DNA of 64,000 bases from Fistulifera solaris (taxonomy: Eukaryota), in NCBI GenBank assembly GCA_030295235.1, contig AP026124.1:2356001-2420000 (forward strand), read 5' to 3'. Positions within the stretch are counted from its first letter, which is position 1. Every line of letters starts with the position of its first letter. The notes under the pieces were generated by a model, which was not told the DNA's origin, did not search any database, and saw nothing but the letters and a program-made list of their open reading frames with translations. Below, in pieces: positions 1 to 64,000 of the stretch. The translations under genes and the position numbers were made by a program.

Positions 1-598
1 ATAAAATGTGTTGAGTCTTGGTGTCTCTATTTCTGTTCTACTTCGGCTTTTCTTCTCTGCGGCTTGCTGCACTTTTTGTTTAGCTTTAATGAATTAATAA
101 GTGATAAGTGATAACCAGTAGGGTAGAGGCCCTCTCCCCTCTCCCCCGAGAGCCTCTCCCTCTCAGACTTCAGACTGGAGATTGTCTATGGTCCATTGTG
201 TAGTCTTTGGTCTATCTTAGACTAACCATAAACGCTATGTGTTCTTAGATCAAGGACACCACGTGTCAGTCTATGCTCTACTGCCCGACGTCTTAAATCC
301 AAGACTAAACCAATAAGATACCTGTAAGAATTGAGCAATGGGTTGAAAGCGCGTGGCCAATTACCGCGAAAGTGATTACAGCATACAATGGAGAAGCAAC
401 ATCCATTTGCCGATTGGACTTCGGTGTGGACCAAGGTCACCACTCCGAACGTCACAAAAGCCGAAGCTATCTACTACGTAAAGGTTGGAACATCCCATTC
501 AGCACCCCAGCCCCACATTACCCCGCTCTCTTTTAACGTGTACGCGGAGCAGGGCTATTTGATTGATGAAGCGGCAACATTTTACCTGTAGCGCCTTA

Positions 599-1624
599 AT
601 GAATAGAAAAGAAAGCTCCAACGGGTCACCGTGTGAGGGTGGCTCTAACCCGTCCACCAGGATTGAAGATTCTGAGTCGCCAAAGAAGAGGAAAAGCGGT
701 GATGGAGACGGTCAAGGCAAGCTTAGGCCAAAACGCCCTTTGACGGGATACAACCGGTTTTTCAAGGAAGAAAGAGTCAGATGGATGGAGCAGCAATCAA
801 ATAGCGGAACGGAGGAGGTAAATTCGATGGAGAAGAAGCAGACCTTTCTGACCATGGGCAAGGAAATCAGTGCCAGGTGGGTTCGCCTCCCACGCGAGCA
901 GAAAGAAAAGTATGTTGCCGAGTACGACAAAGAAATGTTTCAGTATCGTATTGATGTTGAAAACCACAATAGGGAGAAGGAACGCACGACTGCTCATGAT
1001 TGTGTTGCTGAGAGAGAGATAGACGAATCGGATTTGAAGGAACGAAGAGCGCAAGGACAAACTTCGGTCGACTGCTCGGCACCAGGGTCAAGTTCTCAAG
1101 GATCGATCGCCACAAATGTACTCCTGCAACGGCAGATGCTGGCAAATAACATGGCTTCGCGATCGATATTTAACCTCAATTCTTCCGCCACAGAACGTGC
1201 ACTCAATCAACTTTACCAAGAATGTCAATTTGGACTGCTTTTACAGCAACGCCTACTCGAGCGGCAAGTGCAGCGCGAGTGCCATTTACTAGCGCTCATG
1301 TCGCTCATGGGGGGGGGGGGGGGGGGGGGAAGCAGTGCCGTTGATACACAAGCTCCAAATTCCACCCTTCCCAATTTCCCGGGGACTGTTTCGGCCTCTT
1401 CCTACGGTGTTTTGTTAAGTGAAAACGTGCAAGTGCCTCTGCCGGAATATGTGCTAGGAGACTTGGTCGGGACAAGCAATACATACGCTGCGCTACCACG
1501 GCCCTTCAGTAGCGTAGGGACTGGAAACATGTCAACACGCGGGTACGAGCAGTTACTGCTATCTTCGCTTCTTCAACAAAGAGCTCGACAACAGCACAAT
1601 CACCCATCTTCAAACAACTCTTAA
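599..1624 (+). CDS. HMG-box DNA-binding protein
   Basis: HMG-box motif PKRPLTGYNRFFKEER...MGKEISARWVRLPREQKEKY..EY; Gln/Leu-rich C-terminus; first ATG at 599 in ORF 563-1624. Confidence 0.85.
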   Translation: MNRKESSNGSPCEGGSNPSTRIEDSESPKKRKSGDGDGQGKLRPKRPLTGYNRFFKEERVRWMEQQSNSGTEEVNSMEKKQTFLTMGKEISARWVRLPREQKEKYVAEYDKEMFQYRIDVENHNREKERTTAHDCVAEREIDESDLKERRAQGQTSVDCSAPGSSSQGSIATNVLLQRQMLANNMASRSIFNLNSSATERALNQLYQECQFGLLLQQRLLERQVQRECHLLALMSLMGGGGGGGSSAVDTQAPNSTLPNFPGTVSASSYGVLLSENVQVPLPEYVLGDLVGTSNTYAALPRPFSSVGTGNMSTRGYEQLLLSSLLQQRARQQHNHPSSNNS

Positions 1625-1715
1625 ACCTAATAGGCGAAAGACGCTTCGCTTCTACTATCGGACGTTACTTAAATAGTCTGTGGAATAGCAAGCTGCTTGT
1701 CCATGCCTCAGTTTC

Positions 1716-2051
1716 TTACTTTTTTCTTGAAGTAGGACGATCTACTTCGCTCAATCTCCTTTTGGCTCGCGCCCCCGACTGCATTCCCAAAGAGGCTTCT
1801 TCGTCCATGACATTGCCCAGACTGCTAGTTAAGACACCAACACCCACCAAAAGTCCCAATCCTACTAAAACTGGCACGTATGGCGGAGGTAACTCAGCGA
1901 GTTCCACGGCGTCAGCGGCCAAAGCGGCTGGCGCCGTTGCGAATACGGCGGCAGTTGTCAATTGTGGCAGCACCGGCCGGAGGTCGCGCATAGGCGACGT
2001 GAGTCCCCAAGCGCTCGACAAAGTCATAAGCAGTAGCAACATTGTCCTCAT
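1716..2051 (-). CDS. small plastid/thylakoid-targeted single-TM protein of unknown function
   Basis: Signal peptide MRTMLLLLMTLSSAWGL, Ala-rich lumen-like transit segment (APAALA), TM VPVLVGLGLLVGVGVL; C-terminus may be frameshifted at an A-run. Confidence 0.65.
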   Translation of the reverse strand: MRTMLLLLMTLSSAWGLTSPMRDLRPVLPQLTTAAVFATAPAALAADAVELAELPPPYVPVLVGLGLLVGVGVLTSSLGNVMDEEASLGMQSGARAKRRLSEVDRPTSRKK

Positions 2052-2401
2052 GCTTGTTTTAAAAGAGGTGCGGTTTAAACAGACTATAATATCTTTGTGG
2101 TTTTATGCTTGCATTGTTGTGTCGTTAATTTTATTGTTAAAGTGCAAAACTGTAGTGCGTGTGGGTACTTGTACGGTACTTACAAATGTATAGCTGACCG
2201 ACCAGGGCCTCTTTAAGCTTCTTGTACCGTAGCGACACATAAGAAAAAAAAATTAGACACATGTCATCCCGGTTCAAAGAACTAGAGCGGAATCAAGTCT
2301 CTCGTTTCTCGGGTGCGAAGAATCAACGTTTCCATTTTCCATTAACAACAATAAATTTGAATCTGCCATGCTAGATGAACCCACGATCGCAACAAGTAAG
2401 T

Positions 2402-3610
2402 CTAAGACGCTGCACTACCTAACCGCGAAGGATCAGTGCTCGGGTAATGAGGTTTCGGCCCAGCGCCCTTAGCCGCTTGCTTCTGCTGCCGTGCCGCCAA
2501 AACCTCTGGAGGTAACTTGATTGTGGTTGTCAACGGTACTTTTCTTTTCTTATCGTTACTCTCTGTAGATCCGGGCGGAGGCGGAAGTACGACTTGGGCT
2601 TTCTTGGGTGCACTTGCGTCGCCTTGATTAGCAGCGGCGGCGGTGGAGGATTCGCCATGCTTGGGTGCGCGAGCCCAAGCAACGTACAAGCTTTTTCCTA
2701 ACAGCTCTTTTCGATGTGTCCGAGCAATGGCCAGCTGCGCAGCTTCCGGCTGCGTGTACTCGACAAAAGCTTGTCCTTTATCTGGTTGCGCCCGAACACT
2801 CACAATTTCCCCGTATGCATAATAGTAGTCACGAACGGCTTGTTCGGTGAGAGCTGGGAAAGGCGGTTCTCCCTGAAAGCGCACGTACACCGTTGCGCGC
2901 GCCTTATTGTAACCATCTTCTTCTTGCTGTTTCTCCTCTTCCTGTTCCATTTTGCGCTTCCGTCCCAAAATTTTGTTCGCCACTGGATCATGCGTTCCAA
3001 AAAATCGGTCCTTTGTGTTTTGTTTCGCCATCGGATCGTCTCGATCACGCGGAAACTCGTGACGAAAGGGACACGTCGCTCCCCGATTGCACTCTCCACG
3101 GGCATAGAAACTACACAGTTTAGGTAAGTTTCGCTCGTAGCGAGGTTCCATCTGAGCCATAGATTGTAGGGTTGCTTCGGCAACCGCATTCGGTTCCGCC
3201 ACCAAATTGATTCCCTGCTCTAACATTCGGTTCTGTTGCTGAGTATAATAAGCACGATTGGCTTGGCTTTGGGGAACTGCTGCAACACTGCTGGCGCTTC
3301 CGGATTCGCGAAGGATCTTGTCTCGAACTTGAACAGGAAGACCATACTTCAAATCATAGACACAGACCTGACAGACATTTTTAGCTTCCGCACAGCTTCG
3401 GCATATCTCAACTTTCTTTAAACGTCCTTTTGTTCCAGCTTGAAACGCAAACACAGTGAAAGGCGTCTCGCAGACACTGCACTTCTTCCCGAACGGTTGC
3501 TTTGTCATTCGAACGTAAGGATTGTCGCCTAAACATGTCTCACACACAAGGGGAAACTCGGTATCCTCCCACGATTGCTTCAAAGCATCTCTTTTAATGG
3601 GTGCCGACAT
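2402..3610 (-). CDS. RBM22: pre-mRNA splicing factor RBM22/Slt11/Ecm2
   Basis: WE..EFPLVCETCLGDNPYVRM, CQVCVYDLKYGLPVQVRD, CCCH finger CSFYARGECNRGATCPFRHE, RRM. Confidence 0.95.
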   Translation of the reverse strand: MSAPIKRDALKQSWEDTEFPLVCETCLGDNPYVRMTKQPFGKKCSVCETPFTVFAFQAGTKGRLKKVEICRSCAEAKNVCQVCVYDLKYGLPVQVRDKILRESGSASSVAAVPQSQANRAYYTQQQNRMLEQGINLVAEPNAVAEATLQSMAQMEPRYERNLPKLCSFYARGECNRGATCPFRHEFPRDRDDPMAKQNTKDRFFGTHDPVANKILGRKRKMEQEEEKQQEEDGYNKARATVYVRFQGEPPFPALTEQAVRDYYYAYGEIVSVRAQPDKGQAFVEYTQPEAAQLAIARTHRKELLGKSLYVAWARAPKHGESSTAAAANQGDASAPKKAQVVLPPPPGSTESNDKKRKVPLTTTIKLPPEVLAARQQKQAAKGAGPKPHYPSTDPSRLGSAAS

Positions 3611-4082
3611 TTGGATTTAACCGGAGACGGATAGAGGATGAAAAAACGATCCGCAGCAGCACAATGAATCAGTCAAAATGGTTTCTTCGGAAAAAATGCC
3701 GCAACGTATTTAAATGTTTTAATAAAACCGCAGGTTGGTGTTAAATCTCAGTTTGTTATGGTTTTTCTTGTAGATGTGTGTATTTGTTTGCCGCTTGCAA
3801 TGGGATCAATAATACGGGCAATTGTCGCGTACCTGGTATGGCAGCGCGATGGAGGCTGCGCGTGGGCGGCGAACAGCAGGTGTGCGAAGGACAGACATAA
3901 GTGATTTAATGTAGTCACGAACTGTGCATGAGTCGTCGTTGTTTGTATCATCCAAGTGCTTGGCTCATCAAAACAACGATAATAACGAAGTAGTTCAATA
4001 AAAGGCGAATAATTATTCGATCATGCAGTCGTCGACCGAAATTATTTGTCTGAGCTTGTAAACCGTCGCAAAATGGACGCTG

Positions 4083-5031
4083 CTACGGGAAAGCGTCTAG
4101 AAACTCTGGGCCGTTGAACGTGAAACCGGCGTCAAGCAATTGCTGCAGTTGACCAGCTGTGATAATACCCGATTGCAACACCAAGTTATTGACACGACTG
4201 TCTGAAGGCCGAGATGGTCGCACGTCCGTCCAGGGATCGGGAAATACAACATCCGCTGGTTTGACATTCCCGAAATGATTACTTCGTGTGCGACTCACGG
4301 CACGGCGTTCCCATGGTTCCATTGGCTGAACCCGGGCAGATGATCGACGTGAAGCGGTACGACCCGTGGAGGGAGAAACTTTTGTCGACGTGCGTCTGGG
4401 AGTGGCGCCCCGCGGAGTTTGGATTTCCTTGGCAACTCTTGGCTTACGAGGCGGGGACAAGCTCGTTTCTTGACCGCCCTGGCTCCCCGATGACTTTTTT
4501 TGATCGTGGGGTGGTAGGAGGATCTTGCAGCGTACGTGATGTACGGGTTGATTGCTCCCCGGACCCATCGCGAGATGTGGAACTTCGTCGACGCGAAACG
4601 GACCCCGAGCGTTTTTGACTGTTTTGTCGGATGCTTGCTCTACGAGCCATGTTCTCATAATTTTCCAGATTCAAGCCGTCAGGAGAAGACTGATGAAAGC
4701 GTTCCAGCGTACGGTTAATTTGTGATCTGCTTTCGCTACTAACACTTTTTGGAGAGCTCTTTTTCTCGGGCCGTTCGTTCTTGTTTAGGTTGCGTATCAC
4801 TTTTTCCAATTCAAGAGCATTTAACGAACGATGGTGATCCATTTGGTCGGCTGCTCCCTTTCGTATTTTAACTTTGACGCGGAATTGCTGTTTCCCGGAC
4901 GAAGCTTCCTCGTCACTGGAGGGTGCAGTCGTTTCCGTGCGCAAGGAGAGCGTGCCTTCTCGCAATTTCGGGGAGGACTCTTGCGCTATCCTTGTAAGAC
5001 TATTTGATGCGGATTTCGGTCGAGCTGTCAT
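4083..5031 (-). CDS. Ser/Arg-rich disordered protein with C-terminal GIITxxQL motif (copy A)
   Basis: ORFs 4444-5031 and 4083-4658 join through a frameshift at the A-run near 4494-4501; ends LVLQSGIITAGQLQQLLDAGFTF. Confidence 0.6.
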
Positions 5032-5642
5032 GCTTGAATGGATTGTTTGATTACTACGTATCGTCTAACTTTCTTTGATGCAAGAGCGGTTGCTTTCATT
5101 GCCTCGCTATCTTGTTGTCAGTCTTGGGTGCGGTGTATTATGTGAGTGGCAATGACTTGCCAATTGCCGGTTTTCCGGTTTTCCTGGTAAAAATGACCTC
5201 GGATGTCAGATGTCACGTAGACATCATTATTTAAAATGTAGCGATGACCGAAACCGCAGAGGGAGAAAAAAAGATGTTTTAGAGGTAGTTGTTAGTTGTG
5301 TAATCGACGCAAAGCCCATTCAACATTCAAGCTCTTTGAGATCTCTTTGGTCCTATGTCCTATTTGCATTGACAAGGCGCCATAGTTTTTTCGATGCTAT
5401 ACTTTACTATTACTGCATACTCTTCCTGGACCCAGGAACGACAAATGACTTCGTGACTCACAATCTCAAGACTGACCATTTTCTACCTGGTAATAACTAA
5501 TACTCCGTAACTCCTTTTTCCTTTTTCGCTGTGACTTGATGGCAAAAACAGAAGCCGACATTATAGACACCATTGTGTTATTATTAGTCTACCGATCATA
5601 GCAAATAAGCCACCAACAACGACACACAAACGACTTCGCGCA

Positions 5643-6760
5643 ATGGGCAAGCAGCTAGATTCTTCAGCGACAACTGCGAATTTGTCAGAGAAGTGACCGC
5701 CGAGTGAAGACTCGTACACCAATGGCACGCAACAAAACAGCAGGGGGGCGCCAATCAATTCGCTCGAAATATCTCTTTTGGAATTGGCAATGCCTTCTCC
5801 TTCTTCTGACAACATAACAGAAGAAGAATGCAACCAAAAGCGAGTTCGAAATTGGGACGATGTTGATCCGTTTCTCGAGGAAGACGTCATGCAGGCGACA
5901 GCAGCAGCGACTTGAGAAAGTCAGTTCTGCGACAGAACAGCGGTTTCAGACACCAAGAGCTCGAAGTTTCCAATGAGCGGGCGCGATGACGACGATCCAC
6001 AAGCCGTCATAGACCACTTAGTCGTCACAGCAGTAACCAGAGTTTGAATCAGTCAATAAAAATGCGTGATGACGATGACGAAGGGCCTAAATTACTCCAT
6101 CGATCCTTTCGCAGCATTTGCAGTCAAAGAAGCACGCGCCGCTCTGTGTCACGTCGTTTGGGGACACTTAACACCGTGTCATGCACGAGTAGAACACCAA
6201 CTCTGAGCGGTCAGCGTCATTGTAACGGCTTGCCTCGATCCAGAAGTTTATTGGGGTCTGAAATAAGGTCGGGCCAACGGAATGCGACTTGGGATGACAA
6301 CGACAATGAATCCTTGCCGAGTAAAAGTAATGGAAGTTTGGCCGATTTCTTGCGTCAACAAAATGCTGCCATACACTACAATAATCAGAAGAACAAAAGC
6401 AAACGGCTTCCCAGCACATTGTCCAGTATGACATCCCGATCTACACAGGATCCTCCTGCGCATAGCAACAGTCAATCCGCCGATGTTCCTCAACCGAAAA
6501 GTGAACGCTCCGATTCAATTGCTGATTTGCGACAGTCGTTGACGGAAGAGTATGTGGCTCATTCGTGTCGCCCCAACTTGCAGAAGGCATCCTCAAAGAA
6601 GAGACTCATTCATAGCAGTGTGATGGACTTCTTTCCCTTGGACACTTCTTGCGTGCAAACACAAGAGAAAATACATTAGCACGTGGTACAAATGGGCCTC
6701 GGTACCAAAGAGCAACTCCATAAAATTGTCAATGCTGAGTTTCATTTTGCTGTCATGTCA
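5643..6760 (+). pseudogene. decayed Ser/Arg-rich family member (copy B)
   Basis: ATG 5643 (MGKQLDSS) frame interrupted by TGA near 5694 and 5912; ORF 6044-6679 ends in TAG directly followed in frame by HVVQMGLGTKEQLHKIVNAEFHF, the family motif. Confidence 0.5.
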
Positions 6761-7295
6761 ATGTCATGCCATCGAGCGGGTGATAAAGTATTATGCACTA
6801 AGTTTCCTGACGACAGCATTATGGATGATTCGGAAAGCCAAGAAAAAACGACTGCTTTCTCGAGTGGTTCACATGGGCTCTCATCTCTCATTCGCATCGT
6901 CAAACGAGAGAGAACGAAAGCGACAAACGAAGCTTGTGGAAGGTATTTTAGGTTTGCGTGACCTATGACTGGCGTAGTATTTTGCTTTTTGCTTTGTCCT
7001 TTTGTGATTTGTGACCGTTGACCTTAAATCCTTTTTCAGAGAGGCATAGTCGACTATCGCCCTTATTGTACTTCTAACAAGACCTTACAAGCTTTCACCT
7101 GGTTCGCTTCAAGTTCGAGCTGTAGAGATTGGAGAGAGAATGAAGAATACTGTGTTATTCCGTGGCGAAGCCGTAGTCCTGCTTTTGCCAAAAGCGATCA
7201 CGTTCTTTTTGTTATCCCATGCACCCCGCCCTGTTAAATGAATCATCGCCATCATTACATGCAAACATTTAATCGCAAAAGTATCTAAACAAACA

Positions 7296-8192
7296 ATGAG
7301 CCTCGCGTCAGAAAAAGAGACTTGCAGCACGGATAGCACGTTAGAAAGCAGCGGGTCCGAAGGAGATCATCACCCTAAAATCGTTCAGGCTTCCAAAAAG
7401 AAACTTGTCAAAGTCAAAGCGAGCACCACCTCACTCAGCGCTGAACAAGTTCAGAAGGCCTTGCGCAAAAGGCCAGAGGATGGTCATGCTTCTTCCAGCA
7501 GTTTAAGTACTTGTTTGCGGAAAATGCATTCCTCTTCTCAACCGACATTACAGGACTCTCGTTCCGTGTTTAGCAGAAGATCTACGCGATCCTCGAGTAC
7601 GGGTCGTCCCCGACAACACATGAACGGAACGCAGGAAAGTTGTCGGCGGGCTGTGGATCGCTGTCGTAGCAAAAGTCCAGGAAACCTTCGTCGCAGTCGG
7701 TCCGTTTCGAGACACCGAAGAAAGCAACAACCTGAAGACGATGAGAAAAGTTACGAATCATCCGCCCGTCATTTTAAGCGTGATGATTCTTCGTGTCCCG
7801 AACCGCAAATATCACGGAAGAAAGATGACATGGCGAGTGCAACTGTTGCTTCACAGCGGCGCAGTTCCAATTGCACTTCTGCGTCCAAATCTTTCCAACG
7901 AGGAATTTTGCGGTCCAAGAGCCAAGACCTTTCACCAGCCCCAAAGCGGGGCATTTTACAAGCTAATAGTACGGTCATTGGTCTAAGAAAGGTTCCAGAA
8001 AGGCAATCGAATGGAAATAATGGTGTCGATAACTGCCTTAAGAATACTGCTGCGAGCGACGAATCAAGTAATGTCAACACCAACACTGCAAAGAAAGATA
8101 CTGTCACGGAAATGGTAATGAAAACAGGGATTATCACTCAAAATCAGTTGGACGGGCTGATTGCGTCCGGATTTCTTTTCATTAAGGTATAG
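7296..8192 (+). CDS. Ser/Arg-rich disordered protein with C-terminal GIITxxQL motif (copy C)
   Basis: Intact 298 aa ORF with aaacaATG context; ends MVMKTGIITQNQLDGLIASGFLFIKV. Confidence 0.7.
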   Translation: MSLASEKETCSTDSTLESSGSEGDHHPKIVQASKKKLVKVKASTTSLSAEQVQKALRKRPEDGHASSSSLSTCLRKMHSSSQPTLQDSRSVFSRRSTRSSSTGRPRQHMNGTQESCRRAVDRCRSKSPGNLRRSRSVSRHRRKQQPEDDEKSYESSARHFKRDDSSCPEPQISRKKDDMASATVASQRRSSNCTSASKSFQRGILRSKSQDLSPAPKRGILQANSTVIGLRKVPERQSNGNNGVDNCLKNTAASDESSNVNTNTAKKDTVTEMVMKTGIITQNQLDGLIASGFLFIKV

Positions 8193-8988
8193 AGCAAGTG
8201 GGCGATTAAAATGAGTGACAACAAGTGAGATGCGGACAAGATCCATCTTGTTTGAGATATGTTATCTAACTGGACGGGAAGCAAGTCGCACACTCCTCTC
8301 AAGTTCGCACTTCAATCATCGAACCGTCTTTTTCATTATCTGCGTCTTGAGGATCCGTGACAGAACATCTCGTGACCAAAGAAACGATGGTCGCGGGTCT
8401 CAATCTCGGGTCATGGTCATGATGAGTGGATTGTGTGCTGCGTCTTGTCTTGTCTTGGCTACTACGTATAATCTACAAACTACCAGTACCAGTACAGTAC
8501 CCAACTTATGAATAATCATGCCAAGTTGTAACTTCTACTTTATTCGCATTCGCATGACCCGCACTCTGTCTTCGAGTTTGATTTTTTTGTGATTTTGCGA
8601 CAGGCACGACGAGATTCTCGTTTCATTTATTTTTTTACTTTTCATCATCCAGCATCCCACCCGTTTCCTGACGATAATCTGAACCAGAGTTACGGCGTGA
8701 TTCGTGATTATTAGTCTGAAATTAGAAGAAGGAGCTCTAAGTGTGTGTCATGTCGCAACAGGAACTCTAGTAGGACAACGACCAACGACTGAAACTACTG
8801 GCATGTGACTGTTACTGATAAACTGATGACAAGTGATGTACATTGGAGACGAGAGAACATTTTTAGCGAAAAGAGTCATTCCCTTCTCGCAAGTCCATAG
8901 GGCGGAAAAGTTTCCCCGCGAAAGCGAATGCGATGATTGAATTTGTAATTTTTCCTCATTTAAACCGCAAACTATTCTCCAGTTGACA

Positions 8989-9519
8989 ATGATGAAAGGA
9001 ATAATTGGTTTTTCTGCGCTACTATTTGTTAAAAGTAAGATCAAGAAACCCTTTAGTTTGTGAAACATAACGCTTTAGCCTTATCTCATTTTTGTGCTGT
9101 CTTATTTTGGAATAGACGTGCAGGGCTTCTCTGACATTTTCCCCAGGAGCCTGCAGCTCTGTGGTGGTGGTGGGGAAGATGACGGCGGAACAACCCCGCC
9201 TAGGAATTGCAGTAGTCTTATAGGACAAGGTCAATGTCAGAGTGCAGCAGATAAAACGTATGATTGGTGTAAAAACACGGTAGCGGATGCCCCAGAATGT
9301 CGCAAGGCAGCTGAAGACAATGCGTTTGCTGTTGGATGGGAATATTACGCCGAATCAAGAACGTGTTATATATTGTTTGACGACACTTTGAGTGAGAACG
9401 AGGTGCTACGGTTTTGCCCTAGTGGATACGCTACGAGCAATAGTGGTTATACCGGAACCGGATACCCTTCGAAGGTCGGGATAGACAGCCGATATGTCTG
9501 CTACAGTTGCCAGGATTGA
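8989..9519 (+). CDS. small secreted cysteine-rich protein
   Basis: Signal peptide MMKGIIGFSALLFVK|NVQG across a phase-compatible GT-AG intron 9035-9115; RSLQ motif; Cys-rich mature domain. Confidence 0.7.
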
Positions 9520-9766
9520 AATCTTGTCCTGATCTTAGGAATAATTTATGTATAACTTTTTATGATTAGCACCGTTCTAGCAGCATTGATGAGAGTGTCG
9601 ACGACTCGTGGGACTCGGCACAGAATTACTGTTTGAAGAAACCACACGGTATCCCTCCATTACGACTTGTGGAAACGTCTAGAGAATCTACATTAAGAAC
9701 AAATGACCAGCGTTTCTACAACACAAATTAAAGTCAATTTTCGACCCTTGATTCGCTCCTTGGGTT

Positions 9767-10853
9767 TCACCAATTGAATCCATGATGATTTGAAAATGTC
9801 TGCAGCGACACGGGCAAGTGACCGATATCCCCCAAGAACCGACAACTAACGCTACCCGTCGGTCGGATGGTCAGATATGTTAAGCTGCAGTTAAAAGGAC
9901 AGAACCGCAACCATGTTTCTGGAGGCAACTGCAGGGCTCGACAAAGGAAATAGCGAATGACGTTGGCGTGGCAAACAATGATTTCAAATTCATGTTGTGG
10001 AGCATCTTCTTCGGGAAGTTCGGATTGTCGGTAAAAGTATTTGGTAAAAGCCTGTTCGATCCGTGGATGATTCTGATCGGTCACTTGAATGACTTTGTCA
10101 GTGGCAGGTCCTCCGGAGGGAATGTGATGACACGGCCGACCTTCGTTTAAATCGGGGTCAGGTTCCAAGTACGGGACGCGTTGTATGTATTTCGCAATAA
10201 TGTCGGCTGTTTCTTTCGCGCGTGTCATATTGGAGACACGCAAGGAAGAAATATAGCACGTCATGGAAGGATCTTGTGCTTGTAGCATATCGGCCAAACG
10301 TTGGCCCGTCAATTCGGCTTGTTCCCTTCCGAGAGGCGTCAAGACACGTTTCTCGTCATCCTGCGGAGCGGTAACGACACAGAATCCATACACGTGTGAG
10401 GTTGCCAACAATTCTTCGGCATCGTGACATTGGATAAACAAGTGCAGGACTTACCCGGTACGATTCATCATACTGCCCATGACGAACCAAAATAATGTGT
10501 CGCGTGACACCTCTGACACGTAAATTTCTCTTTTCTTCGGAAGATAAATCATCGTTATGTTTGTGATCCCAGTCCGGATCCCACAAAGGATATTCCAATT
10601 TGGGTCGCCACAATTGCCGTTTCGGAAACATTCCGTGATACCATTCTTCGTGTACTTTACTTTTATAAGACGAAGTCGTCGCCGGCGATTCCTTGCCTTC
10701 TTGAAACCCTGCTATGGGAGGTATATCCTGATCGGTCGCACCACAAAACGTTGTTGTACAATTTTGATAGTATTGTTGAACACCAAGCGCCGATGCTGCC
10801 GAAACAGATAAAGTACGACGACCGTGTTGCACGAATCTCCAAGCATTGTGCAT
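9767..10853 (-). CDS. PGAM5: mitochondrial Ser/Thr phosphatase PGAM5 (histidine phosphatase family)
   Basis: WDPDWD motif, IILVRHGQY, LTPLGREQAELTGQRL, IIVCHANVIRYFLCRALQLP, GDIGHLP; intron 10361-10454. Confidence 0.95.
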
Positions 10854-11289
10854 TGTCGAAAATTAAAATGTACTATTCAAGAGAATCAAAATTGAAGACT
10901 TTCGCAAACAGATATTGTATATCTCCCAGTGCTTTGAATGAATAAAATAAAGACATGGTCAAAGCGATGCGATCGAGAGCCGTTCAGCAATAAAACAGCA
11001 AAACACGGATCCATTGTTTTGCAATAGGTCATTTTCAACTGAGTAGTCACAGTCACGGGTCACGGATCCTGCCTCCTGCCTAGCCCTAGCCCTAGCCTGC
11101 CTCGCCTGCCTCGTCAAAGACGCTCGGTCTGTCCGCGCTCCATGCGTCTGCCCCTCGCTCGATGAGTCGTCTCGCGCTCTCACAACTCACAACTCATGCA
11201 GCACAAAATCCATCGTTCGGTTCTTTCCTTCACAATCATTCACTACTCCTCGACTTCCGTGTTTTTAAAAATCTTATTGAACATCAACA

Positions 11290-12795
11290 ATGACAGACAC
11301 TGCACCAGAAGAAACGAAAATCGAAGAAACGATTACGCCTCCGCCGCCAGAGAATGACGAGCCACCGGTGCTCCCGAAGGTGCCCAAAGTACGCTCCCAC
11401 GCGGAAAATGCTGACAGCGAAGAATTGACGAAACGATTGCAAAAATTAGCTCTCGAACGACAAAAGGAAAGTAAAGGCGAACGTTTGAAAGTCATTCAGG
11501 GAGATAATACTTCTTTGACGCATTTGACGAGTGCCAAGACCTTTGAGGATTTGAATTTGCCGAAACATTTGCTGGATGCGGTATACGCCATGGGATTCGA
11601 TCGGCCTTCGGCCATTCAAGAGGAAGCTCTTCCGCGCATTTTAGCGGATCCGCCGCGGAATTTGATCGGTCAAGCTCAGAGTGGAAGTGGCAAAACAGCA
11701 GCTTTTACGTTGGGAATGTTGTACCGCATTGAAATCAATGATCCGCCCGTCACGCAAGCACTTTGTGTCACGCCGACCCGAGAACTTGCGATCCAGATTG
11801 TCGACAAGGCCGTGGCTCCCATGGCGGCGAATATGACTGGCTTGCAAATTGTATTGGGTATTGCGGGGGCCGAACATCGATCCAAAATTCAGGCGCATCT
11901 TATTGTGGGGACACCGGGAAAACTAGTCGACTGGCTCAAACGCAAACAATTGATCACGTCGGGCATTAAAGTCTTTGTGTTAGATGAAGCCGATAATATG
12001 GTAGATCTAAGTGGACATCGTGCAAATGTACAAACCATTAAGAAGCAAATGCCCCGCACTTGTCAAACACTCTTATTCAGTGCGACGTTCCCTGAAGAAG
12101 TTGTCAAGTTTGCGACGAAAATGGTGGAGAATCCGGATCAAATTCTGATTCAAGACGGTCCTGAGTTTTTGGTGTGTCAAATTTTGGAATGTGTTTTTGT
12201 TTGAAACTTTCTTCGTCGCATTACTTACCTTTTGTCCCCAATACAGATGCTCGATATCATCAAACAACTGTGGATCGATACACGTGGATACCCGGGCGGA
12301 AAAATGGAATTTCTTGCGGATATTTATAGCTTGCTGACCATTGGACAGTCCATTGTGTTTGTGGCTACCAGAAAAGAAGCCGATCAGGTACACATGACGC
12401 TCAGTAACGCAGGCTATACGTGCAGTGTTTTGCACGGTAGTGTAGAAGCGGCACAGCGCGATGCAACGATGGAAGCCTTTCGTGCGGGAGAATCAACCGT
12501 ATTGATCACCACCAATGTGTTGGCGCGCGGTGTTGATGTAGATAATGTCTGTCTCGTCGTGAATTACGATGTTCCTGTGGATAAAGATGGGCAGCCGGAC
12601 TTTGAAACGTATTTGCACCGTATCGGACGAACGGGACGATTCGGACGTAAAGGAACGGCGCTCAATTTGATTGCCGATCAACGAGACCTTCAAATTCTGG
12701 CGGCAATCGAACAATATTATAGTAAGGATGGGCAAGAAATGATCCAACAAGCAGAAGCGGATCCCGAAAAATTAGCTGAAGTGATAGAAATTTGA
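11290..12795 (+). CDS. DBP5: DEAD-box RNA helicase Dbp5/DDX19 (mRNA export)
   Basis: GFDRPSAIQEEALP..LADPPRNLIGQAQSGSGKTAAF, DEAD, LITTNVLARGVD, ETYLHRIGRTGRFGRKG; intron 12172-12246. Confidence 0.95.
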
Positions 12796-13057
12796 GGACA
12801 TAAATCACAGTATTATCAAATAGAGACCTAATTTGCACTTTTCACACAGCTAGAATGGCGACTCAACAAGATGTCGAGGAATTTTTAAGTATTTTGTGCG
12901 ATCTGCATTTTGCCAACGTAAGCTGTAATCGCTCACGATAAGCATGTTGGCGAATGCCCAGTACACAAGCTACTGATGAAATCTAGTGATCGGCGCCAAA
13001 GACAACTAGAAATGAATTGATAAAAAACGACTTTTAGAAAAGATACCAGCAACTTTT

Positions 13058-14265
<1,208 letters not shown>

Positions 14266-14593
14266 TCATCAGGAGACACGACAGACGAGCGATGAGTGAG
14301 CAGTAGCCTTATAGCTACCAGTATCGCTCCGCGACAAAAACTGACTCTCTAGGGTCCAAGTCCAAGCATAAGATCCAAGCCAACAAGTCAGTCGTCCTCC
14401 CTGACCCTAAAACTATTATCAACGCAAATACTCATCGTTATCGCTTTCTCCACCTCTTCTAATAAGAAGGTAAGGGCAAACATTTGTTCACATCCCACCC
14501 AAAGTACAATTATCTGATCCTATTGTGCTCACAAGAACCCAATTAATAAAATCGACGCAAAGAATTTATGATTTCTTTGTTTACTCCTTTTCT

Positions 14594-15953
<1,360 letters not shown>

Positions 15954-16384
15954 TCAAGAATGGATGTCAAATAATGACCTCTAGTTTGTTTTGTTGTTCA
16001 GAAAGATTCCTTATTCCTACATTGTTGAGTGCCCGGAAACACACTATAAGTTATAATGTAGCTTGATTACTTGGTGCGGATGTGCGGATTGTGAAGCATG
16101 TGATGGACGTTTTCTAAACGTTCCCAAGTTCCAAGAGCTTAAGTAAACAAATGTTAGAGTCTAGGCTCCATTAAACCTAGAGAGGTTTGCATTTCTGCAG
16201 CTATTATAAGAACGAAACGGTTTAGCAGGGCAGCAAGGGTCAGTTTTCAAGCATCACGAAAAAAATTCCCCCGCCCATTCGATTTGAACCATCAGTTGGT
16301 TTTGATGACTCCCATAAACAAGCACTCTAACTTTTCACATAACAGCGTAAGGTTTCAAGTGACGGAGTCGAAAAATAGTTTAAC

Positions 16385-17049
16385 TTAGTTTTTCTTAACA
16401 AGGTGCTTTCGAGCGGCCTTTTGCTTGGGAAATCGGGCATAGGTTTCCTCTCGGCTCGGAACTGTACCAGGAGCTTTGTGGCGAATTCCTAGGCTAGCAA
16501 TCAACGCTTTGTATCGGTCAACATCCTCAGTGGACAAATAATTCAATAAGCGGCGGCGTTTGTTGACAAGGGCAACCAGTCCACGACGAGTCGAAAAATC
16601 TTTCGGGTGCATTTGCAGGTGACTGGTCAAGTAAGAAATACGTTCTGTCATTCCAGCAACTTGGTATTCAGGACTTCCAGTATCTTTATCGTGCAGGCGG
16701 TGTTTCTCGCGGAGAGCTTGTACCTTTTCGGCCGAAACAGCCCAAGCCGGAGGTTCTGTGTTGATCAATTCCACGTCGCCGTCCTCCATGCCTTCCAATT
16801 CAATGTAATCATCCTTTTCCTGTTCCTCTTCATCGTCGTCGAATTCGGCAGCAAGAGGCTGGAATCTTTGTGTTTCTTGAATTACACTGGAAATCTGGAA
16901 AGACGAAAGGTCAGCGAATTCCTGCAGGGAAAAAGGCGGGCCATCTCGGAACAATCAACCCATTTGCCTACCTTAGAAGACGGAAGCGACGGTGTAAAGG
17001 CGCTGACAGCACCAATACTGGCTAGCAACACTAGTGATGAAAACTTCAT
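16385..17049 (-). CDS. rps15: nucleus-encoded plastid 30S ribosomal protein S15
   Basis: Presequence MKFSSLVLLASIGAVSA-FTP; DTGSPEYQVA..TERISYLTSHL..HPKDFSTRRGLVALVNKRRRLLNYL; intron 16895-16971. Confidence 0.92.
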
Positions 17050-17977
17050 GTTGAAGATCTGTTGCAGTTTTTGACAAGAGAGACTTGATGAAGTGCTGTG
17101 TTGTTCGATGATGGATTGATGGCTGCTGACTGCGACCAGCAAACGCTTCGCTTGGAAGCGATTTCCTTTGTCCTTTGCTCACCTGTTTTGTACTGTACAC
17201 CGTAGTTTGATTCTACCAATGTGTGGCTCTCGGACGTTGCCGACTGACGTATGAATGTCTGAAGAACGATTGCAGCGACGTCATATACGAGAATAAATGT
17301 AGACGTGACTAAAGATAAGCGTTTTCGCATCTTCACATCATCACAAATCAGTTAAGGGTTGGGAGTTTATAGAAAGGAGATAGATAGAAGCTCCTCAAAT
17401 CCTTACAGTTGTTTACTTTTCACTTGCCGTCATAGTGTAATTTTCGCCTGAACTTTAAAACATTCCCTCTAGCTCGTTATCTAGAGATCTCTTCCAGACC
17501 AGAGATCTCATACGCAAACACTCTCAACAGTTTGGTGTCTTCTTCGCCTCAGGATGTATTAGTGCATAAAACAATTAGGCGGATATTGCCAGAAGGACAC
17601 ATCTCAACCTCACAATCGATCCATCGTGATACTTCCACATTCTTGAGTTGCTATGAGTGCAATACAGGCACTGAGCACCTTTTCAATGTCTATCGTCTGT
17701 GGTCTTTGGTACCTTACCTTTGTATGCAAAAGTCATAATCACAATTCCCTCTTTTAGTCCCTAGTCCCTAGCCATTCCAGGCAGTCCGTTGTCATTTGAT
17801 GCTTTAAAAACTTAGCACGCAGGCAATGCACACTCTATGAAAAAGAGTTACTACATTTTTCGAACTTTTCGGCATTATTTTGCTTTTGAAATCTTGACCC
17901 ACGTCATCGAGCTCTTATTTGGGTATAGTGATGTCTCCTGTAGAATTCTACCAGGTACCAGGCATTTCAGGAAAGGA

Positions 17978-18041
17978 CGTTAAAATTCTGCCTCTAGTAC
18001 AAGATTCTACGTAGCATCCACGACGAGGCAGAATTTTAACG
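17978..18041. repeat. perfect 17-bp inverted repeat (hairpin) upstream of the HSF gene
   Basis: cgttaaaattctgcctc (17978-17994) and gaggcagaattttaacg (18025-18041), 30-nt loop. Confidence 0.9.
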
Positions 18042-18319
18042 CCGTTTCCAGCAAGAGACTCTTCGTGGTTTTTTGGCTTCATGTTCGTTCCTCGTTCCTG
18101 CGAAGGGTCTTTTCGTTCTGTCGTAGTCTTGTGTACTTTGTACTGGATTCTACGGTAGCATCCAAGCTCGTCGTCGGCGAAGCTCTACGACGAGCTTTTG
18201 CAACGGGGTGTCTCAACGCCATTTCGCATTATCAATGCAGACAATCCGCAACGACATCTGATTGCATCCCTTGCCCGATTATTTTATTTTGTTGATCTAA
18301 TTTCTTTGTCCAACAAACA

Positions 18320-19371
18320 ATGAGCACCAAAGACGACGAAATCGAAGCCAAAGCTGTGACCACCACTGACGACAAATCGCAGGATAAAGATGTGGATAAA
18401 GACGAAGATGTGCCGCAGACCTTCCCTCAGCGTGTAAGTACGAGTTCATGATCATTCGTTCTTTTTTGTGAGCCAATGCTTGATTATGTGAGCTCACATT
18501 TCGCACTTCTCTTGTTCTCTTTCAACCTCTGTCTGTTTCTCTGGGAATTACCGCAGCTGATGGAAATTCTGGACGATGAAAATAACCGAGACATCATCAC
18601 TTGGCTGCCTCACGGCAAAGGATTCATTATTGTGGATAAAAAGCGCTTCGCGGAAGAAACCCTTCCAACGGCCTTCAAGAAAGCGAAAGCGAAATTTACG
18701 AGTTTTACTCGCAAACTTAATAGATGGTACGGCAGAAGCGTTGCGTTCATCGTCTATCTTGTAGTGCTTTCTTATACTTGCGATGTTTGCTCCTTTTTTC
18801 AACAGGAATTTTGTTCGCGTGACTAGGGGTCCTGAAACTGGAGGTATGGATAAGCTCGTGCTGCTGTTGTTATCTTCGCTGAAGTCCCAGTTTTAACTCA
18901 CAACTTTTTGCTTCTTTAGCCTACTACCATCCCATGTTTCTGAAAGGAAATTTGAAGCTGTGTACGCAAATGACATGTATCAGTGCCAAAGCCCCGCAAC
19001 AATTGCAACCCATGGACCCTGTTGCCTTGGGTTTGGGTTCTCCGGGGCAATTCTATCCCACGGAACAACAGCGTATGCAACAGCAGCAATACTACGCTTG
19101 GTACCAGCAACAACAGCAGGCGTTCATGCAGTACATGATGACCCAGCAACAGAAGAGTGGCGAAGACGGCGAAGGAAAGAAGGACGATGCTCAAGCGAAT
19201 CTGATGAACCCGTACGCTTTCCAGCAGCAGTTTTATGCCTGGCAGCAAATGCAAATGGCGAGTCCCAACGGGATGACCTCGGAAAAAGGTGAAGAAAAGG
19301 AAGGGGAAAAGATTGAGGGGGTTGATGAAGAACCAATCGAATCTAAAGATGCGGAAAAAGAAGAAATCTAA
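18320..19371 (+). CDS. heat shock transcription factor (HSF DNA-binding domain)
   Basis: TFPQR|LMEIL..IITWLPHGKGFIIVDKKRF..KFTSFTRKLNRW|NF.R..G.ETG|AYYHPMFLKG; introns 18434-18556, 18727-18805, 18844-18919; Gln-rich tail. Confidence 0.93.
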
Positions 19372-19829
19372 TAGAGGTAGCGAGAGGCGATCTCTTTGTC
19401 GACTGAAGTAAAGACCACATATTATTAACAAGGCAGTTTATATTTGTGAAGGTTATTGAAGTCAAACTAGATTTACGAGCGAAAGGATGAGACGATGATA
19501 CATGGAAGATTAAAAGATGAGGCCGAAGTTTAAAGACTACGCTAATCGAGAAGCTATCGTAGTTTTATAGGGTGCATATCTCTTGAGCTACCATTTTATA
19601 GACTTCAGACGTAACCGATAAGACTATGGAAGTGGTTCTACGTTACTGGACCTCGTGAGACAACCGTTATCTCGCAGTTGAAAACTAAGTATCATAACCT
19701 TAGTGTCACCGAGTATCGAGAAAAAGGGAGAATGGAAGAATCATCATCGGAATGCAATTGCATCGATTTCTCGGAGGCGATTTCCAAAGCATCCAGCATC
19801 CCTCCTTCTTCTCCCAAGAGCTCATAATT

Positions 19830-21700
19830 ATGAAATTACAAGAACACTTTCATCAGCAAACTAGCACAAACATGACCGAGTTGGATCCAGAGATAAACAA
19901 CCGCGCAATGTCCTATTCAGACGACGGAAGTGAAGATCCAAACAACGCGGCGCCTCCTGGGCGCCCGCTTCGACATGTCGATTCGCTCGGTCGAGTTTTT
20001 TATCACTCCAACAATCCGATGATATATTCTGTGATTCTTATTCTACTGGTGGAGTGGTTCGAGCGATTCAGCTACTACGGTGTTGCCTACACACAAACAC
20101 TGTATTTGACCGGCGCCTACGATAAAGACTGGAATGCTGGATTGTCAGCAGTTGAGGCATCGTCGTTGGTCAGCTTAAGTACTGCTATGGCCTACACAAC
20201 AACATTTATAGGTGCCCTCCTTGCCGACAGCTTACTGGGGGACTACAAGACTATTCTAGTAGGCTGCATCGTGTTCTACTTGCCATCTCTCGCGTTGATA
20301 ACGCTCACAACAGTCCCTTCATGGCTGGGGGACTCGTTCCCAACCAATTACTTAGCATTTGCTGTCTTATTATGGTGGCCAGCAGGTACCGGAATTGTGA
20401 AATCATGCATCAATGTCTTCGGAGCAAAACAGTTTCATCCCCTTTGCAGTCCCAGTTGATTGAACAATATTATGTTCAATACTATATGTGCATCAACGTC
20501 GGCAGTTTACTCGGGATTCTTATTATTCCCATCATTGCTCAGCACAGCATCACCCAGGCATATCTGGTTCCGTGCTCCTTACTTTGTTTAGGGATTATGA
20601 TCTTTGTGTCAGGAAGTTCACGATATGTCAAGGTTCCCCCGAAAGGTGAATTGTGCGGGAAGAAGTCGTCGCGAGGGAATGGGGACGTTGGTTTGCTCAA
20701 ACTCTTTCGTATCACTGTATTGATTGTACCTTTCTGCATGGCCTACTCGCAGATGCCGACAACATTCATCATTCAAGGAAGCGTCTTACGGAGGGCGTTT
20801 GGGGTAATAGATGCTGCATCGTTGAATAGCTCGGATGCAGCGAGCGTTCTTGTCTTTGGTTACATCACCGGAAGTATCATTTACCCTGCTTTAGCTGAAC
20901 GAAACTTGAAAATCCCAACCACCTACAAGTTCGCCATTGGATCCGCCCTCGGTGCGCTCGCTATACTTTGGGCGCTATTTGTGGAGTATCGCATGCATAC
21001 AGTTTACGCGGCCACGGGGGAAGCCATCAGCGTTCTATGGCAGACTCCGTGCTATATTTTGATAGGTTGGGGTGAAATATTCGCCGTTAGCAGTGCTTAT
21101 GAGGTCGCCTTCACTGCCTCGCCTCCCTCACAGAAAGTCCTGGCGAGCGCTCTCAACATATTTTGCATCGGCGGTATTCCAAACGTTCTCTGCATCGGTC
21201 TTTACCGTGTCTGCGGTCAGTGGTTCATGAACAGCTCGGGGAAAGCCCACTTGAACACGATAGAAGATTATGTGGAAGCGCATGTCTACAAGTACTTCGT
21301 GGTTCTGTTCGTAATCTTATTGTTTGGCATTGTTGTCAACATACTGCCGGGAGTCCGAGGATACGTCGAGAGCATGGAAGATCAAGCAGCAGAATTGTTG
21401 AAAACACCAATGATTACCAAACGAACAGCAGGGGAACAGTCTCCGCTGCTTCCGAAACATTTACAGCAACAGTCGCCGTTGCTATATCGCACTAGTTCGA
21501 TGCGTGTGGGTCCACCATCCTTGCATCCGCACCGACACCAAATGCAAGAAAAGTTTGAAAAGCGCTTAAAGAAATACCTGCCGTTGATGAAAAACGGTGT
21601 CTTTCGAGCTAATCAACCCGTCCAACAAGCTCTCTCGATGGCGCGGGCTCAAGATGATGGTTCTCCGCAACAGGATTTGAAGCATAAAGAGACATTATAG
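19830..21700 (+). CDS. NPF/POT (PTR2) proton-dependent peptide/nitrate transporter
   Basis: EWFERFSYYG (ExxER) motif, GALLADSLLGDYKTI, FGAKQF, YYMCINVGS, multiple TM segments; frameshift at the C-run near 20440; start could be 19872. Confidence 0.9.
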
Positions 21701-21863
21701 ATAGAGTATATGTTGTATAACCCTGTTTTTTAAATCTTGTACGGAGTAGTTGAGGGTGTAAATTTCACCAGCTTATCACTTTCAAACGGGAGAAACGACA
21801 GAGTAGCTAATATAAGCACGACTATCCTACGCAGCAAATGCGATGTGACAATTATAATCACTT

Positions 21864-23789
21864 TCACTGAAGGTTGAAAGTTTCCATGTGCAGCTGCTCC
21901 GCCGCTTCTACCTGAGCAACAGCCAAGGTGCGCATGCTACACAATTCCTTGATTTCCTCGGGTGCTCGACAGTTCTTCAACGCATCATCGTATAAATCAA
22001 TGACTTTGCGAGCAGCATCCAGGTTGGCGGCAGTGCCCAATTTCAGTTGTCCGAGTTGAATATATGCGGGTGCAAATTGCGGATCGGCAGAAATTGCTTT
22101 TTCCAAGAGCTCCATTACCAATGTTGCATCTGGAGTTTGACCAGGGGGTGGCGGTGTATTCAACACGGCCATAGCTGCGTTTACATAAGGCGTAGGATTT
22201 GAAGGATCAAGTCTACACGCTTTATCAAATTCCTCTTTCGCGGCAGCCATATCCCCCGATGAAAAATAAAGCTCACCTCGGTAGGTTGCAACCTCTGATG
22301 AACTAGGTTCAGCTTGTTGTGCTAGGTCCACTTGTTGTTTAGCGCCATCTAAATCATTTAGCGCCAAAAGAACGGATGCTAGTCGAAGTCGAGCCGTAGT
22401 ATAATTAGGGCGAAGCTTCAAGCATGCTTCGAGGTCTTTCTTTGCTTCAGCCGCATCTTGCTGGAGCATTCTCAAGTTCGAACGATGTAGCAAAGCATCA
22501 ACTGCACTGGGGTCTAATCCCAAAGCCATATCAAACAGTTTCAATGCCTCTTCCTGCCGTCCTGCATCCATTTGTACCCCAGCTTGTTTCACCAGCACAA
22601 GAACGTTTGTAGGCTCGAGATCGGCACATTTTTGATAGCACGATATAGCAGAATCCAACTTGTAACGAAAGTGTCGCGTCATTCCAGTCCACTCGAGTAA
22701 TTTGGCGTACGAGCTCATTTCTTCTTGAACAGTTTCACTTTTGGAGGCAATATCATTAGCTGCTTCGAAGTCTTTGCCAGCATCGGCAAAATTACGGTGA
22801 TACATATGACGACAGCCTCGTTTCAATAGCAAATCGGCTTTTTCCGTGTCGCTAACGGTCTGCGATAGTTGAGAGGTCAGCGAATCAACACTTCCACTCT
22901 GAGCCGCAGCTGACATCCAAGAGTTATAATCCGTAAAACTCTTGAGTAGCTGCAATATGGTGAATGCTGAAGGAAGTGGTCGCTCCTCTCCTTCTCCTTG
23001 TTTCGCGTACTCAGCGACTTGGAGCGGAATAATATGTCCCAGCAGTTCTTCCATTTTAGAGGGAGGTACAGGTGGGGACGGTACCGGTAATCCTCGTCGC
23101 ATCAAGTCACGATTTTGTTGCATAAAGATGAGTTGCATGGCGCAAACTTCTACGAGAGCTGCATGATAATCCTTCATTCCTTCCAAAATACGAAGTTTGC
23201 GGGTGCGAGCTTTCGAATGGTTTAACTCGAGGTCCAGAATAGCCTGGCAATCCTGCAAAGATAGTTCGGGCAAATTTCCTTTCTCATACATTGCGGAGCG
23301 GTTGTTGAGAAGAGTGATGTTCTGGCGTAAGAGAGAAGACGTTCGCTCTCCCTGACCATCAATTAGTTCGAGCGCCTGAGTGAAAATTTCGGCCGCTTCC
23401 AAGTACTATGGTTATTATGTGCGATTTATGAGCGAGGTTTCAGAAAGTATGCAGCAGGCAAGCATCAATTACAAACCTTTTTCGCTTTAAATAGAGCTTT
23501 CCCTTGTTTGTCGAGATCTTCAATTCGCCCATGTAGCGTTTTTTTCATCACTATCTGCCGTATCTTTCGGTTGTGGTGTCGGTTCCGCCGTTGCTGCGGG
23601 TGCCTTACGTTCGACATCCTCATCGTCAATATCGAGCTTCTTAACCGTTGGATCTGCTTTGGTCGTTCCTTGTTTTTCCTTGGACTGCTGTGAATACAAA
23701 TAATAATAGTAGCATGCCAAACTCGCTACGGCTGCCGTGGCGAGACCAATGGCTATGAATTGATTTTGATTATTCCCAGACCGAGCCAT
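21864..23789 (-). CDS. TOM70: mitochondrial import receptor Tom70-like TPR protein
   Basis: N-terminal signal anchor (FIAIGLATAAVASLACYYYY), TPR clamp (GKALFKAKKY.EAAEIFTQA, NNRSAMYE, HSKARTRK), many further TPRs; intron 23406-23476; frameshift at the T-run near 23540. Confidence 0.8.
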
Positions 23790-24234
23790 GCTATAACATT
23801 ACTCTGTAAATTTTAGGTTGGAAACAAAAATAGGAACAATTCTACAAATGAATATTGTATCATCAGATTTCCTTTCTCTTTTTCATTGTCATTCATCTTT
23901 TCCGTGTACCTGGTAGCTCCACGTGACGCATGCAGATAGATGGTACGGAAGACGGACGGAGAGGTTCCCCGCGAAATCATCCGATCTCCGATTTCCGATT
24001 TCCCATCCCGCACGAGCGAAAAGTGATTTCCTTAACCAAAATTTTAGGGTCTCCTTTGCGACGGCCCAAATAACAACTCTAAATTAGCCATGACATCAAC
24101 AATTCTTCCTTTACAGCATTATGTATCTTAAAAAAGGCGCTTGTCGCCTTCAAATAATTTTGAAACATTCTAAATTCTATACGACTGGTTACTTATCCAT
24201 TCATGAGCTAATAAACAAATATACGTGTCTCTTC

Positions 24235-25390
24235 TCAAAGAAGGGCCGAGCAAATAGCTGTGTGTGATAGGAAGCTTTTAGGTGAGAGAATGCTGGGAAC
24301 GTTGGAAGTCAACCGTTCATTCAACTTACAGACAGTGATAGTCACGCCGAGAATGTCCATAATGACTTGGATCGTGGTCGAACTGTGGGCTGGATCTATG
24401 CGTAAAAGCTTCAATCCCATGGGTAACAAACTTCCTAGCACGGTACTGATCCACACAATCGAAAATAAGCTACATGTAATGGCCAAGGTTTCCTTCCAAG
24501 GGACGGCAAATACTGCCACGCGCACGCAACCAGCCACTGCCAATATTCCGGATATGGCGAGTCCTACTTTGAGTTCTTCCTTCCAAAAATTGAGAAAAGA
24601 CTCGGAACGTATAGTTCCAACCGCTAGTCCCCGAATGACTGTGATTGGAAAAGAGTAGCAATGAGTGAAAACAAGCCGGAATAGTTCCCTGCCTCGAAAT
24701 ATTTATTCTGACGCACCTTTTACCGTGGCCTGATTTCCTGCGTTGCCGCCAGCTCCAACTAGCATGGTCAAGAAACGAATGATTACCGCGTGATCTTCGA
24801 GTAAGATCTCGTTTCGCTGAATAATGAACGACGAAAGAGACTGCAAGACCAGCAATCCCGCCAACCAACCGGCTCGGTCCATGACTACCGAAAGAAAGGA
24901 TGGCGCTTCGCAAACGCTGATTTCAGTCTCCTGCTGTGTTGGTTCTAGTTTTGACTCTCCACTTGATCGTCCGCACTGCTGTCCGATTGCTTGGATACGA
25001 GAGCATCCTGGGACTGGTTTGGTTGGAATCTTTCAAGAGACTCACAAACTCGTGCGGATGCCGACGATGGTGAAGTCCACTGACACTGGGGTGACGATCC
25101 TTTGTGGTTGGCGAACCAAGTTCGAGGTCGCCTGTTGCATTCTGTACATCATTCAACCTGGCGGGTCTCGATGTAAGCGAGTGACTACGACGTTCTCTCG
25201 AACTCGGACTTGGAGTTGATGGTTCTCCTTGTAATCGCTTCAATCGAGCTACTTCAGTGCGCAATCGATGGATTTCAGCTTTCATGTGGAGCATGGAATT
25301 AGCATCGTCGACGAGCTTCGCGTAGTCGTGTTTGTCGACACGGGCCTTTTTCGCGGTAGCAGCCGCAGAATCTTTCGAATGTTTCATCAC
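24235..25390 (-). CDS. MgtE-type divalent cation transporter (membrane domain, N-terminal coiled coil)
   Basis: RAGWLAGLLVLQSLSS, MLVGAGGNAGNQA..IRGLA, DPAHSSTTIQVIMDILG; introns 24639-24716 and 24257-24329; frameshift near 24930. Confidence 0.85.
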
Positions 25391-25918
25391 TTCAATTCGC
25401 TTTTCATAGCCATTAATTTCAATAGTCGCCGGGGAACGATGATTCTTGTATCTTATTCACATGTATAACAGGGACGGTGATTATATACTATGCACTGTGC
25501 ATCATCGTCAACGATGAGGGTCTTTTTTGTGAGATGCATGGTGGAAACGCAAGATCTGTCTCAGAAAACCGGTTTGTTTGTCATGCACTACTGTTTTACT
25601 ATAGTTCGGTAGAGTTGGTTGTTGGCTAACGGGCGTCTTGTGTCTTGTGTCGTGGCGCGTGTGTTGTGTCTCCCGCGCACGGCACGTGTTCTGTATCCGA
25701 TTCCGTGTGATCGAAGGACGTACCAGTAGCGTTAACCTTAGTAAAGGAAGCGTTTTGCGCCTTCCCTTTTTTCCCCCGCGGCGGTTTTATCGCGACGTGG
25801 ATCGATGATGAGGCGCCACTGTTTCGTTACCAAATGAATCGTCAATTCACTTGAATTCTTTTTTATTATTAATGCCAGGTTCCCAATCCTTGGTTATCAA
25901 GTAACAGCAGCATCTAGC

Positions 25919-27336
25919 ATGTCACGCCTTTTGTTTTTGAGAAGAATTGTTACGCATGGCAATCGTCGAGGGTATTCCAGCACTCACTCGTTGCGCAAGG
26001 AATATCCTCCGCATACTCTTTACCCCATGCCGGCGTTAAGTCCCACCATGGAGACGGGGACAATCAGTGCCTGGTCCAAAGGTGTCGGCGATGAGTTCGC
26101 GGCGGGTGATTCACTCTGTACTATCGAAACCGATAAGGCTGCCGTCGACTTTGAAGCTCAGGACGACGGTATTATTGCGAAGATTCTAAGAGAAGGTGCC
26201 AACGCTATCGATATGCCGGTTGGGACACCGATTTGTGTCGTTGTCGATGAAGCCAGTGATGTTGCGGCGTTTGCCGATTTTCAAATCGGAGGGATAGTAG
26301 AGCCTCCCAAGGAAGCGGTGTCTGCTCCAGCGCCTTCCATAGTAGCTGCACCCCCATGGCTTCCACTGGTTCTTCTATTTTGTTCCCTTCAGCAAGGCAT
26401 TTAGCGGAGTCGAATGGTCTAGATGCAACGGGACTGGTGGGGTCTGGAAAGGGGGGCCGCGTTACAAAAGCAGATGTTCTGCAAGCCATGGCGGCTGGAT
26501 CACTTCCAAAGTTAGTCAAAGCGGCAGCACCAACGGTAGATCCACCTGCAGCATCGAGCGCCTCAGCAACTCCCGTAGCCACAGCAACACCGAAACCGAT
26601 GACGTTAGCGGACTTAATCCTTCCCACAATTGAGACGGGAATAGTAGAAGATATCCCCAACACCAAGATGCGAAAAATCATTGCACAGCGTTTAACCGAG
26701 TCAAAACGAGAAGTCCCTCACTTTTACACTACGCACGAAGTGGAATTGGATGCGATCATGAAACTTCGAAAGAAGCTTGCGAATGATCACGAAATGAAAA
26801 TTTCGGTGAATGACTTTGTTTTGAAGTGCTCGGCTATGGCATTGAGGGATGTTCCTCGCGTCAATGCACAGTACAAGAGCGACACGGTGACGTACCTAGA
26901 CAGTATTGATATCAGTGTCGCGGTTGCTACGCCCACCGGACTCATTACCCCGATTTTGTTCGGTGCCGACAAACTGGGACTTGCACAAGTCACCAGTGCG
27001 GTTCTCGATTTGGCCACGCGAGCTAGGGACGGCAAGTTAGCTCCCCAAGAGTATCAAGGAGGAAGTTTCAGCGTCAGCAATTTGGGTATGTTTGGTATAC
27101 GCGAATTCTCGGCAGTCATTAATCCGCCCCAAGCTGCCATTTTGGCGGTCGGTGGTGGCGCGAAGCAATTCGTCGTTCGACGGGGCCCAGAGGGTGAAAA
27201 GTTACCGCCGGGAGTAGCAATGAGAATGACTGCGTGCTTGTCGGCAGATCGACGAGTCGTAGATGAAGCGACAGCGGGATTATTTATGGCGGCTTTTCGA
27301 GAATATATGAACAAACCGGAGTTGCTGCTTCTGTAG
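25919..27336 (+). CDS. mitochondrial pyruvate dehydrogenase E2-family subunit, probably E3-binding protein (PDHX-like)
   Basis: Lipoyl domain MPALSPTMETG..IETDKA, PSBD GSGKGGRVTKADV, acyltransferase domain ending DRRVVDE without the catalytic His; frameshift at the C-run near 26352. Confidence 0.88.
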
Positions 27337-27510
27337 TTAGTATACGAAGTAAATGTGTTTTCAATACGATGCTTTAAAGTCATGAATTGTTTTGTTAGCG
27401 CATGGAATTTGTGAGCCTTGAATTCACGTTCTTTACTCCTATGTAAATGATAACCGCAGAAAATAGATTTAGTACTACTAGTAGTTCTTCACAAGCTCAC
27501 ATCTATTACA

Positions 27511-28564
27511 TTAGAACCCGTCAAAGAAACCCGTATTCATTTGTTTCAACTTGGCCATACTTTCGTCCATTGTGGCAGTGGGAGGTGGCTGTCGTGTGGG
27601 TGATTCTGGAAGAGGCTGCGGTGGCGCGACTGCTACAGGTGCAGCTGGGACCACCAGCGTGGGGGCGGGCGCTACAACAACAGGGGCGGGCGATGGAGGC
27701 GGGACTTCTACATTATCAAACTCAGCTGCTGCAGTTCCTCCAACAGAAAGCTTGTTTACTCGCAGTTTAGTGGATGTTGCAGGTTTCTTTTTGAGCAAAT
27801 TCTTGCTGTTTGTTGAAGCACCCGACGACAATTTTCGTAAGACTAGCTTGGGTCCGTTTCCACTACTCGGTGGAGTCTCGAGACGACCCTTGGCATTTGG
27901 ATTTTGCGATGCCAACGTTGCCACTGGCTTGGCTTCTTCCAACGGCTTGATGGCGGTGGCTATCGCTTGAGGTTGATCCGCTAATGCTAAATTCTGGAGA
28001 GCTTCCGTCGCCTCCGCTTCCGCATCCGTTTCACCCCGGTGCGCCGCCACCAACTTACTCAACTCTACCTTGTACATTTGTGCTGCTTTCGATTTGTATT
28101 TCTTTTCGACTTTTCCGTGGAAATCGGTGAAACCGTGTTTTTGAAAGTACTCACGAGCATTTTTGTTGCCGCCCAGTCGCATCGCATCTATTTGACCCTG
28201 CGTCCATTCATCAAGATCTACCGCACGGACAAAGGTAATGTGTACACCCATAGAGCGATGTGTTGCCGAGCAGTCTAAGCACAGAAAGACACCTGCGATG
28301 GAGAATGATTACAAAATGCAGAGTGAGACGACGACTAAATATTGATCTTAATCGGTCTTGTTCTTTCCTATAGCTCACCATACGTGACCGAAGCCCAAGT
28401 TGGCCGTGTCGCAGGACAATCAAAGCACACTTGATTCGCACTTATAGCTTTTAGTTTTTGAATTGAGCATTCTTATCGGCAGTCGGAATGCAAACCTGTC
28501 CTCGACCTGCGGCTGTGACGGTTCCGTCCTCTCGCAAATTACCGGATACGGGTGGCTGTGACAT
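27511..28564 (-). CDS. ArfGAP2/3 (Glo3)-like ADP-ribosylation factor GAP
   Basis: [54 protein letters not shown]; intron 28293-28378; frameshift at the T-run near 28457. Confidence 0.92.
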
Positions 28565-28991
28565 GATTGCTATGTTGTGTCTCTCTATATTTCAGCAATA
28601 TCTTTTTGAGAGCGATGAATCCTTTTGCGGTGTGAGGCGAAAGAGAGGAAAGAAAAGGATCGTGCCTATTATGACTATACTCTGTTGCGATGGAATAAAA
28701 TGCCAACACCCGCCGTGTGCGCGATCGCTGCTTTTTCTCTCCGTCGATCGATCGAGTGTCCACGACCTGGTCTGTCGTGAACCCGCTACTTTTTAGTCCT
28801 GAGTCAACAGGGACTCACAACCGACCGTACGTCAGCGTTTGTCATTCAAATCAAAGGAAAACGTCAAACGCATCATTTCCCCTCACTATCTGACTATTGG
28901 CATTATTATTTCGGCTTTAGACTTTAGAATTGATAAGAAACGTCGCAAAGCACTTCATACCTAAGCCGATCAGATCTACACCCATTCCGTC

Positions 28992-29907
28992 ATGTTTTAT
29001 CGAGTTACTTTATGTTCCGCAATGGGCATGCTCTTTTTCGCTCCCTATTTTCACGCCTTTACTTTAACTCCTCCACCACCGCCACGTTTCGCAACAACTC
29101 TTAATATGTCTTCGCGATCCAGACTGCAAGGAAATCAAAGAGAACCTACACAACAAGAAATTGCTATTATGGATGAAATGATTGACAAATTAGCGAACGC
29201 CAAACCGTACGAATTACCGAATGCGGTTCGACGTGCCTTCCGAGTCGTTTCCAGTCCCCAGTTCTTTTGCGCATTGCCAGTCGTACCGATACTGCTGCCA
29301 GTAACGAAGAAAAAGAAAAAATTGGCCGCCTTGGCGTCCAACTTGGTGAGCACACTCGATGTGGTCGTCGAAACGACGGAAGAACAACTCGATGAACGGG
29401 CGGCGCAAGTGCAACAAGTCGTGGCGGCGGCAGCCGAAACCCGACAGTGGGGAATTCTTGGTTCCTTTATTGCCGGAGCGCTTGCAATCCATGCGGGAGG
29501 AATTGAAAAAATTAGAAGAAGCCTATTTAGATGAAGGGTTTTTGAGTACTTTGGATGCCTGGATGAACAAGAGTCAACAGGATGGGATGGACTTGATGGT
29601 CGGAATACTGCAAAAGGTCTTGCAAATGTACGCTGGCTTACAAATAGCTCGTTCGCGCGAACGTAAAATGGACTTTGACAAAGACGACGCGGCCGAACAA
29701 CTTCTTACCATTCTCTTGGAACAAGATGCTGATGAATGGGATAGTACCATCCGAGCTTCGTCGGCATCGTCAACGGATTTGATGAAAGCCGTACAGCGTA
29801 CTACGGAGAAGATTGTTTTACAACTAGAAGCAGGATCTATGTCGCAACGAGTGCAAGCTGAATACCTTCAAGAGCTAATGAAGCGTGTGAATTCGTCGAA
29901 AAAATAA
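28992..29907 (+). CDS. plastid-targeted helical protein of unknown function
   Basis: Bipartite presequence (..FHA-FTL); overlapping helical ORFs 28992-29534 and 29359-29907 joined by homopolymer frameshifts; resembles by recall the At4g37920-like family. Confidence 0.6.
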
Positions 29908-30000
29908 TTTCACAATTATATTATGTACTGTGCCTGTAAACGTATGAAAGTACATCGGTAGTTTTTAAAAGGCGATAAGGTCTAAACAAAACAAGGTTTA

Positions 30001-31035
30001 CTACCGACCAAGACACTTGAGCGCCTGCTGCAGACGCTCCGCAGCGAGTTCGACGTCTTTATCTTCCAACGCTGCCATGGCGAAACGGGTAAGTTCCGTA
30101 GCATCGGCGAGCTGTGTTTTCGAAACGTTTCCGTGCGATGTAGATCCTTTGTTGCTTACAGTGAACAGACTGCTCGGTGGAGCGGGGGCTGGAATACGTC
30201 GCGGAGGGGGTGAAAATTTAGGAGGAGGCACAGGATCCTCCGGCGGGGGAACACTGAAAGTCATGGGTTCGTCTTTGTCATCATCACTTGCTGGATAAGC
30301 GGGTGGTGGGGCCATCTCCTCGTCGTCACTTGGGGGGATGTAGGGTGGAGGCGGGGGTACAGGCGCGGGCACGATTCGCGTCGTCGGAGCGGCCGAAGGT
30401 ACGAAAGGTACAGCAGGAGGAAGTGCTTCATGTCCATTAGTCTGATCAGTGGCCTTATCGGCAGGTTTGCCTTCCTCATCTTCTACTTCCTCCTCGCTTC
30501 CAGGCGCATCTTCGTCAGGATCATAAGCACCGGGTGTCGGTTCTCTTCCTTCTTTGATGGCGTTCAATATATCGGTGGCCTTCCATTTCGCGTACAATAT
30601 TTTCTTCCGATCACGAGCTCGGTTGTCAGCAGACTCCGCAGCATCGGGCGAGTAAAATTGCTCCAAAATTTGCAAGAAAGTAGCCGCTGCATAAAATGTC
30701 TTTGCTGTATTCTTGTTGGCTTTCCCTTCTCGGTCTTCGAAGTCAGCCTTATCAAAAATATCTGTCGCAAATTTTCGGCATAAGAACGCAGCCTCTTCTC
30801 TAGTGAATTGACTCATAGCTTCTTTTTCGCCTTCGAGCTGCTCCAAGAGATGCCCTAAGCAAGTTTTAGCACCAGCACTGCTACCCGCTAAAGGGATTCC
30901 GGTATGAACTGCATATTGACGGCAGTAGTAAGCCACGATCCGCGACTCCGGCTTTACTTTGTCACGGTCCAACTCTTCCGCTCGACGCACGACCGGCTGG
31001 ATTTTCTTCAATTCATCTGGAATTGCAAGTGGCAT
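30001..31035 (-). CDS. VTA1: ESCRT Vps4 cofactor Vta1/LIP5
   Basis: RAEELD..VAYYCRQYA, FA..IFDKAD.EDR, KILYAKWKA.DI..AIKEG..PTPG, Pro-rich linker, C-terminal VSL (A.E..RFA..AL...DV..A...L..AL). Confidence 0.93.
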   Translation of the reverse strand: MPLAIPDELKKIQPVVRRAEELDRDKVKPESRIVAYYCRQYAVHTGIPLAGSSAGAKTCLGHLLEQLEGEKEAMSQFTREEAAFLCRKFATDIFDKADFEDREGKANKNTAKTFYAAATFLQILEQFYSPDAAESADNRARDRKKILYAKWKATDILNAIKEGREPTPGAYDPDEDAPGSEEEVEDEEGKPADKATDQTNGHEALPPAVPFVPSAAPTTRIVPAPVPPPPPYIPPSDDEEMAPPPAYPASDDDKDEPMTFSVPPPEDPVPPPKFSPPPRRIPAPAPPSSLFTVSNKGSTSHGNVSKTQLADATELTRFAMAALEDKDVELAAERLQQALKCLGR

Positions 31036-31399
31036 TTTCAATGATGATAAGGTGTGATGAGCAAAAATGAGCAGATGTCGTGCTTATTATTGCTAATCAT
31101 TGCTGTTAACGTGATAGAAGAGGAGGAGGAGCTGGTTCTGGTTCGTGTTTCGCGCTTCGTGTTTAACAATATGGACACTTGTACCGGTGCTAGAAGGACC
31201 GTACCAGGTACAACTACTTCTTACTAGATACCAGCAATGGATAGACAGACTGTACACAAGGCGCAACGGTTTTGAAATGTTACATTGTCAATTGTCAATG
31301 TGAACTTGCTTTACTTTCTTGGTTTAAACGTCACATAACGGCTTCCGTTATCATACAAGGACGCATTTTTAGCTAGCATAAAATAATAATAGTGTACGG

Positions 31400-31422
31400 T
31401 ACCTGGTACCTGGTACCAGGTA
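31400..31422. promoter_or_regulatory. three overlapping TACCWGGTA palindromes (candidate promoter element)
   Basis: tacctggtacctggtaccaggta between the divergent VTA1 and 31882 genes; the same motif recurs upstream of many genes in the window. Confidence 0.55.
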
Positions 31423-31881
31423 GCAAATGAATTATTTTGTTAGCGGAGACAGGGACACTGTACCCGTCTAGATCAAAACGTGCTAGATAGATCGTCGTGT
31501 ACCGTTGCGCACAAATACAATTGTAGGGTACAGAAAGGACAGACACTCGTTGGCAGAATTTTCCCCAACAAACGCGGGTCGTTGGTCGTTGCATTTCAAA
31601 AGAAAAACATACTTGAGAACGACCCGTGTTACAAGGTTTATGACAAGGCATTAACTTCTTGGTTCTTCATTGTAATATAAAAAGGACCTTCGGCTAGCTG
31701 CTTTCCGGAAGGCCTGAAGCTGGAAAAGGGGTAGCAGCCATCTATCCAAGTTGTAACTGCCTTCGTCGGGACGTTATAAAGGCGTGACGCTGTAACGGAC
31801 CGAGATAAACAACTTCGACCTTTCCAAAGTCGGCTAGCAGCCATTGATATCAGTGAATCGGTCAAAATACATCGGTTGACA

Positions 31882-32396
31882 ATGAACTTGATGGAGAGAT
31901 CTGGAGTTGAAGAAAAGAAGGAAGATGCGACAGAGCAACCCCTTTGCAACACAATCAGCAATCAAAATCGGACGAAAAGGATGAAGAAGAGCAGAAAAGT
32001 GGTTTACAGGCACAAATGGAAAGCTACGCGCAATGCATATTTGGTTCTTGCGGAGAAGTCGCGTCTATTTTCACTGGACGGCGGAGGAACAATCGTGATA
32101 TTCATGACAACAATGATGGCCCTCCGCCCCCTCCTCCTCTTAGTATCGCCGATGAATTGCGGAGGCTTGCCGCGCAAAACGGTCAGATATGGGGTGGACC
32201 ACGGGCACAAGACATTCCTCGCTTCTTGGGCGAAGAGGCGGTACATTCCTTCGATGACGACAACATTTCACAAATCTCTCAACATACTCTGGAAGAATTG
32301 ATGCGAAACGGCGACCCTGTCGCACATCGACGGATGCTCCAACAGCAGCACCAGCAAATGACTCAGCAGCAGCAACAAGAGCAAAAGTTACCTTGA
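31882..32396 (+). CDS. hypothetical protein
   Basis: ATG 31882 in acaATG context, probable frameshift at the C-run near 31939 into ORF 31944-32396; coding-like, Gln-rich tail. Confidence 0.45.
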
Positions 32397-32704
32397 CGGC
32401 ACACTTTCTCTGGTTCGTAGCTTGAAGTTGAGAGCACTTCTAGCATGATAACAATGTCAACCTTGATAATCTATTTGTATCCGATTGTACCACTCTATTT
32501 CAAAGAACAACTTTGCATTCAATGTTCATTTTAGAAAAGACAGTAAATCGTGCAAGCGTTTTTGGACAAATAAGATAGATAATTAGATGTAAGATAGTTT
32601 GTAAGTAATATGAAGTTAGGGAAGAAGTTGACGACTCAAATTCACAACGTTAACCATACTCGTTCTGAAGTGACGAAACCTCGTGCTCCATGCGGTTTGA
32701 GAAG

Positions 32705-33672
32705 CTATGTAGTATATTCACAGATCATTGGATCAGCAGAGTGAAGGAGAGCGAACTCGCATCGCAAGAGGTGTTGCCGATCCGCAATTGCTCGGCCGAA
32801 TGAGCGCCGACCCCAAGAACTCTCACGGATTCTCAGAGATTTGTCTTGAAAAGGCTTACGATCTTCCAGCATGCTCAAGTAAATTTTTTCAATAATGAAC
32901 TTGCCCTCTTTGTATTTTTGGCTTCGTTCGTAGGCTTTCTTGTAGGTCCAGCCTACCAGAGTATCGCATCGCTTGCAAAAGAGGTCACAGACGCTATGCA
33001 AGCCAGTCAGCAAGTGACGATCTTCTGCCGGTCCAATGTTCACATTGACACAGTTCTCTAACAAAAACGCTCTTCCGTGGCGACCGTGGAAGCTCTTGGA
33101 GATGATATCGTCATGTGACGATAAGTGCGTACCGCACTCGCTGCAGGCATAAATGGAGGGGCCCTCCAAATACACCATCATGTCGTTCTCGTGGCGCGCT
33201 TGGCGCGACATGGCACGAGCAACAATCGGGCTCACCACCCGAAGCGTCGTTTCTTGGATATCCGATGATCGTTTCATATGCACGGTGGAGGCATCTTCAC
33301 GTGTACTTGCTGAAGTTAGTGAGCGAACGCTGTCAGGGGATCCGATACGGAGATCAACGCCAACGGATCCACTGTCGTGATGAAAGATAGAATCTTTCGT
33401 GTGCTGACGACGTTTGTTAATCGATGACGTAGAAGAACCAAGAGAGGAAATAGATCGATCAGCAAATGAGATGGCCCTGGTGCGTTGAGGAGAAGGGTGC
33501 ATAGCCGTATCTGGGTCGCTCATGGAAGCGCCACGGGAAATGTATGAAGGAACTGAAGAAGAGGCCGAGTCTGTGAATGAAAATTCAGTTCAAGAATTTT
33601 TGGTGAGATGATTTCATTCAATCAGCATCAGGATCAATCCACTGCGATATACTTACCGGGTGAGAAGGCCAT
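32705..33672 (-). CDS. Yippee-like (YPEL) zinc-binding protein
   Basis: YACSECGTHL..HDDIISKSFHGRHGRAFL, LLTGLHSVCDLFCKRC...VGWTY..AYERSQKYKEGKFIIEK; short first exon MAFSP, intron about 33571-33656. Confidence 0.93.
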
Positions 33673-34632
33673 CCTGTTTGTTCGAAAGAATCGACCTGAA
33701 AAAAATCGCTATTATGGCAAGCAGTCAGTGTGACAGGTCGATCTGGAATGACGCAATGCTTTGACGTGTCACTCACTAAATTGACTGGTTGCAAAGCGAT
33801 AAAAGAGATTCGTTAGACAAGTCACTATCGCGCAAGAATCATGAGAATGAGAACCTGATTCATCTATTGCAAGAAGCGCGACCAATCGTAGACCGCAAAC
33901 TTTAGGGTATCACCAAGAAAACTGACCTGAATACTTTGTAAGCAACAGAAGCCGTTCGTTGAAAGGATTGAACGTGACAGTAATGATGAAAATGAATTTT
34001 GCGTGAAAGTTTAATTCCGAGTTCTTGGGGTGAGCTTGGTTTTAGAACATCAATCCTGGGTTGAGGAACGAGATTTTCTGGTGACAGTCGTGATCTTCGT
34101 GATGATGTTCTCTCGAAAAAACATCGAGTGTCGCAAGTCAAGTGAGTCGCTTCGGCATCTTTATATCAGCCAGGTAGTAGAGCCACCTTCACGTCCTTTT
34201 TTGAGTGCAAGTCTGTAATTGAAAAACCTGTTACTCACACACACCTACCTGTTGACGTTGACGCACATGGCCTTACAGTATTCTACGTCCCATCATTTTT
34301 AGCGACCAAGTGGACAAGTTGACATTAGAAATAATTAGAATGCACTCTATTGGTACCGGTGCGAAACGTCTTAAGACCCCGTTATTTCGTGATGCCGCGT
34401 GTACCAGGTACCGGTATGTTTTCGGCGTTGAAAAATAATAACGGAGGCGAAGAAAACGTAGGGAGATGCATTGAGAAATAGAAGGCACGATCACTAAACT
34501 TACTAGGTATGCCTTTGAAAAACACACAAGTCGCATATTCATTTCGTTGACAACAATCGATATTGTGATGTGACCCGCTCTCAAAAGCTAGAAGCGAGAA
34601 GACTAAGTTAATCGTGATTGTTAATTGCTTCC

Positions 34633-37555
34633 ATGAATTCCAACAATTTGCGGACTCCCCCGAGGGCCAAACTAGAAACCGTATGCGCTCATCCCCTATC
34701 AGACGAAATTACATTCCATTCTGCGCCTGAAATCAACACAGCCTCTTATATTCAAGCGGCCGCAAGATCAATCCTGGATGGCAGCCCATCTGGAACGAAC
34801 GTATCAGATGACGATAGTTGCTCGAATGGGCACCAAAAACGTCCTCTTTACTCTCGAATCTCTTCAGAAACAGGTTGCTCCCGCCATGCCAGACGAGCAG
34901 GATAGGAAACGATTTCTGGTAAGTTCTCATTCACTCAAATTTACGCTATCGAACTCCTGCTAACCGCTTTTGGATAGGGTTGCTTGGCAGCAGTTCTGGC
35001 GAAAATGTACAGTTACGACAATTTGAAAGACATTGAAGATGGACAAATTAATGCGGAAGCCATGGCTTACTATGAACGATCTGAAAGCAGCGGATGTGAT
35101 GATTTTGATGATCTTGATCGCACTGTGGACTCTTCAGTGGGTGGCAGTTTTGATTTTGATTCCGAGGATTCTCAGCACAATGGAGGACAATCAAGTGGCA
35201 ACCCACATCAAGCAGCAAAGAAGGCGTTGAGCAGGCATCGGAGGCGAAGGTATAATGTGCTTTCAGAATTGTTACTCTCGTCGGCTGACTTGTTGATGGT
35301 AGACAAAGGCTCGGCGAAAGCTTTTTTACCAATGCTATCAAAGCTCATGTTTCCCCAGGCGCAGGAATCTTTCGTCGATAGTGAGACGAGCATGGATTTT
35401 CGACGGAGTAGAAAGGATGATGTGACAAAAGGAGGCACAAAAGCCAAGATGTGGTATCTCAATGCATTGACAACGTGGATTTTTTAAGACCTTTTCTCGA
35501 GTCAATGTCGCCTGGGTCTGGCTTTCGATGTTTAGCGCTATGTTTGTTACAGCATCTTCTTCGCAATGAGAAGGGTTACGACGCTCGGATACGATACGCG
35601 TTCAAAGAAGTCGGTGTTTTTGTTCTTATTCATGACTTGGAAAAAGATCCTGTTGATGTTTACCTGCAAGAAAGGTTTTCGCGAGGCAAGGAGGAGAGAT
35701 CGCGGAAACTAATTGAACTTGCCACTAGAAAATTCGAGTTTCTCGAGCATTGGATTGCTAGGGAACTCTTAAAGCACTCGAATGAAGCCAAGGTGCCATC
35801 CACAAATGAATCTCGCGGAGGAGATAATGGATCCAATAACCAGTCCAAGGCTTACGAATACGAGCAGATGATGCGAAGATTAAAAATCGGGGGAGCCGCT
35901 ATTGTGGCCGGAACGCTATTTGCGGTTTCGGGGGGACTTGCAGCGCCAATTCTTGCAACAACTATCGGTACAATCGCTGGTGGAACAGCAGTGACAGCGG
36001 TCGCAGCTTCTATTTTAACTAGTACCGCCGCTGTTACGGCTATATTTGGAGTTGGGGGTGGCAGCCTAGCAGCCTATAAAATGCAGCGAAGGACACAAGG
36101 ACTGACTGAGTTTAATTTTATGAAGGTTTGTGGAAATGAGCATAGTAATGATACGCATGGAGTTGAAGCTGAGTTATTCAGCACAATTTGTCTTTCTGGG
36201 TGGCTACGAGATAAATTTGATTTTCAGCGGCCCTGGGGGTCAACCCCACAAATCCACCTTTGCGGGATAGATTGGAGCTGCTGCAACGCTTTTATCAAAT
36301 ATATCGACCGAATCATGTCTTGAAATGTGAGAAAATCCTTGAACAATGGAAAGGAGAAGAATCGGAATTATGGAAACTCTTGGAACAAAAGTACGGTCGT
36401 AATCCCGATAATCTTTTCCCCTTAGTTGACGGTCCCCGGACAAAGGCAGACTTGACACTAGAACAGCGAGAGATAGTTGAACACCTTTTCTTCGAAATTA
36501 TACATGGATCTCCCAGCGATACAGTCAAGCAGAATCATCCTGCCGAAGCTACTGCCTCGTCAACAGATTGCACTTCAGTGACAACTCGCACAAACAGCTC
36601 TTTTAATTCTTGGAGCGAAACCAATGTCAGTGGTCGCAATGATACTAGGCTTCGACCTGAAGATAATAGCGAGGCGGTGCCAGCGTATATCCGAAACATA
36701 TGGGACTACAAGGCTAATTACGGAGGAGAGCTGTACACGGTAAAATGGGAATCTAGTCTACTACAGGAACTTTGCGACTCTGTGACCGATTTAGCATTCG
36801 ACGTCGTCAGTGGAGGTACAGCACAGCTACTCAAACACACAGCTCTGTCCACCCTCCTATCTGCCTTCGCGTGGCCATGGGCCCTTGTCAATGCAGCTAA
36901 TCTGATTGACGGAACATGGACTCTAGCAGCCGAACGATCGGATGAAGCTGGGAAAGAGCTAGCCCGCAGCTTACTATTCAGTGGTGCTGGGAACCGGCCT
37001 GTTGTCCTGATAGGCTACTCCTTCGGGGCGCGTGTCGTTTATGCGTGCCTCAAAGAACTCGCGCGCTATCAGGGAGGCATGGGAGGATTACCAAGAACAG
37101 CTTACGCAAAAAAAAACAGGGTCGTTTTCGAAACCCAAGCCAAAAAAAAAGACGAAATGTTTTCAAAGATGCGAGAACCCGCAAGCATTGTCGAAGATGC
37201 TATTTTGATGGGTCTTCCGAATCATTTGAGCTTAAGCTCGTGGAAAGCTTGCCGACAAGTTGTCGCGGGTCGGCTTGTAAATTGTTTTTCCCAAAAAGAC
37301 TTAATTTTATCGCTCATGTTTCAATTGAAACGCTTTGGTGGTCTCAAACCTGTTTGCGGGGTCTGTGCTGTCAAAGTCGCTGGAGTCGAGAACGTAGATG
37401 TGACTGATCTTGTACTTGGCCATCAAGATTACACCACATGCATTGGTGATATTCTTGAGAAAGTTCGCCATGGTCAGCCGTTTCCAAGTAGATTCTTTAG
37501 CAGAAAGACAATCTCAAGGAATCCGGCCACCGATGTTTCTAAATTAGACATCTAA
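34633..37555 (+). CDS. TMCO4/DUF726 family alpha/beta-hydrolase-like protein
   Basis: GYDARIR, KIGGAAIVAGTLFAVSGGLAAP, IDGTW.LA.ERSDEAG..LA, RPVVLIGYSFGARVV, VVAGRLVNCFS..D.IL; intron about 34919-34977 plus several frameshifts. Confidence 0.88.
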
Positions 37556-37589
37556 ATCAAAACTTATGGTTTATAAAATCTGGGTTTGT

Positions 37590-40500
37590 TTAGCATCCAA
37601 TCTCTTTGACCAGTAAATTGCAAAGAAACATGATTGAGTTGATGTTGGCTCTCAACGATGGATCAACGTTAGAACTTGCACTCATACTCAAAAGGCGCAT
37701 AATTAGAACGTTTGTTCCGGAGATGTGAATTCTGGAAGGAGGCAGTCCATTAACGAGCCAGCGACCTTCACTCGCACGCGTTTCGATCCATTCACAAAGA
37801 TCAGCGTCTAGTACACCCATTACATTCCGTCGATCAATTGCGCTCATCCGTTTACCGCAAAGAAATTCGTTAAGCCGACGGCATGCGATATCAACACCGT
37901 GCTCGACAAAGATACGAGCTTCAATTTGAGACACACTTCTGGTCAGAAGATCATCAACGCAGTTATCCTTTTCCAGTTCATACATGGCAAGTAAGAACTG
38001 ACTTCGAACAGATTTGGGGTCGATAACCCAAACGTTGGCGAGGGTTTCGATTTCTTGCAAATTGAAGTGTTCCATAACGACATTAGGCCAAGCGTTTGCC
38101 CTAGCGACAATGGCGTCTTCGACGAAAGCCGATCTTAAATGCGAAACATCTGAATCCGAAGCGAAGGGCTTGGAGAGTGAAATCGGAAGGAAACAATCGT
38201 AGATCGAGGGCACGCACTTCACCAAGGCATTAACATTGCTTGACACCAATAAGGCGCAAACTACAACGCAATGCGTGTCAAGTGCCGACTTGTCTACTGC
38301 GAAAAGACGACCTACTACACGAGAAAGCGATACGTCTGGTCGCACCTGAGGCCAAGTCGTTGTCTTTCTCTCAGTTGGAGTGGCAAAGGTTAACGCAGAA
38401 TCAATGTCGAAGTCGATGCTTCGTAAAACCCGGAGAAATTTGAGAGCTATTCTACCAAATGGTACAAACCAGTCCTTGTTCTGCAAAAGCGACGACAGCT
38501 TGTCTTCACCAATCCCTTGATTATCTTCCCAACCAAAAGCTGCGCTCGGAACACCACAGAACATCTTTGCCATATTTCCAGGGATATAGCAGCGACCACA
38601 AGGTTGTAATCATCTCCTGTGATTGATTTTAGTGCCATATAACTATTATGCAAGTGATTCAGATCAGTGGGGTCTTTGACCCATTCCATTGATAGCAACA
38701 AAGAACGATGAGCGGCCAGTAAAGGTGGGCTGTTGTGTGATTTCAAAAAAAGAAGGAGCGCGCCAAATCTATCCTCGTCGTCGAAGTCGAGAAAGTACTC
38801 CATTCTTTCATTATCGGTAATTTTGCTAGCAAGACAAGAGTTTTGTAGCGCTCTTAATCTTGCTGGATTGTCGCTCTCTGGCTGCGAAGGATCGAAAGAA
38901 TGGGAGCTAATCGCACAAGCTTGCTCGAGTAAAGAAATCTCTTCTTGGTCATGACTCATGACCAGCTCATCGCGCGCGATCCATTCATAAACTGAGAAGA
39001 CCTCACCCTCATCAACAAGTTCAATACTGAGAGGAGCATGAAAGCTTCCTCCTAGTCGTAGAAAAACTAGCAAACAAACTCGGAGTTGACGAAGAATTTT
39101 GTCCCAATCTTCAATAACCTTTCGACTCAACACCTTACCGTATGATGTTTTCTCAACATTCGATGATGCTTTTGCCGCAGCCTCGCGGCAAATAGCAGCA
39201 AGAAGAAAAAGACCGTACGAGGTCACTTGAACTTCTGCAACAGGCATGGAGTGGAGCGAGCACAATTGTGGGACTCGCGTCGTCCCAGTTTTCAAGTGTT
39301 CGTGTTGCTAAATCGCGTAAGAAGCGAGTCATGGGTGGATTCGGCGAGAACATTCCCTGCATTATTTCCTTTTTCGATAAAGTCATAAACCACTCCCCAA
39401 AGCATTGGAGCACATATTCAGTATCGTATCTTGTCCCAAGTGTCCCGAAAACAGTGTAAACTACGTTAAGCGAAAAAATATCACCGAGCAATGGACGGAG
39501 AATATGGACCAGAATTTCACGGCGAATTCGTGAGCTTTCACTGAAACGAATAACCATATCTTTTGACGAAGGTGTGTCCATGGATGTTTCGAGATAACAT
39601 GACGCGAAAAGGCTCGAAACACGGAGCGCCCCTTTGGAGAGCTTTTCCGGTATGGAATCGATTGAAACCTTTGAGCAGTTTTCATAGGTTTGAAGCCACC
39701 CCATGGCCTCGGCACCCCACCAGAAATCTAGTGTTCCTGTCAATACGGTTTCAGCTTTAGCAACTGCTCCTTCGTACTTGTGCACGATGTCGAACACTTT
39801 TGATATCTGACGAGAATTACGATTTTTTAGAACAACGGCCTGAAGCCAACTGCACTGGCGGGAAGACGAAAAAAGACTTACCTGCGTATGGTACTGAAGC
39901 TTCTCCGAGAGAGCCTTTATGTGTGGATTTGAGCTAACCTCCGTATCACCAGTTTTCAGTCCCTCTTCTAATCTCATTTTGCAATACTCTATAGACGTCT
40001 TGTGAAATTCGAAACTTCCTCCAAGTTTCTCCTCAACTAATGTTGAAGTTGCTATTAGGTCGAGCGCCGTCGCGAGATCGCCTAACTGAATCTCAGCCAA
40101 TGCCCTGTAGACGTCTTCTGCGGAGAAGTCTACATTCGTAGCTGATAGCAGCTGTTGCAGTTGCTGTAAGCGTAGTGTAGCATTTCGTGCCGACCCTGTC
40201 GACACAATCCCCTCCGTTCGGTTCGGCGTTCCCTGCAAAGCCGTATTTTGTTGTACATCTTCAACCGCCTCAATGATGTTCTCGGATAGGCTCACTACGG
40301 AAGAATGGAGAAGAAAAGATGTTGATTGAAGCGAAGCTTGTGACCACAGCGTACATGGGACGATTCTGGCATCACGACCGACCTGAACAGCAGTCACACG
40401 AGAGAAATCCACCAGAGACCACACTTCCACAACATGACGATGGCTCGAATGAATCATGAGTCGCAAATCTACTTTGCCTTGGTCCAGGACGACTTGCACC

Positions 40501-42020
40501 CAACAACATCGACCACTGCGATACCCTTTCCATAGTCGTACCAATTGCTTTGTTGTAAGATCGAATAGAAGGACCCGACCAAAGTTATCACATGCGGCAG
40601 CATATCGGCCTCCAGGATCGACGACACAGGATTCTATACGTCGAGGGGCATCATGGAACTCGTTGGATGCATAAAGCTTTGCAGGAGGCGACCATAGAGA
40701 CGGAAAAGGGGTATTGGCAGTTTCGAATTCTAGGGTTTCTTCCTCACTGCTTTTGGCCAAAAAAATTTCTTCCACCCCGCCAGAAGAAAACCCCCATTTG
40801 AGAGCACCAATCATACCGCTGACAAGGGCTTTCGTCCCTCCTACCATTGTCCCGAGTACTTTTCGATCTGACGACGAGCTATGCGCTTTCGATACATGCT
40901 CTTCAGGCCTGACAAACTGAACTTCAGATGAATAGAAGACTACAGCAGGGAAGTTGTCCGAAGTAACTTGAGAACCGTAAACAAAGGCTTCGAGTGGCTT
41001 TTCGGACGACACTTTAAAGGCTCTTTCTTGTACCATGTTTTCTACTGAATCGAGAATATCTGGCGGAGAAAGAAGTGAAGGGTAGAATCTTGGTAACGGA
41101 ATTACAGTCAGTTCCGATTCATTCGGTGGTGGCTGGACATGGTATCTCAGCAATGCAGATTTTCCCAAAGCCCCATCAATTGATAATCCTCGTTCCGAGC
41201 TTCGTTTCCAAACGGAAGGGAAGAGCCCAGCGTGATGCAACCTGATGATCGCACCATCGCCATAAGCAACGTAAACATAAACGGCGTGCGTTCCGACAGT
41301 TGTAAGGCGGAACATAGTCAAACTGGTGATTCCACCTTTCGGACAGAATGGAACAAGCAGTTCTGGGGAAACGTGGGAAAGAGGCGGACGTTGTTCGTCT
41401 ATGGGAAGCACTTCAAACAAATCATCCAGAAGATCCGTTTGTCGTTGTAATTTCCACGACTTGCGTTTTACCAGCAGTTCAACGGAAAAGAGGCGGCTCT
41501 TATTTGTTCCTACGAACACAGCAATATGCAAATTGTCATTTCCGGAAAGTATGCCACGAAGAAGCACCTTGGTTGGCGACGACTTTTCATCATTCTCCGC
41601 AACTGTGACGGTGTTTCCGCCAGCTACCAGGGTATTATCTTCCAACGCCGCAATGTTGAGGCAGTTGATGCTTTCATCTTCAACTCGATCATGCAAATGT
41701 TCTTCCCCTTCGTCTGAAGAATCTGGAATGAACGTATGAACGTGCAGTATAGGCTCCGTTCCTTTTGCATCCAGGGCCTTTCGACTTGTGGGTCTCAATA
41801 CTTGAGCAGCAATACAGTGCTTGGTAAAGGCCACGGCGAGAACAGGCCGGGATGTCGGTCTGGCATCTCGTCGCGCCAATGCGAATAGTTGTATCTGTGG
41901 CGGTTCAGGATGCCCAAAATGTTGGAGAAAGATACTCCGCGAAACTAGTTCTGATTCGGTATTATCCACATGTGATAGCAAGCGACCGCAATCGTAAACA
42001 TAATCTCGGGATTTTGTCAT
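37590..42020 (-). CDS. RAB3GAP2: Rab3 GTPase-activating protein non-catalytic subunit
   Basis: FHDAPRRIE...VDP.GRYAAACDNFGRVLLFD....LVRLWKGYR signature; three consecutive ORFs joined by frameshifts. Confidence 0.8.
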
Positions 42021-42313
42021 CTTGAATCTCCAAGAAAGTCAGCACACGTTGGGTGTGACAACGCTTTCTCAGGGTTGTTGAATTGTAAACAGATAACAGA
42101 GAGCCCTGTCCGCTAATGAATAGATGAAGCGTTACAATCCGAAAAGTGATACTATTAACTTTCTCTCCCGGTCTTCATAGTTCAAAGTATACTGTGAATA
42201 ATACTATTTTGAAATCGATTCTGAGTGACTTCAGTTTCGTTGGCTTCTTGTTGGTCGAGGAGCTGATTGACTTCAGTTTCGTTGTCGTCTCGTTGCGTCG
42301 AGGAGTGCTGCGA

Positions 42314-42346
42314 TACCTGGTACTGGTACCGGTACCGTACCTGGTA
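42314..42346. promoter_or_regulatory. TACCWGGTA/GGTACC cluster (candidate promoter element)
   Basis: tacctggtactggtaccggtaccgtacctggta between divergent RAB3GAP2 and Sec66. Confidence 0.55.
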
Positions 42347-42798
42347 GTGGATCATGTCGTAAAAACAAATTAACGAGACCCGCTGAGACGAGAACGAGAA
42401 CAACTACTCCGTAATTATTAGGAATAGGAATACTGAATGTTAATATTTCCAACGTTGACATTTACTTCCACGTGGAAGGAAGCTAAAGCGCTAATTTCTC
42501 CCGAAAGTCGAAAGCACATGAAAAAACAAAAACTGAATCTGGATCCCGAATCCCGACTTGTGGCGCAAGTGTGGCGTGTGGCTGGAATTCTCTCCCTGCG
42601 GCAACGCAACATCAACAAACGTTGCGGCAAAACAGCGTTACCTGATACGCAGGACAAAAAATTACTATCGTTGTTGCTTGAAATCAAAAGACTTCAAGCT
42701 TCAGTCCCATCCTTGGTTCGTACTTCAGTACAAGTCGCCACTCTGTTGCCCACAGGAAGATCAAGTCCCAAATTTTAGTAATAATAATATAAAGCAGT

Positions 42799-43792
42799 AT
42801 GAGCGCCGAAGAAGCAACGATAAATCCGGACGGCAGTGCCACTTTCGAGGAAACTCCTCCAATGGGAGACACTGGAGGTGAAGGTGAATCATTTTTCAAG
42901 ACACAGCACAAGAGGGGATATCCCCTGATGTAGACGGAATTGATCCTGCCTTTTACTTGCTCGGGGCAGCTTTTGCCGTTATTGTAGTTTATTTCCTCTT
43001 CTTCCGCGCCAAGAAGGATGATAGTGAAGATGACTTTTTCGCGGAACTGGACGGCGATAAAGTAAGTTTATACTCCTGCTGAAGTAATATAGGACATAAT
43101 TGCTCGAGATCTTTCTTGAGCTCCTTCTGTCGTTTTTCCTTTCCATGCACTAACCGATTTATCTTGCATTGCAGTTCAACTTGAAATTACCTTCCGAAGT
43201 GGATGAGTATTATGAAACGAAAGCAAAATGCGAGGCCGCAGGATGGGAACCTGGACAGCCTATAAAGGATCCTAAGGATCAACAGGCGACGCAGCCTCAT
43301 CGGTTGTTGGCTCAGGCGCTCATGAAACGTGCCATGGCCGACATTCCGATGGTCCAGCATATTCAAAAGGAGTCATCTGGAATGAACAAACTATACTCGC
43401 AGTCGATGTGTTCCGTCAAACAATGGCGCTCTTACCAACAAGCAGAGAGTTTAGTCTCTCAGGAAGTTGAGGAAGTTCGAGCGGAAGCCGATGAGATTGA
43501 GCCTGGATGGTCGCAATCTATTTGGCGACAAGCGATGCAGTACCACCAAATGCTCAAACAGAGGCATGAAATGGAAGAAAAGCAGCGAGAAGAAGCGATT
43601 CAAAAACGTGCAGAAATTGAAAGAAAGGTTGCCGAAGCGAGAAAACTACAGAACGAAGGTGACAAGGAAAAAGCAGCTGAGCAAGCGGCTGCAGAACTTC
43701 TGAAACAAGAGGAAGAGGACAAGAAGAAGGGCGGAGAAGGGAGTGGCATGAAAAAGGCTTTCTGCAATCAAAAGGGAAGAAAAAGTAGATGA
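42799..43792 (+). CDS. Sec66/Sec71-like ER translocon subunit
   Basis: N-terminal TM (FYLLGAAFAVIVVYFLFF), then LAQALMKRAMADI...W...QQAE.....EV.EV..EA.EIEPGWSQSIW.QA matching the Sec66 pattern; intron 43062-43174. Confidence 0.7.
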
Positions 43793-44314
43793 CATAATTA
43801 GCGAATGATGTTTTTTGCCATATTACTTTGCTCGTTGCCTGTGTTTTGAACTTAAAATAATTTGAGGTGAATGACATCGGCATCTCTCATCATAACTATG
43901 AATTGCAACACTTACGCCTATCTATGGCTGTCAGGCAAACTGTATTTGTTGGTGTCTGCAACCCTAACATTTTAGTTGATCAAGTGTTTTGAAATTGATG
44001 GGTGGGTGCCCGGACCTCTGACTGTTTTCTCAACTTAAGTTCTTCATCCAAACACCGACGGGCAAAAAACTCTTCTTCGGATGTGAAGCTTTGGCAAATA
44101 GTGGATAATGACAAGAGTTTGATGAATGCTCGTAAAGATTTCCATGAAGTAGAGTGCATGCATTTTCGAAGGAAAACGGCTGGAGAGAGGTCTCTTAAGA
44201 GACTCTCGAACGCAACGTATTTTGTAGCACTGAAGTTGTCTAGGTATCTTACTGTGTACTAGTTGGGGAGGAAGCCATCACAAGCAATCTCAGGACGTAA
44301 CGCATCCCCCCTTT

Positions 44315-45487
44315 TTAAAAGAACAATGCACCGCTCTCTTTCTTTCCAAAGTCTTCATTCCGGGCTTCGGTATGCTCATCGAAGTTGTCAGCCAAAAGGA
44401 ACAAAGAGTTGCGCGATAGATTTCGAACGAGGTCCCTAACTTCCGATTTGACAGTTTCCTTTTGAATTTCGCGATGTTTTTCACCCGACATCAAAAGTTC
44501 CCAAGCATGATGGCATTCGTCGATGACACCTTTGGCATATTCTTTGTTCATGAACTTTTCATCCAAGCCAAAGACGTTAGGCGGCTTTCCATCTGGGATT
44601 TTGTAAGTTCGGTACCATTCACGAATTGCATCAAGCTGACCGGGGAGCTCGCGTTCGACGTCCTCAATATCGTTGAGAAAAGGCGCCCACTTATCTTCGA
44701 TGTCAATGACGACGACTTTCCAATCGCACTCGCCCTCGTCAATCATTAGCAAAACACCCAATACCTTGACTGCACGGACGTCCTGTTACAAATGTACATA
44801 AATGAGTTCAACCTACGCTCCAACGCTAGCTATCTCGACACGAAAAGGCACTTACACCGGGCTGGATGATTCTGGCACCAATCTCACATACATCCAATGG
44901 ATCATTATCTCCACGGCAACCATCGGCATCTGGATGAATGAATGTAGGGTCTTCCCAGGTTTGAGGAAAGCATCCGTAGTTGAAGAAGATGTCTCCTTTT
45001 TGAACTGATGAGGGCAATAAAAATGAGTGAACGGCAGATTGCTTACGTAACAGGATCCCTCGAACACCTACCTCACGCAGTTGCCCTTTCTTTGTATCCT
45101 GTTTAATAGGATTTCCTTCTTCGTCAGTAGCAATCTCAAACTTTTTTCTGCAGAGAAGATTCGAGACCATGAGAACGAGATTCTCGTGCACACGACGGCG
45201 TCGAAGGCAGAATTTACGTACCGAGTGAATTTGGGAATCTCGCAAACAAAGTTCAAATAAGGAGTTTCAGCCTTTGTTACAGGATCCATGTGATAAAGAG
45301 AGATATCATGCCACAAACTGATCTTCTTCTTCTTTTCAGGGCAGACTGCTTGAAGACGATAATCGAGCGTGTCGGCTTCCCCGTGATGACTCAACTCGAG
45401 CTCCGAACCCGGGCCGCGAGAGTTGTTTCGCTTCAGCTTTCGCACTTCGCTGAGCGGAACAAGGAGTTCTTCGTCTGTTGATGACAT
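44315..45487 (-). CDS. soluble inorganic pyrophosphatase (family I)
   Basis: [59 protein letters not shown]; several short introns. Confidence 0.95.
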
Positions 45488-46095
45488 TTTGAGTTAATGT
45501 CTGTTGTTATATAAAATAAATAAGAGAGCTCTTGTTTCGTTTGTGGTTTGTGGTCGTGCTGCTGGTCTTGGTTTTTGCGTCGACTTTTCCAAAGTCATTT
45601 ATTTACTCCGATTTTCTTCCACTGCAACGGGGAAACGGGAAACGTATGCGCCAACACGTTGACAATCGACAATCATAGATCATAGTTCTTCCGTCTGTCG
45701 TTTACTACAATCGAGCGGATGCTTGAGGCTTTTGTATAGCCTCAGTTTGTGCACACGTCAGTTTCCTAAAAATGAGGTCCTCATAACCAAACGGGACACA
45801 ACTTGACTGACCCTGCTGTCGATAGATTTCATGGTACCAGGAATCATGGGTAGGCGGCACGAACAAATTCTGGGCGACACGTAGCGGCTTCCTAGGTTTC
45901 TTACGCTCGCGATAGCCTCGTAGTAAATAAATTTAGCTAGTTTATTGTCCAGAGTGTATTTCAAACTGGCAACGGTTTTTTTCTCGAAACATCGGCCGTG
46001 ACGGCAAATGTTTCATCGGCTTACCTCTGTCGTCTTTCATTCTGATAATCAAGAATACACTAAGTCTTTATTGAATAAACTCTCTCTCAACAATC

Positions 46096-46524
46096 ACGGG
46101 CCGCAACCAGATAGGCGGTCGGGCCAAGTCAGATTACTATGTCGGCTCGGAGGCCAACTTGACTAGCTCTGATGTTGCAACCATTGTCCGTTCGTTCCAT
46201 CGAGAGTGGAGATGCGTTGGGAAGCCAAGCATCGACGTGGACGGCAACATCTTCGTATATAAGTTTGCTCATTTGAATGCTGGTGCCGTATACGAGCTTG
46301 TCGCTTTTCTTTCTGCATGGGCGGCCTACGGAATCGACGTTACTTGCGTTTTGGATCCGCCGCTTGGTGTGCGCGACGACACAAAACGTGCCAGTGTCAA
46401 GCGCAGAGGCGAAAGGACAGCGAAGAAATCAAAACTTATGCGCTTGGGTCAATACGTACTAGACCCTGATAACAATTCGCTTCCGCCCGGCGTGAAACCC
46501 ACAGTGGTGAAGTGTGCGACTTGA
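46096..46524 (+). pseudogene. truncated FEN1/XPG/EXO1-like PIN-domain nuclease N-terminus
   Basis: IDVDGNIFVYK...GIDVTCVLD...DDTKRASVKRR matches the XPG_N pattern; probable mutated start ACG-GGC at 46096, in frame with ORF 46159-46524. Confidence 0.55.
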
Positions 46525-46560
46525 AAAAGTAATTAAGGACGCGGAAACACACTACCGGAA

Positions 46561-47590
46561 ATGAACCCGACTGTGAGGAAGATAGCAAATTATCCGCCGG
46601 TAGTTCCACGGGTGAAAAAACTAGTCGATACGAAAAGAGTAAGCCAACGACAAGGTTACCGTGGCACTATGATCCGACAATTAACATAAACACGCCAGCG
46701 GCTAAAAGTCAAGCTTGAAACTGGTTTCACAGATATATTCGCACTTCTGCGTTTCGTAATGGTGGTTTGCGAGGGAGACATTGGGAAAGCGACGAAACGA
46801 GTAACAACCGTGACATGGTTGGAGGAGTGGTATTTGTATTTTGAGTGGGCTTGGGGAAGATCCGACAAGATACGCCGACAGTGCAGCAAAATACAATACC
46901 AATGACAAATCAGCGCGTCGGATTGTTAAAGTCAAGCGACAACAAGTATTGCAGGCAAGACGACGATGGCCATTCTTCGCTACACACCGGGAAGATGTGC
47001 TGTTACGGGATGAAAAATGGAATGATAGGTATCCTGGTAAGCGCGTGGTGTTTTGGGATGATACAAACATCAATCTACCAATGCCAAGTGACGCGTCCTT
47101 GAATCGTCGAACATATAGCAGTTATTAAGTTGGAAATGTTGGAAAAGGAGGAGTATTCTTGCAGCTGTGTGGATGGCTGGGAGTATGGAACTTGTGGACT
47201 GGGGCAGTTTCAGACTCGGCATACCTTATTGGAAGTGGAATACTAGAAATGCAGAACGATTTTGCAGCATGGGATTCGAGCATCGACGAGTCTTTTACGA
47301 ATATCCTAGACGAAGGATTTCGTTGCTAAATTGCTGCGTGGAGGATGGTTGGCCAGTACATCTTGCAACCTTCTTTCGCAAAAAGTGATCGACAATTCCC
47401 AACAAATCAAATCATCTCTTCAGCGGCAATAGCAAAGGATAGAGGGGGGAACGAAAGAGCGGTGAATGTTTGCAAGCGCTCAGGCTTGCTAAAAAGGGGG
47501 CTTGCCAACAACGATTCCATGGCAGAGCTCGATGACGCATGCCTTGCATGGAGCTTCCAAGCCAATTTCATGTTTGATACAGTGATCTAG
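46561..47590 (+). mobile_element. decayed PIF/Harbinger-superfamily (ISL2EU-like, DDE_Tnp_4) transposase
   Basis: HTH region VKLETGF..LLRF..TWLEEWYLY; catalytic WDDTN, YSSY*.GN.GKGGV, WTGAVSD, ILDEGF, R..NERAV; one frameshift near 46860 and TAA stops at about 46687, 47126 and 47327. Confidence 0.8.
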
Positions 47591-47887
47591 GAATACTTCT
47601 ATGAATACATTTAATTTTTGGTTCATATTGAATTGTTTGGTGGTTGCGATTCATCATTTTGTGAGTGAATAGTGGGCATTTCCGTAAGTGAGACGTAAAA
47701 ATAACCCGGAAAACATGAGAATAACACGGTCTATCACGGACGTAGCCGTACGTAGAAAAATGTACTGAGTTTTTGGCGTCGCCCAAATTTGGCTGAGCCG
47801 CCTGTCCATTCCGACAATGATGGTTGCGGGGCGGAATAAAGCAACGAGCTTCCACAGCCGCCACTGAAAACGCTGCTCAGAATTGCG

Positions 47888-49895
47888 ACAGCTTTGAGCA
47901 GCGGTTGCGAGGATCCTCGACAAGCGTTGAAAACCTTCTTCAGAACAAACTTCGTCGCAAGTCGCAATTTCCAAAACGGCATACCGTGACTCTTTTAGTC
48001 ACGACTACAATTTTTCCGATCTCGAAAACTGACACAGCGCGTTATAAGCCCCAACTCTCTCTAGCAATCGAGTTTCAGATCGACATGAAAAAAGCTTTTG
48101 CGGAAACCCAACGTCGACACTGTGTTCAGTCAGGCATGTCGTGGCGTGTTTTTTCCTCTTGCTGTTTCTGTTGTTCTACCTGACGGGGCGGGCGGCCGAC
48201 GGTCCGACGCTATTTGATAAGTCACGAGGAAGCATGTTTGCGACCAAAGGACTTGACGTCGTAAAGAGAAGTTTCGCATTGATTTTAAGATATTCCGATC
48301 CGTCCTTCGATACCGTATCATTGGAGTTCGGCACTGATTGGATGCACAGTAGACCCAATAGACTTGAACGGGCGACGGCTCCTCCTTGTGATGGACGCTG
48401 CGCGCGAAAAAAAGAAAGTGCTTGGAGTTTTGAGGCGCTGCGAAAGAGGAGGAGCAGCAAGAGATAGCCTCATCTCTTGAAAAGCATTATGATTTTATTT
48501 GAAAGCACGCGCACAACACTTGTACTAGCTATCGTAGCTGTTACACGGACTAACCGCCAATGAGGTTTGGGACACGAAACTCCCAGGGATAGTGGAAGGA
48601 AATCAGTTCAAGGACGGATATAACATGGGAAACATTCTTTGCTCTACTCCGATATGCCCTCCTCTGCCGAGGCAAGATTGGAATGATGTTTATCAGATTT
48701 TGTCGGACCTATACACAACACCATCAGCACTCATTACATACCTAGTGAAAATAGCAAGAACCCCGCACAAGCGAGTTCACTATAGTCTGCCACAAGGGGG
48801 TGGGCTTGAGCCAACTAATATTGGTCCTGTGATTCCTTTCCTGCGAGACGGCTTAATCAATTGCGCCAGAGGCTTTACGTACATTCTACCCATGAACTCC
48901 CTTATGGGCAAGACGATGGCAGCTGAATATTTGGTTGCGAAATTACTACAAGGGCAAAACGCACTGTACGTCAGCGCTTCAGGTGATAAAGAGATTGTCA
49001 ACACTCTTCAAGCAACTTTGAATACTACAGTGGGTAGCACCATGCTAGCTAAATGCTTAGTAGCCGCATTGGGGACAACCGGAGTCGCTCGCGACTATGA
49101 ACTCCCCATCGCTTTTGATTATTGACGAAGCGAACCGCGAGCGAATCCAATAAAGCTTTCATTGAAGACCTCTTCCTGGAGATTAATCGTGACAGAGGTT
49201 TAACTTGTGTGATTCTGACCAATAAAGAAGAGGTAGCCGAAGCCTTGCTAGCGCTCAATGGAGGTAAAATTCGACCATTTCCTGGCTCCGTTGTTGAACC
49301 TTGGAAGCCCCTCGAACGGCCTGAATGGTTGCGGAATGTTTATTGGACTAGTGCGCAACTCCAAGAGCTGATCCGGTATATGTTCGGAACTCAGTTAGGT
49401 GATTGCGTCGACAATTTGTTTTCGCCACAGTTCCCTGCAGATGAGCAAACGCCGGGGGATATCCTGCATGTGGTGGACTTGAAGATTCAAAAAAAGAAAT
49501 TTACTGATAACAGGGTGCTATGTAGACGACATCTACCAATACCAAGGTCTATACTTGTCGGTGTAATTGCTGCAACCGCCAGTTTGATTTTATCAAGAAG
49601 AAAGTAAAGTCCTTATCTATTTGCACTTTATTTATCTCACACGTGCTATGAATAAGCAAGTTTTCATAAAAGCAAATGATAACCGTTGTAAAGTCTTACT
49701 TTCTATTTTTCACGCGCTGCAACGAACTAAATTGCCACTTCAACCGAAGGTGCTGCTGTTGTTATGCGGAAAGCTTTGGCCATTGTTGTCAGGTTCCTCC
49801 TCGAACAGCATGCAAAAAAACAACGTTCAGAACAAAACTTTCGTCGCAAGAGCGAAAACAACATACCGTGACTCTGTTAGTCACGAGTCACGACC
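47888..49895. repeat. diverged ~120-bp direct repeats at 47888-48005 and 49769-49895
   Basis: Both copies share agctttg...ttcagaacaaa(a)ctt(t)cgtcgcaag...cataccgtgactctNttagtcacga. Confidence 0.75.
48592..49607 (+). CDS. P-loop NTPase-like protein, frameshifted (possible pseudogene)
   Basis: Walker A-like YILPMNSLMGKT; Walker B LLIIDEAN in the next frame after the C-run near 49105; hydrophobic C-terminal tail. Confidence 0.5.
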
Positions 49896-50349
49896 AAGAA
49901 ATAATACGTAGTATTATTGGTACGGTACCGAGCTTTTTCGAATCTGACAAGGAAAGGTACAAGGCGTGCGCTGAAAAAGTTACCAGCGCTTTTGCAGTTG
50001 TTGTTACTGCAGCGTGAGTGAAGCAAACACAACCAAGTGATGATGATGCTGGCTTGAAACAAGACACATCATGCTACCGACTCATGCATACTTGAGTCCC
50101 GACAAAAAAACTGGATCGAAGATTTTGGCTAAGGCGCTCAACTAAGCGGTACTTGGTTCAATAAGACGGTTACTACGTATTCGGCACCAAAAAGACTGCA
50201 TGAATGTGACGCATCGACAAAAGGCTTCTTGGGCCCAACATTTTAGTGCCTTATATCTGTGTGTGTAAAACAAAGGAAGTAAGGAATAAAGTTTTACAAG
50301 CTGGGTACAGTGATTCAGAACCCGAATTCTCTGAACAATAAAAACGAAC

Positions 50350-51022
50350 AATGGAAAATTCAGTCGAATGTCACAATTGCATTCTGACTCTAAGAAATGA
50401 GTGAAGCTCCTTTTTATATGTTTAGGATTGTGTTGTGGAAAAAACCAATTTTAGGAATGCCAAAACGGAATCCCCTCATTGGGAAACGGGCTCGGGACTG
50501 GCCCTCTACAAGCGCACTAAGGCTAGAGAGTTAGAACCAAAGCTTACTCAGAGGAGTGTCAGACTGAAATATATGTAAATGAAAAATGGAAAATTCAGTC
50601 GAATGTCAAGATTAGATTCTGACGAATAAAAAATTAGGAATAATATTGGTAGTAAAAAAAAATTTCCATTGACGGAATGATGGGACAACAGGCTATTTCA
50701 GCATCGAGACAACTTGCAAGTAAACTTCAGCGGAAGTGGAACAAGCCATACTCCGAGATCTGTGGTTTCATCAGAAACCGCATGAGTCTTCCCCCTGGTC
50801 AGGTCAGTTAGTACGCTTCTGCGGAATCAAAGAGAAGGATGCCAAGACGGACTCCCCCTTATTGGGAAACAGGCTCGGGACTAGCCCTCTACTAGCACTA
50901 GAGCTAGAGTTAGAACCAAAGTCTACTCAGCGAAGTGTCAGACTCAAAAATATACTCCATATGCGAAATAATGAGATGAAAAATAGAAATATCAGTCGAA
51001 TGTCAAAATAACATTCTGACGT
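50350..51022. repeat. degenerate tandem repeat: three ~40-bp units and two ~115-bp units
   Basis: aat(g/a)gaaa.ttcagtcgaatgtca...attctgac at about 50350, 50585 and 50982; gccaa.acgga.tcccc...ttagaaccaaag...gtgtcagact at about 50459 and 50841. Confidence 0.85.
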
Positions 51023-51809
51023 TAGGAAATTAGAAATAATATTTAAATTTAGTGAATAATTTTTGTTATAATTGAGGCCAACGAAGTCCAGGCCTCTTGG
51101 GTGTAAGAGTGGCATTCCTCGTTGTAAACGCTTTCGTCACCCCAATCAGTAATCGACATTTTAAAAAACCGGCCCAAACGTATCTTCGTCGTTATCTCAA
51201 GCTATGTTTTAAAAAACCTCGCGGACGCATATATATGTGAGATTGAACACTCAATCCGGATAATAATTATTGATATCTTAAATTCAGAATGAAACTTTGT
51301 CAAATATATTACAGTCCGGACATCCGCTGAGAAGATAGTGCAAGCCCAGAGCCCGCATTGCAGTTGTCCTACGCTGTGTTCTTCCCGACGATACAACTAC
51401 GTGCGTAAATCACCTCGCGGAAGGAATTATTTGTTTATCAATACGGGCAGTTATTTGAAAAAGTAGATGGGCATGTGTTGCTTTCGAGTTCTCCGAAGGT
51501 CAACATAAGACATAATGACAACCAAGGTCCCTTTCATATTAAACTCGAATGAGCTGATAGCACAATATGTTAAATTTAAGCGATTAAAGTGTTTTCAGTT
51601 TCCACGCTCCTTCATGTAAATGAACACCTCACGAACGCACATTACATTGTTTTGATAATGTCAAGGTAGGTACGCCGAGAGAACCTTTAGTGAAGCTGAT
51701 ATTCGCATGGATATAAAAACACTTAACCCGTGTAGACCATCGCTTACAAGGAAAAATTCTTTGACGGCACAAGTGCTTTGATGATAAAAAATATTTCAAG
51801 AAGCAATTT

Positions 51810-52032
51810 CATCATTCACTAAAAAAGAACCTATGAGCTTAATTTTCATTGCTTTTGCAAAATCGAATTTTACATAAGAGAATATAAATATGATCTGTGT
51901 CTTACCTGGTGTCTTTATATGCATCATTCACTAAGAAGAACCTATGAGCTTATTTTTCATTGCTTTTGCAAAATCAAAACTTACATAAGAGAATATAAAT
52001 ATGATCTGTGTCTAACTTTGTGTCTGTATATG
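51810..52032. repeat. tandem duplication, period about 111-112 bp
   Basis: catcattcactaa...gaacctatgagctt...tacataagagaatataaatatgatctgtgtct repeated at 51810 and 51922. Confidence 0.92.
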
Positions 52033-52760
52033 AATGACGGAAGAATCATTACAACATCAAGCGTTAAGCCATCTAATACTTAACGTTATACGCATAACCA
52101 CGATTAAGTTCATTTTATAGATTCGAAAAAAACAACATATCAGTGATGCGGTCTTACGCTGCCAATGACGCCAGCTTTCCTGAGGCAGATCAGATGAAGC
52201 AATGTTTATTTTAATATTTATAGTAAAGCTCTAATTTGCATGATCAACAAGCTAGCGCGAGGTTTAACGCAGGGATCTCTTATCAATCAGTTTGACTTGT
52301 TCGCTGTTTGATTGTGATCCAGAAGATGATCGGGTTACCTAGAAAAGAAATTATTTATCGTTAACAATTCAATAAGTTTATGTGAGGTATAAGGAGCTTG
52401 GAAAGCCAAACCAATAGTTCTGGGAAGATGATATTTATTGACATTTTGAGTCATCAATTTTTATCCTTCTTTCTGTTATTTTTATTTCTTATTTAGAACC
52501 GGTCTCGCCCTTTTGAGGTGCTTTTCTTAAAAAATTAGGTCTTTTATATTGTTTATGAATGACTTGTTGAAGCGACGTAATCAGATTCTCAAGCACTGTT
52601 TTTGTTATTGTCGCTATTCTGGTTTGTTGGCGGCTAAGGGATCGGATAAAGGAATAACGTATGCAATACAAAGGCTTTCATACTAGCTGGTATGTGGTCA
52701 AGCGGTTAATGCCAAAATTGTGTTTCATATATTGTGTATTTTTTGTGAAAACGATATATT

Positions 52761-53298
52761 GATGCGACACCGAGAGCCCCCCTTATTCCCTAACGGCTTA
52801 CCTTCTTACGTAGTCTATGCTTGATCAATGGTAATTTTGTGAAGCCTCGTGATGGATAAAATTATGATTCTATAATTTTCTAGAGATCAAACTCCTCCGT
52901 CGAGTGCCTACTTCTCTCGAAGGGCACCCGTATGTATCGGAAAATTTCAGGAAATTGGAACTGGATTGGTCATGCATGACATTCGAAAGTCATGGTAATT
53001 CCCGCCCCCACCCATCGAGAGTTTTTGCGACGGTCCATTTTTGGTGAGAACGAAAAAAATGATTCGACACAGAGAGGAGTCGCCCCCTTATGGTCGATCG
53101 GCTTACCTAATATTTAGTCTGCCTGATCAATTGTTGTTGTGAAAGCCTCGTGATAGATAAAATTATTAGTCCTAGAATTTTTCAGGTCAAGGTCGTCCGC
53201 CGTATTGTTTCCTAATTGGAACCGGATGGGACATGACATTCGAAAGTCATAGTCATTCCACACCCCCACCCATCGTGAGCTTTGTGCGACGGTCCATT
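52761..53298. repeat. diverged tandem duplication, period about 300 bp
   Basis: gat.cgacac...cccccttat...cggcttacct...gcctcgtgat.gataaa...tgacattcgaaagtcat...gcgacggtccatt at 52761-53039 and 53061-53298. Confidence 0.85.
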
Positions 53299-53496
53299 GG
53301 GTTGGAGAGTTGCGCGCCATTCTTGTACCCTTAACTCAGTTCGGGGTGCATGGTGTAATTTGCGTAGGTTCAAGCGGCCTTACAAGCGATGCACAGGGCC
53401 CGGAGAAGTTCTAAGGATGCTTCAAAGAAAACTGACTTACTTTTACAGCAACAGCACTTGTTGAATGATCCCGGTATGAGAGAAATGATTGTCAAG

Positions 53497-53818
53497 TTGC
53501 AAGGAGAGCAATTTTGTGCATGCACCGCGAGGGCCCCAACAATCACAACAAGAGAGATATGGTAAGAATCTTGGTCCTTTTGTGATGATTTTGTACCTCT
53601 ACCTCGAAACTGTTTGAGACATGAATGCTGAGAATCAAAAACACATATACTAATGCTGACGCCACATCAGTTGTGCTTGCCGAGGGCAAGGAGAACAATC
53701 GTGCGCTCTGCGAGGTGTGGGCCTAACAAGCAAAAGAGATATGGTGAGAAAAAACCGAAACATATGGTGAGAAGTTTTGTCCTTTTCGACAAAAACTAAA
53801 AACCTCGACCTCGAAAAC
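53497..53818. repeat. diverged duplication of about 115 bp
   Basis: gcaaggaga.caat...gagatatggt.agaa...gtcctttt...acctc.acctcgaaa at about 53499 and 53686. Confidence 0.7.
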
Positions 53819-54029
53819 ATAGCCTGCCCTTGGTCTGGCCTACATACGGTTTCCGACACGTATAATGTCGTAAAGTCGTCGCATAGCGGATTATGTGTTG
53901 ATTATTGCCATCTATTGATTATTGCCATCTATTTGCGACGGCCCTTCTCCGTCAACAATAAAGCGACAATACGTCGCGCATGTAAAATTGTTGATATCAA
54001 ATTTTCAGCCTTTTGCAGAAAAGAGAGCC

Positions 54030-55826
54030 ATGGCAACCACCGCGCAGCGTGCAGGGGAAGCGAGCAAGCCCATAGAAGTAGACGACGATGAAAATTCCCT
54101 CGACGAAGATCAGCTGATGGAGTATCGCGAAGAGCTTGAAATGCTAGGAAGTTTCCCCGTACGTTGAATGTTTTTATGTCTATGTTTTGAAAGAAATTGA
54201 TGTATCTCATCGAATTGGTAAAGGATAAAGTCAAGATTAACAGCTTGACGATGATAGCTGGAGATTACGCCGAGTCGAAAAGTTCGGCCGCATCGATCTA
54301 TCAGGTCATTCGAGACCGCCTTTTGGCAACAAATCGCGACAATATGCTTCCTCTTGTCTACTTGCTGGATTCTATTCTGAAAAACGTGAGAGGATTTTAC
54401 ATTGATATCGTTCAAGATGATGCTGCAAACTGGATTCCGAAAGTTTACTATAAGTTGCAAGATGTGCAGCAAGCCAAGTTGAAAAAAGTGTGGGTTACAT
54501 GGGAGGAATTCAATCTCTTTCCACAGATGCGTGGAAAGCGATGGGAAGCTGTTTCGGTAGCCAGAGTGGATCAATTCTCAACTCTTCTCTTTCCGATGTC
54601 GCTGGCATTGCAAGAACGGTACGCACCTATTACTATCTGAAATTCGTTGTATGTCGGTAGTCTCACACGGCGTTTGCTTGGCTCACATTATCCATCAATA
54701 GAAAGATGGAAGTTTGATACTGTCGACTGTTATGAGAACGGAAATGCAGAATATTTTGGACGAGCTGCAAAATGATGTAGCGAATGAACTGGAAAAGGTT
54801 TCGCTGGAACGGCTGGCCGATATGAACCCGGATTTACTGTCAAACATCAAAAGAGCCGCAGAGGAAAATATGAAAGGAAAAGCCGGCAATTTGGGCGGTT
54901 CGCACTCGGATCGTAACGATTCCGTCCCTTCTTTCTTCACGGAGACACGCCCTGCGGAAATGTTGAAAAGGTCTGCTGCTTGGAAGGACTTGAAATGGGA
55001 TCATCTATCACAAACCCACGAGGTTGTTTCTAAACTTCAGACAATTGTGCGACAGAAATCAACCTCGGATGAAAGGTATTCACAAAAAGACGCCATGGAG
55101 ACAATTCATTTTCTGGCTGCTGCCTCGGTTACGTCATCGCTTTTGACAGAATATCTTCAAGAGTGGAAGAACCAACAAGATCGTAAAGATCACAAAAACG
55201 TTTATCCTTTCCCGGAGCGTCCAACTTGGGAATGACAGGAAGTGGAGCTTTCCTGGTAGAGAAGAAGAATTTTACGAATGAAGGCATCCGGACGAAAAAT
55301 CCAGCTATCATCGGTCTACTTTACGAAATCGGTCTCCCTTTCTTCAGCTCGGCAGATGGTCAACGATTTCGTTCCGAAATCGAACTTTCCAATCACCTCG
55401 ATGCGCTTTTTTAAAAAGAATAAGTTAGACAAGTCGATGGCTACTACTGAAGAGCGGGGTTGGTACGTCGTTGAAAGTATGTGGACACAGGAGTCCAAGG
55501 AAGTAGAGACTGGCGCAACTGGGGCAACTACAGAATCTGCTTGGCAAGAAGACAGTGATGGTTACGATCCTGAAACTAGCACTATGCCTGCCGATGAATA
55601 CAGAGATTGTTGTGTTGTCTGCGGCATAAACTTTCAGATGTTTTTTGACAACGACGATGGAATGTATAAATATCGTAATTGCCGCGAGATTGAGGTGTTA
55701 AATGACGATGCTAGCGAGAAGGAGTCGGAGAGCATGCTACTTCACGTATCGTGTTGGCGTGGACTGGGGTCTCCGGAAATCCTGACAATAGACCAGACGC
55801 TGCAAGAAACGATGCGGCTTGACTAA
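54030..55826 (+). CDS. PCF11: cleavage/polyadenylation factor Pcf11
   Basis: CID domain (KVKINSLTMIA, LPLVYLLDSILKNV), zinc-finger segments (LYEIG..G.RF....LSNHLD; CVVCGINF..FFDNDDGMY...H..C); introns and frameshifts. Confidence 0.9.
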
Positions 55827-56179
55827 GTGATATAATTAATTATATGCCACTATAATAGCGTCGTCAAGAGCGTTTTCATTTCGATATTTACATAGAATAT
55901 TATTTGATATTGGTGCTAAACAACGAGTTATTTCGGCCAGATTTCGGCCGACAACAATAGCGGTCTGGCTGTGTGTCCATCACTGACCGCGTTTCTCCGC
56001 CTCTTAACCACCGCACAAAAAAGCATGCGAGCTTTTGTTGTTATCGATTGCAACGTTTCCTTTATTCTTTCTGTCAATGATCATCCATGTGATGCGCTAG
56101 CAGTGAGGAAATTGAAGCGAGCCTTATTTACAATGAGGACCGGATGAAATAAGGGTGTGGTGGGCGTTTTTAAGGCACA

Positions 56180-56934
56180 ATGTTCGCTTCGAAAGTTTCT
56201 CGACATGTTCGATTTTGTACGTCGCCTTGTCATCGACGCTTTCTTGCTTTATTATGTGAAACATTCATGGTGGACAATTCACACGCTCCAGACAACTTTG
56301 ATCAGCAGTCAGCCGTAGTTTTTCCGGATGTGATTACCGTGTCCGAGCACGACGCCTTGGTAGCACATGTCGAGCCCTTGTTGAAAAGGTACGCGTTATG
56401 CTTTGTCCTATTCCTTGTTAAAATGACGATTCAGTATAACTGACAACTCCCATCAATAGACGGCGGTACGAGAAAGGTCACTGGGACTCGGTCATTCTTC
56501 AATACAAAGAAGTTGAGCTAGCAGAAGAAGCGTCGGCTGTAAATGATGTTTTCGAACGAATTCGAAAAGAGCTGGAGCCGTACAAACGCATGGAAGCTCC
56601 ATGGCTCCCTTGTCACGCTATTGATTTACGCAAGGATGGAGAACTTAACGAACACGTTGACTCGGTGCGGTTCTCGGGGGATTTGGTAGCAGGCTTGTCG
56701 CTGTTGTCGTCCAGTATCATGCGATTGAAACCCGATGCTTCGACGAATCCGGACGAGTCCGTCAAAGGGCATGTCGACCTGTATCTTCCTAGTCGTTCTC
56801 TCTATGTACTCTCAGGAGTGTCGCGTTACAGCTATACGCACGAACTTTTACCCGGTCGGTCGCTATTTAAAGGCAATGCGGTTGATCGAGATCGGCGAAT
56901 ATCTATTATTTTTCGTGATGCCAAGGTAGGTTAA
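56180..56934 (+). CDS. ALKBH7: 2OG-Fe(II) dioxygenase ALKBH7
   Basis: RRYEKGHWDSVI..YKE, HVDSVRFSG..VAGLSLLS..IMRL, SLYVLSG.SRY.YTHE, RRISIIFR; intron 56389-56459. Confidence 0.93.
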
Positions 56935-57301
56935 CCTGCTCGAATATCCTTTTTTCGCTGTCGCTGATGATTAATGCATATCATTGGAATTACCGTCTGA
57001 CTCACATGAAGAGAACTCTGCGGCTTGAATGAAGCGTAATAATTTGTCACGCGTGTCTTCTTCTTTGTCGCCAAAATTTTCTCATCGCAATCGTTTTGTC
57101 TAGGTTTTGGACGACACTTAGAGATCGCGGAGCATTGACTCAGCTGTTCATCCTCTTCCCGATGAGCAGAGGGGTCGAAAGTATGTTGTAAGCGTCGTTA
57201 TTTTTCAAGCTATCGACGGCATTTACAATTCAATCTCTACCGCTACTCAGTAGGGACTTTTGTAAGAACGGATAAATCATTTTGGCTAGCACTTTAGCAC
57301 T

Positions 57302-57998
57302 CTAGACAGTGCATGCAACACAAAACTTGTTGTCCGTTGGAGTGTCAAGATGAGGGCAACTGGTTCCTGTGAACATGTTAGTGGTCACGGCTTTAACGTC
57401 CTTCCATGTGCACAAGTCTTGATTAAAAGCTACAGCACCATCGAACATGCTCTCCATGTTTGTGACCTTTGCCGTATTCTACTCGCTAATGTTTTGGATG
57501 AAAGACAAAGCAAATTGAAACACAAATCTCATGTCAGTGACCTCACCCGTATCCCAGCCACCAATATCTTGATTGAACGCTTCAGCATTGCCTGGTGACT
57601 TTGGATGTACTGATGTCTTGGTTAAACGCTGCAGCAAAGATAAACATGTCAGTCATGTCAGTCACAGCTGATGTGTCCCAATCACTTATGTCTTGGTTGA
57701 ATACTGTTGCACCTTTGAACATTCCTCTCATACTTGTAACACCTGACGTGTCCCAATTGCCGATGGCTTCATTGAAAGTACCACGTCCCCTGAACAGATC
57801 AGTAAAATTGTCCACTTTGGTAACATCCCAACAGTTCGGTTCCGGCCCCGATGAGGAATCGGAGTAATCTTGAATGGCATTGCGAAGAACGTTTCGGTTA
57901 ACAAATTTCCTGCATCCCGTAGGACAACTTTGAGGACACGGAGGACGATTTCGACAACCCAATAGGTCCTCGCGCGCGAAAAGAGAAGCTGTTGTCAT
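57302..57998 (-). pseudogene. DUF285 (bacterial surface-protein-like repeat) gene, disrupted
   Basis: Repeats [20 protein letters not shown]; internal deletion/frameshift near 57595 and a TAG replacing the repeat Trp near 57480; Cys-rich end CPHLDTPTDNKFCVAC. Confidence 0.8.
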
Positions 57999-58517
57999 AA
58001 CCAGGAATATTTCTTATAAATAGAAGAAAGTTATAAGACAAAATGTTTCCTGTGTGTGGGTTGTGGTCCACTCTTTTTTGTGAGGATGTTTTTGCCTCAT
58101 ATTTTTTGGTTGATTGAAAACTACATAGCAAGTCGACTAAACATAATCTTCCTCCCACTCCCGCCCAGTGGCACCGTCCGTCGTCCGTCATGCGTAGGCG
58201 TCCATATTGCTCGTCCGTCCTTGTTGCGATCAAAAGATACCAGTACTGAGTACTGGTAATGATCTTCGTTCATCGCAAACCATGAGAAACTGCGGCTACA
58301 TTATTTATTGTAGACGATTACTTTGTAAACAAATTGTATAATCAAAGAAGCGCTGTATACGTGTTTGATTAAACGATAGATTATCAGAATTGTAGCTCGC
58401 GCAGCCTCTTTCGATACAACTACAACAAGTTTTTCTAAAAAGCGGACAAGATAAAGGCCGTCGACCTCGAACGTTGACAAAATATAAACAGAAACACACA
58501 TAAACAAAACAAGCAAC

Positions 58518-61500
58518 ATGGCGGACCGCGAAGAACTACAAAAGCGCTATGCGTATCATGAAATGTCGAACAAAGTCGAGACGACGCGTCGTTCGCGTCC
58601 TCGCGGGGAACCAACGGGCGAGGTCGAAGCGATTCAGGGAGGACGCATGGGAGATCGGGTCGCCAACACGGAACAACCCAAAGCCAAGAAGGCCAAAACT
58701 AATACCGCCGCAGTAGCACCTCTCAAGACGAAACCTTCCATTGCGGTGCCGGGGGAAACTATACTTGATCTCGGATCGACGGTGGGATACCAACCAACCC
58801 AAGAACATACTCGGGCGGCGTACGAAGCCATTTTGCATCAATTGTCGTCGTTATTGGGCAAACACCAGGCTCCCCAGGTATTGAAAGATGCCGCCGAAGA
58901 AGTATTGCTGATATTGAAAAATCCTGATTTGCGGGATCCCGAACGACACGAACAATTGTCGCAGCTGTTGGTGGGAAATGCGAAAGGGCTCAGCCAAGTG
59001 CAATTTACTTCCCTAGTGCAGCTGGCCAAACAACTTGATGATTATCACAATAAGAATGATGAAGACGAGACACCCTCACAAGAAATGGATGATGAAGGTG
59101 TTGCGGTGGTATTCGATGAATCCGAAGAGGATGACAACAAAGATAATGATGATAGTGATGTCGATCTACAAGTGGTGGCCGATTCGTCGTCCTCGTCTTC
59201 CGAAGATGAAGGCGGTGATAAGGAAGATGAAGTGGCTGACTCGGATGATGATGAAGAAAAAGTTGTCATGGCTGATACGCAGCGCAAAAGCAAGCAACCT
59301 CGTACTTTATCAACGATTGAAATTGATGCGCATTTTTTGCAACGCCAGCTGGCGATGGACGATGCGCAAGCCTCCCAAGAAATGGCCCAGCAAATTCTGG
59401 AAGTCCTCACGGCAGAGGATCCTCGCGAATGCGAGAATCGTCTCCTCATATTAATGGGACTGGATCGCTTCGAGACGATTCAATTGCTTTTGCACAATCG
59501 GCTCAAAATCTGGGCTTGTGTTTCCTTTCACCGAGCGCAAACGCCTGAAGAGAGGACCAACTTGGAAGCAACCTTGAATCAGACGGAACAAGGTCAGGCT
59601 ATTTGGAAGGAGCTACACTCCAAGGGACAAGCACAAGATTGGACGACACGTGAACGTCGTCAAGGAACCGACGTTTCACAGGTGCTGGACGCTGTGAAAA
59701 GTGCCGACACACCGGAGAAAGAAGATGATAAAATGCTGATTGATGATGCGGCCCCACCTTCCCACGAATTAGACTTAGAGACATTGGCGTTGAGAGACAA
59801 TCGGAGCGCCAAAGCGTGCGTCTTGCCTGATACATCGTGGCGGGCCACCAAGCCCGGATATGAAGAAGTCCATGTACCCGCTACGCGGAGCGTGGTACCA
59901 CCGGATGAGAAACTAGTGCACATTGCTGACTTGCCTGCCTGGACGCAAGCTGGATTCAAAGGTAAGCTGCAGCGGCGGTTACGTACAAGGAATGGCCGTA
60001 TATTTTTCTCACGTTCTCCTTCAATCTGTATCAGGCATGGAGAAATTGAATAGGGTTCAATCGAAAATGTGTGACATCGCCTTGCGATCGTCGGAAAATT
60101 TGTTGTTGTGTGCTCCTACCGGCGCGGGAAAAACGAATGTGGCATGTTTGACGATAATGAATATCCTAGGTCAATACAAGCGAGATGTGACTTCTGAAGG
60201 AGATGGAGAAGTGAACAAAGGCATGTTCGACCTTTCAGCTTTTAAGATTGTGTACGTTGCTCCAATGAAAGCATTGGTTCAAGAAGTCGTAAAAAACTTT
60301 GGGGAACGCTTAAAAGATTACGGCGTTATGGTCCGCGAACTGTCTGGAGACTCCAGTCTGACAAGACAACAAATTGCTGAAACACAAATGTTAGTGACGA
60401 CGCCCGAGAAATGGGACATTGTCACTCGTCAAGGCGAAGGACGCGCTTATACGCAGCTGGTAAAACTGGTGATATTAGATGAAATTCATTTGTTACACGA
60501 CGACCGCGGACCGGTTCTGGAAAGCATCGTGGCCAGAGTTATTCGACAAGTCGAAGCTACGGCCGAGCCGATTCGTTTGGTTGGCTTATCCGCCACGCTT
60601 CCCAATTACGCCGACGTGGCAACTTTTTTGCGTGTCAAACCAGACAAGGGCCTTTTCTTTTTGATCACTCCTATCGACCGGTTCCGCTGCAAATGCAGTA
60701 CGTTGGCATTACAGAACGCAGTGCATTTAAACGCATCAAGCTACAGAACGAGATATGTTACGAAAAAGCCATGGATCAGAGACGGAACAACAATCAGATT
60801 TTGATTTTTGCTCATAGCCGAGCAGAGACCGGGAAAACTGTCAAGGCGCTTCGCGACATGGCGCTGGAGCGCGACGAGACATCGTTTTTTGTCCGTGAAG
60901 GTGGTGCCACACAGGAGATTCTTCGAGAAGAGTCAGCGGCGGCAAAGAACCCAGATCTTAAAGACGTGTTGCCCTATGGTTTTGCTTTTCATCATGCAGG
61001 AATGGCGAGAGAAGATCGTGAATTGGTCGAAGACTTGTTTGCCGATAGGCATATAAGTGTCTTGTGTTCAACCGCAACACTTGCTTGGGGTGTCAATTTG
61101 CCTGCACACGCTGTCATCATTCGCGGAACTCAAATATATGATCCAGCAAAAGGACGTTGGGCGGAGTTAAGTCCCCTTGACATCCTTCAGATGCTTGGAC
61201 GTGCAGGTCGTCCTCAGTACGACAGTGAAGGAGAAGGTATAATTTTAACACAGCACTCGGAGCTGCAGTACTACCTTTCATTAACCAACCTTCAATTACC
61301 GGTTGAGAGCCAGCTGATTAAGAATCTGCCGGATCATATGAATGCAGAGATTGTATTGGGGACAATTCAAAACATTGAGGAAGCTGTGGACTGGTTGAGC
61401 TATACTTTTCTTTACGTCCGCATGTTGCAGAATCCCACTCTTTACGGCTTATCCGAAGCTGCACTAAAAGATGATCCCACTTTACTGCAGCGACGAAGCG

Positions 61501-64000
61501 ACCTGGCGCACACTGCGGCAACGATGCTTGAAAAAAGTCATTTGATACGATATGATCGCAAAACAGGCACGCTTCATCCAACCCCTCTTGGTCGAGTGTC
61601 CAGTCAATACTACATATCGCACACGTCAATGGCAGTGTACACTCGAAACATGAGGCCGAACATGTCAGACATCGAACTTCTTCGTCTTTTTTCGATGAGC
61701 GGCGAATTTGCACACATAACAGTCAGAGAAGATGAAAAGCTTGAAATCAACAAACTCGCCGGTCGCGTTCCCATCCCAATCAAGGAAAGTCCTACAGAGC
61801 CGCTTGCGAAAATTAACGTTCTCTTGCAAGCTTATATTTCTAGGATGAAATTAGAAGGCTTCGCGCTTTCAGCTGACATGGCATTTATCCAACAGTCTGC
61901 CGCTCGTATTATGCGCGCACTTTTTGAGATCGCTTTACGACGCAATTGGGCTTCACTGGCGACGCTTTGCCTCGACTTCTCAAACATGGTTTCTTCCCGG
62001 GTATGGAGGAGCCAGTCGCCTCTACGTCAATTTCGAAACGTGCCCGAAGTTGTCGCTCGCAAGCTGGAGCGAAAGAGTGACATAGAATGGGCTAGATATA
62101 TTGATCTAACACCCGCCGATATCGGTGAACTTGTTGGAGTCCCTAAAATGGGAAGAGCCCTACATAAGCTAGTACAGCAGTTTCCACGAATGGAGCTTTC
62201 TGCGCAAATTCAACCGATATCGAGGTCCATGCTCCGCGTGGAGTTGACATTGGTCCCAGCGTTTCAGTTCGACACGACTATTCATGGATACTCACAACTG
62301 TTCCATATTTTAGTGGAGGATGTGAACGGTGAAACCATTCTTCATCATGAAACGTTCGCACTCGAGAGCAGGGTAGCAGAAAGCGAGCATATTCTTGTCA
62401 TTTCCGTTCCGATCATGGAGCCGTTGCCCCCGGCTTATTATATCAGAGTTTTGTCAGATCGCTGGCTTCATTCGTCGTCCGTTCTCCCAATCTCTTTCCA
62501 ATCGATGATATTGCCAGCGAAATTTCATCCCCCAACGGAGTTATTGGACTTGCAACCTTTACTACCGAGTGCGCTTGGCGAGCGGTCTTTTCAAAAGCTG
62601 TTTCCTTTTGGTGAATTCAACCCTATACAAACGCAAACATTTCACGAACTGTACAAGAGCTCCAAGAACTGTCTTGTATGTTCCGCGTCTGGGACAGGAA
62701 AGAGCATTTGCGGAATATTTGCAGTTCTCCGAATGTTAACAACGGATGCTGATGGAAAGTGTGTCTACGTTGCGCCAACTGATGAGATAGCCGACTTCAC
62801 ATTTGACGAATGGGTTCGGTGTCTCGGATCCATCCTACCGAAGTCATCAATTACTCGATTAACGGGGGAAACCACCCCGGATCTTGTACTTCTGCATGCA
62901 TGCAAGGTCGCAATTTGCTCAGTGCGTCAGTGGGATATTTTAAGTCGACGCTGGAGGCAACGCAAAGATGTACAAGCAGTTACTCTTTACATTTTCGACG
63001 AGATTCATTTTCTCGGAGGTGAAATTGGGCCCACAATGGAAGTGGTTATCTCTCGCACTCGGTACATTAGTAGCCAGCTTCAAGAAAAAGACAATAATAA
63101 TAAGATCCGCATTGTAGGACTTGGTGCATCGCTGGCCAATGCAAGAGATATTGGGGAGTGGATGGGCGTACCTGCTAAAAGTTTGTTTAATTTTTCGCCA
63201 AAGGCAAGACCGTTTCCTCTGGAAATTTATTTTCAATCATTTGAGCAAGCAAATTTCTCAAGCCGTTTGATGGCAATGGCAAAGCCAGTTTACAACGCAG
63301 TGGAGAGACATCACGCTGGACGCTCATCTATTGTATACGTCCCGAGCAAGCGTCAGGCCCAGCTAACGGCGATCGATCTTATGACCTACGGTGAAAGTCA
63401 AGGAGAGCGCGTGTTTGCAGCGCCAAATCTCGGAGAATACGCAGTACGCATTGAGAGTGTGCGTGAAGCTGCGCTGCGTCAAGTGCTGGAAGCTGGTATT
63501 GGTTTTGTGCACAATGGAATGGTCGAATCCGATACGTCGACTGTAGTAGATTTGTACCAGGCAGGAGCGATCAAAGTTCTCGTCTGCCCGGCAGACTTAT
63601 GCTGGCGCATCAGGTGCGTTGCACACTTGATTGTCATAATGGGAACTGAATACTACGACGGTCGTGAGGGAAGACACGTTGACTATCCGATCACTGATAT
63701 GCTGCACATGATGGGTAGACAAGAAAGTACATCTAGTGGGAAATGCGTGATTCTTTGCCACGCCCCCAAGAAGGAATATCTCAAAAAGTTACTTTATGAT
63801 CCTTTGCCCATTGAAAGCCACCTTGACTCATACCTTCATGATCCACTGAACTCTGAAGTTGTGACGAAAACGATTACGTCAATGCAGGACGCGATTGACT
63901 ACTTGACGTGGTCATTTCTCTATCGCCGTCTGACAAAGAATCCAACCTACTATGGCATGCAAGGGACGTCGAATGCATATCTGAGTGAGCATTTAAGCGA
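58518..64000 (+). CDS. BRR2: U5 snRNP helicase Brr2/SNRNP200 (runs off the window end)
   Basis: [80 protein letters not shown], second helicase cassette; intron 59962-60034; homopolymer frameshifts. Confidence 0.97.

What the first reader, a model, noticed from the sequence alone, without database searches (positions are those of the whole stretch)
46096..47590. Harbinger/ISL2EU-like transposase coupled to a FEN1/XPG-like PIN nuclease: candidate new two-gene DNA transposon
Seen: a co-oriented pair outside any housekeeping gene. The first ORF (probable original start MGRNQIG at 46096, now ACG) has the XPG_N pattern IDVDGNIFVYK...GIDVTCVLD...TKRASVKRR. It breaks off about 40 bp before a DDE_Tnp_4-type transposase with HTH and D(WDDTN)-D(LDEGF)-E(NERA) motifs. 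Known: PIF/Harbinger elements carry a Myb/SANT accessory ORF and ISL2EU elements carry a YqaJ/lambda-exonuclease ORF; I know of no described family with a 5'-flap PIN nuclease partner. Inference: this is an internally deleted copy of an element whose accessory protein starts with a FEN1-like nuclease, possibly for processing ends or gaps.
Basis: partly seen in the sequence, partly recalled or inferred. Interest (0 to 1): 0.8.

Follow-up and report, generated by a model that had tools for sequence, protein, structure and literature searches.

The report
Dead transposon with nuclease-like head domain
This is a decayed copy of a jumping gene; in one intact relative the same protein carries both the cutting enzyme and an extra front domain that resembles a DNA flap-cutting nuclease, a fusion I could not find described, though the nuclease identity is only weakly supported.

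Summary
The sequence features are real, but the two-gene reading is probably wrong. Window 46096-47590 is one broken reading frame. It is colinear with the intact 562-aa protein P0124. P0124 carries an N-terminal domain of about 225 aa, a basic linker and a DDE_Tnp_4 transposase in a single polypeptide.

The window copy has these lesions:
- ACG where relatives have the start ATG;
- about 80 codons missing, including the second half of the N-domain;
- several frameshifts;
- two in-frame TAA stops in the DDE core.

The copy lies between candidate 33-nt imperfect inverted repeats at 45846-45878 and 47778-47809, an element of about 1.96 kb. There is no room for a second gene, and none was detected. 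The same organism holds diverged copies.

The transposase family is large: 127 relatives, including diatom proteins, with invariant D/D/D/E residues. The N-domain family is small, and only three cases show what lies downstream. All three show the transposase.

The FEN1/XPG_N likeness has several weak leads but no significant profile or fold match.

Verdict: a new variant of a known kind (PHIS-type transposon). Interest is moderate.

The parts
45846..45878 (+). candidate left terminal inverted repeat
   Evidence: This is the best local alignment between 45500-46095 and the reverse complement of 47591-48500: 26 of 33 positions, score 29. The score is reached by 8 of 1000 shuffles and 2 of 287 random window pairs. 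A diverged contig of run X1 starts to match the window exactly at 45846, preceded by 22 unrelated letters (table 7).
46096..46098 (+). ACG at the place of the start codon
   Evidence: Read directly. P0122, P0124, P0125 and P0126 start with Met here and continue alike.
46099..46488 (+). first half of the N-terminal FEN/XPG_N-like domain (frame 1), with a 7-residue gap
   Evidence: tblastn: P0124 residues 2-136 at 50% identity, E=4e-33; P0122 residues 2-135 at 52.6%, E=5e-41. It contains the near-invariant Asp48, Asp50, Ser52, Asp87 and Arg93 positions of alignment A3.
46517..46549 (+). possible remnant of the second long helix of the N-domain (frame 2)
   Evidence: Weak but colinear tblastn match to P0122 residues 149-159: 7 of 11 identical, E=0.95. 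Inference only.
46550..46613 (+). deletion junction: about 78 codons of P0124 (roughly residues 160-237) have no counterpart
   Evidence: No match to P0124 between the pieces ending at 46549 and starting at 46614. The missing part includes the strand-helix with Gln198-Ala-Asp200 of P0124. Those positions were counted by hand.
46614..46700 (+). basic linker before the transposase (frame 3)
   Evidence: P0124 residues 238-266, 34% identity, grouped E=2.7e-21. P0005 and P0107 match the same piece.
46704..46707 (+). run of four A; one A too many for the frame
   Evidence: The otherwise identical 1305-nt contig of run X1 (record 3, 0 other letters) leaves out one letter at 46704 (tables 4 and 8). 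That deletion would join frame 3 upstream to frame 1 downstream, as in P0124.
46708..46863 (+). N-terminal region of the transposase (frame 1)
   Evidence: P0124 residues 269-320, 61.5% identity. P0012 gives a weak HTH_Tnp_4 match just downstream of the aligned region, which the window encodes in 46892 onward (E=0.0044; alignment).
46853..47590 (+). DDE catalytic core (frame 2), with in-frame TAA at 47126-47128 and 47327-47329 and the natural TAG stop at 47588-47590
   Evidence: P0124 residues 318-562 at 67.8% identity, E=2e-119. DDE_Tnp_4 at E=3.3e-4 with X at the stops. The D/D/D/E positions are kept. Relatives end at the same stop.
47778..47809 (-). candidate right terminal inverted repeat
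   Evidence: Partner of 45846-45878. The loose end of a diverged X1 contig at 47767 still resembles the next window bases (table 7; comparison by eye).

Best explanation
Window 45846-47809 is a dead, internally deleted copy of a small cut-and-paste DNA transposon with a single open reading frame. The element belongs to the PHIS assemblage (PIF/Harbinger, ISL2EU, Spy and relatives). The family occurs in diatoms and in public metagenome and assembly collections.

In the intact form, seen in relative P0124 (562 aa), one polypeptide carries four parts in order:
- an N-terminal domain of about 225 residues, most likely a trimmed FEN1/XPG_N-like (PIN-type) fold;
- a basic, NLS-like linker;
- a helix-turn-helix region;
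- a DDE_Tnp_4 catalytic core.

Shown: the colinearity of the window with P0124, the lesions, the conservation of the DDE residues, the coupling of the N-domain to this transposase in 3 of 3 cases with readable downstream sequence, and further diverged copies in the same organism.

Inferred: the DDE core cuts and joins the 3' ends. The N-domain supplies the 5'-strand work, either cleaving the non-transferred strand at the transposon ends or trimming 5' flaps at the gapped insertion site. That is the role played by the separate YqaJ exonuclease ORF of ISL2EU, the nuclease of AcademX and TnsA of Tn7. This copy cannot make any of these products.
For: Architecture:
- ORF1 has 12 hits at E<=0.001 among 1.84 billion representatives. 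Nine of them form a family: P0122-P0126, P0128 and P0131-P0133.
- P0124 is 562 aa. Residues 2-132 match ORF1, and DDE_Tnp_4 matches residues 386-544 at E=2.3e-8, 34.3 bits, above the cut-off.
- The window matches P0124 in order over residues 2-136, 238-266, 269-320 and 318-562.
- In a tree of the core the window copy is sister to P0124 (78 of 122 sequences kept).
- P0078 (403 aa), from a distant clade, also has the domain in front of the core (BLASTP E=2e-4).

Element:
- Candidate inverted repeats.
- 14 other ORFs between 45705 and 48486 have no Pfam family at E<=0.1; the single weaker match is HDA2-3 at E=0.11.
- Run X1 holds diverged contigs over both parts: record 2 over 45910-46180 plus 46622-47215, and records 4 and 6 over the core.

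Transposase:
- 127 relatives.
- D386 112/112, D438 121/122, D470 115/117, E518 108/112, K525 109/111.

FEN-like domain:
- The nearest named ESM-Atlas clusters of P0124 residues 1-226 are XPG_N, Pox_G5 and PIN-like_DDX60 (scores 0.84-0.89; 10 of the ten best share a clan).
- 11 of 43 listed Foldseek PDB rows are Exo1, FEN1 or XPG, at E 0.1-0.4.
- 15 of 50 BFVD rows are flap endonuclease, XPG/RAD2, poxvirus G5 or Asteroid proteins, at E 0.018-0.44.
- XPG_N at E=0.029 in P0125.
- Gly2, Asp48, Asp50, Asp87 and Arg93 are near-invariant.
- A Gln-Ala-Asp-Ser motif is shared by P0124, P0122 and the distant P0136. It fits the 'two Asp/Glu/Gln before H4' of FEN-like domains described in PMC5499597 (passage).
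Against: Architecture:
- Only one intact fused protein exists in the collections searched. One search found P0124 alone among 1270 candidates of 309-984 aa.
- Of the 40 relatives whose N-termini I listed, the roughly 23 with 20 or more residues upstream of the core show short, unrelated N-termini (apart from P0124 and P0078) and lack the domain.
- Some N-domain proteins end in a stop: P0122 (235 aa) and P0134, an MMETSP ORF called complete at 180 aa. A two-ORF or two-exon layout in part of the family is therefore not excluded.
- P0078 joins the domain directly to the core and skips the linker, so it could be a deletion product or a faulty gene model.

FEN-like identity has no significant match:
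- Pfam finds nothing for the window ORF at E<=10.
- XPG_N appears in only 1 of 15 distinct family proteins scanned, and below the cut-off.
- Profiles A1 and A3 find no FEN-family chain in the PDB at E<=10.
- Both AlphaFold models are poor, pLDDT 54.9 and 55.1.
- The second model gives no FEN1 rows, only two VapC rows at E 0.6-1.1.
- hhalign against 27 bacterial PolI 5'-nuclease domains gives probability 0.74% and P=0.076.
- P0124 has no H3TH region and lacks most of the later acidic residues of FEN1.

Element ends:
- The inverted repeat is 79% matched and supported at only about P=0.01.
- No target-site duplication could be read.
Confidence: 0.6

Rival explanations
1. Two-gene element. A FEN-like accessory protein is made from its own ORF or exon upstream of a separate transposase gene. 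On this view P0124 and P0078 are secondary fusions or gene-model artefacts.
For: - N-domain proteins that end in a stop: P0122, 235 aa, and P0134, 180 aa, called complete in a transcriptome.
- Most long relatives of the transposase begin with their own Met and have no N-domain.
- The domain turns up next to two distant clades of the transposase tree. That is easier to explain if a separate upstream ORF is widespread but seldom captured on short contigs.
- P0075 and P0078 have nearly the same core but different N-termini.
Against: - P0124 is one uninterrupted 562-aa frame on a 2092-bp contig.
- The window is colinear with P0124, including the linker.
- There is no intergenic spacer with its own start in the window. 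The first Met-like match of P0002 lies inside the colinear stretch.
- The element is about 1.96 kb, or about 2.2 kb without the deletion.
- P0136 continues past the point where P0134 stops. This suggests an intron or a lesion at that point, not a natural end.
Confidence: 0.17
2. The fusion is real, but the N-domain is not a FEN-like nuclease. It would be a lineage-specific domain of another alpha/beta fold, used for DNA binding, oligomerisation or regulation.
For: - No significant profile or fold match.
- Low-confidence models.
- The wide structural search returns only a helical hairpin.
- Atlas scores are under 0.9, which the tool calls a lead only, and all ten hits agreeing happens for a third of shuffled proteins.
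- The domain is shorter than a FEN core and lacks H3TH.
Against: - Four independent weak methods point to the same family and to no other: language-model features, Foldseek against the PDB, Foldseek against BFVD and Pfam on P0125.
- The acidic residues sit where a FEN-like core has them, after the first and second strands and before helix 4.
- The conserved Met-Gly start recalls the FEN1 family. That feature is recalled, not tested.
Confidence: 0.2
3. Chance neighbourhood: a fragment of a host gene lying next to an unrelated transposase pseudogene.
For: The window shows only one copy, and the two parts are separated by stops.
Against: - The same two parts are joined in P0124 and P0078.
- A diverged contig of the same organism spans both parts (record 2).
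- Both parts lie inside the candidate inverted repeats.
Confidence: 0.03

Closest known systems
PHIS assemblage of DDE transposons (PIF/Harbinger, ISL2EU, Spy, Pangu, Nuwa)
   Same: - DDE_Tnp_4-type core.
- On P0124 the spacing D386...K415...D438...D470...P490...R514(3)E518, counted by hand, follows the signature D-K-D-D-P-R(3)E quoted in PMC4122938 (passage).
- A helix-turn-helix hint upstream.
- Inverted-repeat ends.
   Different: - Pfam scores are weak. Of the eight long relatives scanned, one reaches the cut-off, as does P0124, so this is a divergent lineage.
- The K-to-D spacing is 22, not 29.
- The group within PHIS is unresolved, because no reference transposases were available to me.
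- No Myb/SANT or YqaJ ORF.
- An N-terminal FEN-like domain is present.
ISL2EU elements
   Same: A PHIS transposase coupled to an enzyme that works on 5' ends. PMC4482050 and PMC4122938 describe a second ORF with a YqaJ exonuclease domain (passages).
   Different: - There the nuclease is a separate ORF of another fold, and the transposase has a THAP finger.
- Here the nuclease-like part is fused and no THAP domain is found.
- The 2-bp target-site duplication of ISL2EU could not be tested here.
Spy elements
   Same: A single ORF with a helix-turn-helix at the N-terminus, and small size (passage in PMC4122938).
   Different: - Spy has no extra N-terminal enzyme-like domain.
- It is reported from invertebrates only.
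- It inserts between AAA and TTT without duplication. One diverged contig here has an A-run before the element (table 7); the window copy does not.
AcademX lineage of Academ transposons
   Same: A DDE transposase travelling with a nuclease. PMC10045372 says the AcademH and AcademX lineages encode a helicase and a nuclease (passage). That the nuclease is XPG-like is recalled, not read: the source paper is not held, and no held paper carries both words.
   Different: - A different transposase superfamily.
- The nuclease is, as I recall, a full XPG-type protein and not a trimmed N-terminal domain of the transposase.
FEN1/XPG/Rad2 structure-specific nucleases (Pfam XPG_N, XPG_I)
   Same: - The predicted order of strands and helices includes two long helices where the helical arch sits.
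- Acidic residues follow strands 1 and 2, and Gln/Asp precede helix 4.
- Weak fold and feature matches.
   Different: - No significant profile match.
- The domain stops after about 225 residues.
- No H3TH.
- The later Asp pair is not conserved.
- In the window copy the second half is deleted.
Tn7 TnsA/TnsB (mechanistic analogy, from established knowledge)
   Same: Division of labour between a DDE enzyme acting on the 3' ends and a second nuclease acting on the 5' ends.
   Different: Tn7 is bacterial, uses two proteins, and TnsA has a restriction-enzyme fold. No homology is implied.

Membership tests
DDE_Tnp_4 / PHIS transposases | Pfam PF13359 match above the gathering score | tested here: met
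   P0124 scores 34.3 bits against a 24.8-bit cut-off, and P0002 scores 27.3 bits. The broken window copy itself reaches only 20.7 bits.
DDE_Tnp_4 / PHIS transposases | conserved catalytic Asp, Asp, Glu with the R(3)E motif | tested here: met
   D386 112/112, D470 115/117, E518 108/112, and D438 121/122. The window keeps all four. The signature is taken from PMC4122938 and the spacing was counted by hand. One spacing deviates.
DDE_Tnp_4 / PHIS transposases | terminal inverted repeats | tested here: inconclusive
   One pair, 26 of 33 positions. The score is reached by 8 of 1000 shuffles and 2 of 287 random pairs. Only one copy could be read. The repeat finder did not report the pair.
DDE_Tnp_4 / PHIS transposases | group-specific target-site duplication (3 bp Harbinger, 2 bp ISL2EU, none in Spy) | tested here: inconclusive
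   The two bases outside the candidate repeats are the same on both sides (read). That happens by chance 1 time in 16. No empty site with known sequence was available.
PIF/Harbinger proper | second ORF with a Myb/SANT domain | tested here: not met
   14 other ORFs between 45705 and 48486 have no such Pfam match at E<=1. The element is nearly filled by one frame.
ISL2EU proper | YqaJ exonuclease ORF and a THAP domain in the transposase | tested here: not met
   Neither was found in the window ORFs, in P0124 or in eight long relatives.
FEN1/XPG (XPG_N + XPG_I) | significant XPG_N profile match | tested here: not met
   The window ORF has none at E<=10. The best in the family is P0125 at E=0.029, 15.3 bits against a 22-bit cut-off, in 1 of 15 proteins scanned.
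FEN1/XPG (XPG_N + XPG_I) | FEN-like PIN fold | tested here: inconclusive
FEN1/XPG (XPG_N + XPG_I) | four Asp after S1, S2 and S4 and before H5, plus two Asp/Glu/Gln before H4 (PMC5499597) | tested here: inconclusive
   Candidates for S1 (Asp48/Asp50), S2 (Asp87) and pre-H4 (Gln198, Asp200) are conserved. An Asp after S4 occurs in P0124 only, and there is no candidate before H5. The assignment to strands rests on poor models.
FEN1/XPG (XPG_N + XPG_I) | C-terminal H3TH/H2TH DNA-binding module | tested here: not met
   No such Pfam match in P0124. The sequence after residue 225 or so is a Lys/Arg-rich linker.

The most novel reading that the evidence does not exclude
Diatoms carry an undescribed PHIS lineage whose transposase has captured a trimmed FEN1/XPG-type structure-specific nuclease as its N-terminal domain. 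One polypeptide would then cut both strands at the transposon ends, 3' by the DDE core and 5' by the FEN-like head, and would need no accessory ORF. This would be a third independent pairing of a eukaryotic DDE transposase with a 5'-end nuclease, after YqaJ in ISL2EU and the nuclease of AcademX, and the first as a fusion.
Probability: 0.3. Interest if true: 0.7.

Novelty: new variant of a known kind. Interest (0 to 1): 0.5.

Why it matters
How PIF/Harbinger-type transposases deal with the second DNA strand is not settled, and the papers I read call the role of their accessory ORFs unknown (PMC4482050). A lineage that has welded a flap-nuclease-like domain onto the transposase would offer a compact, single-protein system for testing whether a 5'-end nuclease is part of the chemistry. 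It would also add a case of transposons recruiting repair nucleases. For genome annotation, it explains a small set of orphan diatom proteins as transposon parts. The window copy itself is dead and of no functional consequence.

Tried and rejected
- Genome and other copies. No whole genome is held for the window, so co-occurrence could not be counted genome-wide. The window has no second copy.
- DNA context of relatives. The search for related loci failed on A1. It found nothing with A2 in metagenome contigs. With P0124 it found only two truncated C-terminal pieces, L001 and L002. Viral contigs gave nothing.
- More family members. The region search found only P0124. The profile search with A1 found only P0122, P0132 and P0133.
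- Sequence profiles. The PDB gave annexin and other chance rows. PHROGs gave nothing below E=0.16. NCBIfam gave nothing for the transposase.
- Profile-profile test against true XPG_N. I could not obtain archaeal or eukaryotic FEN1 sequences. L001 lies in no held record, and the control genomes ring for PF00752 but give no loci. As a stand-in I used 27 of 29 alphaproteobacterial PolI 5'-nuclease domains. hhalign gave probability 0.74% and P=0.076, not significant.
- Earlier findings of this scan: nothing.
- Sequencing runs: no RNA holder is listed.
- Inverted repeats. The repeat finder and a short-word BLAST did not show the terminal repeats. A gapped local alignment did.
- Literature. I found no paper that joins XPG_N or PIN with DDE_Tnp_4 or Harbinger in a transposon. 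These are word searches of open-access text only. Repbase reports and supplements were not seen.
I stopped that step and counted positions by hand.
Full report
**What is in the sequence.** The window is eukaryotic nuclear DNA with ordinary housekeeping genes: Brr2-type helicase, RBM22-like, Vta1, a 2-oxoacid acyltransferase and an inorganic pyrophosphatase. The finding lies between the pyrophosphatase gene (minus strand, ending near 45490) and unassigned ORFs from 48048 on.

An open frame runs 46075-46524. Codon 46096 is ACG. Downstream, pieces of a transposase lie in two frames with in-frame TAA stops, ending at the TAG at 47588-47590.

Pfam finds nothing in any single piece. Read with X at the stops, 46814-47590 gives DDE_Tnp_4 at E=3.3e-4, below the cut-off. 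The first ORF has no Pfam family even at E<=10.

**The transposase is a real, large family.** The core has 127 relatives at E<=0.01 among 383 candidates, the best at 64% identity and 1.4e-100. They include proteins named from the diatoms Grammatophora, Odontella and Fragilaria, and many metagenome proteins.

In an alignment of 122 sequences the acidic residues are almost invariant: D386 112/112, D438 121/122, D470 115/117, E518 108/112, K525 109/111 in P0124 numbering. The window copy keeps them. Their spacing, counted by hand, follows the PHIS signature quoted in PMC4122938, except for one shorter gap.

**The first ORF belongs to the same protein.** A search of 1.84 billion representatives gave 12 hits at E<=0.001. 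Nine form a family: P0122-P0126, P0128 and P0131-P0133. The other three are a gag-like protein, a bacterial Ig-repeat protein and one more unrelated protein.
- Four of the nine start with Met exactly where the window has ACG.
- P0124 is 562 aa. Its first 132 residues match the ORF, and residues 386-544 are DDE_Tnp_4 at E=2.3e-8, above the cut-off.
- P0078 (403 aa) also has the domain in front of the core (BLASTP E=2e-4).
- In a tree of the core (78 of 122 sequences kept; 44 with fewer than 200 aligned residues dropped) the window copy is sister to P0124. P0078 sits in a distant clade.

**Lesions of the window copy.** The homology to P0124 runs as follows:

| Window | Frame | P0124 residues | Note |
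|---|---|---|---|
| 46099-46488 | 1 | 2-136 | 50% identity, 7-residue gap |
| 46517-46549 | 2 | around 147-158 (by hand) | weak remnant, matched to P0122 residues 149-159 |
| 46614-46700 | 3 | 238-266 | linker |
| 46708-46863 | 1 | 269-320 | |
| 46853-47587 | 2 | 318-562 | 67.8% identity, two TAA stops |

About 78 codons (roughly residues 160-237) are missing. They include the strand and helix with Gln198-Ala-Asp200.

An identical contig in run X1 lacks one A of the run at 46704-46707. That would remove one of the frameshifts.

**Limits and copies.** The best alignment between the left flank and the reverse complement of the right flank pairs 45846-45878 with 47778-47809: 26 of 33 positions, score 29. 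The score is reached by 8 of 1000 shuffles and 2 of 287 random window pairs.

In run X1 a diverged contig begins to match exactly at 45846. Other diverged contigs (records 2, 4 and 6) cover both the N-domain end and the core, so the organism has further copies.

One X1 contig joins 45827 to 48422, skipping 2594 bases, with the letters between unknown. This may be a haplotype without the element.

The element is about 1.96 kb. Fourteen other ORFs between 45705 and 48486 show no Myb/SANT, YqaJ or THAP domain.

**Is the N-domain FEN1/XPG-like?**

For:
- The nearest named ESM-Atlas clusters of P0124 residues 1-226 are XPG_N families, Pox_G5 and PIN-like_DDX60, at scores 0.84-0.89.
- With the first AlphaFold model (pLDDT 54.9), 11 of 43 listed Foldseek PDB rows are Exo1, FEN1 or XPG at E 0.1-0.4.
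- With the same model, 15 of 50 BFVD rows are flap endonucleases, XPG/RAD2, poxvirus G5 or Asteroid proteins at E 0.018-0.44.
- P0125 gives XPG_N at E=0.029.
- Gly2, Asp48, Asp50, Ser52, Asp87 and Arg93 are near-invariant.
- The Gln-Ala-Asp-Ser motif recurs in the distant P0136. This fits the description of FEN-like cores in PMC5499597 (passages).

Against:
- No match is significant anywhere.
- The second model (pLDDT 55.1) gives no FEN rows.
- The wide structural search sees only a helical hairpin.
- hhalign against 27 bacterial PolI 5'-nuclease domains gives P=0.076.
- There is no H3TH module, and the later acidic residues are not conserved.

I put the FEN-like fold at about 0.65. FEN1 residue numbers and the Met-Gly start of that family are recalled, not taken from a call.

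**One gene or two?** Three of three cases with readable downstream sequence show the transposase right behind the domain, two of them as one protein.

Against that, only one intact fusion exists in the collections. Most long relatives lack the domain. Some N-domain proteins end in a stop. I give the single-ORF reading about 0.6-0.7 for this lineage and leave a two-ORF or two-exon form open for other clades.

**Mechanism (inferred).** The DDE core makes the 3'-end cuts and joins. The N-domain would act on the 5' strand at the ends or at flaps left at the insertion site. This is the task assigned to YqaJ in ISL2EU, to the nuclease of AcademX (passage) and to TnsA in Tn7 (established knowledge). 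The conserved acidic residues favour an active site. The missing C-terminal modules leave room for a binding-only role.

**Known or new.** The element files under the PHIS assemblage, with the group unresolved. It fails the tests for PIF/Harbinger proper (no Myb/SANT ORF) and ISL2EU proper (no YqaJ, no THAP). It resembles Spy in having a single ORF.

Word searches found no paper that joins an XPG_N or PIN domain to a DDE_Tnp_4 transposon. Of the papers cited I read abstracts and passages only. The AcademH paper is not held. Repbase and supplements were not seen.

Verdict: a new variant of a known kind, seen here as a dead copy.

Noticed in passing
window 47961-48004 and 49843-49886: A 44-nt direct repeat (84% alike), each copy holding a short palindrome. 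The pair brackets two adjoining ORFs (48538-49125 and 49119-49607) that look like one frameshifted gene and have no Pfam match.
   Followed up: no
window 45827-48422: One contig of run X1 joins 45827 to 48422, skipping 2594 bases; the letters between are unknown. The left edge lies 19 bases from the candidate left inverted repeat. It may be the other haplotype without the element, or a diverged stretch (table 5).
   Followed up: partly
window 46704-46707: A contig of run X1 that is otherwise identical has one A fewer in this run of four. The window sequence therefore carries either a real one-base polymorphism or a homopolymer error (tables 4 and 8).
   Followed up: partly
window 45148-45221: Contigs of runs X2 and X3 join 45147 to 45222. 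The skipped ends read CT..AC, which is GT..AG on the minus strand, so this is an intron of the pyrophosphatase gene (table 5).
   Followed up: partly
window 47108-47295: Run X2, whose contigs are spliced elsewhere, holds a 188-nt contig identical to this part of the dead transposase (table 8). Whether it is RNA is not on record.
   Followed up: no
protein P0028 (relative of window 46853-47587): A member of this otherwise diatom and marine-eukaryote transposase family is filed in NCBI under a Fusibacter metagenome-assembled genome. Contamination of that bin seems likelier than a bacterial host.
   Followed up: no
proteins P0075 and P0078: The two have almost the same transposase core but different N-termini. 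P0078 has the N-domain joined straight to the core; P0075 has a short ordinary N-terminus. This could mark a recent deletion or two gene models of one element.
   Followed up: no
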